Origin: an uncultured Chloroflexia bacterium
GTDB lineage: Bacteria; Chloroflexota; Limnocylindria; Limnocylindrales; CSP1-4
NCBI GenBank assembly: GCA_963745405.1
Contig: CAVUWY010000002.1
Coordinates: 1,317,221 to 1,381,220 of the forward strand
DNA length: 64,000 bases
Direction: 5' to 3'
Shown here: positions 1 through 64,000 of the stretch, piece after piece
How positions within the stretch are numbered: the stretch's first letter is position 1
How the letters are laid out: each line of letters starts with the position of its first letter
The notes under the pieces: model-generated
Databases searched by the model: none
What the model saw: only the letters and a program-made list of their open reading frames with translations
What the model was told of the DNA's origin: nothing
Position numbers and translations under genes: made by a program

Positions 1-78
1 GGCCGCCCTGACCCGGGAACTGATCCACGATCGAGGCGACTGACCGCTCGCGCCGCCGAGGCACGCTCCACAGGAGGC

Positions 79-170
79 ATGGCGCACCACCTGGCGAACG
101 CACGGTCGAAGGTCGGGGTGACGCTACCGCACGACTCGGGTGGACCCTCGCCGCCCGGCTGCCGGAGGCG
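79..170 (+). pseudogene. Possible remnant of a LuxR-type HTH gene
   Basis: Translates HHLANARSKVGVT, then WTLAARLPE in a shifted frame. Resembles the LuxR recognition helix region; no intact ORF. Confidence 0.3.
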
Positions 171-203
171 GAAGCTCGTGCCGATGAACATCGACTGACG
201 ACT

Positions 204-722
204 TCATGGCCGTCCCTCGCTCGCGCCCAGGGCGACGAGAAGCTCGTCCAGCTGTCCGAGCGCCTCGGTCATCCCGGACGTAGACCCGGATGCGATCGCA
301 CCATCGAGCGCCTCCCTCGAGGGATAGAGATCGTGCACGACCAGGAGCGTCGCGCCGCCCGTTTCCTCGAAGGTCACCGTGGTGATCGTCTCTCCCTCCC
401 CTTCGTCGTTGGTCCAGACCAGGCGCGAGTGCGGTGTCACCTCGAGGTATCGACCGAAGAACTCAAACGTCGAGCCCTCGTAACCGAATACCAGGCGGTA
501 CCTGCCGCCGACTCGAGGATCCGTTTCGCAGGACAGCAGCGAGATCGGGAACGACTTCGGCGACCACCACCGCTCGAGCAGGTCGGCCCTGGTCCACGCC
601 TCGAACACGAGGCGCGCCGGGCCGTTGACGGTCCTGGTGACGACCAGCTCCCGGTCGGACCTCCGTTCCACCGTCGCGGCGTTCTCCGTGACGGTGTGCT
701 CAGTCTCTCTCGTCGCGTCCAT
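204..722 (-). CDS. SRPBCC/AHSA1 (START-like) domain protein
   Basis: ELVVTRTVNGPARLVFEAWT...D.RVGGRYRL motif; ATG at 722 with GGAGA RBS, overlapping the ArsR gene. Confidence 0.88.
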   Translation of the reverse strand: MDATRETEHTVTENAATVERRSDRELVVTRTVNGPARLVFEAWTRADLLERWWSPKSFPISLLSCETDPRVGGRYRLVFGYEGSTFEFFGRYLEVTPHSRLVWTNDEGEGETITTVTFEETGGATLLVVHDLYPSREALDGAIASGSTSGMTEALGQLDELLVALGASEGRP

Positions 723-1065
723 CGATCTTCTCCTTCCGTTCCAGTTCCTCGACAACCGTGTCCAGCTCGTCGAATCGCGAGTCCCAGAGCTGGCGGTATC
801 GCTCGATCCAGGCCGTCTCGTCCTCGAGTCGGCGCGGGCCGAGCCGGCATGTCCGTACGCGCCCGACCTTCTCCGTCTTGACGAGCCCGGCCTGCTCGAG
901 GACTCCAACGTGCTTCCGCATGCCCGTGAGGGTCATGTCGAACGTTCGGGCCAGATCCGTGATCGAGGCGTCGGCCCGTCCGAGCCGCTCCAGAACGCCG
1001 CGTCGGGTGGCGTCCGAGAGCGCGGCGAAGGAGGCATCGAGTCGGCTGAGCGGATACTGAACCAT
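700..1065 (-). CDS. ArsR/SmtB family transcriptional regulator
   Basis: LDASFAALSDATRRGVLERL...KHVGVLEQAGLV.TEKVGRVR; typical ArsR-SRPBCC pair. Confidence 0.9.
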   Translation of the reverse strand: MVQYPLSRLDASFAALSDATRRGVLERLGRADASITDLARTFDMTLTGMRKHVGVLEQAGLVKTEKVGRVRTCRLGPRRLEDETAWIERYRQLWDSRFDELDTVVEELERKEKIDGRDERD

Positions 1066-1075
1066 ACGGTTCAGT
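1056..1075. promoter_or_regulatory. Putative ArsR operator
   Basis: Perfect 8-4-8 inverted repeat ACTGAACC-ATAC-GGTTCAGT overlapping the ArsR start codon. Confidence 0.65.
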
Positions 1076-1166
1076 GTGCTCCACCGTATCCCCGAATGCA
1101 AGGGGGCTCCACGAATCACGGTCGCGACCCGATCGGCGGCAGCCGGGCGGGGCGCCCACGTGATCG

Positions 1167-2117
1167 TCAGAGCTCACGCCGCCAGGGGTGAACGCGGTAC
1201 GCCTCTGTGAACCCGCAGCCTGCGTAGAGCGCGTTCGCCGCCTGTCCCTCGCCGGTGTCGAGCGACGCCGTCCGAGCACCCCGGGCAGCCACGCGGCGGA
1301 CGCCCTCGAGGACGAGAGTCCTGGCGAGACCGCGGCGACGATGGTCGGGATGCGTGCACACCGGCTCGACGATGCCGTGGCGGTTATCAGGATCGTAGGT
1401 GAAGCCCGCGTGCGCGGCGAACGAGCCATCAGGGGCGACCGCGACGAGGTTGAGCTCGTGCTCGAACGAGGGCGAGCGATCCATGAACGTGCGGTACTCG
1501 CCTGCCGTGTGGAGGGTGCCGTCGAAGGCGGCGTTGAGGAGTGCTGCCATGCGCTCGCAATCGCTCTCTGTCCCTTCGGTGCGGCGCAGGCGATACGCGC
1601 CCGCAAGCTCCGGCGGAACCTGGGCCGGCCGGTCATCGCGGCGCAGCCATCGGATCCACCCTCCGGCGTCCCCCATCACGTAGCCGCGCTCCGCGAGCAG
1701 CTGGCGCCGTCGCTCGTCGACGTCGTTCACGTGGAGCGTGAGGGACCGCTCCCGAGCGTTCCCGGATGCGGCGGCTAGGTGCTCTTCGGCCCAGGCGACC
1801 ATCGCCGGTTCCAGGTGGTGGAAGGCCGGGTCCAACTCCAGGTAGGCCTCGCCCGGCGACTCCGGATGGACCGCCCCGCGGAGTCGGCCGTCCGGCGTCT
1901 CCCACAGACCGACGACACGAGCGAGCCGTTCCTGGCTCACGGGCTCCTTCGCATGGAATTGCCAGCCGTCCCAGCGGCGGATGTCCCAGTTCCAACCGGG
2001 GTGGACTGTCGCATGGGTGGCGACCAGCAGCGCGCGGACGCGCCACCAGTCGCGTTCGTCACGAAGCGGTCTGGCCTCCGGCGCCGCGTCGGCCATCTGC
2101 GTTGTGCTCATCATCAC
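1167..2117 (-). CDS. GNAT family N-acetyltransferase (tandem GNAT)
   Basis: VEPVCTHPDHRRRGLA acetyl-CoA motif and ANALYAGCGF. Confidence 0.85.
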   Translation of the reverse strand: MMMSTTQMADAAPEARPLRDERDWWRVRALLVATHATVHPGWNWDIRRWDGWQFHAKEPVSQERLARVVGLWETPDGRLRGAVHPESPGEAYLELDPAFHHLEPAMVAWAEEHLAAASGNARERSLTLHVNDVDERRRQLLAERGYVMGDAGGWIRWLRRDDRPAQVPPELAGAYRLRRTEGTESDCERMAALLNAAFDGTLHTAGEYRTFMDRSPSFEHELNLVAVAPDGSFAAHAGFTYDPDNRHGIVEPVCTHPDHRRRGLARTLVLEGVRRVAARGARTASLDTGEGQAANALYAGCGFTEAYRVHPWRREL

Positions 2118-2126
2118 GGTCCGGCC

Positions 2127-2570
2127 TCATGCGTGGATCGCATCCAGCGTGATCCGCCGCGCGCGGATGCGAACGATCACCCGCGATTCCCGCGCCTGCT
2201 GCTCGGCCGGATACACGAAGCCGTAGTAGCGCGTATGACGCGTGTACTTCCGCGTGAGCATGTCCAGATGTTCGCGCGCGCCGTCGGTGACGAGCTCCGC
2301 GTCGCCCCGGACCTGAATGAACCGACCCGTGTCGTCGGGGTCGACGACAAGCAGGCTGACCTTGGGATCGGCCTGCAGGTTGCGGCCCTTCCGACGTTCG
2401 AGGGTCGTGTTGATCCGGGCGCATTCGCCGTCGATGTCGACCCACACCAGGCTCGACTCGGGCCTGCCGTCCGGTCCCATGGTCGTGAAGACCCCGCAGA
2501 TCGGTCGGGTGAGCAGATCGAGGTGCGAGGCGGGGATCGGGAGCATCCCGGGCTCGGCCGATATGGTCAT
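2127..2570 (-). CDS. PPOX-class F420-dependent oxidoreductase
   Basis: TTMGPDGRPESSLVWVD...RKGRNLQADPKVSLLV; ATGA overlap with the upstream paralogue. Confidence 0.85.
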   Translation of the reverse strand: MTISAEPGMLPIPASHLDLLTRPICGVFTTMGPDGRPESSLVWVDIDGECARINTTLERRKGRNLQADPKVSLLVVDPDDTGRFIQVRGDAELVTDGAREHLDMLTRKYTRHTRYYGFVYPAEQQARESRVIVRIRARRITLDAIHA

Positions 2571-3040
2571 CGGCCACTCTCGCATGGGGTGGCGTCGAGC
2601 GCCACGACGTGATCAGGCCGGATCCGGCACAGGACGGGGACCTCGGTCTCGGCGAAATGAGCCGGGATCGCATCGCCGAAGTAGCGGATCGGCCGGCCCG
2701 CGTACTTCGAGGCGAGCGCGTCGAGATGCGCCGCGGCGCTGTCCTCGGTCATCTCGATGACCGTGCCGCGCACCTCGAGGTAGCGCAGCGGTCGGCGCGG
2801 GTCATAGCAGAGGAGCGTGACCCTCGGGTCGCGACGCATGTTCCGTTCCTTGGCGAATCCGCGCATCGTGTTGACGCGCACGCACTCCCCGTCGAAGTCG
2901 CACCACACGACGGATGTCTGGGGATAGCCGTCGGCCATGATCGTGGTCAGGGCGGCCACTGTCGGGCACTCGGCGAGGTCCAGGTGTGAGGCCGGGATCT
3001 CGTCGCGGCGATGGCCTGTGAGCAACCCGATCGTCGCCAT
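2567..3040 (-). CDS. PPOX-class F420-dependent oxidoreductase
   Basis: TTIMADGYPQTSVVWCD...KERNMRRDPRVTLL; GAGGGAGG RBS before ATG 3040. Confidence 0.85.
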   Translation of the reverse strand: MATIGLLTGHRRDEIPASHLDLAECPTVAALTTIMADGYPQTSVVWCDFDGECVRVNTMRGFAKERNMRRDPRVTLLCYDPRRPLRYLEVRGTVIEMTEDSAAAHLDALASKYAGRPIRYFGDAIPAHFAETEVPVLCRIRPDHVVALDATPCESGR

Positions 3041-3494
3041 CGTCGTACCTCCCTCGGCCGTCCTCGGACTCACGCGGAGAGCTGGGAGCGGGGCCGCGGC
3101 TTCTTCGGACCAGCATCCCAGGATGGCGGGCCATTCCTGCCGCTTCGGACACTGTCCTCCCAAGATCATGCGACCCTCGCCCCACGTGCCTAGTGCCGTC
3201 GGGCACGAGCGACCTCAGCCAAGTGTCGGATCGTCGGCCGTGCCTTCCGGCATGCCGGTCGGAGGTCGGGCAACCGGCGCTTCGGCACTTGCCGGCCTCC
3301 GCTTCGCGGTCCTGAATCAGGGATCCACAGATCGATCGCGACGCGGTAGCCAGGAACGTCCGCGCCCACGCCAAGATCGAAAGGCAAGGGGAACGGACAC
3401 AGAAGGTTCCAGGTTCGGCGTGTCGCTGATGGACATGGCCAAACCGGAGCGCGAGCCGGGTCGGTGCCGTCGTGTAGGCGAGAGGAGACCCACC

Positions 3495-4001
3495 ATGAAG
3501 CTGCTGATCGCCGTGTCATCGAAGCACGGCAGCACGAGAGAGATCGCCTGGGCGATCGGCGAGACCGTCCGCGAGGCGGGAATCGACGTCGACGTGGTCG
3601 ATGCCCAGGACGTCGAGTCCGTCGATCAGTACGACGCCGTCGTCGTCGGGAGCGCGGTCCACTGGGGCCGCTGGATGGGGCCCGCTCGCGACCTGGTCAA
3701 CGGCTCCGCTGATGGGCTGCGCACGCGCCCCGTGTGGCTGTTCTCGAGCGGGCCGCTGGGGCGCGACATCGTCGATCCCGCCGACGGCGCCGAGGGGGAC
3801 AAGCTCCTCGGTCTCGTCGGGGCGAAGGAGCACCGTGTCTTTCCCGGCAAGGCAGACAAGCAGGAGCTCGGCTTCGTCGAGAAGCGGATCGTTTCGATGG
3901 TCAAGTCGCCGTGGGGCGACCATCGCGACTGGCCGGCCATCCGTGCGTGGGCCGCGTCGATCGCCAGGGAGCTGACGCCTGTCTCGGCCGGTGCGCGCTG
4001 A
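3495..4001 (+). CDS. Flavodoxin-domain protein (HemG-like)
   Basis: SSKHGSTREIA, DAVVVGSAVH, WLFSSGP and GDHRDW motifs; AGGAG RBS. Confidence 0.85.
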   Translation: MKLLIAVSSKHGSTREIAWAIGETVREAGIDVDVVDAQDVESVDQYDAVVVGSAVHWGRWMGPARDLVNGSADGLRTRPVWLFSSGPLGRDIVDPADGAEGDKLLGLVGAKEHRVFPGKADKQELGFVEKRIVSMVKSPWGDHRDWPAIRAWAASIARELTPVSAGAR

Positions 4002-4102
4002 CGCCGGGCGGACGACGATCCGCGGTTGTCCGAGCCCGAGGGCGTAGCGGAGGGCTCATAGTGTGGTGACCGCCTATCGCAGCCGCTTCGAGGAGATCGC
4101 CG

Positions 4103-4744
4103 ATGGCCGTACGGGTCGACCTGAACATCTCCTTGGACGGCTTCGCGACGACGACCGACCAGACGCCCGAAGACCCGTTCGGGCCCGACTGGGCGCGCCT
4201 GGTCGAGGCCTACGTCGCGACCCGCACGTTCCGGGCCCGAGTGCTGCACGACACGTCCGGCGAGGGAACGACCGGCGTCGACGACGAGTACGCGCAGGCG
4301 TATTTCGCCGAGGTCGGCGCGGAGATCATGGGCGCCGGCATGTTCGGGCTCCACGCGGCTGGGGACGATCCGGATTGGCGCGGCTGGTGGGGCGACGAGC
4401 CTCCGTTCCACGTCCCGGTGTTCGTCCTCACCCACGGGCCGCGCCCGGTGCTCGAGATGGCCGGCGGCACGACCTTCCACTTCCTGGCCGCGACGCCCCG
4501 TGAGGCGCTCGACCTCGCGCTCGCGGCCGCAGGCGGCAAGGACGTGCGGATCGGCGGCGGCCCGACCGTGGTCCGCGAGTTCCTCAAGGCAGGACTCGTC
4601 GACCGGCTCCACGTCGCCATCGCCCCGATCCTGCTCGGCCGCGGCATCCGCCTGTGGGACGATCTCCGCGGGTTCGAGGCCGGCTACACCGTGACCTCGG
4701 AAGTCGCCCCGAGCGGGATCACGCACCTGACCTTCTCGCGCTGA
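4103..4744 (+). CDS. Dihydrofolate reductase/RibD C-terminal family protein
   Basis: ISLDGF, IGGGPTV, GLVDRLHVAIAPILLGRG motifs. Confidence 0.88.
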   Translation: MAVRVDLNISLDGFATTTDQTPEDPFGPDWARLVEAYVATRTFRARVLHDTSGEGTTGVDDEYAQAYFAEVGAEIMGAGMFGLHAAGDDPDWRGWWGDEPPFHVPVFVLTHGPRPVLEMAGGTTFHFLAATPREALDLALAAAGGKDVRIGGGPTVVREFLKAGLVDRLHVAIAPILLGRGIRLWDDLRGFEAGYTVTSEVAPSGITHLTFSR

Positions 4745-4828
4745 CCGTCAGGGTCGTCCGGGTCGGGCCGGGGTCCTGGGTGCCTGGCTGACCGCGACGG
4801 CCAGTGCGCCCGGACGGCGACCGATCGG

Positions 4829-5092
4829 CTATGCGAAAGCGACGAGCAGGACGACGGCGATCAGGGTCCCCACGACGCCCGTCACGGCGGCGGCCCGAGG
4901 GCCGAAGCGAACCTTGGCGATCGCGACGAAGACGGTGACGACGACGGCGGCGGCGAGGCGAGCGGCGATCGGGGAGGGCACGTAGGACGGCGAGCTGCGG
5001 TTGACGATGAGCCCGACCGCCACGATCGCGGCGATGAGGACGACGGAGACGAGCCAGAGTCTCCAGTTCTCAGGACTCTTGATCCATGCCAT
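4829..5092 (-). CDS. Small membrane protein (3 TM)
   Basis: 87 aa with three hydrophobic segments. Confidence 0.6.
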   Translation of the reverse strand: MAWIKSPENWRLWLVSVVLIAAIVAVGLIVNRSSPSYVPSPIAARLAAAVVVTVFVAIAKVRFGPRAAAVTGVVGTLIAVVLLVAFA

Positions 5093-5209
5093 GGGAGCAC
5101 CACCCTTCAGCGGCGGATCCGCGAGATCGGGGGGATCCGGGCGTAGCCGGTCACCGCGATGGCGATCAGGACCCCCGCCACGCCGGTCACGGCCGCGGCG
5201 AGCTCCGAT

Positions 5210-5614
5210 TCAGGCAGTCACGACTGTGAGGCCGAGCGCGCGCGCCGCCTGCGCCTGGCGCAGGTCGAACGTCAGGAAGCCGACCCCGGGCGCGGAGACG
5301 CGCTGCGCGGCCGCCAGGTGGAGGGCGTCGAGCGTGCGCACGCCGGTCGCCTCCGCGATCGAGGCCGCCGACTCGCACGTTGCCTCGTCGAGCTCGATGA
5401 TCGAGAAGGAGCGTAGATCGTTCGCGAAGGCGGCCCGCGCGGCGACGAGATCGCGTCCGGAGAGCAGGCGGGCGAGGTTGCGGCGGACTTCGACGATCAT
5501 GTGGCGGCCCGTCAGGAGCGCGTCATCGGCCCGCAGCAACGCGTCCGCGGCGGCCGAGTCGGCCTCCTCGACGTAGCGCTTGAGCACCACGCTCGAGTCG
5601 ACATAGGTGCTCAC
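5210..5614 (-). CDS. vapC: VapC PIN-domain toxin
   Basis: YVDSS...E...RTLDALHLAAA...TFD PIN acidic residues. Confidence 0.9.
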   Translation of the reverse strand: MSTYVDSSVVLKRYVEEADSAAADALLRADDALLTGRHMIVEVRRNLARLLSGRDLVAARAAFANDLRSFSIIELDEATCESAASIAEATGVRTLDALHLAAAQRVSAPGVGFLTFDLRQAQAARALGLTVVTA

Positions 5615-5871
5615 TCGCCGCGGTCCTCGGCCAGCACCTCAAGGACCCGCCTTGACGCCTTCGATCGGTGTGCCGGCCCGAGCGGCGAGCCCGTGCCCGG
5701 CGTGATCCAGCCGGCGCGGATCCCGTCCTCGATGCGTGCTCGGCCCGGTACCGGGCCGAGCACGGCCTTCGGCCGGCCGCGGTCTGTGACCCGCAGGATC
5801 TCTCCCCGCTCCGCCCGATCCAGGTACTCGGACAGGCGTTGCTTCAGCTCTCGGATCCCGACGTCAGCCAT
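5611..5871 (-). CDS. Phd/YefM family antitoxin
   Basis: VGIRELKQRLSEYLDRAERGE.LRVTDRGRPKA; coupled to vapC. Confidence 0.9.
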   Translation of the reverse strand: MADVGIRELKQRLSEYLDRAERGEILRVTDRGRPKAVLGPVPGRARIEDGIRAGWITPGTGSPLGPAHRSKASRRVLEVLAEDRGE

Positions 5872-5904
5872 GTGGACACGTTACCACAGTGATGTGTCCA
5901 CATG
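5869..5904. promoter_or_regulatory. TA operon operator/promoter
   Basis: 11-bp perfect inverted repeat CATGTGGACAC-N14-GTGTCCACATG around a TAACGT -10 (minus strand) 6 nt before the ATG. Confidence 0.65.
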
Positions 5905-6087
5905 AGTTGCACAGCGATCTGTCGCCTGGAGTGAGGGTGGGCGAGCACCCCGCGACCAGACGGCGGCACTGTCACGGCTCATCCTCGGGATGGCGGCGGT
6001 CTCTCCGTCGCTGTCATCATCCCCTCCGCCGGCGCCTCGGCTGAGGATCGCGGCACTCAGGTGCGCGAACGACGGGCTGTCCCACAC

Positions 6088-6264
6088 CTACTGCGGGACG
6101 GCGATCGCGTACGTGAGTAGCAGCACTCCGAGCACCAGCAACACGATCCCTGCGATGAGCCCGGTCCGCCGCGACAGGCCGAGGTTCGGTCCTCTCGTGA
6201 GCGTGATGACGATGGCCAGGATCCCGGTGACCGTGAGGATGATGCCGGGGAGCCGCAGGTCCAC
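6088..6264 (-). CDS. Small 2-TM membrane protein
   Basis: GAGGAGG RBS before GTG; two hydrophobic helices. Confidence 0.5.
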   Translation of the reverse strand: MDLRLPGIILTVTGILAIVITLTRGPNLGLSRRTGLIAGIVLLVLGVLLLTYAIAVPQ

Positions 6265-6465
6265 GTCCGGTCCCTCCTCGATGGCCGATGTGATCTGCCC
6301 GGACTCGGGTCGACCCACGAGCCGATCGGCTGCACCCAACTCTAGGTGAGTTTCCCAAACACGCTGTCGACGGGCTGAGGGCCTCCGCGGCTGCCGGAGC
6401 CCGAGGACTAGGCTCGGACAGGCCCTTCAGGGTGGCGCTCCCGAGCGGTGGCGCTCCGCACAAAG

Positions 6466-6479
6466 AGAACAGGTGTTCT
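6466..6479. promoter_or_regulatory. Possible LexA (Gram-positive type) SOS box
   Basis: AGAAC-AGGT-GTTCT matches GAAC-N4-GTTC. Confidence 0.35.
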
Positions 6480-6481
6480 GG

Positions 6482-6569
6482 AGACCGACAGATGTTGGGC
6501 GCGAGTTAGCAACCTATCCCGATCGAGGGGCGCGACGAGTGGCTGGCCGCGGCGAGGCGGCTGGCGTCG
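6482..6569 (+). pseudogene. Distal att-like junction with recombinase-like tail remnant
   Basis: CCGACAGATGTTGGGCGCG resembles the 13.2-kb junction CCGACAGGTGTTGGACACGCG; reads RPTDVGRELATY/PIEGRDEWLAAARRLA with a frameshift. Confidence 0.4.
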
Positions 6570-6570
6570 C

Positions 6571-6933
6571 TCAACCGGTTTGGGCGACCCACGCGATCGC
6601 TGCGTCCCGCTCGGCAAGTCCGAAGTGCTTGAACTTGCCCGGGACCATCCAGCCGAAAGCCGTCGACAGGTGCGAGACCCAACCGAGATCGCTGACGACA
6701 GCCGTCCGCTTCCAGGCTCTGGCGTGGGATACGAGGCCGGCGTCTTCCTTCATCGCTCCGGGCGAATAGCCCGTGAATCGGTCGCCGAGCACGAGGACGA
6801 GCCGTACTCCTGCACCCGCCGCGCCACGGCCGATCGCCGGCATCAGAACCTCCTCGTAGTCGGAGGCCTCAACCTCTCCCACAGCCTCGAATCCGATGAC
6901 TCCCTCGGGAAGACCAGCGATGGGCTCGAACAC
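6571..6933 (-). CDS. SpoIIAA-like (STAS/SEC14) protein
   Basis: VIGFEAVGEV...DY...R.AVVSD..W...AIAWV; AAGGGAG RBS before GTG. Confidence 0.85.
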   Translation of the reverse strand: MFEPIAGLPEGVIGFEAVGEVEASDYEEVLMPAIGRGAAGAGVRLVLVLGDRFTGYSPGAMKEDAGLVSHARAWKRTAVVSDLGWVSHLSTAFGWMVPGKFKHFGLAERDAAIAWVAQTG

Positions 6934-7016
6934 GGTGCGCTCCCTTCTTGTCGGCCGGGACCAAGCAGCGATCTGGATCCGCGACGCCTCGACGCGGAAC
7001 CCGTGGCCAGGCGTGC

Positions 7017-9104
7017 TCATGCGTCGGAAGTCTCCACGGCCGTGACCAGAACGTCGCCGAACTCCGGTGTCGATCCGTCCTCGTGTGCATCGAGGAGGTC
7101 GTCGACCTGCGTCCGGGCCGCGGGCGTCGCGAAGATGGAGACGTTGTCACCGGCCAGCAGCCGGAGGTCTCCGCGGGGTACGACGAGCGCTCCGTCCCGC
7201 TCGATCGCGACGAGGACTGCCTCTCGAGGCCACGTCACCTCCGAGACGAGCCGCCCGGCCAGCGGCGAACCACCGGCGATCTGCGTCTCGATGATCACGC
7301 CACCGGCCCGGAGCCCGCGCACCTGGCGGATGTTGCCGTTGAGGGCCGTGCGATAGGCGGTCATGGCGTCCCGCACCGACAGGATGCCGACGAGCCGTCC
7401 GCCCGACACGACCGGCGCCCACTCTCGGTGGTGGTCGGCGAGCGACCCCAGGGCATCGTCGAGGCCGTCGTCTGCGGCCAGGATCGGCTCACGGACGATC
7501 GTCGAACTGCCTACCTGCTCCTGACCCGGCAGCAGTTGGAGCGAGGCAAGGTCGATCACTCCCTGGACCGTGCCATCCGCGCCCACGACCGGCGCACCCG
7601 GAACGCCGGCCACCTCCATCCGGGCCAGGGCCGCGGCCACCGTGTCGTCCGCTCGCACGACCACCCGCGCCTGACGGACCGCGTCGCCGACCGGCACCGC
7701 CGCGAGCAGGGGCATCGCAAAGCGGAACCGGTGGGCGGGCGAGTCAGCCCGCGTCGCAAGCTGGCTGCGGTAGATCGACTTGGACCCGACAACGAACGTC
7801 GCCAGGCCGACCGCGACCATCGCCGGCGCGAGCATCGAGAGGTTGCCGGTCATCTCGGCGACCATGAGCATGACCGCCAGGGGGGCGTGGGCGACGCTCC
7901 CGAACAGGGCCATCATCGCCACGATGACGAAGGGCGCGGGGTCGACCGGGATCGCCGGGGCGATCGGCTCGAGCAGCCGCCAGATGCCGGCGCCGAGCAT
8001 GCCGCCGATGAACATGCCCGGCCCGAAGATCCCGCCCGAACCGCCGGAGCCGATCGAGAGCGAGGTCGCGAGGATCTTCGCGAACGGAAGGACGAGGACC
8101 ATCCAGAGCGGGAGGGCGAGTAGGGTCTGCCGGTCGAGTCCCGCCTGGACGAAGCCGTAACCGGTGCCGAGGACGCCCGGGATGACGAGGCCGATGCAGC
8201 CGACCAGGAACCCCCCGATCGCGGGTTTGAGCCAGCGCGGCGGCGCCCAGCGGTGGAACCAGGCGCTGAGGCCGTAGAAGTTGCGGATATAGAGGAGGCC
8301 GACCAGGCCGCAGGCGAGCCCGATCAGGGCATACCAGGCGAGCTGTGCGGGGTTGCTGAAGGCGAATGAGGCCTGGGCCCCGAAGATGGGAGTGAACCCC
8401 TCTACGGTACCGAAGATCGAGTAGGCGACGATCGTGGCGATGAACGACGGGACGAGCGCGTCCGACTCGACATCGTCGCGGTAGAGGAGCTCGGCCCCGA
8501 GCACGGCGCCGCCAAGCGGCGCGCGGAAGATCGCCCCGATACCGGCGGCCATGCCCACCGCGACCGCGATCCGCGCATCGCGTGCGTCGAGGTCGAGCGT
8601 TCGGCCGAGGAACGACCCGAACCCCGCGCTGATCTGGGCGGTCGGCCCCTCTCGGCCGCCCGATCCGCCCGATCCGATCGTGATCGCGGAGGCGACCAGC
8701 TTCACGAGCGGGATGCGCCCCCGGATGCCGCGCGGGTTGTGGTGGTAGGCGGCGATCGCGGCGTCGGTGCCGTGGCCTTCGGCCTCCGGGGCGAAGCGGT
8801 AGACGATGATCCCCGAGATCAGGCCGCCCAGGGCGACTACGAGGGGGAGCGCCCAGGCCCGGGCAAAGCCCGTGATCGGGGCGCCGCCTTCGCCGGCGGG
8901 CGACGGGGGAGTGTAGCCGCCCAGGAAGCCGAGGAAGAAGTGGGTCGCCAGCTCGAGGGCGGTGTAGAACGCGATCGCCCCGATTCCGCCGACGAGGCCG
9001 ATGAGCGCACCGAGGACGACCCACTTGCGGAGGTAGTTCGCTCCCCGCAGGCGGCGCCTGATCGAACGAAGGCCGGCGTCGAGCTGTGGGGCGAGCGGTG
9101 TCAC
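7017..9104 (-). CDS. ClC chloride channel/transporter with CBS and TrkA-C domains
   Basis: GHGTDA, GREGPT and GGIFGP ClC motifs; CBS pair; C-terminal VVPRGD...GD RCK-C; GTGA overlap with marR. Confidence 0.9.
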   Translation of the reverse strand: MTPLAPQLDAGLRSIRRRLRGANYLRKWVVLGALIGLVGGIGAIAFYTALELATHFFLGFLGGYTPPSPAGEGGAPITGFARAWALPLVVALGGLISGIIVYRFAPEAEGHGTDAAIAAYHHNPRGIRGRIPLVKLVASAITIGSGGSGGREGPTAQISAGFGSFLGRTLDLDARDARIAVAVGMAAGIGAIFRAPLGGAVLGAELLYRDDVESDALVPSFIATIVAYSIFGTVEGFTPIFGAQASFAFSNPAQLAWYALIGLACGLVGLLYIRNFYGLSAWFHRWAPPRWLKPAIGGFLVGCIGLVIPGVLGTGYGFVQAGLDRQTLLALPLWMVLVLPFAKILATSLSIGSGGSGGIFGPGMFIGGMLGAGIWRLLEPIAPAIPVDPAPFVIVAMMALFGSVAHAPLAVMLMVAEMTGNLSMLAPAMVAVGLATFVVGSKSIYRSQLATRADSPAHRFRFAMPLLAAVPVGDAVRQARVVVRADDTVAAALARMEVAGVPGAPVVGADGTVQGVIDLASLQLLPGQEQVGSSTIVREPILAADDGLDDALGSLADHHREWAPVVSGGRLVGILSVRDAMTAYRTALNGNIRQVRGLRAGGVIIETQIAGGSPLAGRLVSEVTWPREAVLVAIERDGALVVPRGDLRLLAGDNVSIFATPAARTQVDDLLDAHEDGSTPEFGDVLVTAVETSDA

Positions 9105-9580
9105 GCGAACTGCTCGAGCCCGGCGGCGATCGCGCGGAGCCCGTCCTTGATGCGCAGTTGCTCGGAGCGGGGCAGCTCCGAGGCGATCTGGCGCAGGGCT
9201 GCGCGCCGATGGGCAAGGATCGTCTCGCGGACCGTCCGGCCGCGGCCGGTCAGCCGGGCTCGCGTGGCGCGCCGGTCCAGCTCGTCGACGGATAGGGCCG
9301 TCAGCCCGCGCCGTTCGAGTCGGCGAAGCAGGCGGCCCGTCGCCGGCAGCGTGACGCCGACCCGCGCCGCGACCTCGCCGATCCGCGCACCGTCCGACTC
9401 CTCGCCCAGCACGAGCAAGGCACGCCACTGCGGAAACGTCAGCTCGAAGCCCGTGTCCGCCAGCGCCAAGGCGCGGGTCGTGAGCCCCACCGCGCCAACG
9501 GCGATCCGCTCAAGGTCGTCGGCGAGCGCGTCGACGCCCGAGCGGGCCACGACCGTTCGCGTTCGTTCTTCGATGGTCAC
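9101..9580 (-). CDS. MarR family regulator
   Basis: LTFPQWRAL...RLERRGL...DRRAT...LTGRGR. Confidence 0.88.
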   Translation of the reverse strand: MTIEERTRTVVARSGVDALADDLERIAVGAVGLTTRALALADTGFELTFPQWRALLVLGEESDGARIGEVAARVGVTLPATGRLLRRLERRGLTALSVDELDRRATRARLTGRGRTVRETILAHRRAALRQIASELPRSEQLRIKDGLRAIAAGLEQFA

Positions 9581-9736
9581 GGGAATGGATGGTACACGAT
9601 TAGATGCCAGGTGGCTATCATTGTCAGCACGCCCGAGAGGCTCGACGCCACGGGCCTATGGACTGGCGCCCACCAGCTACTGCACAGCGCGACACCGAAG
9701 GCGCGTTTCGCGCCCCGAACGAAGGAGTAATACCCG

Positions 9737-10693
9737 ATGGATGCGTCCGGATCCGTCATCGGCATCCAGGGGCTGACCAAGACCTTCGGGAAGGTCCGGG
9801 CCCTCGACGGCCTCGACCTCGACGTGGCTCCCGGAGAGGTGCACGGCTTCCTCGGCCCCAACGGCGCGGGCAAGACCACGACGATCCGGATCGTCCTGGG
9901 CCTCATGCGCGCCAGCGGCGGTCACGTCGAGCTCTTCGGCGCTGACCCGTGGCGCCAGGCCGCGACGCTCCACGCGAGGCTCGCCTATGTCGCCGGCGAG
10001 GTCGCGCTCTGGTCGGGGCTTACGGGTGGGCAGTGTCTCGATGTCCTCGGCGCGACACAGGGCGGGCTCGACGAGGCTCGACGCGCCGCCCTCATCGAGC
10101 GGTTCGACCTCGACCCAACCAAGCGGATCCGCGACTACTCCAAGGGCAACCGGCAGAAGGTCGCCCTCATCGCCGCCCTCGCCACCAACGCCGGACTGCT
10201 CGTGCTCGACGAGCCGACCTCCGGGCTCGACCCGCTCATGGAAGAGGCCTTCCAGGAGGTCGTCCGCGAGAGGCGCAAGGATGGATGCACGGTCCTCCTG
10301 TCGAGTCACATCCTCGGCGAGGTCGAGGCCCTTGCCGATCGGGTGACGATCATCCGCCGGGGCCGGACCGTGACGACCGGAACGCTGGCCGAACTGCGAC
10401 AGCACACCCGCACCCACGTCCACGCGGTGACTGTCGACGCGCCAGACGGCCTCGCTGCCGCGGCGGGCGTCGCGGACTACGGCTCGGAGCGACTCGACGG
10501 CCACGTCGACAGCCGGTTCACCATCGACGCCGAGCACCTCGACGCGGTCGTGGGCCTGCTGCATGCCGCACGGATCCACACCCTCACGGTCACCCCGCCG
10601 AGCCTGGACGAGCTCTTTCTGCGCACCTATGACGGGGACGCCGCGCCTCTCGACGCCACCGAGCTCGGCGAGCCCGTGGAGGCGGCCCGATGA
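9737..10693 (+). CDS. ABC transporter ATP-binding protein
   Basis: GPNGAGKTT, YSKGNRQK, LDEPTSGLD. Confidence 0.93.
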   Translation: MDASGSVIGIQGLTKTFGKVRALDGLDLDVAPGEVHGFLGPNGAGKTTTIRIVLGLMRASGGHVELFGADPWRQAATLHARLAYVAGEVALWSGLTGGQCLDVLGATQGGLDEARRAALIERFDLDPTKRIRDYSKGNRQKVALIAALATNAGLLVLDEPTSGLDPLMEEAFQEVVRERRKDGCTVLLSSHILGEVEALADRVTIIRRGRTVTTGTLAELRQHTRTHVHAVTVDAPDGLAAAAGVADYGSERLDGHVDSRFTIDAEHLDAVVGLLHAARIHTLTVTPPSLDELFLRTYDGDAAPLDATELGEPVEAAR

Positions 10694-12273
10694 GCGCGAC
10701 CGGCCTGCGGGCGATGCTCGGTGTCCAGTGGCGGACGCACCGCCGCGGCACGCTCATCTGGATGCTCGCGCTCATCGCCATGATGGTCGGCACGGCCGGG
10801 TCCATCGCCGGCCTCTACCCCACCCCCGAGAAGATCCACAGCTACGCCGAGGCCGCCACGGCCGGGGAGGCCCTCGTCGCGATCAACGGCCAGGTCGAGG
10901 GGATCGACAGTCTCGGCGGCATCATCCAGGACGAGTTCGGCTTCTTCGCTGCCTTCCTCATCCCCCTGCTCGGGATCAGCCTCGTCGCCCAGGCCACCCG
11001 GGGTGAGGAGGAGGCCGGGCGGCTCGAGGCGGTCCTCGCCGGCCGCGTCGCGCGTCATGTCCCGGTGCTGGCCGGGCTCACGCTCGCGTCCGCCGCCATC
11101 GTGGTCACCACCATCGCGTTCGCGCTCGGGCTCATCGCCTTCGGGGTCCCCGCCACCGGGTCGGTCCTCTACGCGGCCTCCCTCGGGACGCTGGCCTTCG
11201 TCTTCGCCGGGCTCGCGGCACTCCTCGCCCAGGTCACACTGCACGCCCGGGGCGTCTACACGTGGGGCCTGCTCATCCTCGGCGTTGCCTACGTGCTGCG
11301 GGGAGTCGGCGACGTGACGAAGACGTGGGTCACCTGGCTCTCGCCCCTCGGCTGGGCCGAGAAGGCCGCGCCCTTCGGTGGCATGCGGTGGTGGACCCTC
11401 CTGATCCCCCTCGCCGTCGGCGGGCTGCTTGCCGCGTTCGCCATCCTCGTCGCCGGGCGCCGCGACCTCGGCAGCGCGCTCCTTCGCGGTGGTGCAGGCT
11501 CGGCGCGCGCGACCTCGTGGCTGCGCAGCCCGCTCGGGCTCGCGACCGCCATCCACCGTCCGGCGATGCTCGGCTGGCTCGCGGGTGCCGTGATCCTCAC
11601 GGGCACGATGGGCGCGCTCGCCCAGCAGTTCATCAACGCCGTGCTCGGCAACCCGGCCATGGCTGAGGCCTTCGGGATGTCGGGAGCGCGACCTGAGGAC
11701 GCGATGGTCGCCCTCACCCAGCTCTACGCCGCCATTATCGCCACGGGCTATGCCGTCCAGGCCGTCGGCAGCCTGCGCGGCGAGGAGTCCGCGGGACGTC
11801 TCGAGATCCGGTTGTCCGGCACCCTCTCCCGCCTGCGCTGGCTCGCCGCCCACGGGCTGGTCATCGTCATCGGCATCGTAGTCATCATCGTCGTCTCATC
11901 GATCGTGCTGGCTGCGGGGATGGCCTGGTCGATGGGCACGTCGGTGAGCCCGGCTCGAGTGCTCGGAGCGGGCGCGGCCTACCTGCCGGCGGAGCTCCTC
12001 GTCGGCGGGCTGGCGCTCGCGCTCTTCGGCCTTAGCCCCAGGGCGTTCCCGGCGGCTTGGGCCGTCCTGGCGGGCGTGACCTTCATCGCCTTCCTCGGTC
12101 CGGGACTCAAGCTGCCCGGGTGGGTGCTCGACCTCGCCCCGACGACTCATGTCGGCAACCCTCCGCTGGGCACGGTCGAGGCGGCGTCGCTCGTCGTCCT
12201 CGGCGCCATCGCCGCTGCCCTCTGGGTCGCCGCGGCGGTCGGCTTCCGCCGTCGAGGGGTGCCGCAGAACTGA
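10690..12273 (+). CDS. ABC-2 type exporter permease (polyether-antibiotic exporter-like)
   Basis: Many TM helices, two EE.GRLE repeats, LSPLGW; coupled to the ATPase. Confidence 0.85.
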   Translation: MSATGLRAMLGVQWRTHRRGTLIWMLALIAMMVGTAGSIAGLYPTPEKIHSYAEAATAGEALVAINGQVEGIDSLGGIIQDEFGFFAAFLIPLLGISLVAQATRGEEEAGRLEAVLAGRVARHVPVLAGLTLASAAIVVTTIAFALGLIAFGVPATGSVLYAASLGTLAFVFAGLAALLAQVTLHARGVYTWGLLILGVAYVLRGVGDVTKTWVTWLSPLGWAEKAAPFGGMRWWTLLIPLAVGGLLAAFAILVAGRRDLGSALLRGGAGSARATSWLRSPLGLATAIHRPAMLGWLAGAVILTGTMGALAQQFINAVLGNPAMAEAFGMSGARPEDAMVALTQLYAAIIATGYAVQAVGSLRGEESAGRLEIRLSGTLSRLRWLAAHGLVIVIGIVVIIVVSSIVLAAGMAWSMGTSVSPARVLGAGAAYLPAELLVGGLALALFGLSPRAFPAAWAVLAGVTFIAFLGPGLKLPGWVLDLAPTTHVGNPPLGTVEAASLVVLGAIAAALWVAAAVGFRRRGVPQN

Positions 12274-12368
12274 TCGCCCGTATCCTGAGCAGGCCATGGA
12301 TGTACGCGAGACGATGAACGTGGGCCTCGGGCGCACGTCGCTGGTGGTGGCGGCCAGCGACGGCCCGG

Positions 12369-12983
12369 GTGGATAGGCAGGACCGAGCTTCAGACCTGCG
12401 CCACGCCCTGTGGCTGTCTGCGCTCAGCATCGCCTGGAGCGGCGTCGTCGGTTCGATCGCGGTCTACGTCGCCCTGACAAGCGCGAGCCTGTCCCTCCTT
12501 GGGTTCGGCGCCGACGCGGTGATTGACGCCGTCGCCTCGATCGTCCTTGTCTGGCGGTTCATGGTGGAAGCGCGGCAGCCGCACCGAGCCGATCGGGTCG
12601 AACAGGCGGCCGAGCGTGCGGTCGGCCTGGCGCTGATCGCCCTCGCCGTGTATCTCGCGCTTGGCGCCCTGCGCGTGCTGGTCTTCGGCGGCCATCCCGA
12701 GACCACGACCAGTGCCTTGGGGCTATTGATCGCGTCTGTGGTGGTTCTGCCGCCGCTCGCGCTCGCCAAGAACCGTGTGGCGGCGCGGCTCCAGAGTGGC
12801 GCCTTGCGGGCCGACAGCATCCTCACCGCGGTGGCCGCTCTCCTGGCGCTGATCAGTCTCGTCAGCCTCGCCGCGTCCGAGGCGCTCGGGCTATGGTGGG
12901 CTGACGCTGTCGCCGCGCTCGTCGTGAGCGTCATCGTCGTCCGGGAGGGATGGAGCAGCCTGCGGGTGACCGCGATTGCCTGA
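12369..12983 (+). CDS. CDF-like cation transporter (membrane domain only)
   Basis: SLLGFGADAVID, ALRADS, WWADAVAAL motifs. Confidence 0.75.
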   Translation: MDRQDRASDLRHALWLSALSIAWSGVVGSIAVYVALTSASLSLLGFGADAVIDAVASIVLVWRFMVEARQPHRADRVEQAAERAVGLALIALAVYLALGALRVLVFGGHPETTTSALGLLIASVVVLPPLALAKNRVAARLQSGALRADSILTAVAALLALISLVSLAASEALGLWWADAVAALVVSVIVVREGWSSLRVTAIA

Positions 12984-13057
12984 GGCGTCATGGTCCCGCA
13001 GGCGTAGCACCGCAGGCGAACAGACCGAGCCAGCCAGCCCGCCGACGATCTGCGGGG

Positions 13058-13129
13058 AAGCTGTGCACGGTCTGTGGGGTCGTCACCAGCCGCGCGGGCA
13101 GCCGCTGCACGGAGCACGCCCGTCGTCAT
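13058..13129 (+). pseudogene. Remnant resembling a phage HNH endonuclease N-terminus
   Basis: KLCTVCGVVTSRAGSRCTEH (CxxC...CxxH), no intact ORF. Confidence 0.35.
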
Positions 13130-13245
13130 CGAAGGCCCGCGGTTCGTGGGCCTGCGCCTGACCCCTGCCGCCTACCGCCATGGGCTGGCGCTCGCGCTGC
13201 CAGACAAGGTTGCTATGGCGCGCCCGACAGGTGTTGGACACGCGA
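13122..13245 (+). pseudogene. Recombinase-like C-terminal remnant reading through att
   Basis: VVIEGPRFVGLRLTPAAYRHGLALALPDKVAMARPTGVGHA, homologous to the remnant at 19577-19774. Confidence 0.55.
13215..13231. repeat. att core: 17-bp copy of the tRNA-Arg 3' end
   Basis: ATGGCGCGCCCGACAGG is identical to 19776-19792. Confidence 0.85.
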
Positions 13246-13323
13246 TGACGGCGTGTCTTAGGCGGAGCCATTCCGGGCCGTTTAGCACTTCCGCTTTGGG
13301 GCACGCAGCGCCACGATTTCGCG

Positions 13324-13423
13324 CGAAGGGGAGTAGACCCGTCGCTCGCGCGACGCGGGTGGATCGACATACCCGGCTTCGGCCCGGTCCCCCAGCCTCA
13401 CCCCGAGGCGGACGAGACCTTCG
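13324..13423 (+). ncRNA. yybP-ykoY (Mn2+) riboswitch-like, copy 1
   Basis: CGAAGGGGAGTAG...TCGACATAC...GACGAGACCTTCG with a CGAAGG/CCTTCG closing stem. Confidence 0.78.
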
Positions 13424-13592
13424 ACAGCCTTCGCGTGGACCGAGGTCGCCCACCACGCAAGGACCCGTCGGTCGTCCAAGGCCAACGGCGCTTCGTCTGG
13501 CGCGCCCGCCAGGTCGTCGCGTCGAGCCGATCGGCTGGATCGCCGTCGGACGCACTGGGCCTGCCGCAAGGACCGGAGGCAAGGAGATGCAT

Positions 13593-14057
13593 GTGACAGG
13601 ACAGCCGGAGCAGTCACCGTTTCTGCCGCCGCGCTGGTTCATCCGCTTGTTCTGGACAGTGCAGCGTGCCGTCTATTCCCTCACGCGCGGTCGATTCGGC
13701 CTTCGGATCGCGACGGCCGACCACCAGGGCATGATGCGCCTGCGGACGGTCGGACGCCGCAGCGGCGAGGAGCGCAAGGCCATCCTCGCCTACTTCGAGG
13801 ACGGTCCCGACCTGGTCACGATGGCCATGAACGGCTGGGCCGATCCCGAGCCAGCCTGGTGGCTCAACCTGCAGGCCCATCCCGACACCATCGTCGACCT
13901 GCCCGGTGGGTCGCGCGTCGTCCATGCCCGGGCAGCGGGCCCGGACGAGCGGCCACGCCTATGGGCCAGGTGGGCCGCATTTGACAAGGAACTCGACGCC
14001 TTTGCGGCCCGCCGCTCGCGCGAGACCGCGGTCGTCATCCTGTCGCCCCCCATCTGA
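13593..14057 (+). CDS. Deazaflavin (F420)-dependent nitroreductase family protein
   Basis: LRTVGRRSGEER...NG...PAWWLNLQAHP; AAGGAG RBS. Confidence 0.85.
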   Translation: MTGQPEQSPFLPPRWFIRLFWTVQRAVYSLTRGRFGLRIATADHQGMMRLRTVGRRSGEERKAILAYFEDGPDLVTMAMNGWADPEPAWWLNLQAHPDTIVDLPGGSRVVHARAAGPDERPRLWARWAAFDKELDAFAARRSRETAVVILSPPI

Positions 14058-14138
14058 GGAGGGGTCCTCCATGGACCTTGAGCATTTCAGACCAGTGGCG
14101 AGGCCCGTGGGCCTGCCAGAACGATGGGAGAGAAGGGA

Positions 14139-14891
14139 ATGAATACGAGCCGAACGATCGCCGAAGCGACGCGCGCGCCGGGCATGAGCGCGGATCGGAA
14201 GGCCGCCGTCTGGATCGGCGTGCTGTACATCATCGGAACGGCTGGCATGGTCCTCAGCGCCCTCGTCACGAACGCGGTCCTGTCCGGCTCGGCCTACCTT
14301 GCCCAGGTCGCCGCAGAGCCGAACCGGGTGGCCCTCGGAGCCCTGCTCCTCCTGGGAGCGGGTCTCGCGCTCGCGCTGGTCCCGGTCGTGTTCTGGCCGA
14401 TCGGCAGGCGATACAACGAGACCCTGGCCATGGGGTACGTCGTCTTTCGCGGCGCACTCGAGTCGGTCTTCTATGTCGTCACGGCGCTCGTCTGGCTGCT
14501 GCTGATCGCACTCAGCACAGAGCCGGATGCTGGACCGCTCGCCGGCTTGGTGCGCACGACCGAGACCGTGATCTGGGATCAGCTGATCGCCATCCCGTTC
14601 GTTCTCGGCGCGCTGATGTTCTACGTCGTGCTCTACCAGTCGCGGCTCGTCCCCCGGTGGCTGTCGGCCTGGGGGCTCGTGGGGGCCGTCCTCTACATCG
14701 TGGCGCCGCTCGGCAGCATGTTCGGGCTCTCGCTCGGCTTCTTCATGGCGCCGCTCGCCCTGCAGGAGATGGTGATGGCGGTCTGGCTGATCGCCAAGGG
14801 CTTCGATCCATCTGCCATCGCTGCCGCCTCTGCCGGTGACACGTCGCGGTTGCGAGCCGCTCCGAGTACCGGGTCGGTCGCAGCAGCCTAG
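14139..14891 (+). CDS. DUF4386-like membrane protein
   Basis: YQSRLVPRWLS.WG and EMVMAVWLIAKGF motifs; start could be 14124. Confidence 0.8.
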   Translation: MNTSRTIAEATRAPGMSADRKAAVWIGVLYIIGTAGMVLSALVTNAVLSGSAYLAQVAAEPNRVALGALLLLGAGLALALVPVVFWPIGRRYNETLAMGYVVFRGALESVFYVVTALVWLLLIALSTEPDAGPLAGLVRTTETVIWDQLIAIPFVLGALMFYVVLYQSRLVPRWLSAWGLVGAVLYIVAPLGSMFGLSLGFFMAPLALQEMVMAVWLIAKGFDPSAIAAASAGDTSRLRAAPSTGSVAAA

Positions 14892-15065
14892 AGCGTCGCC
14901 ACGGTCGAGGAGGGCACCTGAAATGCCGCGACGACGTTCGCCACGACGATGTCCTCCATGTGCTCGCCGACCATGCTCGTTCCTGGAGCGTCCATTCCGA
15001 ACGGCCAGACGATTCAGGGCCGTCCAGCACTATCTGGACGGAACGGGCCCCGGCTAGGATCCGAG

Positions 15066-15165
15066 CGAAGGGGAGTAGACCCGTCGCGCGTGCGACGCGG
15101 GTGGATCGACATGCCGGCTTAGGCCCGGTCCCCCCAGCCTCACCCCGAGGCGGACGAGACCTTCG
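15066..15165 (+). ncRNA. yybP-ykoY (Mn2+) riboswitch-like, copy 2
   Basis: Same motif as copy 1, TAGGAT -10 just upstream, in the leader of a P-type ATPase (classic context). Confidence 0.82.
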
Positions 15166-15241
15166 ACCAGCTATCGCCTGGTTCGAGGTTGCCACCACCC
15201 AAAGGCACCTCACCAGACCAGCAAGTGTCGAGGTGCCGCAC

Positions 15242-18058
15242 GTGTCCGATCCCATCCATCCCGGCTCGACGGCGGTCGACGGCGACCCGCGATCGCGGCT
15301 GCCTGCCTCCCCGGAACAGGGGCCGATCGCCTGGTGGGCGTCCACACCCGACGTCGCGATCGCCGAGCTCGGCTCGGCCGCGTCGCTCGGGTTGACATCG
15401 GCGGCGGCCGCCGCCCGCCGCGCGGTCGACGGTCCGAACGAGCTCGTCGAGGCTGCAACGAAGCCGGCTTGGCGAGTATTCCTCGGCCAGTTCGCGAGCA
15501 CGATGATCATCGTCCTGCTCGGAGCCGGCCTCGTCATGGCACTGATCGGCGATCTGACCGACGCGGCCGTGATCGCTGCCGTCATCGTCCTCAATGCGCT
15601 GATCGGGTTCGGCCAGGAGCACCGGGCCGAACGAGCGATGGCCGCGCTCAGGCAGATGACGCAGCCCCTCGCCCGCGTCGTCCGCGACGGCGTGGTCAAG
15701 ACCGTCCGCGCCGGCGACATCGTCCGCGGAGATATCCTCCATCTCGACGCGGGTGATCTCGTCGCCGCCGACGCGAGGCTGATCGACGCGCCGAACCTCC
15801 AGGTCAACGAAGCCGCACTGACCGGCGAATCCGTACCGGTCGAGAAGACCGCCGACATCCTGGCGCCCGGCGAGGGCCAGCTGGTGGCCGATCGGCGGAA
15901 CATGGTCTTCCGCGGGACGGCGATCGCGTACGGACGCGGCCGTGCCGTGGTCACGGCCACCGGGATGCACACCGCCCTTGGCGAGATCGCCGGCCTCCTG
16001 CAGTCCCACGCCGCGCCACCGACCCCGCTCCAGCGGCAGCTCGCGGTGCTCGGCAGGTGGATCGCGATCGGAGCCATCGCGATCTGCATTCTCGTCTTCG
16101 TCATCGGCGTCGCGCGAGGCGAACCGATCGACGTCATGTTCTTCACCGCTCTCAGCCTGGCGGTGGCTGCGATCCCGGAGTCGCTGCCAGCGGTCGTCAC
16201 CGTCTCGTTGGCCCTCGGCGCTCACCGGATGGCGAAGCAACACGCCCTGATCCGCAAGCTCAGTGCAGTCGAGACACTGGGCTCCGTCACCGTCGTTGCC
16301 AGCGACAAGACTGGCACCCTGACCCAGGGACGGATGTCGGTGGAGAGGCTCTGGACCCTGGCTGGTTCGTTCCGAGTCTCCGGCGACGGCTACGAACCTC
16401 GCGGGATCTTCGAAGGCGCCGACGGAGAGGTCGAGTCGCACGCCGTCCGGGTGCTCGACGATCTCGTCCTCGCGGCGGCGCTCTGCAACGACGCCTCGCT
16501 CGTTCCGCCGGACCAGCCCGGCGCAGCGTGGGGAGTCTCGGGCGACCCCACCGAGGGCGCGCTGCTGGCGCTCGCCGGCCGTGCCGGCCTGGATCGCGCG
16601 GCCACGATCGAGCGACACCCGCGCGTCGCCGAGCTGGCCTTCGACTCGGAGCGCAGGCGGATGACCACAGTCCACAGCGCGTCGGACGGCCGTCTGCTCG
16701 TCGCTTCGAAGGGAGCGCTTGAGGCCGTCCTCCCCATCGTCACCCAGATCGCCGACCGCGATGGAGAGCGACCGATCACCTCGGCGGATCGTGACCTGAT
16801 CCGGGCGGCAGCAGAGGCCGACTCGGCCGCCGGCTACCGCGTGCTGGCGGTCGGTGGCGGGCGGCTTGCCTCGTCCGCAGGGGATCCCCCGGCATCGCTC
16901 GGCGCCGTTGAGCGCGACCTGGTGCTGTATGGGCTCGTGGCGCTCGCCGATCCTCCCCGCTCGGCATCCGCGGACGCCGTCGCCGCTGCTCGCTCCGCCG
17001 GCATCACCCCGATAATGGTGACCGGCGATCACCCGGCCACGGCACGCGCGATCGCCACCCGCCTCGGCATACTCACCCCGGGTCGCGCCGTGATGACCGG
17101 GGCCGAGCTCGAGTCCGAAGGCCCCGAGCACCTCGCGCGCCACGTCGGCGATGTCGCCGTCTACGCGCGGACGACGCCCGAGCAGAAGCTCGATATCGTC
17201 GCGGCGTGGCAGGCTCGGGGAGCCGTCGTCGCCATGACGGGCGATGGCGTGAACGATGCCCCGGCCCTCCGCAAGGCGGACATCGGTGTGGCGATGGGCA
17301 TCAGCGGCACCGAGGTCTCGAAGGAGGCCGCGGACATGGTGCTGGCGAATGACAACTTCGCCACCATCATCGGAGCCGTTCGCGAGGGGCGCAGGATCTA
17401 CGACAACATCCGGCGCTCGGTCCGATTCGGGCTGACCGGCGGTTCGGGTGAGATCTGGCTGATCTTCCTCGCGCCCTTCGTCGGGCTCCCTCTCCCGCTG
17501 CTCCCGATCCAGATCCTGTGGGTCAACCTCGTCACGCACGGGCTGCCAGGTGTTGCTCTTGCGGTCGAGCCGGCGGAACCCGACGTCATGCGCCACCGGC
17601 CTCGGCCGCGCGACGAGGCGATCCTCTCGGGTGGGCTCTGGCAGCACATCCTCTTCGACGGACTGCTCCTCGGGGCGGTGTGCCTTGGCATCGGGCTGTG
17701 GGGCTACATGTCCGACCGACCGTGGCAGACGATGGTGTTCACCGCACTGGCCCTCCTGCAGCTGGGCAACGCCCTGGCCTTGCGCTCGAACCGGCAGTCA
17801 GTGTTCCGGCTGGGCCTGCGCGGCAACCCGTTCCTGCTCCTCGTGCTCGTCGGGACGCTGGTCCTCCAGCTCATCCTCATCTACTGGTCACCGGCCCAGC
17901 GGCTCCTCTCGACCGAGGCGCTGAGTCCCCTCGACCTCACAGTCGTCCTGATCGCCTCGACCTTCCTGTTCTGGGTGGTCGAGATCCAGAAGCTGATCAG
18001 CCGCCGGTCCTCCCGCGCGCTGCCGGTCGCGCCGTCTCGCTCCCTGGGAACGATCTGA
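15242..18058 (+). CDS. P2-type cation-transporting ATPase (Ca2+/Mn2+)
   Basis: TGES, PESLP, DKTGTLT, TGDGVNDAPAL; GAGGTG RBS before GTG. Confidence 0.93.
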   Translation: MSDPIHPGSTAVDGDPRSRLPASPEQGPIAWWASTPDVAIAELGSAASLGLTSAAAAARRAVDGPNELVEAATKPAWRVFLGQFASTMIIVLLGAGLVMALIGDLTDAAVIAAVIVLNALIGFGQEHRAERAMAALRQMTQPLARVVRDGVVKTVRAGDIVRGDILHLDAGDLVAADARLIDAPNLQVNEAALTGESVPVEKTADILAPGEGQLVADRRNMVFRGTAIAYGRGRAVVTATGMHTALGEIAGLLQSHAAPPTPLQRQLAVLGRWIAIGAIAICILVFVIGVARGEPIDVMFFTALSLAVAAIPESLPAVVTVSLALGAHRMAKQHALIRKLSAVETLGSVTVVASDKTGTLTQGRMSVERLWTLAGSFRVSGDGYEPRGIFEGADGEVESHAVRVLDDLVLAAALCNDASLVPPDQPGAAWGVSGDPTEGALLALAGRAGLDRAATIERHPRVAELAFDSERRRMTTVHSASDGRLLVASKGALEAVLPIVTQIADRDGERPITSADRDLIRAAAEADSAAGYRVLAVGGGRLASSAGDPPASLGAVERDLVLYGLVALADPPRSASADAVAAARSAGITPIMVTGDHPATARAIATRLGILTPGRAVMTGAELESEGPEHLARHVGDVAVYARTTPEQKLDIVAAWQARGAVVAMTGDGVNDAPALRKADIGVAMGISGTEVSKEAADMVLANDNFATIIGAVREGRRIYDNIRRSVRFGLTGGSGEIWLIFLAPFVGLPLPLLPIQILWVNLVTHGLPGVALAVEPAEPDVMRHRPRPRDEAILSGGLWQHILFDGLLLGAVCLGIGLWGYMSDRPWQTMVFTALALLQLGNALALRSNRQSVFRLGLRGNPFLLLVLVGTLVLQLILIYWSPAQRLLSTEALSPLDLTVVLIASTFLFWVVEIQKLISRRSSRALPVAPSRSLGTI

Positions 18059-18128
18059 TGACTGAGACCCAGTCCCGCTCCGATCGCTGTACCGGGTCGG
18101 ATCATGTTGGTAGCCTCAGGAGCGATGT

Positions 18129-18726
18129 ATGAAGGCCATCGTCAATCGCCAGTACGGCCCACCTCGCGTTCTCGAGCTCGAAGACGTCGATACGCCGGCC
18201 CCCACAGGCGATGAGGTGCTGGTGCGAGTCCTCGCGTCTGCGGTCAATCCGGGTGACTGGGACGTGATGCATGGAACGCCGTACGCGCTCCGTCTCGCAA
18301 CGGGACTGCGCCACCACTGAAGACTTCACCAGAAATGGGCAGCAGTACGACCTGATCTTCGACAATGTGGGGAACCGGACGTTGTCGGAGCTCAGGCGGG
18401 CCCTGACTCCTCGCGGCACGCTCATCCCCAACAGCAACAAGGGCAGCGGTCGTTGGATGGGAGGCTTCCTGCGCCGTGCGATCCAGGCGCTCGTGGTGTC
18501 GCCGTTCGTGCCCCAGAGGCTCCGCCCGTTTGCAGCCACCGAGGCGCGTCAGGACCTGGTCGTGCTAACGGAACTCGTCGAGTCCGGAAAGGTCACCCCG
18601 GTCATCGACGGCACGTATCCGCTGAGCGAAGCCGCCGAGGCACTGAACCACTACGGAGCCGGGCACGCCCGCGGAAAAGTCATCATCGCGATGACCCGGA
18701 GCGGGGCTCAGGAACGAGGCACCTGA
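18129..18726 (+). pseudogene. NAD(P)-dependent Zn-type ADH/quinone reductase-like gene with internal deletion
   Basis: N-terminus MKAIV...SAVNPGDW joins out of frame near 18312 to the C-terminal TTEDFT...GHARGKVII; the nucleotide-binding middle is missing. Confidence 0.8.
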
Positions 18727-18727
18727 A

Positions 18728-19102
18728 ATGGCCGAAGTGAGGGTCATCCTCTCGGGGTTGTGGGTGGCCGTGATGCTCACCTACCTCCTCGGGGATGTCT
18801 TGCGCATGTTCGCCGGCGACATCACACCGGGCGAGCTCGGGGGCCGAAAGGCGAGCCAGCGAATGTGGCTGGGGATCGCCGTGATCATGCTGATCCCGAT
18901 CATCATGGTCGTCCTGTCCCTGACGTTGCCGAATCCCGCGATCGGCTGGGTCAACATCGTCGTCGCGGTGCTCGTCGTCGTGTTCAACTTGTTCGGCTTG
19001 CCCTACAAAGGCCTCTACGACAACTTCCTGATCATCGTGAGCTTTGTCTTCAACGCATTGATCGTCTGGTACGCATGGACGTGGGTCTCCAAAGCTGCCT
19101 AG
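18728..19102 (+). CDS. DUF6326-like membrane protein
   Basis: LSGLWVAVMLTYLLGD...IVWYAWTW. Confidence 0.7.
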   Translation: MAEVRVILSGLWVAVMLTYLLGDVLRMFAGDITPGELGGRKASQRMWLGIAVIMLIPIIMVVLSLTLPNPAIGWVNIVVAVLVVVFNLFGLPYKGLYDNFLIIVSFVFNALIVWYAWTWVSKAA

Positions 19103-19174
19103 CCCGGTCGCTGCAATGGTTCAACGCCACCAGGCGGACCGGGGGCAACCACGAACGCGTGGTGGAGGGCGGCG

Positions 19175-19250
19175 ATGCGGTCTGACCTTCGCGTCGTGCT
19201 TCCGGACGGGACCATCGTCGGGTACGCGGAGGCCGGTGACCCTGCAGACC
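19175..19250 (+). pseudogene. Alpha/beta-hydrolase N-terminal remnant
   Basis: LPDGTIVGYAEAGDP, then similarity is lost. Confidence 0.4.
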
Positions 19251-19322
19251 GGACGAGGCTAGCCGACGCAGAGACGCCCTCGGCCATGGGGAGGGCCAGC
19301 GGTCGGACCCGGACGACCAGCG

Positions 19323-19508
19323 CTACCAGTGGCGCCTGCGCTCGACGACGTACAGCAGGACACCGAGAATCAAGTAGGCGACGCTTCCCACAGCGAGGAC
19401 TGCCGGTCGGGCTTCGGGCGCGACATCCCAGACGAGGGCGATCGCACCCAACATGGCCGCGGCGATGACGACCACGACGCTCAGCGTTCGTCCAGGATGG
19501 GTGCGCAT
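19323..19508 (-). CDS. Small 2-TM membrane protein
   Basis: CAGGAG RBS; two hydrophobic helices. Confidence 0.45.
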   Translation of the reverse strand: MRTHPGRTLSVVVVIAAAMLGAIALVWDVAPEARPAVLAVGSVAYLILGVLLYVVERRRHW

Positions 19509-19576
19509 TCTCGCGTCTCCTGAGCACCCAACTCTATGTTCAGTCGCAGGCGGGCACCAGAGCCACACGTCACCAA

Positions 19577-19774
19577 CCTGCGGATCGGGCCGTCGCCTGG
19601 TTGTGGGCCATCGGGGAAATGTGGAGCCGAGTCGATCTACATCAAGAGAAGGCCGACCTCGTCCACGCGATTTACGAGCGGATCACGGTTGTGGGCCCCG
19701 AGATCGTGGGTGTCCGGCTGACCCAGGCGGCCCACGCGCACGGATTGGCGCTGGCGCTGCCCGAAAAGGTTTGA
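19577..19774 (+). pseudogene. Recombinase-like C-terminal remnant adjacent to tRNA
   Basis: PADRAVAWL...EKADLVHAIYERITVVGPEIVGVRLTQAAHAHGLALALPEKV*; an extra T makes a stop just before att. Confidence 0.55.
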
Positions 19775-19776
19775 AA

Positions 19777-19852
19777 TGGCGCGCCCGACAGGATTCGAAC
19801 CTGCGACCTTCGGCTCCGGAGGCCGACGCTCTATCCACTGAGCTACAGGCGC
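19777..19852 (-). tRNA. tRNA-Arg(CCG)
   Basis: GCGCCTGTAGCTCAGTGGATAGAGC...CTCCGGA...GGTTCGAATCC...GCGCCA cloverleaf. Confidence 0.97.
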
Positions 19853-19984
19853 GCGATGGGCTGGGCCCGCGCCCAGTCTAAGCGCAAAACCCGCAGGGAC
19901 GTCCGTGGCGTCTCGGGCCCTGCGCTCGCGATGCTCACGGCGAGACCGACCACGTCCAAGCCTCGCGGCGATCGGGAAGTCGAT

Positions 19985-20010
19985 GGAACGATTTCGTTGC
20001 TGCCCGACTC
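19985..20010 (+). promoter_or_regulatory. Putative ECF sigma promoter
   Basis: GGAAC-N16-GACTC ending 7 nt before the GTG of the ECF gene. Confidence 0.4.
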
Positions 20011-20017
20011 ATGATGG

Positions 20018-20614
20018 GTGAGCGCGGCCACGGGGCCGCCACCAGCCGGACGTCCGATGCAGCGAGACCTCGTCCTTCGCGCCAGGAACGGCGACCACGA
20101 CGCCTTCACGGTGCTCGCTGCAGGTTCGATCGATCGGCTGCATCGGACCGCCCGGCTGATCCTCCGCAGCGACGAGTCGGCGTCCGACGCCGTCCAGGAG
20201 TCGCTCACGGCCGCCTGGCTGCATATTCGCGCGGTCCGCGATCCGGACCGCTTCGACGCCTGGCTTCATCGGCTGCTCGTCCGGGCCTGCTATCGGGAGG
20301 CACGCCGGGTCAGGCAGCGCGAGGTCGTCGAGATCCACATGAGCGCACCCGACCTCCGGGGAGGACACGACGCTCAGGACCTGACCGCGGTGCGGGATCA
20401 GCTGGAGCGCGGCTTTCGTCGCCTGACCCCTGAAGAGCGGGCCGTGCTCGTCGTCCACCACTACCTCGGCCTGCCGGACGCCGAGGCGGCAGTCGTGCTT
20501 GATATCGCCCTCGGCACGTTCAAGTCCCGGCTGAACCGCGCCTCCTTAGCCCTCCGCGCGGCACTCGAAGCCGACGAACGCACCCCGATCGTCACCAAGG
20601 AGTCGATCGCATGA
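20018..20614 (+). CDS. ECF RNA polymerase sigma factor
   Basis: DAVQES...FDAWL region 2 and GTFKSRLNRA region 4; start may be 20057. Confidence 0.92.
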   Translation: MSAATGPPPAGRPMQRDLVLRARNGDHDAFTVLAAGSIDRLHRTARLILRSDESASDAVQESLTAAWLHIRAVRDPDRFDAWLHRLLVRACYREARRVRQREVVEIHMSAPDLRGGHDAQDLTAVRDQLERGFRRLTPEERAVLVVHHYLGLPDAEAAVVLDIALGTFKSRLNRASLALRAALEADERTPIVTKESIA

Positions 20615-21999
20615 CCGCCTACGACGACTTCGGTCGGACCCTCGTCGGCTGGTTCGAGGCCGACGCCCAGTCGGCGGCGCCCGCCGGGAACCTCGAGCGG
20701 GTCCTCGACGCCACGCGCCGCCGCTCACCCCGGCCGGCGTGGCTCGCCGGTCCCGGCAGCCACTGGGTCGGGGAGGCGCAGGGAACCGGTTCAAGCACCG
20801 GCGCACGCTCGCTGCCAGGCCTCGGTCTGCGCTGGTCGACAGCGCTCATCGTCATCGTGGTCATCTCTGCCATCGTGGGTGGGGCGATCCTCGTCGGAGG
20901 TGGACTGTCTTCGCCCTCGCCGGCCCCGGTCAACCCCTCGACGCTACCCGTCAACCCCTCGGCGCCACCGGTCAACCCCTCACCGCCACCGGTCAACCCC
21001 TCGGCGCTACCGGTCAAGCCCTCACCGCCGCCGACGGGTCACCTGGGTCACCTTGCCTACGGCCTCGATGGCAGCATCTACGTGGCCGACTGGGATGGCC
21101 GAAACCCGGTCCGGATCGCGACGGGGGTTGTCTATCCCGGTGGCGGCGGCCTGGCCGACTGCGGCACCTTCTGGGGAGAGGGACCGATCTGGTCGCCCGA
21201 CGGGCGGCATCTCGCCTATCGCTCTGCCTGGGATGCCAGCTGTCTCGGGACTCCAGGGGCAGGCCAGATCTATGTGGCTGATCCGGAAGGCCATGTGGTC
21301 TCGTCGTTCCCTGGCACCGGCTGGCTCGTCTCATGGTCGCCCGATTCCACTCGCGTCGTCACGGGGGAAGGCCCGGGCAACATCGGCATCTACGGGCTCG
21401 ACGGCGTCCGCCAGGCGCTGCTCACCGTGCCCTCCGGGTGCTCGGGGACGGGCGATTACGACCCGGTGTGGTCGCCCGACCCGGCGTCGCTCGTGGTACA
21501 TACCTGTGTGATCCCGGTCGACGGTGGCACACCATGGCGTGCACCGACGGACGACCCGCTTGTACGGCAGGCCGCGTACTCGCGCGATGGAGCCCGGCTG
21601 GCATTCATCGACTCGCCGTCGCTCGTCATCGCCGATGCCGACGGCGCTGAGCTTCGGGTGCTGCCCAGCGTAGGTGGGAGCGTCGTCATTTCCCCGACGG
21701 GTGATCGGGTGGCCTTCAATGGGGGCGAGCTCGGCGGCATTCGGCCTCAGCTCGGGCGGTCGGTCCGGGTGGTCGACGTGGCGAGCGGGGCGATCAGGAC
21801 GCTTGCAACCGCGAGCGGTGGCGACGGCCTCGGTGTCATCGGGTTTTCACCCGAGGGTGACCGGATCCTCCTCTCGAGATCGGACGCGAACAACGCGGGG
21901 ACGTCTCTCTGGAGTGTCAGCGCCGACGGTTCCGGAGGTCAGCAGCTCGTCACGGGAACCGGCTGGGGCGACTGGCAATCCTTGCCGGCCGGTCCGTGA
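20611..21999 (+). CDS. Putative anti-sigma with TM, Pro-rich linker and TolB/PD40-like propeller
   Basis: ATGA overlap with the sigma gene; one TM; repeated WSPD motifs. Confidence 0.75.
   Translation: MTAYDDFGRTLVGWFEADAQSAAPAGNLERVLDATRRRSPRPAWLAGPGSHWVGEAQGTGSSTGARSLPGLGLRWSTALIVIVVISAIVGGAILVGGGLSSPSPAPVNPSTLPVNPSAPPVNPSPPPVNPSALPVKPSPPPTGHLGHLAYGLDGSIYVADWDGRNPVRIATGVVYPGGGGLADCGTFWGEGPIWSPDGRHLAYRSAWDASCLGTPGAGQIYVADPEGHVVSSFPGTGWLVSWSPDSTRVVTGEGPGNIGIYGLDGVRQALLTVPSGCSGTGDYDPVWSPDPASLVVHTCVIPVDGGTPWRAPTDDPLVRQAAYSRDGARLAFIDSPSLVIADADGAELRVLPSVGGSVVISPTGDRVAFNGGELGGIRPQLGRSVRVVDVASGAIRTLATASGGDGLGVIGFSPEGDRILLSRSDANNAGTSLWSVSADGSGGQQLVTGTGWGDWQSLPAGP
20926..21030 (+). repeat. 5 x 21-bp coding tandem repeat (PVNPSxx)
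   Basis: Units of CCGGTCAACCCCTC(N7). Confidence 0.9.
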
Positions 22000-22015
22000 T
22001 GCGCTCGATTCCTGT

Positions 22016-22408
22016 TCAAGTTCGACTGCGGTCGAGATCCTCCTCCGCTCGCCCGGTGCCGGCGTTCGTGGTAGCCCGCCGCCACGGAAAGGTCCCCTCA
22101 AGCTCGATCTCGAGCGAGAAGCTGAGGAATGTCCTGACGAGGACGATGACGCCGAGGGTGGCGGCGCTGACCAGGGTCAGGTCCACCGTGATCGTGCGGA
22201 TGATGTCGGCCAGGATGAGGATCTCGAGCCCAAGGAGGATCACCCGACCTAGTCCATTTCGGGTGACCGTGTACGCCTCGCCCGCCCGCCCGCGCAGCGC
22301 CGCCACGGCGAACGGCGTCAAGGTCGCGATCGAGCCCACGACGAGGATGGCCACGCCCACGAACTCGAAGCCGAGGGCGACGTCCTCCATCAACTCTTGA
22401 AAGCTCAT
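22016..22408 (-). CDS. DUF1622-like membrane protein
   Basis: LGRVILLGLEILILADII.T...IVLVRTFLSFSLEIE. Confidence 0.85.
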   Translation of the reverse strand: MSFQELMEDVALGFEFVGVAILVVGSIATLTPFAVAALRGRAGEAYTVTRNGLGRVILLGLEILILADIIRTITVDLTLVSAATLGVIVLVRTFLSFSLEIELEGTFPWRRATTNAGTGRAEEDLDRSRT

Positions 22409-22483
22409 CGGATCCCTTCAGGACAGAGACAAACGGCGGCCGTCAGTACCGGCATCGCCGGCCGACGACCGCCGCTGGTCTAC

Positions 22484-22954
22484 CTAGGAGATGACCTTGG
22501 CCTTCAGCGACTCGTACTCGGTGTCGGAGATCGCCCCGGCGTCCTTTAGCTGCTTGAGCTTGGTCAGTTCGTCGGCCGTCGAGACGCCGGCGACCGCCTT
22601 ATTCGCGGCCTCGGCCTGGGCCATCATCTGGACGTCCTGGGCGGTGACCTTCGGCCGCATGACCATGTAGATCAGGGCGCCGAGGAACGGCAGGATCACC
22701 AGGACGATGATCCAGATCGCCTTCGTCCCGCCGGAGATGTCGTTCCGCCGGAAGATATCGCCGAAGATGGCGATGAAGATCCAGATCAACATGACCCAGA
22801 AGAAGAAGACGACCATCGACCAGACGACGTCCCAGAACGTCAGGCTGTTCGTGCCCACCTGGGCGCACGCCGCAAGGACGAGTGGTACGACTGCCACCAG
22901 GACGGTGGTCGGCAGCACCCGCCGCAGGATCGAACCGATGGATTCGTTACGCAC
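22484..22954 (-). CDS. PLDc_N + SHOCT membrane protein with possible lipobox
   Basis: DIFRR.D.SG..KA.W...LPFLG.LIY; C-terminal DELTKL..L...GAIS..EY...KAK; LAAC. Confidence 0.8.
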   Translation of the reverse strand: MRNESIGSILRRVLPTTVLVAVVPLVLAACAQVGTNSLTFWDVVWSMVVFFFWVMLIWIFIAIFGDIFRRNDISGGTKAIWIIVLVILPFLGALIYMVMRPKVTAQDVQMMAQAEAANKAVAGVSTADELTKLKQLKDAGAISDTEYESLKAKVIS

Positions 22955-23003
22955 GTTGAACCTCCCCGTGATCGTTTCGCGAGCAGGGTCTGCTCGGTGG
23001 GCG

Positions 23004-23627
23004 TCAGCTCGCTGAAGCGTCTCCGGCGGCCTTGGCGGCCTGCTTGACCGCGGCGGCGGTCTCGTCGCTGACCGGAGCCGACTTGACGACCTTGGCGTCC
23101 GGGATCGCCTGCTTCACTGCGTCGACCGCCGTGATGGACACCAGAGCCACGATGCCCGAGGTGCCCGGGGCGATGACCGAGGCGAGCTCGTCCGCCACGT
23201 CGCTCTTCATGAGCACGTTGCGGGTCTTGCCGATGGCGGCCCCCGCGATTCCGACGCCCACGGCGCCGGCGATGATGGTCGGCGGGAAGATAACGCCGAG
23301 GACCGCGCCGCCGACGGCGCCCCACAGGAAGCCGTTGCGCGTCTTGTGGTCGGTCATCTTCTGGATGTTGATCTTGCCCTGGTAGTCGGCGTTGGCAACC
23401 AGGACGCCGTCGATGTCGAGCGCCCGGTTGACCTCGGCGTCGAGCAGCACGTTGTAGGCCGCCTTGGCCGAGTCCATGTCGGCGAACTGCGCCACGATGA
23501 TCGCCTGGTTGCCCTGGACGGCGACCCCGGCCACCGCCTGGACACCGAGGTCGTCTCCGGCCACGACCACGGCGGCATCGACCGGCTGATCCGCCGTTGC
23601 TGCTGCGTTCTGCTTCTCGGTAGTCAT
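23004..23627 (-). CDS. DUF1269-like protein
   Basis: Glycine-zipper GFLWGAVGGAVLG and PGTSGIVAL. Confidence 0.7.
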   Translation of the reverse strand: MTTEKQNAAATADQPVDAAVVVAGDDLGVQAVAGVAVQGNQAIIVAQFADMDSAKAAYNVLLDAEVNRALDIDGVLVANADYQGKINIQKMTDHKTRNGFLWGAVGGAVLGVIFPPTIIAGAVGVGIAGAAIGKTRNVLMKSDVADELASVIAPGTSGIVALVSITAVDAVKQAIPDAKVVKSAPVSDETAAAVKQAAKAAGDASAS

Positions 23628-23692
23628 CTGGATATCTCCCCTCATCTGGGAGCGCCCCGAACGGGGCGCTCGAACACTTCCCGTTCCGCGCC

Positions 23693-24694
23693 TCAGCTCA
23701 CCCCAACCGCGACCTCCTCGGCGGCGAGGACGGACGAGACGGCCTCGTCCGCGGCCTCCTGCTCGATCATCTCGGCCGCGACGAGCGCATCGACCGCCTC
23801 CTGGGCCGCCTCCCGTTCGATGAGGTCGGCCGCGATGAGGGCGCGGATGGCGCGGAGCGCTGCCGCCGCCGCGATCTCGTCCGCGGTGGCCACGGCCTCC
23901 TCGGCCTCCTCGGTCGCCGCCTCCTCGACGTCGAGGGACATCCGCACGACGTTCTCCGCCTCGTCCTTCGCGGCCTCCTCGATGAGCGAGGCGGCGAACA
24001 GTGTGTCGACGACGTCGCTGGCAGCGGCATCCTCGACTGCGAGCGCCGTGGCCACGACATCGGCCGCCTCGGCGATGGCGGCGTCCTCGATGAGTTCGGC
24101 CTCGACGAGGGTCCGGGCGATCTCCATGGCGGCCGCCAGCTTGATCTCCTCGGCCGCCTCGATCGCGTCCTCGGCTTCCATCTTCACCCGCAGCTCGTCG
24201 CCGACGATGGCGAGGGCGTCGGGGGCGAGCATCGCCTGCATGAGCGTCCGGCCGCCGGCGTCCACGATCGAGTCGCGAAGGTTCGCCGCCCAGTGGTGCT
24301 CGATGACGAGGATCGCGGCGGCGCTGCCGGCCGGGATCGATCCCGCGAGCTCCTGCATGCGGTCGACCGAGAGGCCGGCGTCGCGCTCGGCGACGGCGAG
24401 CGCGCCGACCTCGGCGCCCTCGACCATGCCAGTGACGCCACCGGCGTGGAGCCCGATGAGCCCGCCGGCGATCGAGCCGAGGCGCATCCGTTCGGTCTCC
24501 GAGAGATCCGTCAGGTGCATCGAGTTCTCGATGTCGCCCTGCCGGTTCTTCTGGACGAAGATGACGTCGACGAGGCGGATGACGCCGCGCTTCCGCGCCC
24601 GGCGCAGCTCGGCCATGATCCGACCGGTCGCCTCGAACTTGTCGAACCCGATCACGAACACCTGGATCGGGCCGGTCACGTGCTTGTCAGCCAT
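23693..24694 (-). CDS. DUF1269/DUF6325-like protein with long acidic Ala/Glu-rich tail
   Basis: GPIQVFVIGF...IPAGSAAAILVIEHHWA..L...GG, then a long A/E/D-rich helical segment. Confidence 0.7.
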   Translation of the reverse strand: MADKHVTGPIQVFVIGFDKFEATGRIMAELRRARKRGVIRLVDVIFVQKNRQGDIENSMHLTDLSETERMRLGSIAGGLIGLHAGGVTGMVEGAEVGALAVAERDAGLSVDRMQELAGSIPAGSAAAILVIEHHWAANLRDSIVDAGGRTLMQAMLAPDALAIVGDELRVKMEAEDAIEAAEEIKLAAAMEIARTLVEAELIEDAAIAEAADVVATALAVEDAAASDVVDTLFAASLIEEAAKDEAENVVRMSLDVEEAATEEAEEAVATADEIAAAAALRAIRALIAADLIEREAAQEAVDALVAAEMIEQEAADEAVSSVLAAEEVAVGVS

Positions 24695-24770
24695 CTCTGA
24701 TCTCCTTCTCCCTGCTCTCGATGTCCGGCGCGACCTCGCGTCGCGGGACGGGTAGTCCGCGTCGCTCTCT

Positions 24771-25415
24771 TCAGGCCGGGGTCCCGGGCGCGTCCTGCGA
24801 CGCTGCCGCGGCTGCGGCAGCCTTGATCGCCCCGGCCGTCGCTTCGTCGACCGGGACCGTCTTGACCTGCTCGGCCTGGGGCATCTTCTGGGCCACGGCC
24901 TCGGCATCCATGGCCGAGACGAGCGCGAGGATGCCGGAGGTACCCGGCGTGATGACGCCGGCGAGCTCCTTCTCGACCTCGGCCCGGTGGTGGAGGCTGC
25001 GCGCCTTGCCGGCTGCCGCGCCGGCGATGCCGAGCGTCACGGCGCCGGCCACGATCGTGGCGGGCAGGAAGACTGCCGCGACGACGCCGCCGACGATGCC
25101 CCACTTGAGGCCCGTGCGAGTGCTGTGGTCGGTCATCTTCTGGACGTGGAGCTTGCCGCCTTCGTCCGCCTTGACGACGAGGACGCCGTCCACCTCGAGC
25201 AGGCCTGCCACCTCGGCGTCCATGAGGTCGTCATAGGTATTCATCGCCAGGGTGGAGCCCGCGAAGCGCGCCACGATCAGAGAGTGCCCGCCCTGAGCCG
25301 CGATCGCGCCCTCGACGAGCGCGCCTTGATCGTCAGCCACGCTTGCCCCGACGACGACGGTGTCGTCGGCGCTGTGCACCGCCGTCGTCCCCGGCGCCGT
25401 GTGCTCGTCGGTCAT
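24771..25415 (-). CDS. DUF1269-like protein (paralogue of 23004-23627)
   Basis: Shares DGVLV, QKMTDH and PGTSGI. Confidence 0.7.
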   Translation of the reverse strand: MTDEHTAPGTTAVHSADDTVVVGASVADDQGALVEGAIAAQGGHSLIVARFAGSTLAMNTYDDLMDAEVAGLLEVDGVLVVKADEGGKLHVQKMTDHSTRTGLKWGIVGGVVAAVFLPATIVAGAVTLGIAGAAAGKARSLHHRAEVEKELAGVITPGTSGILALVSAMDAEAVAQKMPQAEQVKTVPVDEATAGAIKAAAAAAASQDAPGTPA

Positions 25416-25582
25416 CTCGATACCTTTCCGCCCGCCAACCGGGCGAGCATCCCCCTTTGGGCAGACCTGTTCCTCGTTCGGAGATCGACAGGCCGACCGG
25501 GCCTCGGGACGCGACCAGGGGCGTCGACCTCAGGCGAGTCCACCCGAGCGATGGCACCTTAGGCAGCGTCCGCGGCTGGACG

Positions 25583-25598
25583 CATCCTCCCCGTCGGA
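25583..25598 (-). promoter_or_regulatory. Conserved 16-bp box, copy 1
   Basis: TCCGACGGGGAGGATG on minus strand, 21 nt before TAAGGT. Confidence 0.6.
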
Positions 25599-25749
25599 TG
25601 AAGGAAGCTCGACAAGGGCCGGTGACCGGGCAGCGCGACGCGATGATCAGCCGCTCGGTGCTACTGGACCGCGGTCTGACGCCTCCGCTAGGATGCGCAC
25701 CTCGCCCAAGGGCTCGGTCCCTCGACCGCGCCGCCAGCCGGTACACCGC

Positions 25750-28077
25750 ATGTCCCCATCCAGTCCCCCCGTCGAGATCGAAGCGATCGAGCGTGGAAAC
25801 CCCAGAAGCGGCGACGGCGCCCCCGTCGTGCTCGATCCGCTCCTCGAGGCAAGGCTCGTCGTCCCGCGCCGGCATGTCGGGACGTTGCGCCGGACAGGAC
25901 TGCTGCGTCGACTTCGGTCTGCCCGGGAACGACCCATCATCTCGATCGTGGCACCGCCCGGTTACGGCAAGACGAGCCTCCTCGTCCAGTGGGCGACGGA
26001 GGACTCCCGGCCGGTCGCCTGGCTGACGGCCGACGACCGCGACAGCGACCCGGTCACGTTCCTCACAGACCTCGCAGTGGCGATCGACCGCCTCGTGCCG
26101 CTCGGTGCGGAGCTATTCACGGCGATGGCGTCGGCCACGATGTCGCACCGGACCGTGGTCGGTCGATTGCTGGCCGGGATGTCCCGACCCGACGAGCCCG
26201 TGCGGATCGCGATCGACGACGGGCACCGGATCACCTCTCGGGCCAGTCTCGACATCCTCGCGGAGCTGGTCACCCACCTGCCCGAAGGGACGCAGGTGGC
26301 AATCGCGGGTCGTGTACGGATGCGCCTCCCGTTCGACCGCTGGCGGGCAGACGGCTCACTCCTGGAGATCGGTCCCGCCGAGCTCGCGATCGACGAGCAT
26401 GAGGCCGTCGGCCTGGGACGCGAGCTCGGGCTGCGGCTGCCAGCCGAAACGGCGGTCCGCCTGACGCGAGAGACTGAAGGGTGGCCAGCCCTGCTGGCCC
26501 TCGCGATGCTCGGAGCCGGGACCTCCAGCCGAGGGCCTGAGCGGATCGCCTCGACCGACGACCTCGTCGCAGGCTACCTGCGGTCCGAGGTGCTCGACCG
26601 CCGCACTGCTCCCGAGATCGATTTCCTGATCCGCACCTCGATCCTCGAGCACCTCACCGCACCGCTGTGCGATGCCGTGATGGATCGACCTGGATCGACC
26701 GATGTTCTACGGCAGCTTGTGCGCTCGACCGTACTGATGGACGAGTACGGCGGGTCGTACCGCTGCCACACCCTTCTGCGCGAGTTCCTCCAGCGCGAAC
26801 TCGCGATACGGGAGCCAGAGCTGGTGACCGCCCTCCATGAACGAGCTGCCACCTGGTACGGGAGTAACGAAGCTCTGGAGCCCGCCGTCGACCACGCGTT
26901 CGCAGCACGCGATCTCGACCTCGCCGCCACGCTCGTCGGAAACGGCTTCGGCTTCTACCACTGGTCTGGCCGTCGAGCGACCATGCGGGCATGGGCCAGG
27001 CGTTTCGGCGCCGAGTCACTTGAGACACGGCCGTGGCTCGCCGTACTTGCAGCCTGGGAGGAGATCGCCGCCGGCGATGTCGCCGCAGCGGTGCGTTTCG
27101 GGGAGGTCGCCGAGCGTGGAAGGTTCGAGGAGCGGCCGCCTGACGGGACGGCTTCCTTCGAAGCCGGACGGGCGATGCTCCGAGCGGGCATGGCCCGTCA
27201 GGGTGCCGAGGATGCACTGGCGAACGCCACCCGAGCGGTCGAGCTGGAAGGGGACTTTGGCTCCTGGCGGGACTTCGCACTGTGGCAGCTGGCTTTCGCG
27301 CACCTTACGGTCGGCGATCTCGCCGGCGCAGATGCCGCGTTGGCCGACGCGGGCGTCGCTGCCCGGTCGGCGGGCGACGTCGCGGTCTGGTACTGCGTAC
27401 TCGGGCACCGGGCTCTCGTGGCCGTCGAGCGAGGCGCCTGGGATGCCGCCGGTGCCCTGATCGACGAGAGCGACGCGATCTCCCCAGCGCCCCAGATCGA
27501 CGGGTATCTTTCGAGTGTTCCGTCTCGCGCGGTCCGCATCAGGCTGATGATCCACCGCGGGGACATCACCTCGGCGCGTCTCGAGTTGGCGCGGGCAAGC
27601 ACCCTGCGACCACTCCTGACGGCCGCGGCTCCTGCGGCGGCCGTCCAGCTCCTTCTCTCATTCGCCCGGGCCCACGTCGCGATCGACGATCCGGCGGGCG
27701 CGCGCGCCCTCGTCACGCAGGCGAGCGATGTGATCCACGATCGGCCTGATCTCGGTGTACTGCCCGCAGAGGTGGACGCATTCCGGGCGTCCTTGGCTGC
27801 ACGGACGTCCGGGGGTGGCGGCGGTGCTACGAGCCTTACCCTCGCGGAGCTCCGCGTGCTTTCGTTCCTGCCCTACTACCTCTCCTTCAAGGAGATCGGG
27901 CAGCGGCTCGGCGTCAAGGAGACGACGGTCAAGTCGCAGTCGCTCGCGATATACCAGAAGCTGGGAGCGGGGACGCGGAGCGACGCCGTCGACCTGGCGG
28001 TCGAAGCGGGGCTCCTCGAGCGCTTCTGGCCGGCCGCCGCAGCTCTGCCGTCGAGAGGCCTGTCCCCCGAGGGCTGA
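25750..28077 (+). CDS. MalT-like ATP-dependent LuxR regulator
   Basis: APPGYGKT Walker A, TEGWPA, C-terminal LTLAELRVL...IGQRL...TVKSQ..AIYQKLG HTH. Confidence 0.92.
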   Translation: MSPSSPPVEIEAIERGNPRSGDGAPVVLDPLLEARLVVPRRHVGTLRRTGLLRRLRSARERPIISIVAPPGYGKTSLLVQWATEDSRPVAWLTADDRDSDPVTFLTDLAVAIDRLVPLGAELFTAMASATMSHRTVVGRLLAGMSRPDEPVRIAIDDGHRITSRASLDILAELVTHLPEGTQVAIAGRVRMRLPFDRWRADGSLLEIGPAELAIDEHEAVGLGRELGLRLPAETAVRLTRETEGWPALLALAMLGAGTSSRGPERIASTDDLVAGYLRSEVLDRRTAPEIDFLIRTSILEHLTAPLCDAVMDRPGSTDVLRQLVRSTVLMDEYGGSYRCHTLLREFLQRELAIREPELVTALHERAATWYGSNEALEPAVDHAFAARDLDLAATLVGNGFGFYHWSGRRATMRAWARRFGAESLETRPWLAVLAAWEEIAAGDVAAAVRFGEVAERGRFEERPPDGTASFEAGRAMLRAGMARQGAEDALANATRAVELEGDFGSWRDFALWQLAFAHLTVGDLAGADAALADAGVAARSAGDVAVWYCVLGHRALVAVERGAWDAAGALIDESDAISPAPQIDGYLSSVPSRAVRIRLMIHRGDITSARLELARASTLRPLLTAAAPAAAVQLLLSFARAHVAIDDPAGARALVTQASDVIHDRPDLGVLPAEVDAFRASLAARTSGGGGGATSLTLAELRVLSFLPYYLSFKEIGQRLGVKETTVKSQSLAIYQKLGAGTRSDAVDLAVEAGLLERFWPAAAALPSRGLSPEG

Positions 28078-28102
28078 CGACGGGCGAGGTCGAGCGTCTT
28101 CC

Positions 28103-28118
28103 TCCGACGGGGAGGATG
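28103..28118 (+). promoter_or_regulatory. Conserved 16-bp box, copy 2
   Basis: TCCGACGGGGAGGATG, identical to copy 1. Confidence 0.6.
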
Positions 28119-28219
28119 TTCCGGCTGTCCGAAACAGCCGAAATAGAGAGCGTTCGACCCGGCTGAGTAGGCCCCGAATGCCCGCGGGTCGTGCAGGCCC
28201 GTCACCCGAGTGGATTCCG

Positions 28220-28759
28220 ATGAGGACCACGTCAACGAACGAGCGCGAGTCTCCAGGAGGCCCGAACCGCCAGCAGGACGGAAGCCCGGCCATGCCCGGC
28301 CCCGATCGAGCCACCGCCCGGGGTGGCCGGGCTCGGGCACGTCGACGACGACCGCCCGCCGTGGTCATCGTGGCGATCACCTACGTGGTCGTATCGCTGG
28401 CCTGGGCCGCCCTGACGATCCGCACCTTGATCTCAGCCGAGATCCTCCTCCCGCGGGGCGGCGGCATCCTCAACATGGAGTTACTTCGAAGCGAGTTCAC
28501 GCTGCTCGGCGGGATCGTGGCGGTCCGGCAGCTGGCCGCCGGCGTGACGGCGTTCGTGGCCGGCATCGCTCTCCTCCGGATGCACCCGCGGGGCTGGCTC
28601 CTCGGCATGGTCGCTGCGGTCATCGTCCTCGCGGTGCAGCTCGTCTCCTGGTATGACACGGCCCCCAATTACATCCTCATGGCCCTCGCCGTCGCCGTCG
28701 TCCTCCTCATGAACCAGGCCGAGGTGCGCGACGCCTTCGGCGAGGAGGCAACGGCGTGA
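28220..28759 (+). CDS. 4-TM membrane protein
   Basis: Four hydrophobic segments ending NQAEVRDAF; start may be 28292. Confidence 0.65.
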   Translation: MRTTSTNERESPGGPNRQQDGSPAMPGPDRATARGGRARARRRRPPAVVIVAITYVVVSLAWAALTIRTLISAEILLPRGGGILNMELLRSEFTLLGGIVAVRQLAAGVTAFVAGIALLRMHPRGWLLGMVAAVIVLAVQLVSWYDTAPNYILMALAVAVVLLMNQAEVRDAFGEEATA

Positions 28760-30660
28760 GCGACAGGACGATGACTCCCGACGCCGAGGTGGCGCGCTCA
28801 GGCGGTGCCGCGAACGCCTCGGATCCCGCTGTCGACCCGGCGGCGGACCTGGCTCTCCTGCGCCGCTACGAACCGATCGTCCACTACACGAAGGGCGAAT
28901 TGTTCTTTCCCACCGAGGTCGATTCGTACGTCGCGCACAGCTCCCTCTGGGCGCACCGCCCCAGCACCGGCCGGAACGAGCTCCTCGTCGCCGCCGGGCA
29001 GCTCTCGATCGACGACCTGGCTGAGCCTCACACGACCGAGTTCGGTGCCGTCGAATTCCTGCGCCGCGTCGAGGACGTCGACCTGGCGACGCAGGCTCGT
29101 GCGCTGATCGGCGGATCCGCCCAGGACCTGCCCGAGTCGGAGCGGTTCCACCGCGGAGCCGGCCGCCTCGCGCGGGTCGGGTACGCGTCGCGTTTGGTCG
29201 ACGCCGTCTTCACGCTCAGCCTGCTGGTGCGCGGTCACACCCCGGGAGCCGTCGTCGCGGCCTCCGCCCGCGCCTACCGCGAGTCGCTCGCTGAGGATGC
29301 CCGCTACGTCTACTACGGCCGGGTCGTGAAGGGTGGCGGCTGGGTCGCCCTGCAGTACCGCTTCTTCTTCTACTTCAACGACTACCGCTCGACGTTCGAC
29401 GGCGTCGACGATCACGAGGCCGATTGGGAGATGGCCCTCGTCTATCTGTCGACGAGTCCGGAGGGGGATCTGAAGCCGGAGTGGGTCGCCTACGCGTGTC
29501 ACGACTTCAGCGGTGACGACCTGCGGCGGCGCTGGGATGACCACGAGGGGCTGATCCGGGAGGGCGATCACCCGGTGATCTTCGCCGGCGGCGGATCCCA
29601 CGCCTCGTACTTCAAGCCCGGCGAGTACATCCTGCAGATCGAGCTGCCGATCACGAAGTCCCTCAGGCGGGTCGGCGCGGCGGTGAGCCGCTTCTGGAGC
29701 GGGACCCTGCGGCAGGGTAGAACCGAACGCGCCAGCCTCAGCGTGTTCACGGTGCCCTTCGTCGACTACGCCCGCGGCGACGGCCTCTCGATCGGGCCCG
29801 GCCAGGCCAACACCTGGACACCGGTCAACCTCGACCCGGTGCCCGATTGGGTCACCAAGTACCGGGGGCTGTGGGGCCTGTTCACCGGAGACCAGCTCGG
29901 CGGCGAGGACGCACCCGCCGGCCCCATGTACAACCGCGACGGGACGGTGCGCCATGCCTGGTACGACCCCTTCGGGTTCGCCGGCCTCGACAAGGTCCCC
30001 CCGCCGACCGAGGTCCTGCCACTGCTGGAACGCCGGCGCACCGATCTGGTCGAGGCCAACGACGCCCTCGCCCTCGAGACTGACACGAAGACGAACGAGC
30101 TTCGGCTGCAGAACGAGGAGCTCGCCGCGCTCGACGGCAATCCGTATGTCGAGCGCGAATACGACGAGGTGTCGGCGCAGGTCAAGGCGCTCGCGGCCGA
30201 TCTCCGGAAGTTGCACCGCGCCCATGCGGAGAACACGGCGAGCCTGGAGGCCATCGACCTCCGGATCCAGCGCCTCCGCCGGGGCGCCACCGACGACCCG
30301 AAGGCCCACATCCGGCACGCCAACGAGCCGACCAGCTCCCGGCAGGCCCGCTTTGGCCGCGCCGCCGAGATCTGGGCCGGCATCAGCATCGGCCTCGTCC
30401 TCATCGCCCTGGTGGCGGTCGTGCTGTTCGCGCCCCAGGAGTTCCTGCCGACCGCCGCCTTTCTCATCGGCCTCACGCTGTTCATCGACGCGCTCTTCCG
30501 CGGTGTCGCCGAGCAGTTCGTCAACACGCTGGCGGTGGTCCTCGCCGTTGCCACCGCGGTCATCCTGCTATGGACGTTCTGGCAGCTCCTCATGCTGGGG
30601 CTGCTCCTCGCCGTCGGGATCTATCTGACGTGGGAGAATCTGCAGACGGTCGGCGAGTGA
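28756..30660 (+). CDS. Membrane-anchored protein with Vps62/NPP1-like domain and coiled coil
   Basis: E.FFP..V, QY.FFF.FND, HEADWE, GSHASY motifs; coiled coil; C-terminal TMs. Confidence 0.6.
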   Translation: MSDRTMTPDAEVARSGGAANASDPAVDPAADLALLRRYEPIVHYTKGELFFPTEVDSYVAHSSLWAHRPSTGRNELLVAAGQLSIDDLAEPHTTEFGAVEFLRRVEDVDLATQARALIGGSAQDLPESERFHRGAGRLARVGYASRLVDAVFTLSLLVRGHTPGAVVAASARAYRESLAEDARYVYYGRVVKGGGWVALQYRFFFYFNDYRSTFDGVDDHEADWEMALVYLSTSPEGDLKPEWVAYACHDFSGDDLRRRWDDHEGLIREGDHPVIFAGGGSHASYFKPGEYILQIELPITKSLRRVGAAVSRFWSGTLRQGRTERASLSVFTVPFVDYARGDGLSIGPGQANTWTPVNLDPVPDWVTKYRGLWGLFTGDQLGGEDAPAGPMYNRDGTVRHAWYDPFGFAGLDKVPPPTEVLPLLERRRTDLVEANDALALETDTKTNELRLQNEELAALDGNPYVEREYDEVSAQVKALAADLRKLHRAHAENTASLEAIDLRIQRLRRGATDDPKAHIRHANEPTSSRQARFGRAAEIWAGISIGLVLIALVAVVLFAPQEFLPTAAFLIGLTLFIDALFRGVAEQFVNTLAVVLAVATAVILLWTFWQLLMLGLLLAVGIYLTWENLQTVGE

Positions 30661-30740
30661 TGAGCAACGCGCGCGACCGGCAGCCGCATCCTCGAGGTTC
30701 TCGCGCCGAACCCGCCGCTGCGTCAGGCCCGAGCGGCCGT

Positions 30741-31409
30741 TCAACCCTCCGGGCGCCCGCCACCCCGGACCGCCGCGAGGATCTCGCGCAGGGGTACGAC
30801 GAGGAAGACCGAGACCGCCAGGAAGCACACCGCCCCGAGCGACGGCAGGATGAAGCCCACGGCGATCGAAAGCAGCAGTCCCAGGAGGCCCCGAGTCGAC
30901 TTCGAGGTCAGCTCCGCCAGCTCGTCACCGGTCGCGTCCGCCCGGAGCAGTTCCTTCGACCGCCGGGCGTAACGCCACAGCGCGTCGATGAGCGCCGCGA
31001 TGGCCAGCAAGGCGATGCCATAGAAGACGACCGCCACGCGCTCCGGTTCGCTCTGCCCGAAGTAATCGGCCATGAGGCGGGTCGGGAAGGGCAGGAATGC
31101 CACCACCAGGAGGAGCAGGAGGTTCAGCCGCACGAACAAGCCATCGGCTCGCTCCATGTTGCTCGTGATGGCGACATGGCCGATCCACACCCAGCCGACG
31201 GTGAGGAAGCTGATGAGGTAGGCGAGGTACGACGGCCATGCGGCGGCGAGTGCCCCGAGAAGATCCTTCTCGGCGGCAAGTGGGATCACGATATCGAGGA
31301 CGAGGAGGGTGGTCGCGATCGAGAAGACCCCGTCGCTGAAAGCCTCGAGGCGGGTGAGCGACAGGCCGCGTCTTCTGGCGCCCGGCTGGCCCGGGGTGGA
31401 GGCGGGCAT
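30741..31409 (-). CDS. TMEM175 family K+ channel
   Basis: RLEAFSDGVFSIATTLLVL, W..H, LPFPT. Confidence 0.9.
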   Translation of the reverse strand: MPASTPGQPGARRRGLSLTRLEAFSDGVFSIATTLLVLDIVIPLAAEKDLLGALAAAWPSYLAYLISFLTVGWVWIGHVAITSNMERADGLFVRLNLLLLLVVAFLPFPTRLMADYFGQSEPERVAVVFYGIALLAIAALIDALWRYARRSKELLRADATGDELAELTSKSTRGLLGLLLSIAVGFILPSLGAVCFLAVSVFLVVPLREILAAVRGGGRPEG

Positions 31410-31564
31410 GCTCGCTCGGTCAGGCACGTTCGACCGTATGGGGTTCGTGGCCTTCTCCTCCGTCAGGTCCGTCCCTGGTCCGTACTTGGGCGATGTTATG
31501 GTCCCACCACGGTAACGGGCCGTTCGTCTGCGGCCCGTCGCACGGTGAGGGTGGGGCGGGCGAG

Positions 31565-33199
31565 ATGAAGGGACGATCTGCGCTGATCGCTCTGGCGGGC
31601 GCCCAGTTCGTCATGGTCCTCGACCAAACGGTCATGGGCGTCTCGATCAGCCAGCTGGTCGCCGACTTCAACACCACCGTGACGACGATCCAGGCGATCA
31701 TCACGCTCTACTGCCTTGTCATGGCGATGCTGATGCTCGCGGGCGGCAAGATCGGCGACATCATCGGGCGCCTGCGCGCGTTCCGCATCGGCCTCGTCAT
31801 CTACGGTTGCGGCTCCGCCTTGACGGCGTTCGCCCCGACCGTGGCGATCCTCACCCTGGGCTGGTCGATCCTCGAGGGGATCGGCGCCTCCCTCGTGCTG
31901 CCGGCGATGGTCGCGCTGATCGCCGGCAACTTCGAGGGCAGGGATCGCAAGGTCGCCTACGCCGTCATCGGTGGGGTGGCTGGCGCCGGCATCGCCGTCG
32001 GTCCGATCGTCGGCGGTTGGGCCACCACGGTGCTGAGCTGGCGGGTCGTGTTCATCGGGGAGGTCGTCCTCGTGATCGGGATCTTCGCCATGACCAGGTT
32101 CGTCGGCGACGCCCTCCGCAGCGGGCCCAAACCGCGCCTCGACATCATCGGTGCCGTCCTGTCGGCTGCCGGTCTCGGGTTGATCGTCCTGGGGACCCTC
32201 CAGTCCAGTGTCTGGGGCCTGATCCAGCCGAAGGACGCGCCGGTCGAGCCGTTCGGCCTCGCTCCGACCCTGTTCGTGATCGCCGCCGGTGGCGTTCTCC
32301 TGTGGGCCTTCGTGACCTGGCAGCGGCGTCGCGAGGCGATCGGGAGCGACCCGCTGGTCCATCTTGACCTGCTCAAGATCCGGCCACTGCGATCGGGCCT
32401 GATCGGCCTCTTCACGCAGAACCTCCTGCTGATGGGCGTATTCTTCGTCATCCCGCTCTACCTCCAGCTCGTCCTGGGCCTCAACGCGCTCCAGACAGGT
32501 CTCAGGATGCTGCCCGTGTCGGTCGCGATGTTCGTCATGGCCGCGGCCGGGTCGCGCCTTTCGACCGCCTACTCGGTGCGTTCGATCACAAGGGCGGGCC
32601 TGATCCTCTCCGGCATCGCCTGCGTGATGCTGCTGGCGACCATCAAGCCCGACCTCGCCGACCTCGCCTTCGCCGCGTCGATGGGCGTGCTCGGAGCCGG
32701 AATGGGGTTGATCGCGTCGCAGCTGGGTCTGGTGGTCCAGTCGTCGGTCGACGCCTCCGGCCGCGGCGAGGCAGGAGGTTTGCAGTTCACCGGGCAACAG
32801 CTCGGCTCTTCCCTTGGGGTCGCCCTCATCGGCGCGATCGTTCTGACCGGCCTCGCGAACACGTTCGTCTCCACGATCCAGGCCGACCCGCGCATCAGCC
32901 AGGCGGTCGCCGGACAGGTCGGCACGGAGGTCGCCTCGGGGATCGACTTCGTCTCGTCTGCAGCCATCGAGGCGGCCGCCCAGAAGGCCGGGCTCGACGC
33001 GGTCGCGACAGCCGCGATCGTCGATGACTACGAGCAGGCCCAGTTGCGCTCGCTGAAGGCCGGCCTCCTGGCGGCCGCGCTCCTCGCTCTCGTCTCGCTC
33101 GCGTTCACCGAGGGCCTGCCGGGGAAGGTGCCGATGGTCCCGGTAGCCCCAGATGATGCGGCGGTCACCCCGGACGCGGCCGCGTCGACCGCCGCCTGA
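31565..33199 (+). CDS. MFS transporter (DHA2-like)
   Basis: QFVMVLDQTVM, GGKIGDIIGR, GPIVGG. Confidence 0.88.
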   Translation: MKGRSALIALAGAQFVMVLDQTVMGVSISQLVADFNTTVTTIQAIITLYCLVMAMLMLAGGKIGDIIGRLRAFRIGLVIYGCGSALTAFAPTVAILTLGWSILEGIGASLVLPAMVALIAGNFEGRDRKVAYAVIGGVAGAGIAVGPIVGGWATTVLSWRVVFIGEVVLVIGIFAMTRFVGDALRSGPKPRLDIIGAVLSAAGLGLIVLGTLQSSVWGLIQPKDAPVEPFGLAPTLFVIAAGGVLLWAFVTWQRRREAIGSDPLVHLDLLKIRPLRSGLIGLFTQNLLLMGVFFVIPLYLQLVLGLNALQTGLRMLPVSVAMFVMAAAGSRLSTAYSVRSITRAGLILSGIACVMLLATIKPDLADLAFAASMGVLGAGMGLIASQLGLVVQSSVDASGRGEAGGLQFTGQQLGSSLGVALIGAIVLTGLANTFVSTIQADPRISQAVAGQVGTEVASGIDFVSSAAIEAAAQKAGLDAVATAAIVDDYEQAQLRSLKAGLLAAALLALVSLAFTEGLPGKVPMVPVAPDDAAVTPDAAASTAA

Positions 33200-33294
33200 C
33201 CGAGGGGTCGGAAGCACTCGCCAGCCCCGGTCTGCCGAAGCTCGCCACCCTCGGCGCTTCACCGGCCGTGGTCGTCGGCACCGTCCCAGCGTCG

Positions 33295-33310
33295 TCCGAC
33301 GAGGAGGATG
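33295..33310 (+). promoter_or_regulatory. Conserved 16-bp box, copy 3
   Basis: TCCGACGAGGAGGATG, one mismatch to the other copies. Confidence 0.6.
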
Positions 33311-33413
33311 CGCCGGGCGCTGTTGAGTGGTGGACTCTCTTCTTACGCAGGAGTCGGGCAGGTCGCTGGGCGGTCGGGTCTGCCCGGTCAGATCCCGCTC
33401 GAGGAGGGACACC

Positions 33414-34982
33414 ATGACTTCCAGGCTTGATGGCAAGCGGCCCGCACGGTCCCCCAAGACCGCGGAGCCCGAGGTCAGTGGTCCAGCGGCGTATGACGCG
33501 GCCTGGGGGGTCGAGGCGCCCGCAGGTCCCACCTGGACGGCGCGACCATGGGTCGACCCGACGACCCGGGCCGAGGCGGGCAAGGCGGCCCGCAAGCGAG
33601 TACCCCGCGCCAGCCACGGCGTGTTTGAGCCGGCGGCCGGTCGCGACCCGATCTCGATCCTCGCGGCCCAGGAGGGGGACCGCCTCGCCCAGCTCGTGCC
33701 CCTTCGCCACGAACGGATGGCCGAGTCTCCGTTCGCCTACTACCGGGGCACCGCGGCGGTCCTCGCCTTCGACCTCGCTTCGACGCCGCGGACCGACATC
33801 ATCGTCCAGGCCAGCGGCGATGCCCATCTGTCGAACTTCGGGCTCTTCGCCAGTCCCGAACGAACGATGGTCTTCGACGCCAACGACTTCGACGAAACGC
33901 TGCCCGGCCCCTGGGAATGGGACGTCAAGCGGCTCGCCGCGAGCGTCGTGGTCGCCGGACGCGCGAACGGCTTCAGCGCCGCCCAGAACCGCGAGGCGAC
34001 GATGGCCACCGTCCGCGGCTACCGCCAGTGGATGGCTCGCTACGCGGGGATCCGCCTCCTCGAAATCTGGTATGCCCAGATCACCGAGGCCGATCTCCGC
34101 GCGGCGGGCGAGGCGAGCGGGCTGCTTACAGGCCGAGTCGGGGGTGAACGCCGTGCCCGTCTCGAGGCGGTCTTCAGCAAGGCCCGACGTCGCGACGGCA
34201 TGCGCGCGTTCGAATCCCTTACCGGAGTCGTAGACGGCCGCCGGGTGATCCTCGACGATCCGCCGGTCATCACCCACGTCGAGATCGACGGGGGCCCAGC
34301 CGCCCTCGAGAAGGTCTTCACCGACTACCGGGCCACGATGCCCGAGAGTCGGCGGGCCTTCCTCGAGCGCTATCGCTTCGTCGACTTCGCCCTGAAGGTC
34401 GTTGGCGTCGGCAGCGTCGGGACTCGCTGCTTCGTGCTCGTGCTCGAGGGCCGCGACGAGAGCGACCCGCTGATCCTCCAGGCGAAGGAGGCGACTGCCT
34501 CCGTCCTCGAGCCCTATCTCCCGCCAAGCCAGCACGCCAGCCACGCTCAGCGTGTCGTCGTCGGCCAGCAGTTGATGCAGGCGACGTCCGACATCTTCCT
34601 CGGCTGGACCCGTGGCCCGGGAGGCCGCGACTTCTACCTCCGCCAGCTGTGGGACATGAAGGGCTCGGTGGACACCACGACCCTCGAGGCCTCGGGGCTT
34701 GGCTTCTACGGTGGGATCTGCGGCTGGGCCCTGGCAAGAGGACATGCACGGACAGGTGACGCTGCCGCTATCGCGGCATACCTTGGCGGGAGTGACACGT
34801 TCGACGGGGCCGTCGCCGACTTTGCGGAGACGTACGCCGACCAGAACGAGCGCGACCACGCCGCGTATCTCGCCGCGATCGAGGCCGGGCGCGTCTCGAC
34901 CTCATCACGACCGGCGGCGACGCCATCTGGTGGGGCATCGTCACGATCGCGACCGTCGGCTACGGCGACTACTACCCGGTGA
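33414..34982 (+). CDS. DUF2252 kinase-like protein
   Basis: GDAHLSNFG, NDFDE, PWEWDVKRL, KVVGVGSVG; GAGGAGG RBS. Confidence 0.88.
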   Translation: MTSRLDGKRPARSPKTAEPEVSGPAAYDAAWGVEAPAGPTWTARPWVDPTTRAEAGKAARKRVPRASHGVFEPAAGRDPISILAAQEGDRLAQLVPLRHERMAESPFAYYRGTAAVLAFDLASTPRTDIIVQASGDAHLSNFGLFASPERTMVFDANDFDETLPGPWEWDVKRLAASVVVAGRANGFSAAQNREATMATVRGYRQWMARYAGIRLLEIWYAQITEADLRAAGEASGLLTGRVGGERRARLEAVFSKARRRDGMRAFESLTGVVDGRRVILDDPPVITHVEIDGGPAALEKVFTDYRATMPESRRAFLERYRFVDFALKVVGVGSVGTRCFVLVLEGRDESDPLILQAKEATASVLEPYLPPSQHASHAQRVVVGQQLMQATSDIFLGWTRGPGGRDFYLRQLWDMKGSVDTTTLEASGLGFYGGICGWALARGHARTGDAAAIAAYLGGSDTFDGAVADFAETYADQNERDHAAYLAAIEAGRVSTSSRPAATPSGGASSRSRPSATATTTR

Positions 34983-35044
34983 CCATGCTCGGTCGCCTCA
35001 CCGCGATCTTCGTCATGTTCGCCGGCGGTGCCGCCGGCGAGTAG
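34904..35044 (+). pseudogene. K+ channel pore fragment
   Basis: Alternative frame reads GDAIWWGIVTIATVGYGDYYPVTMLGR. Confidence 0.75.
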
Positions 35045-35204
35045 CGGAGCCCACGGCGATCGGACGGCAGCCTATCGAACGGTCGGGTCGCCAGCGCGAA
35101 CGCCGGTGCTTTTCGCCCTGGCCCCCGAGCGCATACTCGTGGCCCATGCCGGCTCGCAAGACACCGATCCCCCACCCCGCCGCGGCCACGGAGAGGCCGC
35201 GGGT

Positions 35205-35891
35205 GTGAACGGGGACCGCGCGGGGACAGGCGCGCCGGAGTTCGCCAAACCAGTGGTCGGCGAGTCCCGTTGGCCTATGGCCCTGGCCGTGCTCGCCCTC
35301 ATGGTCGCAGCGATCCTCACGCCGTCCGGTCTCTCACTCGTGCCCGGCTGGGTGCTCGCGGCGGTCGAGGGCCTCCTGCTGGTGGCGCTCATCGTGGGCG
35401 ACCCCGGCCGGATCGACCGCACGGGACCGTGGCAGCGGCGAACGTCCGTCGCCCTGGTCGTCGTGATCCTCGCCAGCACGCTCGGGTCGACCGTGCTCCT
35501 CGTCTCTGACATCCTGACCGGGTCCTCGCTGACGAGCCAGGCCGACCAGGTGCTCCTCGCCGGGGCGAAGGTCTGGCTCGGCAACAACATCGCCTTCGCG
35601 TTCCTCTACTGGGAGTTCGACGCGGGCGGACCGGCCGCCCGTGCCCACGGGATGCCTCGCTACCCCGCCCTCGCGTTCCCCCAGCAGCTGAGCCCGGACC
35701 TCGCTCCGCCGGGATGGCGGCCCGAGTTCATCGACTACCTCTACGTGGGCTTCACCACTGCAAATGCCTTCAGTCCGACCGACACGATGCCGATGGTCCA
35801 CTGGACCAAGGTGGCGATGGGCACGCAGGCGCTGATCTCCTTCGCCGTGGTCGGCCTTGTCCTCGCCCGAGCGGTGAACGTCCTCAAGTGA
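35205..35891 (+). CDS. DUF1345-like membrane protein
   Basis: YWEFDAGGP, FIDYLYVGFT...AFSPTD. Confidence 0.8.
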   Translation: MNGDRAGTGAPEFAKPVVGESRWPMALAVLALMVAAILTPSGLSLVPGWVLAAVEGLLLVALIVGDPGRIDRTGPWQRRTSVALVVVILASTLGSTVLLVSDILTGSSLTSQADQVLLAGAKVWLGNNIAFAFLYWEFDAGGPAARAHGMPRYPALAFPQQLSPDLAPPGWRPEFIDYLYVGFTTANAFSPTDTMPMVHWTKVAMGTQALISFAVVGLVLARAVNVLK

Positions 35892-35939
35892 TGTAGCTCG
35901 GTGGGATCGACCTGCCGACCCGGTGGGGCAACGTCGGGC

Positions 35940-35970
35940 TTGACCTTCGAGTGACTTGAAGGTGTAGGGT
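35940..35970 (+). promoter_or_regulatory. MerR-type promoter/operator
   Basis: TTGACC-19 bp-TAGGGT with dyad ACCTTCGAG-TGA-CTTGAAGGT; ATG 6 nt downstream. Confidence 0.8.
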
Positions 35971-35976
35971 CCGGCC

Positions 35977-36819
35977 ATGAAGGTGTCCGAGCTCGCCGAG
36001 CGCGCTGCCGTCGCTCCCTCGACGGTCCGCTGGTACGAGTCGGTCGGGATCCTCCCGCCGGCGACCCGTCGGCCGAACGGGTATCGCGAATATGCCGACG
36101 AGGACCTCGCCCGACTGCGGCTCGTCGTCAGCTTGCGGCGGCTCGGGCTTGGGCCCCAGGACGCCGGCCGGATCGCCCACCTGTGCATGGAACGGGGAAC
36201 CATCGATCGCGACCTCGTGCCGCTCATCGTCGGTCAGCGAGCCGCCATCTCCCGTCAGCGCGAGGAGCTCGATCGGCTCGACGCCGAGCTCGTCGACCTC
36301 GAGGAGACGATCGGGGCCGCGAACCGGGCCCACCACGACCGAAAGGAATGCCCGATGTCCGACGCGCCGATCCGGGTCCTCTTCGTCTGCACGGGGAACA
36401 GCGCCCGGAGCCAGATCGCCGAGGCGGTCCTCCGGCGGCTCGGCGGCTCCGATTTCGAGGTCTTCTCGGCCGGCACCGAGCCGAGGGGCATCAACCCGTA
36501 CACGCTCCGGGTCCTCGACGACGCCGGGATCGACTGGTCAGCAGGCCGGAGCAAGTCTGTCGACGAGTTCACGGGCCAGTCCTTCGACTACGTCATCACC
36601 GTGTGCGATCGGGCTCGCCAGTCGTGCCCCGTATTCCCCGGTTCGTACAACTCGCTCCACTGGGGCCTCGAGGACCCGGCTGAAGTGGAGGGCACCGACG
36701 CGGAGCGGCTCGGCGCCTTCCAGCGGACCTATCTCGAGCTCAACCAGCGCATCCGTCCTTTCGTCGAGGTAGCCCTTCGGGCAGCCGGTCGCGGCCGGCG
36801 TCCATCCATCGCCGGGTGA
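35977..36819 (+). CDS. MerR regulator fused to ArsC/LMW-PTP arsenate reductase
   Basis: MerR HTH (TVRWYE..G.L...R..NGYREY) and CTGNSARSQ, ITVCD, CP, DPA. Confidence 0.85.
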   Translation: MKVSELAERAAVAPSTVRWYESVGILPPATRRPNGYREYADEDLARLRLVVSLRRLGLGPQDAGRIAHLCMERGTIDRDLVPLIVGQRAAISRQREELDRLDAELVDLEETIGAANRAHHDRKECPMSDAPIRVLFVCTGNSARSQIAEAVLRRLGGSDFEVFSAGTEPRGINPYTLRVLDDAGIDWSAGRSKSVDEFTGQSFDYVITVCDRARQSCPVFPGSYNSLHWGLEDPAEVEGTDAERLGAFQRTYLELNQRIRPFVEVALRAAGRGRRPSIAG

Positions 36820-36971
36820 GGTCGCTTCCGCTCGGTCCAGCCCTGGTCGCCGAGGCGATCGGGACGTTCGCCCTCGTCTTCGCCGGCTGCGGCGCCATCG
36901 TCATCGGCTCCGTCGGTCCGGCAAGCCCGCATGGCACGAGCGGAGATCCGATCGCCGCGCCCGTGGCGTAG
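36816..36971 (+). pseudogene. Truncated MIP/aquaporin
   Basis: LVAEAIGTFALVFAGCGAIV (MIP TM1), stops at 51 aa without NPA. Confidence 0.65.
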
Positions 36972-37019
36972 ATACCCGTGGAGGAGCTGGGCGTCGAAGT
37001 CAGCTGGGACGGTGACCCG

Positions 37020-37220
37020 ATGGACCGCTCTATGACGGAGGCGCTCGTCCGCGACCGGATGCGCGCGCGACTCGAAGAGGCGCAGCGCGAACGCCTGGCT
37101 ACGATGGCGTCGTCGAAGCCGAAGTTACCGACGAGACGCCACCAGCGTTCTCTTCCAAAGCTCGGGCGGTTCGCACCCGACATGCTTCGCCGGAGGATCG
37201 GGGACATCCTCACGTCCTGA
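37020..37220 (+). CDS. Small hypothetical protein
   Basis: MDRSMTEALVRDRMRARLEEAQRERLA helical ORF filling the gap. Confidence 0.45.
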   Translation: MDRSMTEALVRDRMRARLEEAQRERLATMASSKPKLPTRRHQRSLPKLGRFAPDMLRRRIGDILTS

Positions 37221-37309
37221 CGCCGTCCCCGCGGTCCCACCGCGGCCGACCCGCGATCGCCGGCGGCCGGACCCGGACGTAGCGGCCGGGGCGCCGCTAC
37301 GATCGGCGG

Positions 37310-38632
37310 GTGATCGAGCCGGCCGAGACCGAGCTGGTCCTCGAGACCGAGCTCCTCCGCAATGAGACCGTCGACGGTCCCGCGGTACCCGACATGGGGC
37401 CGCCGACCGACGAGATCCCGCTGTCGCGGAACCGCGACTTCCAGGTCGTCCTCATCGGTCAGGGCCTGTCGTCGGTCGGCGACGCCGTCACGTTCACGGC
37501 CCTGCCGATCCTCGTCCTCGCCCTAACCGGTTCCGGCATCGCGATGGGCATCGCCGGCACCCTCGGGACGCTGCCGGACCTGCTCCTCGGGTTGCCGGCC
37601 GGGGCGTTCGCCGATCGGCTCGACCGGCGCAAGATGATGTTCGGCGCCGATCTCGGTCGGGCCGTCCTCACTGCGCTCATCCCCATCTCGGTCGCTCTCG
37701 ACGGTCCGACGATGGGGGTGATCCTCCTCGTCACCTTCCCGATCAACGCCCTCCGGGTCCTCTGGCTGGCCGCCTATACGGCGGCCGTCCCCGGGCTCGT
37801 CGGCCGATCCCAGGTGGGTCGCGCGAACTCGATCTTCGAGGCGGTGTTCAGCATCGGGTTCGTCCTGGGACCGAGTATCGCCGGCATCCTCGCCCTGACG
37901 ATCGGTCCCGGCCCGACGATCGCGGTCGATGCGGTCTCGTTCTTCATCTCGGCAGCCGCTCTCCTCTTCGTCCGCCGATCGCTCAAGCCGCCGCCGAGGA
38001 CGGTCGACACGCACCTCGTCGCCGAGATCCGCGAGGGCGTCGCCTACGTCGTCAGCCACCGGATCCTCCGGATCGTGATCCTCTACTGGGGTCTCGTCGC
38101 GATCGGCACCGGCGGCCTGACCCAGGCGCTCACGTATCACATGGAGATCGACCGCGGTCTCGGTTCGGCGGTCCTCGGCCTCGTCATCAGCGCATTCGGG
38201 ATCGGTTCGGTGGTGGGCGCGGTCATCGCCACGAAGCTCGTCGGCGGGGTGCTCGGACGGAACATGCTCATCGGCACGTTCATCACGGGGATCGCCATCC
38301 TCACGATCGTCCTCGAGCCGCCGGTCCCGGTCGTCATCGCGGCGGCGTTCATCGCCGGCGTCGCCCAGTCGAACGTCCTCGTGGCGTACATCACGCTGCG
38401 GACGAACCACTCGCCCGATGCGCTCCTCGGTCGGGTCGGGAGCACGGCGAGACTCGTATCGGTCGGGTTGACGCCGATCGGTCTGCTCTCGGCGGGCTTC
38501 ATCATCGATGCGACGAACGGGGCGACCGCCATCGCGGCCATGGGCATCTGGTCGCTCGCCCTCACGGTCGTGTTCGGTCTCTCTGCGACCGTCCGCGGCG
38601 CACGCTCACCCGCGGTCAGGCCGGCGGCCTGA
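37310..38632 (+). CDS. MFS transporter (DHA3-like)
   Basis: GAFADRLDRRKMMFGADLGR, P..LLGRV. Confidence 0.88.
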   Translation: MIEPAETELVLETELLRNETVDGPAVPDMGPPTDEIPLSRNRDFQVVLIGQGLSSVGDAVTFTALPILVLALTGSGIAMGIAGTLGTLPDLLLGLPAGAFADRLDRRKMMFGADLGRAVLTALIPISVALDGPTMGVILLVTFPINALRVLWLAAYTAAVPGLVGRSQVGRANSIFEAVFSIGFVLGPSIAGILALTIGPGPTIAVDAVSFFISAAALLFVRRSLKPPPRTVDTHLVAEIREGVAYVVSHRILRIVILYWGLVAIGTGGLTQALTYHMEIDRGLGSAVLGLVISAFGIGSVVGAVIATKLVGGVLGRNMLIGTFITGIAILTIVLEPPVPVVIAAAFIAGVAQSNVLVAYITLRTNHSPDALLGRVGSTARLVSVGLTPIGLLSAGFIIDATNGATAIAAMGIWSLALTVVFGLSATVRGARSPAVRPAA

Positions 38633-38700
38633 CGCGCGGACGATACGAGGCGGCCCCGGCCGGTCCGAACTGAGCGCGACCGGTCGGGGCCGATGGATGG

Positions 38701-38859
38701 TCAGCGACCGCGTCGATCGCGGCGACGGCCGCCGAGCGGCGGCTCGAAGCAGAGCGGGCAGGGGAGCAGCGGTCCGTGGCTGTGTTGGGCGTGGTCTGAG
38801 GCGAGCTGACGCTGGACCAGTTCGAGGGTTCGCGCAGACGTCGTTCGTGACGGTGACAC
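38701..38859 (-). CDS. 52-aa His/Cys microprotein
   Basis: AAGGAG-8 nt-GTG; MSPSRTTSARTLELVQRQLASDHAQHSHGPLLPCPLCFEPPLGGRRRDRRGR. Confidence 0.5.
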   Translation of the reverse strand: MSPSRTTSARTLELVQRQLASDHAQHSHGPLLPCPLCFEPPLGGRRRDRRGR

Positions 38860-38993
38860 TGAGAGTTCTCCTTGAGGTGGGATGGTCGACGTCCGGCTCC
38901 AAGGGTCGCCCCCGCGCCTCCGACCGGCGATGAGCTGCCGTCGAGGCCCCGATGCGACGAATGTCTCGGAGTGGTCGGTGGCGCGAGGCTGGC

Positions 38994-40139
38994 CTACGCG
39001 GTCGTGCCCGGTTCCGTGAAGCGGATCCCACGGGCGGCGGCGTCCCTCGCGAAGAACCGGAACAGGCGGTCGCCCTCCTCCTCGATGGCCCGGCGATCGG
39101 CGGTGCTCAGCGGGTCGTATGGCGCGATCTCGAGGCCGACAGCGTCACCGCGGCCCGACCGGACGATCTTCCAGGTCGCCCGAACCCAACCGTCGAGGAG
39201 GACCATCGGGGCCCCGAGGCCGTGGAGGATCCGGTCGCGATGCTCATCGGGGATGATCCGGCCCCGGTCGGCGTAGGCGACGAGGACGTTGTCGAACTCG
39301 CCGATGAACCGCGGCGGGGCGGGGGTCGACGGGTCCGGGAGCGGCCCGTCCGGGAGGTCGAAGAGCTCGCGGCCGTGCTCGTCGGTGAACGTGCGAAGCC
39401 GCGGGTGAAGGCGCTCGAAGGTCGGTCGCAGGCCGGCCAGGCCCGACCATGCGGATGCGTCGCCCACGGTCGCCGGACCGAAGCCGGCGAGGTAGCGAAG
39501 GACGACGTCGTCGGCCGCCTGGGAGGTCGAAGGGGGCCGGCCGAGCCAGCCTTCCATCGTCGTCCAGGTGGCCTGACCGGATCGGCCCCAGAGGCCTCGG
39601 GGCGGCACCTGGACCAGGGGGATCAGGTACGTCGCCGCATAGGCCAGTGACGATGCGTCGCGATCCGGCCAGTGCACCTGGAGGAGGCGCCCGAGCTCGG
39701 CCCTGGTCCGCGGCCGCTCCTCGAGGAGAGACCGCCCGGCCTCGACGACGGCATCGATGTCGAGCCCGGCGAGCGCCCGGGCGAAGCCGGTGGCCATGAA
39801 CCCGCGCTCGATGACCGGACGCACGACTGACCGCATCGCCAGCGCGTCGTCGGCCGAGACGAGATGGATGGTTCCCCGCATCAGGGTGGCCCGGACCGCC
39901 GTCCTGCCGGCGAGGAGAACGGCCAGGTCGGCGGGCGCGAAGCGCTCGAGGCGCGACCAGAGCCCGACGTAGGGGGCGTTGGGGACCTGCGACTGCATCC
40001 CCGCGAGGCGCTCGATCATCTCGAGGGGCGCGGCGGCGGCCCTCTCGAGAAGACCCTGCCGGGCGAGCAGTGCACGGTTCAGGGAGCGCCGGTCCAGGAT
40101 GGGGCCGTAGGCGGGCGTGACGGTCCGCTGCGGTCGCAT
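38994..40139 (-). CDS. AlkZ-like (HTH_42) DNA glycosylase
   Basis: LNRALLARQ.LL, QSQ motif, MRGTIH, EFDN. Confidence 0.85.
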   Translation of the reverse strand: MRPQRTVTPAYGPILDRRSLNRALLARQGLLERAAAAPLEMIERLAGMQSQVPNAPYVGLWSRLERFAPADLAVLLAGRTAVRATLMRGTIHLVSADDALAMRSVVRPVIERGFMATGFARALAGLDIDAVVEAGRSLLEERPRTRAELGRLLQVHWPDRDASSLAYAATYLIPLVQVPPRGLWGRSGQATWTTMEGWLGRPPSTSQAADDVVLRYLAGFGPATVGDASAWSGLAGLRPTFERLHPRLRTFTDEHGRELFDLPDGPLPDPSTPAPPRFIGEFDNVLVAYADRGRIIPDEHRDRILHGLGAPMVLLDGWVRATWKIVRSGRGDAVGLEIAPYDPLSTADRRAIEEEGDRLFRFFARDAAARGIRFTEPGTTA

Positions 40140-40215
40140 CCGACCCATGATATGGCGGTACAGGCGTTGCGGAGTGCGCTACCTTCCCTGTGCACCCCGC
40201 CGTTCGAGGTCCTCG

Positions 40216-43200
40216 ATGACCTGTCCCACATGCGGCAGTACGAACCCAGCCGGCGCGAAGTTCTGCAACGAGTGCGCGACCCGCCTCAACGCGACCTGCC
40301 CCTCCTGCGGAGCGGCGAATCCGCCGACGGCGAAGTTCTGCTCCGAGTGCGCGACGAACCTGTCGGGGACTTCGGCGGGCGAGCCGTCGGCGGCGATCGC
40401 CGCGCCCGCGACGGCTGCCCCCGTCGCCGAGCGTCGCCTCGTCAGCGTCCTCTTCGCCGATCTCGTCGGCTTCACCCCGTTCTCCGAAGAGCGCGATCCC
40501 GAGGCCGTCCGCGAGACGCTGACCGCCTACTACGACAGGGCCCGGCTCGCCGTCGAGCGCCACGGCGGCACGATCGAGAAGTTCATCGGCGATGCCGTGA
40601 TGGCGGTCTGGGGCACGCCGGTCGCCCACGAGGACGACGCAGAACGGGCCGTCCGCGCGGCCCTCGAGATAGTCGATTCGACGCGGGACCTGGGGGCGGG
40701 GATCGAGGCCCGGGCGGGAGTCCTTACCGGGGAAGCGGCAGTCAACCTCGGGGCCGTAGGCCAGGGCATGGTCGCCGGCGACCTCGTCAACTCGGCCGCC
40801 CGACTCCAGGCCGCTGCGCGGCCCAGCGCGGTCCTCGTCGGCGAGGCGACGATGCGGGCATCGGAGGCCGCGATCGGCTACGAGCCGATCGGTACGCTCG
40901 ACGTCAAGGGCCGTTCGACGCCGATCGAGGCGTGGCAGGCCCGCCGGGTCCTCGCCCAGCGCGGCGGCCACGGCCGGACCGAGGCGCTCGAGGCGCCGTT
41001 CGTCGGCCGCGACGACGAGCTGAGGCTGCTCAAGGACACGCTCCATGCGACGGGCCGCGACCGCCGGGTCCGCCTCGTCTCGATCACCGGCCCGGCCGGC
41101 ATCGGGAAGAGCCGGCTCGCCTGGGAGCTCGAGAAGTACATCGACGGCGTCGTCGAGCCCATCTACTGGCACCGCGGCCGCTCGCCCTCGTACGGCGACG
41201 GGGTCGCGTTCTGGGCGCTCGGCGAGATGGTCCGCCGCCGGGCCGGCCTCCTCGAGGGCGACGACGACCAGACGACCCGGTCGCGCATCGCCGCCACGCT
41301 CGCGGAGTACGTCGGTGACCCGGAGGATCGCGCGTGGGTCGAGCGAGCCGTGCTCGCGCTCCTCGGTCTCGAACCGGCTCCGCCCGGGGGGCGAGACGTC
41401 CTCTTCGCCGGCTGGCGGATGTTCTTCGAGTACGTGAGCCGGCGCGGCACGGCCGTCCTCCTGTTCGAGGACGTCCAATGGGCCGATAGCGGTCTCCTCG
41501 ACTTCATCGACCATCTCCTCGAGTGGTCGAAGGGAGCGCCGATCCTCGTCGTCACCCTCGCCCGCCCCGAGCTCATCGAGCGGCGCTCGGAGTGGGGCGC
41601 GGGGAAGCGCCGTCTCACCTCCGTCGCGCTCGAGCCCCTCGGCGACGGCGCCATGCGAGAGCTCCTCAGCGGCCTCGTGCCCGGCCTGCCGGAACCGTCC
41701 GTCGCGGCGATCCTCGCCCGCGCCGACGGCATCCCCCTCTACGCGGTCGAGACGGTGCGGATGCTCCTCGCCGACGGCCTCCTCGAGCGATCGGGCGACG
41801 CCTACCGCCCGACCGGTGACCTGACCCGCCTTGCGGTCCCCGACACGCTGCGTTCGCTCATCGGGGCGCGGCTCGACGCCCTCGACCCGGACGACCGCCG
41901 CCTCATCCAGGACGCGGCGATCCTCGGGCGGACATTCATTGCGGCAGCGCTGGCGGAGATCGCGGGAACGGACGAGACAGCGGTCGACAGCCGCCTGCAC
42001 GGCCTCGTGCGAAGCGAGATCCTCGAGCTCGAGGCCGACCCGCGTTCCCCGGAGCGGGGCCAGTACGGCTTCGTCCAATCGCTCATCCGCGAGGTCGCGT
42101 ACGACACGATCAGCCGTCGCGATCGACGTACCCGCCACCTCGCGGCCGCCCGATACTTCGAGTCACTCGACGACCCCGAGATCGCCGGCGCGCTCGCCTC
42201 CCACTACCGCTGGGCCCACGACGCCTCCGAGGCGGGCCCGGAAGCGGCGGCCCTCGCCGGGCAGGCTCGACTCGCACTGCGCGCCGCGGCCGATCGGGCG
42301 GCGGCACTCGGCGGGCACCAGCAGGCGGTCGGCTACCTCGAAGATGCGCTCGACGTCGCCGACACGCCGGCCGATCGGGCCGAGCTCCTGGAACGAGCCG
42401 CGACGTCAGCCGACTCGATGACCGACTACGCCGCCGCCGAGCGGTTCGCGACGCGGGCCGTCGAGGAGTTCCGGACTGCCGGCGACTCGCTCGGCGCTGC
42501 CCGGGCGACGGCGCTCCTCGGCTGGAGCGTCATCAATGCCGGCGACGTCAAGCGCGCGTCGCAGCTCCTGGCCGCGGCCCACGCCGAATTGCCCGAGAGC
42601 GAACGGGGCACCGAGATCGAGGTGATTCTCCTCGTCCACCTCTCACGGGCGGCCTTCCGCGGGGGCGAGATGGCGAAGGCGGCCGAGTTCGCCGACCGAG
42701 CTCTTGCTCTGGCCGAGCCGCGGAACGACGAGGCCCTCATCGCGGAGGCCTTCATCAACAAGGGCTCGAGCTACGACTTCGACGGACGCGTGCGTGAGGC
42801 GACGGCGCTCTACGAGGCCGCCCTCCGCATCGCCCGGGCGAAGGGGCTCATCGCGAGCGAGTTGCGGGCGATCAACAATCTCGGCGGAGCGACGTGGGGT
42901 GCCGATCCAACGGCCGCGGTGGAGATCGTCCGATCTGGCGTCGATCTCGCGGCCAGGGTCGGGAACCGGGGGATGGGCGCCTGGCTGGTCGGAACCTATG
43001 GTTACTTCTCATTCATCCTGGGTGTCGATTGGCCGGGCCGGGTGGCGATCCTCGAGGAGGAGCTCGCGCGCAATCGCGCTCCCGGCGATCGGCTGCGGCT
43101 CGTCAGCGTCCTCGTCCAGTACGGTGGAGCGATGGGCGTCGACGTCTCTGGACGGCTGGCGGAGCTCGCGGAGCTCGAGGAGGGGATCAGCGATCCGCAG

Positions 43201-43764
43201 CTTCTCAGCGGGGCTCAGATCGCCCGCACCGAGGCCGCGCTCGCGGCCGGCGACCTCGATGCGGCGCTCGTGGCAGGCCTGCGCACCGTCGAGATCTTTC
43301 CGGACTACGGAGACTGGGGCCTGCGGGCGGTCGTCCGGGTGGCCATCGCCCGGGGCGACGCCGAGCTGGCGACGACGGGCCAGGTCGGTCTCGACGCCCT
43401 CGCGTACGGGGACCGGGCGACGAGCTCATGGCGGGCGTGGGCGGCCGCGGTCGTCTCTGCCCTCGAAGGCAGCGGGATGGAGGCGAAGGCGGCATTCCGG
43501 ACCGTGCTCGCCGAGCTGCGGGCGCTCGGCTTCGACCTCGAGATCGGGCGGACGACCATCGACATGGTCCACCTCTTCGGCCTCGACGATCCGTTCGTCC
43601 GCGAAGCGGCCGAAGAGTCGAAGGTCCTGTTCGAGCGGATCGGGGCCCGGGCATGGTCGGAGCGGCTCGACGAGGCCGTGGCCCTGGCCCGAGGCGACCA
43701 CCCCCCGCGATCGGAGACCGGGGTTGCCCCCGACGCGGAGGTCAGTCCGCTCGGTCGGCCCTGA
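40216..43764 (+). CDS. Class III adenylate/guanylate cyclase with double Zn-ribbon, STAND ATPase and TPR
   Basis: CxxC repeats, LFADLVGFT, KFIGDAVMA, VN.AARLQ, GIGKSRL. Confidence 0.92.
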   Translation: MTCPTCGSTNPAGAKFCNECATRLNATCPSCGAANPPTAKFCSECATNLSGTSAGEPSAAIAAPATAAPVAERRLVSVLFADLVGFTPFSEERDPEAVRETLTAYYDRARLAVERHGGTIEKFIGDAVMAVWGTPVAHEDDAERAVRAALEIVDSTRDLGAGIEARAGVLTGEAAVNLGAVGQGMVAGDLVNSAARLQAAARPSAVLVGEATMRASEAAIGYEPIGTLDVKGRSTPIEAWQARRVLAQRGGHGRTEALEAPFVGRDDELRLLKDTLHATGRDRRVRLVSITGPAGIGKSRLAWELEKYIDGVVEPIYWHRGRSPSYGDGVAFWALGEMVRRRAGLLEGDDDQTTRSRIAATLAEYVGDPEDRAWVERAVLALLGLEPAPPGGRDVLFAGWRMFFEYVSRRGTAVLLFEDVQWADSGLLDFIDHLLEWSKGAPILVVTLARPELIERRSEWGAGKRRLTSVALEPLGDGAMRELLSGLVPGLPEPSVAAILARADGIPLYAVETVRMLLADGLLERSGDAYRPTGDLTRLAVPDTLRSLIGARLDALDPDDRRLIQDAAILGRTFIAAALAEIAGTDETAVDSRLHGLVRSEILELEADPRSPERGQYGFVQSLIREVAYDTISRRDRRTRHLAAARYFESLDDPEIAGALASHYRWAHDASEAGPEAAALAGQARLALRAAADRAAALGGHQQAVGYLEDALDVADTPADRAELLERAATSADSMTDYAAAERFATRAVEEFRTAGDSLGAARATALLGWSVINAGDVKRASQLLAAAHAELPESERGTEIEVILLVHLSRAAFRGGEMAKAAEFADRALALAEPRNDEALIAEAFINKGSSYDFDGRVREATALYEAALRIARAKGLIASELRAINNLGGATWGADPTAAVEIVRSGVDLAARVGNRGMGAWLVGTYGYFSFILGVDWPGRVAILEEELARNRAPGDRLRLVSVLVQYGGAMGVDVSGRLAELAELEEGISDPQLLSGAQIARTEAALAAGDLDAALVAGLRTVEIFPDYGDWGLRAVVRVAIARGDAELATTGQVGLDALAYGDRATSSWRAWAAAVVSALEGSGMEAKAAFRTVLAELRALGFDLEIGRTTIDMVHLFGLDDPFVREAAEESKVLFERIGARAWSERLDEAVALARGDHPPRSETGVAPDAEVSPLGRP

Positions 43765-43891
43765 TGAGCTCCAGTAGCTCGTCCCGGTTCGCGACGTGGC
43801 GGTAGAGCGTGGTCGTGCCGGTGTCGAGGGACGCCGCAAGGGGGCTCATCGAGAGCGCCTCGAGCCCCTCGACGTCGGCCAGTTCGACCGC
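43763..43891 (-). pseudogene. TetR HTH remnant
   Basis: AVELADVEGLEALSM/LAASLDTGTTTLYRHVANRDELLEL with frameshift. Confidence 0.65.
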
Positions 43892-43943
43892 TCAGGTGAA
43901 GAGAAAGGTTAAGGAATTTACACCGACGAACATGCAAAAACCC

Positions 43944-43972
43944 TTGGCTTTCATGCACTGAGGCAGTACAGT
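43944..43972 (+). promoter_or_regulatory. Sigma70-type promoter
   Basis: TTGGCT-17 bp-TACAGT with AT-rich upstream tract. Confidence 0.6.
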
Positions 43973-43978
43973 AATGAG

Positions 43979-44158
43979 GCTGCGAGAGCGGCCAGCTGCC
44001 CCAGCACCAAGGTCATGGGTAGGTAGGGTCAGGGTAGTCGGTGCAGCCGACGTGATAGATGCCCTTGATGCGCGGCAGAAGGCGTACCGTTTCGGCGGAT
44101 CGCACCTTCACCGGGACAGCACCGGAGCGGTTCCTTCGGGAACCGCTCCGAACTTTTT
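43979..44158 (+). ncRNA. Candidate stand-alone structured small RNA
   Basis: Lies between promoter and terminator, nested complementary segments, no RBS-led ORF. Confidence 0.5.
44123..44158 (+). terminator. Intrinsic terminator
   Basis: CGGAGCGGTTCC-TTCG-GGAACCGCTCCG-AACTTTTT. Confidence 0.8.
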
Positions 44159-44207
44159 ACCCCCGAAACCCGTCGCGAAGTGCGTGCGCCCGCGCGTCGG
44201 TGGAGCG

Positions 44208-45086
44208 TCAGCCGCGTGAGGCGAGCGGGTCGTAGCGCTCGACGAACGGCGCTCGCCACGCAGCCGCCTCGAACGGCTCCGTGTAGTAATGCGTCTCGCG
44301 GCGGACCCGGCCGTCGCCCACGTCGACGATCCCGCCGATGAACCAGCGCCCTGCGTCGGGATAGTCGTTGACGCCCTCGATGACGACGATCGGGCCGGCG
44401 CCGTGGACGCGGATCGGGGTGAACATCGCGGTCAGCTCCCAACCCTCGCCCGGGGCCCGCGACTCGTGGAAATTGAGCGTCGGGTAGCCTGGATAGTCGG
44501 CGTGGATGGCCACGTCGGCCTCGTGGTTGGGGATCCGCTCGCCGGACTGCGGCCAGTCCGTCGTCCAGCCCGGCGCCCGGTAGCGGCGGAGGGTCTCGAA
44601 ATCGCGCACCGCCATCGCCTTGGCGTAGCCGTCGGTCAGCTCGCTGAGTGCCGCCCCGCGGAGGTCGGCGGCCGGCGGCAGGTCCGGAGGCGTCGCCCGA
44701 CCGTCGATCCGCTCGACGTGGGCCGCCCGCCAGGCGGGCGCCTCGAGCGTCTGTCCGAAGTACTCCGTCGTGGCGGCGATGCGCTCGCCCTCGAGCTCGA
44801 GGATGGCGAGAAGGAACCAGTCGCCGGAATCTGGGTAGGTGACGCTCCCCTCGACGGTCCACAGCTCGTCGCGCCCGACGATCCGGCGGATCGAAGTGAG
44901 GACGGGCATCCCGCCCGGAAAGGCGTCCTCGATGCTCCGCAGCGCCTCCCGGCCGCGGATGAGCTCGCCCGATTGCGGCCAGCGCCCGACGTGGCCGGCG
45001 GTCCGGATGGCGTCGGACGCCCCGACATCGCCCGCCTCCAGGGCGTCGACCCAGCGGCCGACCGCTCCGGGCGCCTGCACAGCCAT
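44208..45086 (-). CDS. Tandem SnoaL/NTF2-like protein
   Basis: Two WPQSGE...Y...EAxAWRA repeats. Confidence 0.8.
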   Translation of the reverse strand: MAVQAPGAVGRWVDALEAGDVGASDAIRTAGHVGRWPQSGELIRGREALRSIEDAFPGGMPVLTSIRRIVGRDELWTVEGSVTYPDSGDWFLLAILELEGERIAATTEYFGQTLEAPAWRAAHVERIDGRATPPDLPPAADLRGAALSELTDGYAKAMAVRDFETLRRYRAPGWTTDWPQSGERIPNHEADVAIHADYPGYPTLNFHESRAPGEGWELTAMFTPIRVHGAGPIVVIEGVNDYPDAGRWFIGGIVDVGDGRVRRETHYYTEPFEAAAWRAPFVERYDPLASRG

Positions 45087-45172
45087 CGATGGATCCCCTC
45101 TCCTCAGCGGGTACCCGGCCATCGTAGGTCGGCGGTCAACGACCCCCGACGCAGCGCCCGGGTCGGCGCCCG

Positions 45173-45664
45173 TCAGTCGTCCTGGATCGTCACCTTCGTC
45201 ATCGCCACCGGCTCGTTCGGCAGGTCGCGGTGGTTCCGCGGCGCGTCGACGATCTTGTCGACGACGTCCATGCCCTTGGTGACGAGGCCGAACAGGGTGT
45301 AGTTCTTCGGCAGCCGCCCGGTGAGGTCGTCGGTGCAGACGAAGAACTGGCTGCCGTTCGTATTCGGGCCGGCGTTGGCCATGGCGAGCGAGCCGCGGAC
45401 GTAGTCGCCCTTGACCGGCTCGTCCTCGAACGTGCGGCCGGGGCCGCCCGTCCCGACCCGGCCGGTGTCGAGCTTCGTCTTCTTGCCGTACTGGCCGTCG
45501 CCGCCCTGGATCACGAAGCCGGGGATGACGCGGTGGAAGATGACGTCGTCGTAGAAGCCCTTGTTCGCCAGCTCGATGAAGTTGGCGACGGCCTTCGGGG
45601 CGCTCTGGTCGTAGAGCTCGACCTCGATGTCGCCGATCTCGGTGGCGATGGTGGCTCGGGTCAT
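45173..45664 (-). CDS. Cyclophilin PPIase
   Basis: FHRVIPGFVIQGG, AMANAGPNTNGSQFF. Confidence 0.93.
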   Translation of the reverse strand: MTRATIATEIGDIEVELYDQSAPKAVANFIELANKGFYDDVIFHRVIPGFVIQGGDGQYGKKTKLDTGRVGTGGPGRTFEDEPVKGDYVRGSLAMANAGPNTNGSQFFVCTDDLTGRLPKNYTLFGLVTKGMDVVDKIVDAPRNHRDLPNEPVAMTKVTIQDD

Positions 45665-45683
45665 GCGGGGGCTCCTCCGTCGG

Positions 45684-46331
45684 TCAGGGGGTGGTGCTGG
45701 TGACCGCGGTCATCGGCACCGGATCGAGGGCGGCGTTGGCGGGATCTCCGCTGTTGGGCATCGCGGCGATCGCGTCGACCGTGTCCATGCCCGACGTGAC
45801 GTGGCCGAAGACCGAGTACTGGGGCGGCAGGCCGTTGTCCGCCAGGACTATGAAGAACTGGCTGCTGTTCGTGTCGGGTCCGGAGTTGGCCATGGCGACC
45901 GTCCCCCGAGTGTAGGGCACCGAGACCGGGTCGTCGGCGAAGAGGTAGTCCGGTCCGCCCTGGCCGACCTTGGAGGCGTCGACGTTCGGGGTCCGGCCGT
46001 ACTGGCCGTCGCCCCCCTGGATCACGAAGCCGGGCACGAGCCGGTGGAAGATGACGCCGTCGTAGTAGTGGCAGTTCACGAGTGCGACGAAGTTGGCCGC
46101 CGCCAGGGGCCCCAGCTTGCCCTCGACCTTGATGACGATCGCGCCCTTCGGCGTCGTGATCGTCACGGTGGCCGTCGCGTTCGCCGCCATCGGCGTCGGG
46201 CCGGTCGTCGGGCAGCCCGGCAGGCTCCCGCCGCCGGAGTCGGGCGGCGGCGTCTCCGCCGCGCTGCAGGCGGCCAGGGAGAGCGCGACCGCGAGCGCAA
46301 GGACCGACCAGCCGGCCCGCGTCCGCCTCAT
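45684..46331 (-). CDS. Cyclophilin PPIase, lipoprotein
   Basis: LAAC lipobox; FHRLVPGFVIQGG. Confidence 0.9.
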   Translation of the reverse strand: MRRTRAGWSVLALAVALSLAACSAAETPPPDSGGGSLPGCPTTGPTPMAANATATVTITTPKGAIVIKVEGKLGPLAAANFVALVNCHYYDGVIFHRLVPGFVIQGGDGQYGRTPNVDASKVGQGGPDYLFADDPVSVPYTRGTVAMANSGPDTNSSQFFIVLADNGLPPQYSVFGHVTSGMDTVDAIAAMPNSGDPANAALDPVPMTAVTSTTP

Positions 46332-47026
46332 GCCGCGGCCTCCAGGGCGGCCGGATATGCGATCGCTCCCGATAGGAGCGGCTCGCCGATGATCACCCCG
46401 TCGACGCCGGCGTCGCGGAGCCGCTCGATGCCGGCGGTGTCGCCGATCCCGCCGGCGACGAGGACCTCGAGGCCGTGCCGGTGGGCCGTCGTGGCGAGAC
46501 TGCCGACGTCGGCGCCGCCCCCGTGGGAGAGCACGACTCGCGCCACCCCGGACTCCGCGATGAGGGCGACGAAGCCGTCGATCGAGGCGGGCATCGGCCG
46601 GTGCCAGGCGAAGGCGGCCAGCCGCTCCGGGCGCGGGTCGAGCCCCACCGCGAGCCAGTCACCGGCGACGGCGAGGCATTCCCGCAATCGCTCGGGATCG
46701 TCGACGACCTCCATGCCGAGGACGACCCGGGTCGCCCCGGCGGCGAAGGCGAGGCGGATGTGATCGGGCTGCTCGAGACCGCCGGCGAGCTGGATCGGCA
46801 CCGCGATCGTGGCGGCGATCCGCCCGACGGACTCGAGATTGGCCGGCACGCCCGCCCGGGCGCCGTCGACGTCGACGAGATGGACGACCCGGGCGCCATC
46901 CGCCACGAACCGTTCGACGATCCGCTCCGGCCGGTCGGTCGGCACGCCTACGCCGGTCGAGGCACCCGGCCAGGAGACGATCCGCGATCGACCGTCGGCC
47001 AGGTCGATCGACGGGATCACCTGCAT
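46328..47026 (-). CDS. HisA/HisF-like TIM-barrel protein (divergent)
   Basis: IPSIDL, HLVDVDGA, QLAGGL, AGGI. Confidence 0.75.
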   Translation of the reverse strand: MQVIPSIDLADGRSRIVSWPGASTGVGVPTDRPERIVERFVADGARVVHLVDVDGARAGVPANLESVGRIAATIAVPIQLAGGLEQPDHIRLAFAAGATRVVLGMEVVDDPERLRECLAVAGDWLAVGLDPRPERLAAFAWHRPMPASIDGFVALIAESGVARVVLSHGGGADVGSLATTAHRHGLEVLVAGGIGDTAGIERLRDAGVDGVIIGEPLLSGAIAYPAALEAAA

Positions 47027-47042
47027 CGGGTGGCCTGACGGA

Positions 47043-48788
47043 TCACGCGCGGGCGGCTCGATCCAGGGCCGCGGGTCCGCCGCTCGCCGCCTGCGAGACC
47101 CGGCCGCCGTTCGCGGCCATCAGGCGCCGCTGGAAGCTGATCGGCAGGCTGCCGCTGCGCAGCAGCTGGTCGTGGAAGCCGCGCAGGCTGAAGGCTCCGC
47201 CGAGCCGCCGCTGCTCGTCGGCGCGGAGCTGGAGGAGCAGCACTCGCCCGAGCAGGTATGAGAGCTGGTAGGTCGGGGTGTACGTGTAGCGGTTGACCTC
47301 GGCCCGGGCGTTCGGCTCCTCGAACGAGGTCTGCTCGACCATCCAGGCGATAGCGTCCTCGACGCCGATCTCGCCCCGATGCATCCGGACGTCGAGGACG
47401 ATCCGGCAGGCCCGCCAGATCGCATCGGTGTGCATGTTGAGGCGGAAGTTCGGCGCGGTGTCGAAGCCCTCCTCTCGCATCATGAGCTCGGAGTACATCG
47501 CCCAGCCCTCGACGAACTCGGGGGCCTCGGTCGTCAGCCGGGTGAGCGACGGGTGGCGGTTGGCCACCGACAGCTGGAGGTGATGGCCGGGATAGGCCTC
47601 GTGGATGCTCGTGTTGCTGATCGAGCTGTAGTTGTGCTCCCGCATCGCCGTCGGGCTGTCGTTCACCGAGCTCGTCACGACATAGATGCCGGCAGGGTCG
47701 CGGTCGAACTTCGGCGGATCGAAGTAGGCCGCGAACGGGATGACGTTGCGAAGGAAGTCGGGCGTCTCGACGACGTCGAGGTGCTCGTCCGGCGGGACGG
47801 TCACGATGTCGTGGTCGATGAGGTGCTGGCGGGCCCGGAACATCGCGCCGCGGTAGGCGTCCAGTGCGTCGGCGAAGGTCGCCGGGTGGTCGGCCTTGAT
47901 GCGGCCGACGACGGTCGGCTCGTCGACGCTCGGGTCGATCTCGCGGGCTGCCTCCACCCGGGCCGCCTTGTTGCGGGCGAGCTGCTCGTGGCCGATGGCG
48001 AGGATGGCGTCGGCGTCGAGGCCGTCGAAGGCGCGGAGGGCGACGAGTTCGTCGTACCGATCGCGACCGAGCGCCCAGTCGTCGACGCCGTCGGGGAGGG
48101 TCCCGCCGAGCCAGGTCGTGTAGTCGGCGACCGCGGCCCGGGCGACGTTGGCCGCCCGCTCGAGGCGCGATTGCTCGGCCGCCGGGATGGCGGCGGTCCG
48201 GCCGGCGGCGACGATCTCGTCGAACAGGCCGGGCAGGTCGTGGCCCGACTCGATCTCGAGCTCCTGCCACAGGCGGACCTGGGGGACCGCGGCGCGGGTA
48301 CGGCTGCCGGCGAGGTAGGCCGGGATCGCTTCCATCCGGGCGGCCGCCGAGCCGAGACGCTCGGCGAGAGGGGCGTAGTCGCGGGCGAACACGGCGAACA
48401 GCGCGCTGCCGACCGTGTCCATCGCCGTCGAGCGGCGTTCCCAGACGCGATGGACGTCGGTGTCGAAGATGACCCGGCGGAGGTTGTGGATCTCGAGCTC
48501 ACGCTCGAACGACGCCTCGGCCGAGAGGCCCTTCGGGTCGAGTGCCTCGACCGCGGCGAGATGGGCCCGCTCGTCGGCGAGCTCCTGGAGGACGGCGTCG
48601 CGGCTGCCGTCGCCGAGGCGTTCGTCCTCGGTGTGGATGCCGGCGTACGTGGCGTAGGTGGGGTTGTCGCGGAGCAGCCGCCGGAAGCGGGCCTCGACGA
48701 GGTCGTAGAGGCGATCGTCGAGGGGTCCCGGCTGGGCGGCCGGGTCGGGACGGCTGAGCGCGACCTTCGCGAGGCTCGACTCGGTCAC
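47043..48788 (-). CDS. DUF885 family metalloprotein
   Basis: HEAYPGHH, EGWAMYSE; CAGGAGG RBS. Confidence 0.88.
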   Translation of the reverse strand: MTESSLAKVALSRPDPAAQPGPLDDRLYDLVEARFRRLLRDNPTYATYAGIHTEDERLGDGSRDAVLQELADERAHLAAVEALDPKGLSAEASFERELEIHNLRRVIFDTDVHRVWERRSTAMDTVGSALFAVFARDYAPLAERLGSAAARMEAIPAYLAGSRTRAAVPQVRLWQELEIESGHDLPGLFDEIVAAGRTAAIPAAEQSRLERAANVARAAVADYTTWLGGTLPDGVDDWALGRDRYDELVALRAFDGLDADAILAIGHEQLARNKAARVEAAREIDPSVDEPTVVGRIKADHPATFADALDAYRGAMFRARQHLIDHDIVTVPPDEHLDVVETPDFLRNVIPFAAYFDPPKFDRDPAGIYVVTSSVNDSPTAMREHNYSSISNTSIHEAYPGHHLQLSVANRHPSLTRLTTEAPEFVEGWAMYSELMMREEGFDTAPNFRLNMHTDAIWRACRIVLDVRMHRGEIGVEDAIAWMVEQTSFEEPNARAEVNRYTYTPTYQLSYLLGRVLLLQLRADEQRRLGGAFSLRGFHDQLLRSGSLPISFQRRLMAANGGRVSQAASGGPAALDRAARA

Positions 48789-48840
48789 GGGATCCTCCTG
48801 GTGTCGGGCGGGCCCGACGGTCTGCGCGCCGACCCTGCCG

Positions 48841-50016
48841 CTAGTGGTGCCCGGCGGTGGCGTGTCGGGCTGGTTCGGCTGGTTCGGCGGCTTCGGCGAT
48901 CGGAGGCCGACCGGCATCGGTCTCGTCGAGAGCGGCTCGCACGGCGGCGAGGGTCGTCTCGATGTCGAGGTCCGACACGCCGTGATGGGTCACGGCTCGG
49001 ACCTGTCCATGCGGATATTCCACCATCAGGACGCCGCGCGCACGGAGGGCGGCGAGGAATGCCGCCCGGTCGCGCTCGACCGTGAAAACGACGAAGTTCG
49101 TCCGGACGCGGCCCGGATCGAGCGGACCGGGGATCGGCTGGGCCGTTCCGCCGGGCGACCGGACCGGTGCCAGCTCGGCCAGCCCCTCGGCGAGGCGCCG
49201 GGCGTTGGCGTGGTCCTCGGCGAGTCGCTCGATCATGCCGGCCGGTCCATCCCGCAACGCGATGAGGCCCGCCGCGGCGAGGATCCCGACCTGGCGCATC
49301 CCGCCGCCGACGAGCTTGCGGCCCCGACGGGCACGCCAGATGAACTCCCGCGAGCCGACGACGACCGAACCGATCGGGCAGGCGAGGCCCTTCGAGAGGC
49401 AGAACGTCACGCTGTCGGCCGGGCCGGAGAGGTCCGTCGGGCGGACCCCCTGGGCGATCACGGAGTTCCAGAAGCGGGCCCCGTCGACGTGCAGCGGAAC
49501 GCCCTGCTCGTGGGCGATGGCGGCGACGGTCGCGGTGTACTCGGGCGAGACGGGCTGGCCCATCGAGTGGGCGTGGGTGTTCTCGATCGCGATGAGGCCG
49601 CTGATCGGCTCGTGTGGGTCGCCCGGGTCGCGGAACGCCTGGCGGACGGCGGTCGGGTCCATAGTCCCGTCGGGCCGCTCCTGGAGCGCCCGGATGCTCG
49701 TCCCGACGATGACGGCGTGGCCGGCCGCCTCGTCCATGACAAGGTGGCTCTCGACGCCGGCGATCGTCTCCTGGCCGCGCCCGAGGTGGGCGAGCTGGGC
49801 GACGATGTTGCCCATCGCCCCGCTCGCGACGAACAGGCCGGCCTCCTTGCCGAGGAGCTCGGCGGCCCGTTCCTGGAGGGCGTGGACGGTCGGATCGTCA
49901 TCGAAGACGTCGTCGCCGACCTCGGCGGCCGCCATCGCCCGCCGCATCTCGTCGGTCGGTTTCGTGACGGTGTCGGACCGCAGGTCGATGAGGTGGTCGG
50001 ACGCGCTCAGGGACAT
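48841..50016 (-). CDS. ltaE: Low-specificity L-threonine aldolase
   Basis: DLRSDTVT, HVDGAR, CLSKGL, GGGMRQ. Confidence 0.9.
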   Translation of the reverse strand: MSLSASDHLIDLRSDTVTKPTDEMRRAMAAAEVGDDVFDDDPTVHALQERAAELLGKEAGLFVASGAMGNIVAQLAHLGRGQETIAGVESHLVMDEAAGHAVIVGTSIRALQERPDGTMDPTAVRQAFRDPGDPHEPISGLIAIENTHAHSMGQPVSPEYTATVAAIAHEQGVPLHVDGARFWNSVIAQGVRPTDLSGPADSVTFCLSKGLACPIGSVVVGSREFIWRARRGRKLVGGGMRQVGILAAAGLIALRDGPAGMIERLAEDHANARRLAEGLAELAPVRSPGGTAQPIPGPLDPGRVRTNFVVFTVERDRAAFLAALRARGVLMVEYPHGQVRAVTHHGVSDLDIETTLAAVRAALDETDAGRPPIAEAAEPAEPARHATAGHH

Positions 50017-50064
50017 GGGCGGCGAGTATAGCGAGGGCGCCCGGCCGCGGCCTTGTGGCGGGAC

Positions 50065-50177
50065 CCGCTCATGCCGATCACCCGGGCGCCGCTCGTGCCG
50101 ATCTCCCGGGCGCCGCTCGTGCCGATCTCCCGGGCGCCGCTCGTGCCGATCTCCGGGGCGCCGCTCGTGCCGATCTC
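50065..50177. repeat. 24-bp intergenic tandem repeat, about 4.7 copies
   Basis: CCGCTCGTGCCGATCTCCCGGGCG units, no spacers. Confidence 0.9.
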
Positions 50178-50469
50178 TTGCGCGACATGCAAGATCGCCC
50201 GCTCGGCTTGCGTGGGGTGCATCAATGGAACCGCCGAGCCGGAAAAGGGACACCGGCCAGGCCTCTGGCTGCACGCAATGCGCGGTCGGTGGGGCCCTCG
50301 CGCACGTTTCATGCACGTGATGCAAGGAACGAACACGGTTGATCGTCACGGAGGGCCGGCAAGGTCCCGTTGATGCATGTCGTGCAAGCGCGAACCCACG
50401 GGCCGGAGCGGCCACCGAGACGACGGACAATGGGTGGCGCACCTGCTATCCTGCCCACTCGCCGTCCCC

Positions 50470-50546
50470 GGACCCGTGGTGTAGCGGCCCAACATGCCAG
50501 CCTGTCACGCTGGAGATCGCCGGTTCGAATCCGGTCGGGTCCGCCA
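50470..50546 (+). tRNA. tRNA-Asp(GTC)
   Basis: GGACCCG...CTGTCAC...GGTTCGAATCC...CGGGTCCGCCA. Confidence 0.97.
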
Positions 50547-50560
50547 TCGAGCATCTTCCC

Positions 50561-50597
50561 AACGCCCCGTCCTCCCGCTCGGACGGGGCGTTTTCCT
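50561..50597 (+). terminator. Intrinsic terminator after tRNA-Asp
   Basis: AACGCCCCGTCC...GGACGGGGCGTTTT. Confidence 0.75.
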
Positions 50598-50609
50598 GTT
50601 CGCGGCAGG

Positions 50610-51563
50610 TCAGGCTGGAGCGGCCTCGCCGAGGCCGGGATCCGGGACGGCGTCGCGATCCGACCGGCCGGCCGAGGCCCAGCGGAAGGCGATGACGGGG
50701 ACGAGGGCGGCGAGCGTGCTGAGGGCGGTGAACCACAGGGTCGGCAGGGCGACGACGATGGCCACGACGAGCAACGGCTCCCCGATCCGTGGCCGAAGCC
50801 GGGCCGCCACGATGGCGAGGACCAGGCCGGTGACGGCGCGGATCCAGTAGGGGATCGGGATGAGGGCGGAGGCATCGGCCGGCCCGCGCGAGGTGAGGAT
50901 GCCGATGAAGTCGATCCATGCCTGCGGGCTGAGAGCCACGCTCACGGCGAGGATCGCGAGCCCGACCGCCGAGGCCGTGACGGCGGCCCGCCACTTCCCG
51001 CCGGCGGCGAGGTAGACGACGCCGAGCCCCGGTGCGAGCTTGATGCCTGCCCCGACCGAGAACATCGCCGGCGAGCGCCGGATGCCGAGGACGATGAGCA
51101 CGGCGAGGATCAGGTGGACGTTGCGGAAGCCGAGCTCTGTGGCGACCGGCACGAACGCGATCATGGCGAGGAACCAGAGCGGGCGGCCGCCGGCCAGCCA
51201 CCATAGGCAGACGAGGAGCAGCACGGTCCAGGCCCAGCTGAACGCCTCAGACGGGAGGATCAGGGTGATGGGCGCGACGACCTGGGCGAGGATCGGCGGA
51301 TACCAGTAGGCGAACGGGGTGATCGAGCTCGCCGCCGGGTCGTAGAGCGGCTCTCCGTGGAGGAGCCGCTGGCCGGCGAGCCAGTAGGCGTGCTCGTCGT
51401 TGGGGTATCCCCAGCGGCTCTGGGCGACGACGAGGAGCAGCAGCGCCCCGACCATCGCCAGGACGACCAGTCCGATGGGCGGCAGGACCCGATCGCCGAT
51501 CGATACGGGCTCGACGAGGAGCCGCCGGAACGAAGAGGGGGCACTCGCCGAAGTCACGCTCAC
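50610..51563 (-). CDS. GT87-like membrane glycosyltransferase
   Basis: D..AY..A, YWYPP, IKLAP, many TMs. Confidence 0.75.
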   Translation of the reverse strand: MSVTSASAPSSFRRLLVEPVSIGDRVLPPIGLVVLAMVGALLLLVVAQSRWGYPNDEHAYWLAGQRLLHGEPLYDPAASSITPFAYWYPPILAQVVAPITLILPSEAFSWAWTVLLLVCLWWLAGGRPLWFLAMIAFVPVATELGFRNVHLILAVLIVLGIRRSPAMFSVGAGIKLAPGLGVVYLAAGGKWRAAVTASAVGLAILAVSVALSPQAWIDFIGILTSRGPADASALIPIPYWIRAVTGLVLAIVAARLRPRIGEPLLVVAIVVALPTLWFTALSTLAALVPVIAFRWASAGRSDRDAVPDPGLGEAAPA

Positions 51564-51726
51564 AGCGGCCCGACTCTACCATCCGCTCTCGCACCGCCGG
51601 ACCACCCGATGGTCCCGGCCCAGCCCCCGTCGGGCGTGGGCCCGCCCTCGGTCCGGGTCCGGGCCGGCGAGTGCCGGGGGTGCATCGGACGCCTCGACCG
51701 GCCCCCCATGGCACCATACGCGGACC

Positions 51727-53389
51727 GTGCGACGCCTGCCGACCCCTGCCTTCGTCGTCCTCGTGCTCGTCGCGGTGTTCGCCCTCCTCTCGCTCGCCGT
51801 CCTCGGCGGTTCGCCGGCCGCCTCTCCCGCACCGATCGGCCTGGCGACCCCCGGCGCGAGCCCTGGCGCGTCCGGATCCCCGAGCGGCAGCCCCGCGGGC
51901 GTCGACGGCTCGGCGAGCGCGACTCCATCGGCCGGCAGCGGCGAGCCCTCCACAGCCCCGCCCTCCGCGCCGCCCGGTCCGATCGCGGGCGTCCCGATCG
52001 TCCCGGTCGTCGACTTCCGCTCCACGATCACGGGGATCGACGCATCGGACGTGAAGGGGGTCCTCGCCGGCACCGACCCACACTGGCACCGACTCGAGCT
52101 CGTCAAGGCCGACGCCGACGGGATCCTCGCCGCGCTCGGTGTCGACCCGCCCGGCGTCGTCGGCCCACTTCACGATCGCCGCATCGGCCGCGGCGCTCGG
52201 CAAGGACCTCGCGGCCGACTCCTCCCGCCTCGCCTTCCTCCGCGCCTCCCAGGTGACCCCGGCCGTTCGGGCGATCGGGTGGAGCGGCAGGTCGCTGTTC
52301 GGCGTCGACCGGGTCACGAAGACGGCCTCGTGGCCGCTCGTCGCCCGACTCCCCGGCGACGCGAAGCCGTTCAACGCCGGCTCGACGTGGACCCTCGTGG
52401 CCGGCGGCGACATCATGCTCGACCGCGGCGTCTATCGCGAGGTCCACATCCTCGGCAAGGGCGTCGACTTCCCGTTCGACGGCGGCACCGCCGACATCAC
52501 CGGACACCGCTGCTGCTCGGCCCTCGGCTGGCCGACCGTCATCGCCAAGCGGACCGGCAACGCGGGCGCCGTCCGCCATCTCCTGTCACGAGCGAACATC
52601 GCGGTGGCGAACTTCGAGAACCCGGCCCCGGACGCGCCCAAGTACCACACGCAGGGGACCGTCTTCTCCGCCGACCCGCGGCTCATCGCCGGAGTGAAGG
52701 ACGCCGGGATCGACGTCGTCTCGATCGCCAACAACCACATCGGCGATGCGGGGACGAAGGGTGTCCTCCAGACGATCGCCAACCTCGACGCCCGGGGGAT
52801 CCGCCACGCCGGCGCGGGCAAGAACATCGCCGCCGCCCATAAGCCGGCGATGCTCCAGGTCGGCGGGGTGACGGTCGCCATCCTCGGCTACGACACGATC
52901 GCCAGGTACTACGCGGCCGGCCCGTCCAAGCCGGGCAGCGCCCAGCTCACCGCGGCCGGGGTGAAGGCCGACGTCGCGGCCGCCCGGGCCGCCGGCGCAG
53001 ACGTCGTCATCGTCTACCCGCACTGGGGCACCGAGTACAAGGCCGCTCCGTTCCCGGCCCAGCAGAAGCTCGCCCGCGCCGTCATCGACGCGGGCGCCGA
53101 CATGGTCATCGGCAATCACGCCCACTGGGTCGGGGCTATGGAGGTCTACAAGGGCAAGCCGATCTGGTACGCCCTCGGCAACTTCGTGTTCGACCAGGAC
53201 TGGTCCGAGCCGACCTCGGAGGGCATGCTCCTCGAGCTCACCTTCAACGGGAAGGCGCTCTCCCAGGTGGTCCTCCACCCGACGGTGATCCTCGACAAGT
53301 CACAGCCGAACTTCCTCGACCCGGCCGGCGACGGCAGGGTCGTCCTCGGCCAGCTCTACGACGCGTCGAAGAAGCTGCTGCCCTGGTAG
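51727..53389 (+). pseudogene. CapA (PGA synthesis/metallophosphoesterase) family gene with +1 frameshift
   Basis: Signal/Pro-rich N-terminus in one frame; GDIM, NFE, ANNH, HWG, GNHAH, LGNF in another; shift near 52146. Confidence 0.7.
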
Positions 53390-53432
53390 GTCGGCCGGCC
53401 TCGCGTGACGAGGCGGCGCGGATCTTCTGCCT

Positions 53433-54374
53433 CTAGAGGCCGGCGAACAGGTCCGTCTCCGGAGTGGTCGACGGGACCCGTGAAGCGCGAAGGACGTAGG
53501 CCTCGCGGGACCAGAATTCCTTCCAGCCCTCATAGCCGGCGGCCATGAAGCCGTTCTCGCGGCTGATCTGGGTGACGTGCTTCTGGATCGCCTCCCACTT
53601 GAGCGGCAGGACGTCGGAGACATCGACCCACGTCGTGATCGTCTCGTCGGGGACGAGGGCCTTGGCGATGAACGCCTCGTACTCGATGAGCTGCTCCGGC
53701 GTGGCGTCCTCGGGCGGCATCCAGAACGAGCGCTGCCCCTGGGCCGTGAGGCGCTCGTTCATCGCCGTCCGGACCGAGGCCGGGATCGCCTGTTCGTAGA
53801 GCTTCTTCGGCTCCCACGGCGCGAGGCCGCCGTCGTCCGTGCTCGCACCGGTCCCGCCGTGCTCGGGCGCGAGCTGCTCGGGATACCAGGCGGGATCGCC
53901 GGCCCGGTCGAAGGCCGGCACGGTCACCTGGTGGACCCGGATGTGGTCGGGGTGGCCGTAGCCGCCGAAGGCGTTGTACGTCGTGACGACCTCCGGCCGA
54001 TGACGGCGCATGAACCAGACGAGCCGCCCGACCGCCTCGTCGAGGTCGGCCTGCCAGAAGGTTCGCGGATCGCGATTGCCGGGCCGGCCCATCATGTCCG
54101 AGTCGCGGTAGCCGAGGTTGTCCCACTCGGTCACGCCGAGGACGCCCATGGCGGCCTCGAGCTCGCCCATCCGGATCTCGCCGAGTCGCCGGTGGTTGTC
54201 GGGCGTGTCCATCTCAGGGACGACGATCTCGCCCTGCTCGCCGCGCGTCCCGGTGATGAGGACGACCCGATGTCCGTCCTGCACCGCTTTCGCCATCGCC
54301 CCACCGGTGCCGATGGTCTCGTCGTCGGGATGGGCATGGACGGTCATCAGGGTGAGGCGGGCGGTGTCGTTCAT
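53433..54374 (-). CDS. PIG-L family deacetylase (MshB/Mca-like)
   Basis: HAHPDDE, GYRDS, GGYGHPDH. Confidence 0.88.
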   Translation of the reverse strand: MNDTARLTLMTVHAHPDDETIGTGGAMAKAVQDGHRVVLITGTRGEQGEIVVPEMDTPDNHRRLGEIRMGELEAAMGVLGVTEWDNLGYRDSDMMGRPGNRDPRTFWQADLDEAVGRLVWFMRRHRPEVVTTYNAFGGYGHPDHIRVHQVTVPAFDRAGDPAWYPEQLAPEHGGTGASTDDGGLAPWEPKKLYEQAIPASVRTAMNERLTAQGQRSFWMPPEDATPEQLIEYEAFIAKALVPDETITTWVDVSDVLPLKWEAIQKHVTQISRENGFMAAGYEGWKEFWSREAYVLRASRVPSTTPETDLFAGL

Positions 54375-54461
54375 CTGCGCATCGTAGCCAAGGTGAGGAG
54401 AAGGCTGTGCCGGGACGCCCTCAGGCCGGACGCCCGTGCCGCCGGTGGCTACGCTGGGGGT

Positions 54462-55754
54462 ATGACCGAGGACGGACCGAGCACGGCCGGGGAGGCCCAG
54501 GACCGCGGCCCGCTGGCGGGCATCGTCGTCGCCGACCTCTCGACCGTCCTCGCCGGGCCGTACGCGACGATGATCCTCGGCGACCTCGGCGCCGACGTGA
54601 TCAAGGTCGAGCCGCCCGAGGGCGACGGGACCCGGGCCTGGGGTCCGCCGTGGGTGGGCGCGGGCAGGATCGCGCCCGACGATCCCGGCGTGGCGGCCTA
54701 CTACCTCGCCGTCAACCGGAACAAGCGCTCGCTCCGCCTCGACGCGCGGACGCCCGACGGTCGCGAGGTCCTCCGACGCCTGCTGGAACGGGCGGACGTC
54801 CTGGTCGAGAACTTCCGGGTCGGCGGCTTCGCCCGGCTCGGCTTCGACGACCCGGCGCTCGAGGCGCTCAACCCCGGCCTCATCCACCTCGCCATCAGCG
54901 GCTACGGTCCGATCGGACCGGACGCCGATCGACCGGGGTACGACTTCGTGCTCCAGGCCGAGGCCGGCCTCATGTCGATCACCGGCTTCGCCGACGCCGA
55001 CGGTGGCGCGCCGACGAAGGTCGGTGTCGCGATCGCCGACATCGTGACCGGCCTCCACGGGGCGATCTCGATCCTCGCCGCGCTGGCCGGCCGGGACCGC
55101 GCCGATCCGGTCGGCGGCGTCGACACGCCGAGCGCCCACCGCGGGCAACGGATCGACGTCTCGATCCTCGAAGGCGCCCTGTCGCTCCTCGTCAACCAGG
55201 CCCAGAACGCCTTCGCGACCGGCGTCGCGCCACGGCGGCGCGGCAACGCCCACCCGAACATCGTCCCGTACGAGACGTTCCCGACGCTGGACGGCGAGAT
55301 CGCGATCGCCGTCGGCTCCGAGCGGCAGTGGCGCCGGTTCTGCGTCGCGCTCGAAGCGGACGAGCTGGCCGACGACCCACGCTTCGCCACGAACGCGGAT
55401 CGTGTCGCGAACCGCGACACGCTGCGGCCGATCCTCGCCGCACGGTTCGGCGCGACCGACTCGCCGACCTGGCTCGAACGGCTGACCGTGGCGGAGATCC
55501 CGTGCGGGCCGATCAACGACGTCCTTGCCGCGTTCGCCATGCCGCAGGCGCAGGCGCGGGCGATGGACGTCACGATCGATCATCCCCTGCTCGGCCCGAT
55601 CCGCCAGGTCGGCATCCCGACGAAGCTCGCCGGGACGCCGGCCTCGATCCGGCGTGCGCCACCGCTCCTCGGAGAGCACTCGGCCGAGATCCTCGCCGAG
55701 CTCGGTTACGACGCCGTCACGACCGCCGACCTTGCCGCACGGGGCGTGGTCTGA
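54462..55754 (+). CDS. CoA-transferase family III (CaiB/BaiF)
   Basis: GADVIKVE, NRNKRS, ENFR.G. Confidence 0.92.
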   Translation: MTEDGPSTAGEAQDRGPLAGIVVADLSTVLAGPYATMILGDLGADVIKVEPPEGDGTRAWGPPWVGAGRIAPDDPGVAAYYLAVNRNKRSLRLDARTPDGREVLRRLLERADVLVENFRVGGFARLGFDDPALEALNPGLIHLAISGYGPIGPDADRPGYDFVLQAEAGLMSITGFADADGGAPTKVGVAIADIVTGLHGAISILAALAGRDRADPVGGVDTPSAHRGQRIDVSILEGALSLLVNQAQNAFATGVAPRRRGNAHPNIVPYETFPTLDGEIAIAVGSERQWRRFCVALEADELADDPRFATNADRVANRDTLRPILAARFGATDSPTWLERLTVAEIPCGPINDVLAAFAMPQAQARAMDVTIDHPLLGPIRQVGIPTKLAGTPASIRRAPPLLGEHSAEILAELGYDAVTTADLAARGVV

Positions 55755-55817
55755 CGGACCCCGGGCGCTGACGGCAGGTATCCTGCCCGACACCGACCAG
55801 GCGTCGAGGGGGACCCG

Positions 55818-56768
55818 ATGATCACTCCACTCCCGTCGTGGAACGACGGCTCGACCCGGACTGCGATCGTCGACTTCGTCGAGCGGGTGACGAAGGAGGG
55901 CGGCCCGGACTTCGTCGCCCCCGCCGAACGCATCGCCGTGTTCGACAACGACGGGACCCTGTGGTGCGAGAAGCCGATGCCGATAGAGGTCGGCTTCATC
56001 CTCGAGCGGATGGCGGCGATGGCGAACGAGGATGCCGCGCTGCGACAGCGCCAGCCATGGAAGGCGGCCTACGAGCGCGATCACGCCTGGCTCGGTGATG
56101 CCATCACCAAGCACTACAGCGGCGATGACAGCGAGGTGAAGGTCCTCTTCGGCGGTCTCATCCAGACGTTCGCGGGCTGGACGGTCGACGACTACCAGGC
56201 TGCTGCTCGCTCGTTCCTGCAAGGTCGGCACCCGACGCTGAAGCGAGCCTTCACCGAGTGCGGCTTCCTGCCGATGATCGAACTGCTCGACTACCTCGAG
56301 GCCAACGGCTTCGCCAATTACATCGCCTCGGGTGGCGACCGCGACTTCATGCGGCCGGTCACCCAGCAGATGTATCGCATCCCGCCCGAGCGGGTGATCG
56401 GCAGCTCGATCGGCCTCCGCTACCACGAGGATGAGAGCGGCGGCTCGGTCGTCTATGCGGCCGACATGGAGCCGTTCGACGACGGCCCGATCAAGCCGGT
56501 CCGGATATGGAGCCGCGTCGGCGCCCGGCCGCTCATCGCCGGCGGCAACTCGAACGGCGACATCCCGATGCTCAACTTCGCCGCCCACTCGTCGCGGCCC
56601 TCGTTGAGCCTGCTCATCGACCACGACGATGCGGATCGTGAGTTCCGCTACACCTCCGGTGCCGAGAAGGCCCTGGAGCGGGCAGCCCAGCAAGGCTGGC
56701 CGGTGATCAGCGTCCGCGACGACTGGCGGACCGTGTTCGCCGCGGTGTCGGTTCCGACTCCGGCCTGA
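55818..56768 (+). CDS. HAD family hydrolase
   Basis: FDNDGTLW, GNSNGD. Confidence 0.85.
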   Translation: MITPLPSWNDGSTRTAIVDFVERVTKEGGPDFVAPAERIAVFDNDGTLWCEKPMPIEVGFILERMAAMANEDAALRQRQPWKAAYERDHAWLGDAITKHYSGDDSEVKVLFGGLIQTFAGWTVDDYQAAARSFLQGRHPTLKRAFTECGFLPMIELLDYLEANGFANYIASGGDRDFMRPVTQQMYRIPPERVIGSSIGLRYHEDESGGSVVYAADMEPFDDGPIKPVRIWSRVGARPLIAGGNSNGDIPMLNFAAHSSRPSLSLLIDHDDADREFRYTSGAEKALERAAQQGWPVISVRDDWRTVFAAVSVPTPA

Positions 56769-56900
56769 GAGGCGAGAGGCGATCCGAGGCGATCGGTTGC
56801 GGGGTCGCATGTAAACGCCGCGGCGAGCCGACCACCCGCTGCTAGACTCGGCCGACGGTCGCCCGAGGCGTGGGCGCCACCACGAAGGAGCACTCCCCGG

Positions 56901-57719
56901 ATGACCGACGAGCGCGAACGATGGGCCCTCATCCTCGGTGCCTCGTCGGGGATGGGTGAGGCGACCGCGAAGGCCCTCGCCGCGGCGGGTTATCGGATAT
57001 GCGGCATCCACCTCGACTTCCGGGCGGCCATCAGCCACGTCGACGAGGTCAAGGCGGCCATCGAGTCGACCGGCTCCGAGGCGCTCTACATCAACATGAA
57101 CGCGGCCGATGACGACAAGCGCGCCGGCGCCCTCGCGACGCTCGGCGAGCGGTTCGATCGGAGCCGGGCGGAGGGGCGCCACCCGTACGTCCGCGTCGTC
57201 ATGCACTCGCTCGCCTTCGGCAGCCTCGTCCCGTTCATCGCCGACGATCCCAAGGGCGCGGTCGACCGCAAGAAGATGGAGATGACCCAGGACGTGATGG
57301 CGAACAGCCTCGTCTACTGGGTCCAGGACCTGTTCCGCGGCGGGTTCCTCGAACGTGGCAGCAAGATCTACGCGATGACCTCGGAGGGATCGAGCCGCGT
57401 CGTCCCGTCGTATGGCGTGGTCTCGTCGGCCAAGGCCGCCCTCGAGTCGCATATCCGCCAGCTCGCGATGGAGCTCGCCCGGAACGGCTCGGGCATCTCG
57501 GCGAATTCGATCCAGGCGGGCGTGACGATGACCCCGGCCCTCATGAAGATCCCCGAGCACGAGGAGATCATCCGGGTCGCGACCGCGCGCAATCCGGCCG
57601 GCCGTCTCACCACCCCGCAGGACGTCGCCAACGCCATCGTCGCCCTGTCGGGCGACGATCTCGACTTCATCAGCGGCAACATCATCCGGGTCGACGGCGC
57701 CGAGTTCGTTACGGGCTAG
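56901..57719 (+). CDS. SDR, enoyl-ACP reductase (FabL/FabI-like)
   Basis: GASSGMG; YGVVSSAKAALE (Yx6K). Confidence 0.75.
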   Translation: MTDERERWALILGASSGMGEATAKALAAAGYRICGIHLDFRAAISHVDEVKAAIESTGSEALYINMNAADDDKRAGALATLGERFDRSRAEGRHPYVRVVMHSLAFGSLVPFIADDPKGAVDRKKMEMTQDVMANSLVYWVQDLFRGGFLERGSKIYAMTSEGSSRVVPSYGVVSSAKAALESHIRQLAMELARNGSGISANSIQAGVTMTPALMKIPEHEEIIRVATARNPAGRLTTPQDVANAIVALSGDDLDFISGNIIRVDGAEFVTG

Positions 57720-57730
57720 GCTCCGGCGCG

Positions 57731-58657
57731 ATGAGCGGCCGCGTCTTCGTCGTCGGGTCGATCAACGTCGACCTCGTCGTTCGCAGCGTGCGACTGCCGT
57801 CGCCCGGCGAGACGACGACAGGCGGCGTCTTCGAGCGACATCACGGCGGCAAGGGGGCTAACCAGGCGGTCGCCGCAGCCCGCCTCGGGGCGACGACGGC
57901 GTTCATCGGCGCAGTCGGCGGCGACCGCTTCGGAGCGGAGGCGCGGTCCGCACTCGTCGAGGCCGGCGTGGCGTCCGGCGGTCTGGTCACCATAGCGGAC
58001 GAGGCGACCGGGGTCGCCCTCATCCTCGTCGACGATGCGGGCGAGAACCTCATCGGCGTCGCCTCGGGAGCCAACGGCCGCCTGACGGCGGCGGTCGTCA
58101 CGGGCGCGTTGGACCGAGCCGGTCGGCTCGACGGCGACGTCGTCCTCGTGAGCCGGGAGATCCCGCCGACCGCCGTCCAGGCCGCGCTGCGAGTCGCCAA
58201 GGCCCGCGGCGCACGGACGATCCTCAACCCCGCGCCGGCCGACGGACTCGCGCCGGGCGACCTTGCCGACGTCGACATCCTCACCCCGAACCAGGGGGAA
58301 CTGGAGGCGATCGCCCGACGACCGGCCGGCCCGGTCGAGGCGCGCGCCGTCCGGCTCCTCGCTCCGGGGCTCGTCCGGGAGGCGGTCGTCGTCACCCTCG
58401 GGCGCGAGGGCGCGCTCGTCGCCGGTGCGGCAGGCGTGAGACGCGTCCCCGCACCCGCGTTGACCGCGATCGATGCGACCGGTGCCGGCGATGCGTTCAA
58501 CGGCGCCCTCGCTGCGATGCTCGCGTCCGGCCTCGACCTCGGCGTCGCGGTCGAGCGAGCGGTCACCGCGGCGACCCTGTCGACGACCGTCGCTGGCGCC
58601 CGCGAAGGGATGCCCACCGTGGCCGAGCTCGAGGCGGCGCTCGCGGCGCGGCCCTGA
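57731..58657 (+). CDS. rbsK: Ribokinase (PfkB)
   Basis: GSINVD, GGKGANQA, DATGAGDAF. Confidence 0.8.
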   Translation: MSGRVFVVGSINVDLVVRSVRLPSPGETTTGGVFERHHGGKGANQAVAAARLGATTAFIGAVGGDRFGAEARSALVEAGVASGGLVTIADEATGVALILVDDAGENLIGVASGANGRLTAAVVTGALDRAGRLDGDVVLVSREIPPTAVQAALRVAKARGARTILNPAPADGLAPGDLADVDILTPNQGELEAIARRPAGPVEARAVRLLAPGLVREAVVVTLGREGALVAGAAGVRRVPAPALTAIDATGAGDAFNGALAAMLASGLDLGVAVERAVTAATLSTTVAGAREGMPTVAELEAALAARP

Positions 58658-58669
58658 CCCGGAGTCCGG

Positions 58670-59866
58670 TCAGGCCAGCCCGCGCGCCCGGAGGTTCGCC
58701 CAGAATCCCCGGATGCCGAGCGTCCAGGGCGGCAGGTCCTCGCTGATGCCCACCCAGTTCGTGAGGCGGCCGAGGTGGGGGCTCTCGATCTCGACCCGGT
58801 CTCCGAGGCGGTGGGTGAAGCCGCCGCCGGGCGTCAGCCGGTCGACCGTCGGCACGTACATCGTCCCGAGGAAGAGGGCGTAGCCATCGGGGTAGCGGTG
58901 CGACCCAGCGCCGACCTGGTGGACGAGGTCCGCCGGCCGGCGACTGATCTCCGCCAGCCGGTTCGTGCCACGGAGATCGAGGCCATCGTCGCCGACGACG
59001 CGCAGGGCGACCTCCGTCGCCATGAGCGCATCGAGGGTGAAGCCCCCTGCCCGATCCTCGAAGAGGCGGATCCACGGCCCGACCGCCGCGCTCGCCGTGT
59101 TGTCCTTGGCCTCGCCGAGGAGGAGCGCGCTGCGACCCTCGAAGTCGCGGAGGTTGACGTCGTTGCCGAGGGTCGCGCCGACGATCCGGTTTCGCGAGTC
59201 GACGACGAGGACCACCTCCGGCTCCGGGTTGTTCCAGGCCGATGCCCGGCGGACCCCGACGTGATCGCCGGTGCCGACCGTGGAGAGGACCGGGGCCTTG
59301 GTGAAGACCTCGGCGTCGGGCCCGATGGCGACTTCGAGGTATTGCGACCAGAGGCCCTCGGCGATCAACTGGGCCTTGAGGGCGGCCGCCGCCTCGCTGC
59401 CCGGCACGACCCGGTGGAGATCGCCACCGATCGTCTCGCCGAGCCGCGCCCGCAGCTCGGCCGAGCGGCCGGCATCGCCCCGCGAGCGCTCCTCGATGAC
59501 CCGCTCCAGGGCGCTGACGGCGAACGTCACCCCGCAGGCCTTGACGACCTCGAGGTCGATCGGGCTGAGGAAGTGGAGCGTGTCCGGCCCCCGCCGCGCC
59601 GGATGCGACCCGGCGAGCGTGTCCTCCAGCGACCCGAGACGCAACAGGTCGCCGGACGCAACGAGATCCGCAAGGTCGGTCCGGTCGAGCAGGTCGGCCA
59701 CGGTCGGGGCGACACCGCTCAGGTCGAACACCCCGTCGCGACGGACCGCTACCGGGGTCGGTCCGCCGATCCCGTGCGGGCACATCGCGGCCGGCAGGTG
59801 GACGCGACCGATCGACGGCCCGGCCGGCGGCTCACCGCCGAGGGGCTCGTTCGTAGTCGCGGGCAA
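58670..59866 (-). CDS. FAH family protein (XylX-like dehydratase)
   Basis: WNNPEPE, GNDVNLRDFEGRSALLLG.AKD. Confidence 0.8.
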   Translation of the reverse strand: MPATTNEPLGGEPPAGPSIGRVHLPAAMCPHGIGGPTPVAVRRDGVFDLSGVAPTVADLLDRTDLADLVASGDLLRLGSLEDTLAGSHPARRGPDTLHFLSPIDLEVVKACGVTFAVSALERVIEERSRGDAGRSAELRARLGETIGGDLHRVVPGSEAAAALKAQLIAEGLWSQYLEVAIGPDAEVFTKAPVLSTVGTGDHVGVRRASAWNNPEPEVVLVVDSRNRIVGATLGNDVNLRDFEGRSALLLGEAKDNTASAAVGPWIRLFEDRAGGFTLDALMATEVALRVVGDDGLDLRGTNRLAEISRRPADLVHQVGAGSHRYPDGYALFLGTMYVPTVDRLTPGGGFTHRLGDRVEIESPHLGRLTNWVGISEDLPPWTLGIRGFWANLRARGLA

Positions 59867-59885
59867 GAGCGCGGCGGTCGCTTCC

Positions 59886-60215
59886 TCAGTCGACGTGGAA
59901 CACCTCCGGGATCGTGTGCCACCACTCGCCCTCGGCCCGGTCCGGCAGCGCCTCCTGCATCGGGCCGACGAGGGCCCACCACTCGCGGGTCACGGGATCG
60001 TCGGCCATCCGCGACATGTCCGCCTCGTAGTCGTCCCCGGTGTACTCGAAGTAGGCGAAAAGCCGATCGTCGTGGCGGAAGATGGAGTAGTTGCGGATGT
60101 TGCAAGCGCGGATCGTGGCGAGGACACCCGGCCAGACCGCGGCGTGGAGGCGCTCGTATTCGGCAGCCTGGGCCGGGTCGATCCCGATCACCTGACCGAA
60201 CCGCCGCACCGTCAT
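59886..60215 (-). CDS. L-rhamnose/L-fucose mutarotase
   Basis: EY..LH..VWP, NYSIF. Confidence 0.85.
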   Translation of the reverse strand: MTVRRFGQVIGIDPAQAAEYERLHAAVWPGVLATIRACNIRNYSIFRHDDRLFAYFEYTGDDYEADMSRMADDPVTREWWALVGPMQEALPDRAEGEWWHTIPEVFHVD

Positions 60216-61075
60216 TGCGCCTCCCCCTCGCTCGTTCCTGGGTCCGCGATCCGGTAGATGCGCGAAGCGGTCCCGCCGAGGACCGCCTCGCGCGCCTCGG
60301 CCGGTCGAGCCGCCAGGAGCTCCTGGGTGGCCGCGAACACCCGTTCATAGCCACCCCCGAGCTCGGATACCGGCCAGTCGCTGCCGAACATCAGCCGGTC
60401 CGCGCCGAATACGTCGAAGGCGAGGTCGACCGCCGGGCGCAGCGTGTCGGTGGACCAGCCGGGTCCGGCGCCGGTATCGAGGCCGGACACCTTGGCGACC
60501 ACGTTCGGACGATCGGCCGCGGCGGCCAGCTGGGCCGCCCAATCGCCCATCCGATCGGTCCCGAAGGGCGGCTTGGCGAGATGGTCGATGACGAGCGTGA
60601 GCGTCGGGAACCGGGCGGCGAGGGCCGGCACGTGGCGGAGGTGGTCGGGGTAGACGGCGACGAGGTCGTAGGCGAGTCCCCGCTCCTCCAGCACGGCGAG
60701 CCCGTCGAGGACAGCCGGCCGGAGGATCCAGTCGGGGTCGGCCTCGTTGTGGATAAGGTGGCGCACGCCGCGGAACCGCGGGTGAGGGCAGAAGGCATCG
60801 AGGCGGCGCCCGGCCTCCGCGGGCCGCTCGAGCGGCACCCAGCCGACGACGGCGCCGATCCACTCGTGGGTGTCGGCCGCGGCGAGCATCATGTCGGTCT
60901 CTCGCGTGTCGTTGGCAGCCTGGACGAGGACGGTCCGGTCGATGCCGGCGGCGAGGAGGTGAGGCTCGATCTCGGCGACCTCGATCGTCCGGAAGATCGG
61001 TCCCTCGGCCGGGGTCGGCCAGCGGTACATCCCGGTCGCCAGGTCCCAGGCGTGGTGGTGGGCGTCGACGCGCAT
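60212..61075 (-). CDS. Amidohydrolase (L-fuconolactonase-like)
   Basis: DAHHH, IDHLAKP, FGSDWP. Confidence 0.85.
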
Positions 61076-61188
61076 CGGTGGACCATCGGCTTGGGCCGGC
61101 GGGGCGCGGCCACTGGCTGCTAGGGTACGGGAGCGCCCGGTCGGTCCGCCCGGCCGGACCAGTCCCACCATCGCCTGGGGAGGTTCCG

Positions 61189-62508
61189 ATGCCCGGCACG
61201 ATCGTCGCGCTCGAGGTCGAGGACATCCGCTTCCCCACGTCCCGTGAGCTCGACGGCTCCGACGCGATGAATACCGATCCGGACTACTCGGCGGCGTACG
61301 TCGTCCTGCGGACCGATCGCGGCGACGGGATCGAGGGCCACGGCCTGACGTTCACCACCGGCCGTGGCACCGAGCTCTGCGTCGCCGCGGTGGCGGCGCT
61401 CGCCCCGCACGTCGTCGGGCGCTCGATCGACGGCATCCTCGGCGACCTGGGCGGCTTCTGGCGATCCCTCGTCGGCGACACCCAGCTGCGCTGGGTCGGG
61501 CCGGAGAAGGGCGTCATCCACCTCGCCACGGCCGCCATCGTCAACGCTGTCTGGGATCTCTACGCCAAGCTCGAGGGCAAGCCGTTGTGGGGCCTCCTCG
61601 TCGACCTCCCGCCGGCTGAGATCGTCGGGGCGATCGACTTCCGCTACCTGAGCGACGCCCTGCCGCCGAGCCTCGCCCTCGAGTACCTCGAGCGCCTCGC
61701 TCCGACCAAGGCCGACCGCGTCGAGGCCGTCCTGCGCGACGGGCTCCCCGCCTATACCACCTCGGTCGGCTGGCTCGGCTATTCCGACGAGAAGATCCGT
61801 CGGCTGTGCCGGGAGGCGCTGGCCGCCGGGTTCACTGCCTTCAAGCAGAAGGTCGGGGCGGACCTCGCGGACGACATCCGGCGGGCGACGATCATCCGGG
61901 AGGAGATCGGGCCCGGCCATCGCCTGATGATGGACGCGAACCAGCGCTGGGACGTCGCCGAGGCGATCCGCTGGATGGGAGCCCTCGCCCGATTCGACCC
62001 GTACTGGATCGAGGAGCCGACGAGCCCCGACGACGTCCTCGGCCACGCCGCCATCGCCCGTGGCGTGGCGCCGATCCTCGTCGCCACCGGAGAGCACGTC
62101 CAGAACCGGGTCATGTTCAAGCAGTTCCTCGCCGCCGGCGGGATGCAGGTCTGCCAGATCGACGCCTGCCGGCTCGGCGGGGTGAACGAGGTCCTGGCCG
62201 TCCTCCTCCTCGCCCGGCGCTTCGACGTGCCGGTCTGTCCGCACGCCGGTGGCGTCGGCCTGTGCGAGCTCGTCCAGCACCACGCGATCTTCGACTACGT
62301 CGCGGTGAGCGGCGACCTCGACGGCCGGATGGTCGAGTACGTCGACCACCTCCATGAGCACTTCCTCGACCCGGTCGTCGTGCGCGGCGGCCGCTACATC
62401 GCCCCGTCGATGCCCGGCTTCTCGGCCGAGATGAAGCCCGAGTCGAGGGCGGCCCACCGCTTCCCGAACGGGGCCGTCTGGCGTTCCGAGGCGGCGGTCG
62501 TCGCCTGA
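61189..62508 (+). CDS. L-fuconate dehydratase (enolase superfamily)
   Basis: [30 protein letters not shown]. Confidence 0.88.
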
Positions 62509-62510
62509 CG

Positions 62511-63506
62511 ATGGCCGAGGCCGACGGAGCGCCCGGCGCGGCGATCGACCTCGGCCTGCGCCGCCCGGTCGGTTCGACCGGGTTGTCGGTCGGACCACTC
62601 GGGTACGGGACGGCTCCACTCGGCTCGATGCCCGACGTCTTCGGCTTCGAGGTCCCCGAGGATCGGGCGCTGGCGACCGTCCGGGCGGTCCTCGACAGCC
62701 CGATCGGGCTCATCGATACCGCAGCGATCTACGGCGACGGCGAGAGTGAGCGGCGGATCGGCGTCGTCCTCGCCGAGCGAGGCGGCGTGCCGCCCGGCGT
62801 CCTCATCTGCACGAAGGCGGATCGCGACCATGCCACCCTCGCCTTCGACGGCGCGCAGATCCGCCGCTCGGTCGAGGGCAGTCGCCGACGGCTCGGCATG
62901 GACCACCTGCCGCTCGTCCTCCTCCACGACCCGGAGTACACCCACGCCACGTTCCAGGAGACGATGGGTCCGGGCGGCGCGGTCCCGGCCCTCCTCGACC
63001 TCCGCGACGAGGGTGTGATCGGCCACATCGGCATCGGCGCCGGCCCCGTCGGGATGCTCCGCCAGTACGTCGATACGGGGGTCATCGAGGTCCTCCTCAC
63101 CCACAACCGATACACCCTGGTGGACCGCTCCGCGGCCGCGCTCATCGAGCACGCGGTCGAGCGCGGCGTGGCCGTCTTCAATGGCGGCGTCTACGGCAGC
63201 GGCATCCTCGCCAAGGGGTCGGCGGCCTACGCCCGGTACGGATATCGAGACGCAGAGCCCGCCATGCTCGAGCGGGTCCGGGCCATCGAGACCCTCTGCG
63301 CCGAGGCGGGCATCCCGATGGGAGCCGCCGCGCTCCGGTTCTCGATGCGCAACCCGCTCATCACCTCGACGGTGGTGGGGATGACGAGTCCCGATCGGGT
63401 GGCGGCGACGCTGGCTTTCGTCGACACGGTCATCCCCGAGGGGTTCTGGGACGAGGTGGAGTCGCTCGGGATGACGGCGGAGGATCCGGCGGCCGATCGC
63501 TGGTAG
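62511..63506 (+). CDS. Aldo/keto reductase (D-threo-aldose 1-dehydrogenase-like)
   Basis: DTA..YG.G.SE, LHDP, RYTL. Confidence 0.8.
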   Translation: MAEADGAPGAAIDLGLRRPVGSTGLSVGPLGYGTAPLGSMPDVFGFEVPEDRALATVRAVLDSPIGLIDTAAIYGDGESERRIGVVLAERGGVPPGVLICTKADRDHATLAFDGAQIRRSVEGSRRRLGMDHLPLVLLHDPEYTHATFQETMGPGGAVPALLDLRDEGVIGHIGIGAGPVGMLRQYVDTGVIEVLLTHNRYTLVDRSAAALIEHAVERGVAVFNGGVYGSGILAKGSAAYARYGYRDAEPAMLERVRAIETLCAEAGIPMGAAALRFSMRNPLITSTVVGMTSPDRVAATLAFVDTVIPEGFWDEVESLGMTAEDPAADRW

Positions 63507-63562
63507 CGCCCGGGCGGCGTTTCAGCCTCGCGCGGGGGCCCGTTGTTCGCCCGCGATCCTGG

Positions 63563-63997
63563 TCACTTGGCCTTGGCGGTCGCCGCCTGGCAGGCCGGAC
63601 AGAGACCGGACATGGCGAGCCGATGGGTGTCGATCGCGTAGCCGGTCCGCTTGGCGATCTTCTTCGTCAGCGCCTTGATGCCGCGATCGTCGATGTCGGT
63701 GATCCGGCCGCAGCGCGAGCAGATGACGTGATGATGGTGCTCGGGCCCGCTTCCGACGTAGGCGTGGCGGCCGTCCGGCAGTTCGATGCGCTCGACGGCG
63801 CCGAGCTCGAGGAACAGGTCAAGCGTCCGGAAGACGGTCGCCCGGCCGAGTCCCGGTCGCTCCACCTTCGCCTGGGCGACGAGCTCGGCCGCGGTGAACG
63901 CGCCGACGCGCCCGTCGATCAATTCGGCGACGGCCCGGCGGGGAGCGGTGAGTCGCCGACCTGATGTATCGAGGGTGCGGACGATGGAGCGAGCCAC
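63563..63997 (-). CDS. Fur family regulator
   Basis: ATVFRTL, HHHHVICSRCG, CPAC; start at the window edge. Confidence 0.9.
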   Translation of the reverse strand: MARSIVRTLDTSGRRLTAPRRAVAELIDGRVGAFTAAELVAQAKVERPGLGRATVFRTLDLFLELGAVERIELPDGRHAYVGSGPEHHHHVICSRCGRITDIDDRGIKALTKKIAKRTGYAIDTHRLAMSGLCPACQAATAKAK

Positions 63998-64000
63998 GGC

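Follow-up and report, generated by a model that had tools for sequence, protein, structure and literature searches.

Here we describe a new structured RNA class from the Limnocylindria, a class of the Chloroflexota: a single-copy, independently transcribed small RNA, encoded on the plus strand, of which a core of about 50 bases is nearly unchanged across three families of the class from soil and freshwater. The gene is real and has a conserved promoter and a terminator of its own. It was found in a window of 64,000 nucleotides (the whole stretch of DNA that was analyzed), where the primary transcript extends over about 43978-44158 (about 180 nt, counted from an inferred start) and may be trimmed to about 131 nt (43989-44119). 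Soils and lakes commonly harbor Limnocylindria, which are known almost solely from metagenome-assembled genomes; to our knowledge, nothing is known about their RNA biology. A literature search on Chloroflexi, 6S and structured noncoding RNA, with supplements outside its scope, returned nothing on this RNA, no publication pairing "Limnocylindria" with "RNA motif" was found, and a search on the letters of the motif gave unrelated primers only.

The small-RNA gene and its transcription signals

The gene lies between two full-length protein genes. Its promoter boxes and the A run were read from the sequence, and the terminator was found by a terminator scan. Families of the class are designated f1 to f5.

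40117-43764, plus strand: flanking gene for a 1215-aa cyclase/AAA/TPR protein
43908-43922, plus strand: AT-rich upstream promoter block GTTAAGGAATTTACA, conserved among f1 relatives
43936-43940, plus strand: A run just 5' of the -35 box
43944-43949, plus strand: -35 box TTGGCT, a conserved block in relatives (CTTGGC, CTTGAG, TTGAC)
43967-43972, plus strand: -10 box TACAGT, 17 nt past the -35 box, conserved in relatives
44123-44158, plus strand: intrinsic terminator, with a 12-bp stem and TTCG loop (hairpin 44123-44150) and a T run (44154-44158)
44208-45122, minus strand: flanking gene for a 304-aa, weakly SnoaL-like protein

An initial annotation had proposed an independent transcription unit at this place, located between convergent genes and carrying an AT-rich tract, a TTGGCT-17-TACAGT promoter and a 12-bp TTCG-loop terminator with a T tract. 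All of these proposals held. The GC content, which is about 70% in the window, dips to 0.50-0.56 at 43850-43999; both boxes are present and conserved; the terminator was confirmed; the neighboring genes converge on the unit; and RNA-library contigs from three studies cover the small RNA. In relatives, the -10 box takes the form TANNNT (TAGACT, TAGGAT, TACACT) with its register unchanged, and a hairpin of altered sequence stands at the position of the terminator. A consensus promoter scan did not list the TTGGCT/TACAGT site, which fell below its threshold because only 8 of the 12 consensus positions match. From the position of these boxes, transcription would start at about 43978-43980.

The AT-rich block GTTAAGGAATTTACA is probably UP-element-like, or else the site of a dedicated regulator, and it is unique in the genome (whole-genome search allowing up to 3 mismatches). 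A related AT-rich block (GTAAAGGAATCTTAG-like) is present at the f4 loci, where it lies about 11 nt nearer the -35 box than in f1. This shift amounts to about one helical turn and would fit a helix-face-dependent site, bound either by a factor or by the polymerase alpha subunit.

Regarding the flanks, the 1215-aa product is a large signaling protein that combines a double zinc ribbon, an adenylate/guanylate cyclase domain, an AAA_16 ATPase domain and TPR repeats, and on the other side the SnoaL-like gene is followed by a cyclophilin gene on the minus strand. A 35-aa open reading frame (43742-43849, minus strand), which contains TLYRHVANRDELLELI, overlaps the 3' end of the 1215-aa gene. It has no match in Pfam at such a length, but to our eye it looks like a TetR-type helix-turn-helix and may thus be a gene remnant.

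Fold, invariant loop and transcript ends

We aligned 100 homologues to R1, a full-length covariance model built from 84 sequences. The elements of the RNA are as follows.

43978-43993, plus strand: 5' hairpin H0 (GGCUGC GAGA GCGGCC), variable in sequence, a hairpin of at least 4 bp in 99/100 homologues
43995-44002, plus strand: 5' strand of P1, GCUGCCCC, partner 44113-44120; compensatory changes in 5/7 pairs, 96.1% of cells pair
44004-44016, plus strand: 5' strand of P2, partner 44059-44071; compensatory changes in 9/12 counted pairs, 94.3% of cells pair
44017-44036, plus strand: G-rich 5' strand of the internal loop, GGGUAGGU(N)GGGU(N)AGGGUA, every G invariant
44037-44051, plus strand: P3 hairpin, 6 pairs with loop GCA; compensatory changes in 5/6 pairs, 100% of cells pair
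44052-44058, plus strand: 3' strand of the internal loop, GUGAUAG, with A(N)AGAU invariant through 44060
44059-44071, plus strand: 3' strand of P2, from covariation
44072-44077, plus strand: junction with the word YGGCA(G), whose last G (44078) is the first base of P4
44078-44109, plus strand: P4 hairpin, variable in sequence, with a UUCG loop here; a hairpin of at least 5 bp in 91/91 rows with a segment longer than 25 nt
44113-44120, plus strand: 3' strand of P1, GGGACAGC, from covariation

In this fitted alignment, 95.6% of the cells pair, compared to 31-41% when the partners are slid, and 21 of the 27 pairs show changes on both sides; none of 500 shuffles attained the observed values. Since the alignment was fitted to the structure and the related genomes are not independent, the result of RNAalifold on an unfitted MAFFT alignment matters as a check. 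It returned P1 (43995-44002/44113-44120), P2 (44004-44016/44059-44071) and P3 (44037-44042/44046-44051), and 13/27 pairs were compensatory on that alignment. The P2 partner of CAAGGTCAT is ATGCCCTTG, and locus L016 provides an example of compensation in this helix, with CGUGAUCAU facing AUGAUCACG. Furthermore, paired positions contain about 248 G-U cells versus fewer than 20 A-C cells, which places the RNA on the plus strand, in agreement with the orientation of the promoter and the terminator.

In the family of the window's genome, the predicted fold is a three-way junction, Y-shaped and not a rod. The initial annotation had drawn a long rod with a central bubble, and some of its elements recur in the covariation fold: the GCTGCCCC/GGGACAGC pairing is P1 and GTCGG/CCGAC is P3, both with covariation support, and the CCGT-TTCG-GCGG hairpin is real and forms the top of P4. 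The two inner helices, AAGGT/ACCTT and TCAGGGTA/TGCCCTTGA, fared differently. Over their 13 pairs in the 100 homologues, 84.1% of the cells are pairable against a shuffled mean of 84.0%, with 227 of 500 shuffles as high as the observed value, and none of the 8 pairs of TCAGGGTA/TGCCCTTGA changed on both sides. These complementary stretches reflect conserved sequence and not selection for pairing, although they may form a minor alternative conformer. Because the inner helices lack covariation and CAAGGTCAT is taken up by P2, the long rod with a central bubble was not borne out.

The fold differs in part between families. In f4, P3 has a GAAA loop on a 6-bp stem and P4 is absent, the domain being closed by another short helix (GAUUC/GAAUC) that is unproven because it is invariant.

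Between P2 and P3 lies an asymmetric internal loop with strands of 20 and 7 nt, which is nearly invariant over the three families. The unpaired, G-rich 5' side of a bubble proposed by the initial annotation corresponds to the longer strand, and it is indeed unpaired and invariant: variation is limited to the linker N, with 0-2 extra nt, and a single further N. This G-rich motif is present in 29/29 BLAST relatives and in 20/20 f4 loci found with the model, two sets of which neither was selected by the motif. On the opposite strand, 33 of 43 distinct cores have UG at the first two positions. The loop linker differs in length by 1-3 nt between families, the first linker reading U in f2, UN in f1, and UUN or UCA in f4; because such single-base changes in length exclude a reading frame, the RNA is not coding. 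The initial annotation had likewise seen no open reading frame led by a ribosome-binding site inside the unit, and we found no conserved one. Outside the loop, the word YGGCAG is nearly invariant in f1, and CGGCAG precedes the terminator in f4; the word is unpaired and conserved in both families.

The library contigs bear on the ends of the transcript. In a freshwater run (X3), a 157-nt contig with a depth of 30 covers 43995-44119, with adapter-like letters at both ends and six more bases of the organism's own sequence before 43995. Two contigs of a soil run (X4), with depths of 71 and 32, end at 44119 beside the same letters, which we take to be Illumina adapter; the flank contigs of that run have a depth of 2-3, are only about 85% alike and possibly belong to other organisms. 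A contig from another soil run (X2) begins at 43989 beside adapter-like letters and continues to 44393, and as it crosses the terminator into the next gene, it is no evidence of a discrete RNA. Contigs from two studies start at 43989, inside the 3' half of H0, which may therefore be trimmed, and those of two studies stop at 44119, beside the adapter-like letters. Since such contigs give neither the level of an RNA, nor its strand, nor its true ends, we take these data as a hint only, namely of an abundant RNA of about 131 nt that is cut back to the domain closed by P1.

Distribution, gene neighborhood and known RNA families

A BLAST search with 43900-44170 gave one copy in the window's genome and hit 40 of 41 close genomes. 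With R1, we found exactly one match per genome in 96 of the 151 genomes of the class, distributed over f1 (42/44), f2 (6/6) and f4 (47/50, or 45/48 without the unpublished genomes G127 and G153), and none in f3 (0/49) or f5 (0/1). The small RNA is retained in the f2 genomes of about 1.1 Mb. When a core model (R2) was run on a sample of the phylum, matches were confined to the same three families, with none among 136 Chloroflexota genomes of other families. Five f3/f5 genomes contained no divergent copy at an E value of up to 1 (f3: 0/4). Being absent from f3 and f5, the RNA is not indispensable to the class. The viral contigs searched gave no match. Finally, an exact-motif scan of species genomes returned at least 120 matches and, among those listed, nearly all are titled Chloroflexota or Limnocylindria. 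The listed matches L057, L076, L063 and L044 bear titles outside Limnocylindria (Polarisedimenticolia, Sulfomarinibacteraceae, Anaerolineaceae and "bacterium") and may represent binning errors or transfers; L044 falls in with the f2 type.

The ancestral position of the gene is directly upstream of tRNA-Arg(CCG). A tRNA is located within 1.5 kb in 57 of 170 loci, and in every case this is tRNA-Arg(CCG), located downstream in the same orientation; within 500 nt, it is found in 45 of the 154 loci that have enough flank. Where this tRNA follows the RNA, it shows, in our reading, -10-like and -35-like boxes of its own. In the window, tRNA-Arg(CCG) (19777-19852, minus strand) lies 24 kb upstream on the opposite strand from the RNA, and the linkage is therefore broken. 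A tRNA-Asp(GTC) (50470-50546, plus strand) is located 6 kb downstream of the RNA, and the region between the two tRNAs is rearranged. At four tRNA-Arg(CCG) loci from f3 and f5, neither the G-rich motif nor the RNA was found, and in 3/4 of them the tRNA is directly preceded by what we read as a divergent protein gene start.

No protein-coding gene consistently adjoins the RNA, according to a clustering of the neighbors at 69 loci. The two largest clusters consist of low-complexity open frames typical of GC-rich DNA. The sole real recurring neighbor is an unannotated open reading frame of about 570 aa (572 aa), upstream and on the same strand, at 13/69 loci (10 in f4, 3 in f1); an example is L181:3366-5081 (minus strand).

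We then compared the RNA to known families. At gathering cutoffs, Rfam 15 identified two tRNAs in the window and nothing else. In 43700-44400, there was nothing credible at E values of up to 10, and four homologous loci from f1, f2 and f4 gave tRNA matches only. SRP RNA, tmRNA, RNase P RNA and 5S rRNA were all located elsewhere in the genome, above cutoffs, and the locus was therefore rejected as the genome's copy of any of them. We also rejected a Y RNA or YrlA, as no family in Rfam matched and Ro60 (TROVE, PF05731) was found in 0/101 genomes of the class, and an Hfq-dependent small RNA, as Hfq (PF17209) was likewise found in 0/101. Two of the checks that the initial annotation had proposed gave a result: no Rfam family matches the RNA, and the collection of homologues revealed conservation and compensatory changes. 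Its suggestion of a new small-RNA family is supported by an independent, single-copy, conserved and covarying unit that has no Rfam match.

The raiA-motif and OLE RNAs, two orphan structured noncoding RNAs of bacteria, resemble the small RNA in being conserved, covarying, highly structured and stand-alone, and in having been discovered by comparison before their function was known. They differ from it: there is no sequence or model match, the small RNA is far smaller than OLE, and within the Chloroflexota its occurrence is limited to three families of a single class.

Candidate modes of action

Our preferred explanation, to which we give an even chance of being correct, is that the RNA folds and works in trans, its invariant purine loop docking a conserved macromolecule. 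The RNA would act in trans as a folded particle, in which the helices would fix the purine-rich loop in a set three-dimensional shape, and this shape would dock a conserved protein or another stable RNA, for scaffolding or for sequestration. Antisense pairing, cis regulation and a role as mRNA would each be ruled out as its mode of action. The variable linker length argues against an mRNA, as described above, and a riboswitch or cis-regulatory leader was rejected because the terminator follows directly and the next gene is on the opposite strand. With regard to pairing, the invariant stretch of about 50 nt spans both strands of the loop and goes far beyond what a pairing seed needs. The invariance as such fits ligand binding or catalysis equally well as the docking of a macromolecule.

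Several properties are marks of a core cellular component, namely a single copy, a strong-looking promoter, retention in streamlined genomes of 1.1 Mb, about 50 invariant bases and presence in environmental RNA libraries. The partner, once found, would add a new ribonucleoprotein or RNA-RNA system, and the small RNA could explain global RNA-based control in a class without detectable 6S RNA or Hfq. The invariant G-rich loop offers a compact target for structural work.

The initial annotation had offered a 6S/Ms1-like RNA as one of its two readings. Ms1, an RNA of actinobacteria, is about 300 nt long and binds the core enzyme of RNA polymerase. Membership in that family is not supported: the small RNA has a Chloroflexota host, a length of about 130-180 nt and no Rfam match. 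With 6S RNA, it shares a single copy, independent transcription, a probably high abundance, similar size and paired ends, as well as a large single-stranded loop between helices, in a host class without detectable 6S. Indeed, the 6S model RF00013 had no match in 43700-44400 at E values of up to 10, none in the window's genome at up to 1 and none in the 151 genomes of the class, yet across the phylum it detects 6S in 34 of 151 genomes. As the other housekeeping RNAs are present and RF00013 is silent, 6S alone among the classical RNAs is "missing" from the genome. One could thus imagine a functional 6S analogue that binds RNA polymerase, its G-rich strand mimicking an opened promoter. The strong-looking promoter and the ends possibly trimmed to the closing stem would suit this idea, and UAGGU(N) followed by GGG in the loop bears, in our reading, a loose likeness to the clade's -10 boxes with their G-rich discriminator.

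Nevertheless, we consider such an analogue unlikely. RF00013 matched 6S in only 5 of 14 control genomes, so that its silence proves little, and there was no Rfam match even at E values of up to 10. The RNA is predicted to be Y-shaped, with loop strands of 20 versus 7 nt and a distal helix of 6 bp beyond the loop, and the pairings that would make a rod are unsupported. Additionally, none of 20 canonical 6S loci in other Chloroflexota is near a tRNA, and f3 lacks both RNAs. Membership in the 6S family itself is not supported by covariance model, fold or synteny.

The docking of a macromolecule also has to be weighed against base pairing, in which the G-rich strand or YGGCAG would serve as a seed against C/U-rich sites in mRNAs. 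The 20-nt strand is predicted to be single-stranded, YGGCAG is a conserved unpaired word in both f1 and f4, and the gene has its own promoter and terminator, like those of trans-acting small RNAs. However, besides an invariance that extends over both loop strands, 9-mers complementary to the invariant parts of the loop occur just 2-11 times in the window's genome, the RNA's own copy counted, a G-rich seed is unable to pair with G-rich ribosome-binding sites, and Hfq was found in none of the 101 genomes searched. We therefore regard a base-pairing small RNA as quite improbable.

Very unlikely, in our view, is a ligand-sensing or catalytic RNA, in which the G tracts (GGG-UA-GG-U(N)-GGG-UNA-GGG) would make up a G-quadruplex-like core for binding a small molecule or ion, or the whole would be a ribozyme. 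All G residues are invariant while linkers vary in length and sequence, which is the pattern of a G-tetrad core, and such invariance is typical of aptamers and ribozymes. Against this, the linkers UA and U.A are themselves invariant, and the G-quadruplex option of ViennaRNA predicted none in the minimum-energy folds of 8/8 representatives. Moreover, there is no downstream gene to regulate and no match to a known riboswitch or ribozyme family.

Lastly, the docked macromolecule could be a tRNA. The small RNA would then be a free-standing, tRNA-docking particle born beside tRNA-Arg(CCG), with the purine loop as a double T-loop-like module that stacks on the tRNA elbow. Double T-loop-like modules occur in the ribosomal L1 stalk, RNase P and T-box Stem I, and in RNase P the strands of the module likewise flank a hairpin. 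Lehmann et al. (2013, PMC3664808) give the core of the module as AG..A plus UG..A, with an extra U before the closing A in the L1 stalk. The two strands of our loop flank P3 and contain invariant AGGG(U)A and UGGG(U)A on one side and UGA(N)A on the other, and the ancestral place of the gene directly upstream of tRNA-Arg(CCG) would fit. The L1-stalk region of the genome's own 23S rRNA shares a 15/16 word with P3 and its 3' flank and contains loop words similar to GUAGG and UGAAA, but this similarity is insignificant (score of 38 versus 36.5 ± 4.5 for shuffles), and the 15/16 word is peculiar to f1, P3 being different in f4. Likewise, neither the rRNA operon nor the RNase P RNA of the genome resembled the RNA more than shuffles did. 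The UG..A candidate shows variation at its U and G in 10 of the 43 distinct cores, though both would be expected to be highly invariant. Adjacency of genes is no proof of binding, and the tRNA apparently has -10 and -35 boxes of its own.

Overall, tRNA docking is quite unlikely, and we treat it as a lead and not as a finding, resting on T-loop-like words, a nonsignificant L1-stalk likeness and the linkage to a tRNA. The likeness to the module consists in purine-rich, nearly invariant strands with words of the AG..(U)A and UG..A type beside a short helix, and the difference in a free-standing small RNA with a varying UG in one candidate T-loop. If tRNA docking were true, this would be the first known trans-acting small RNA with such a module, and it could hold, chaperone or report on tRNA.
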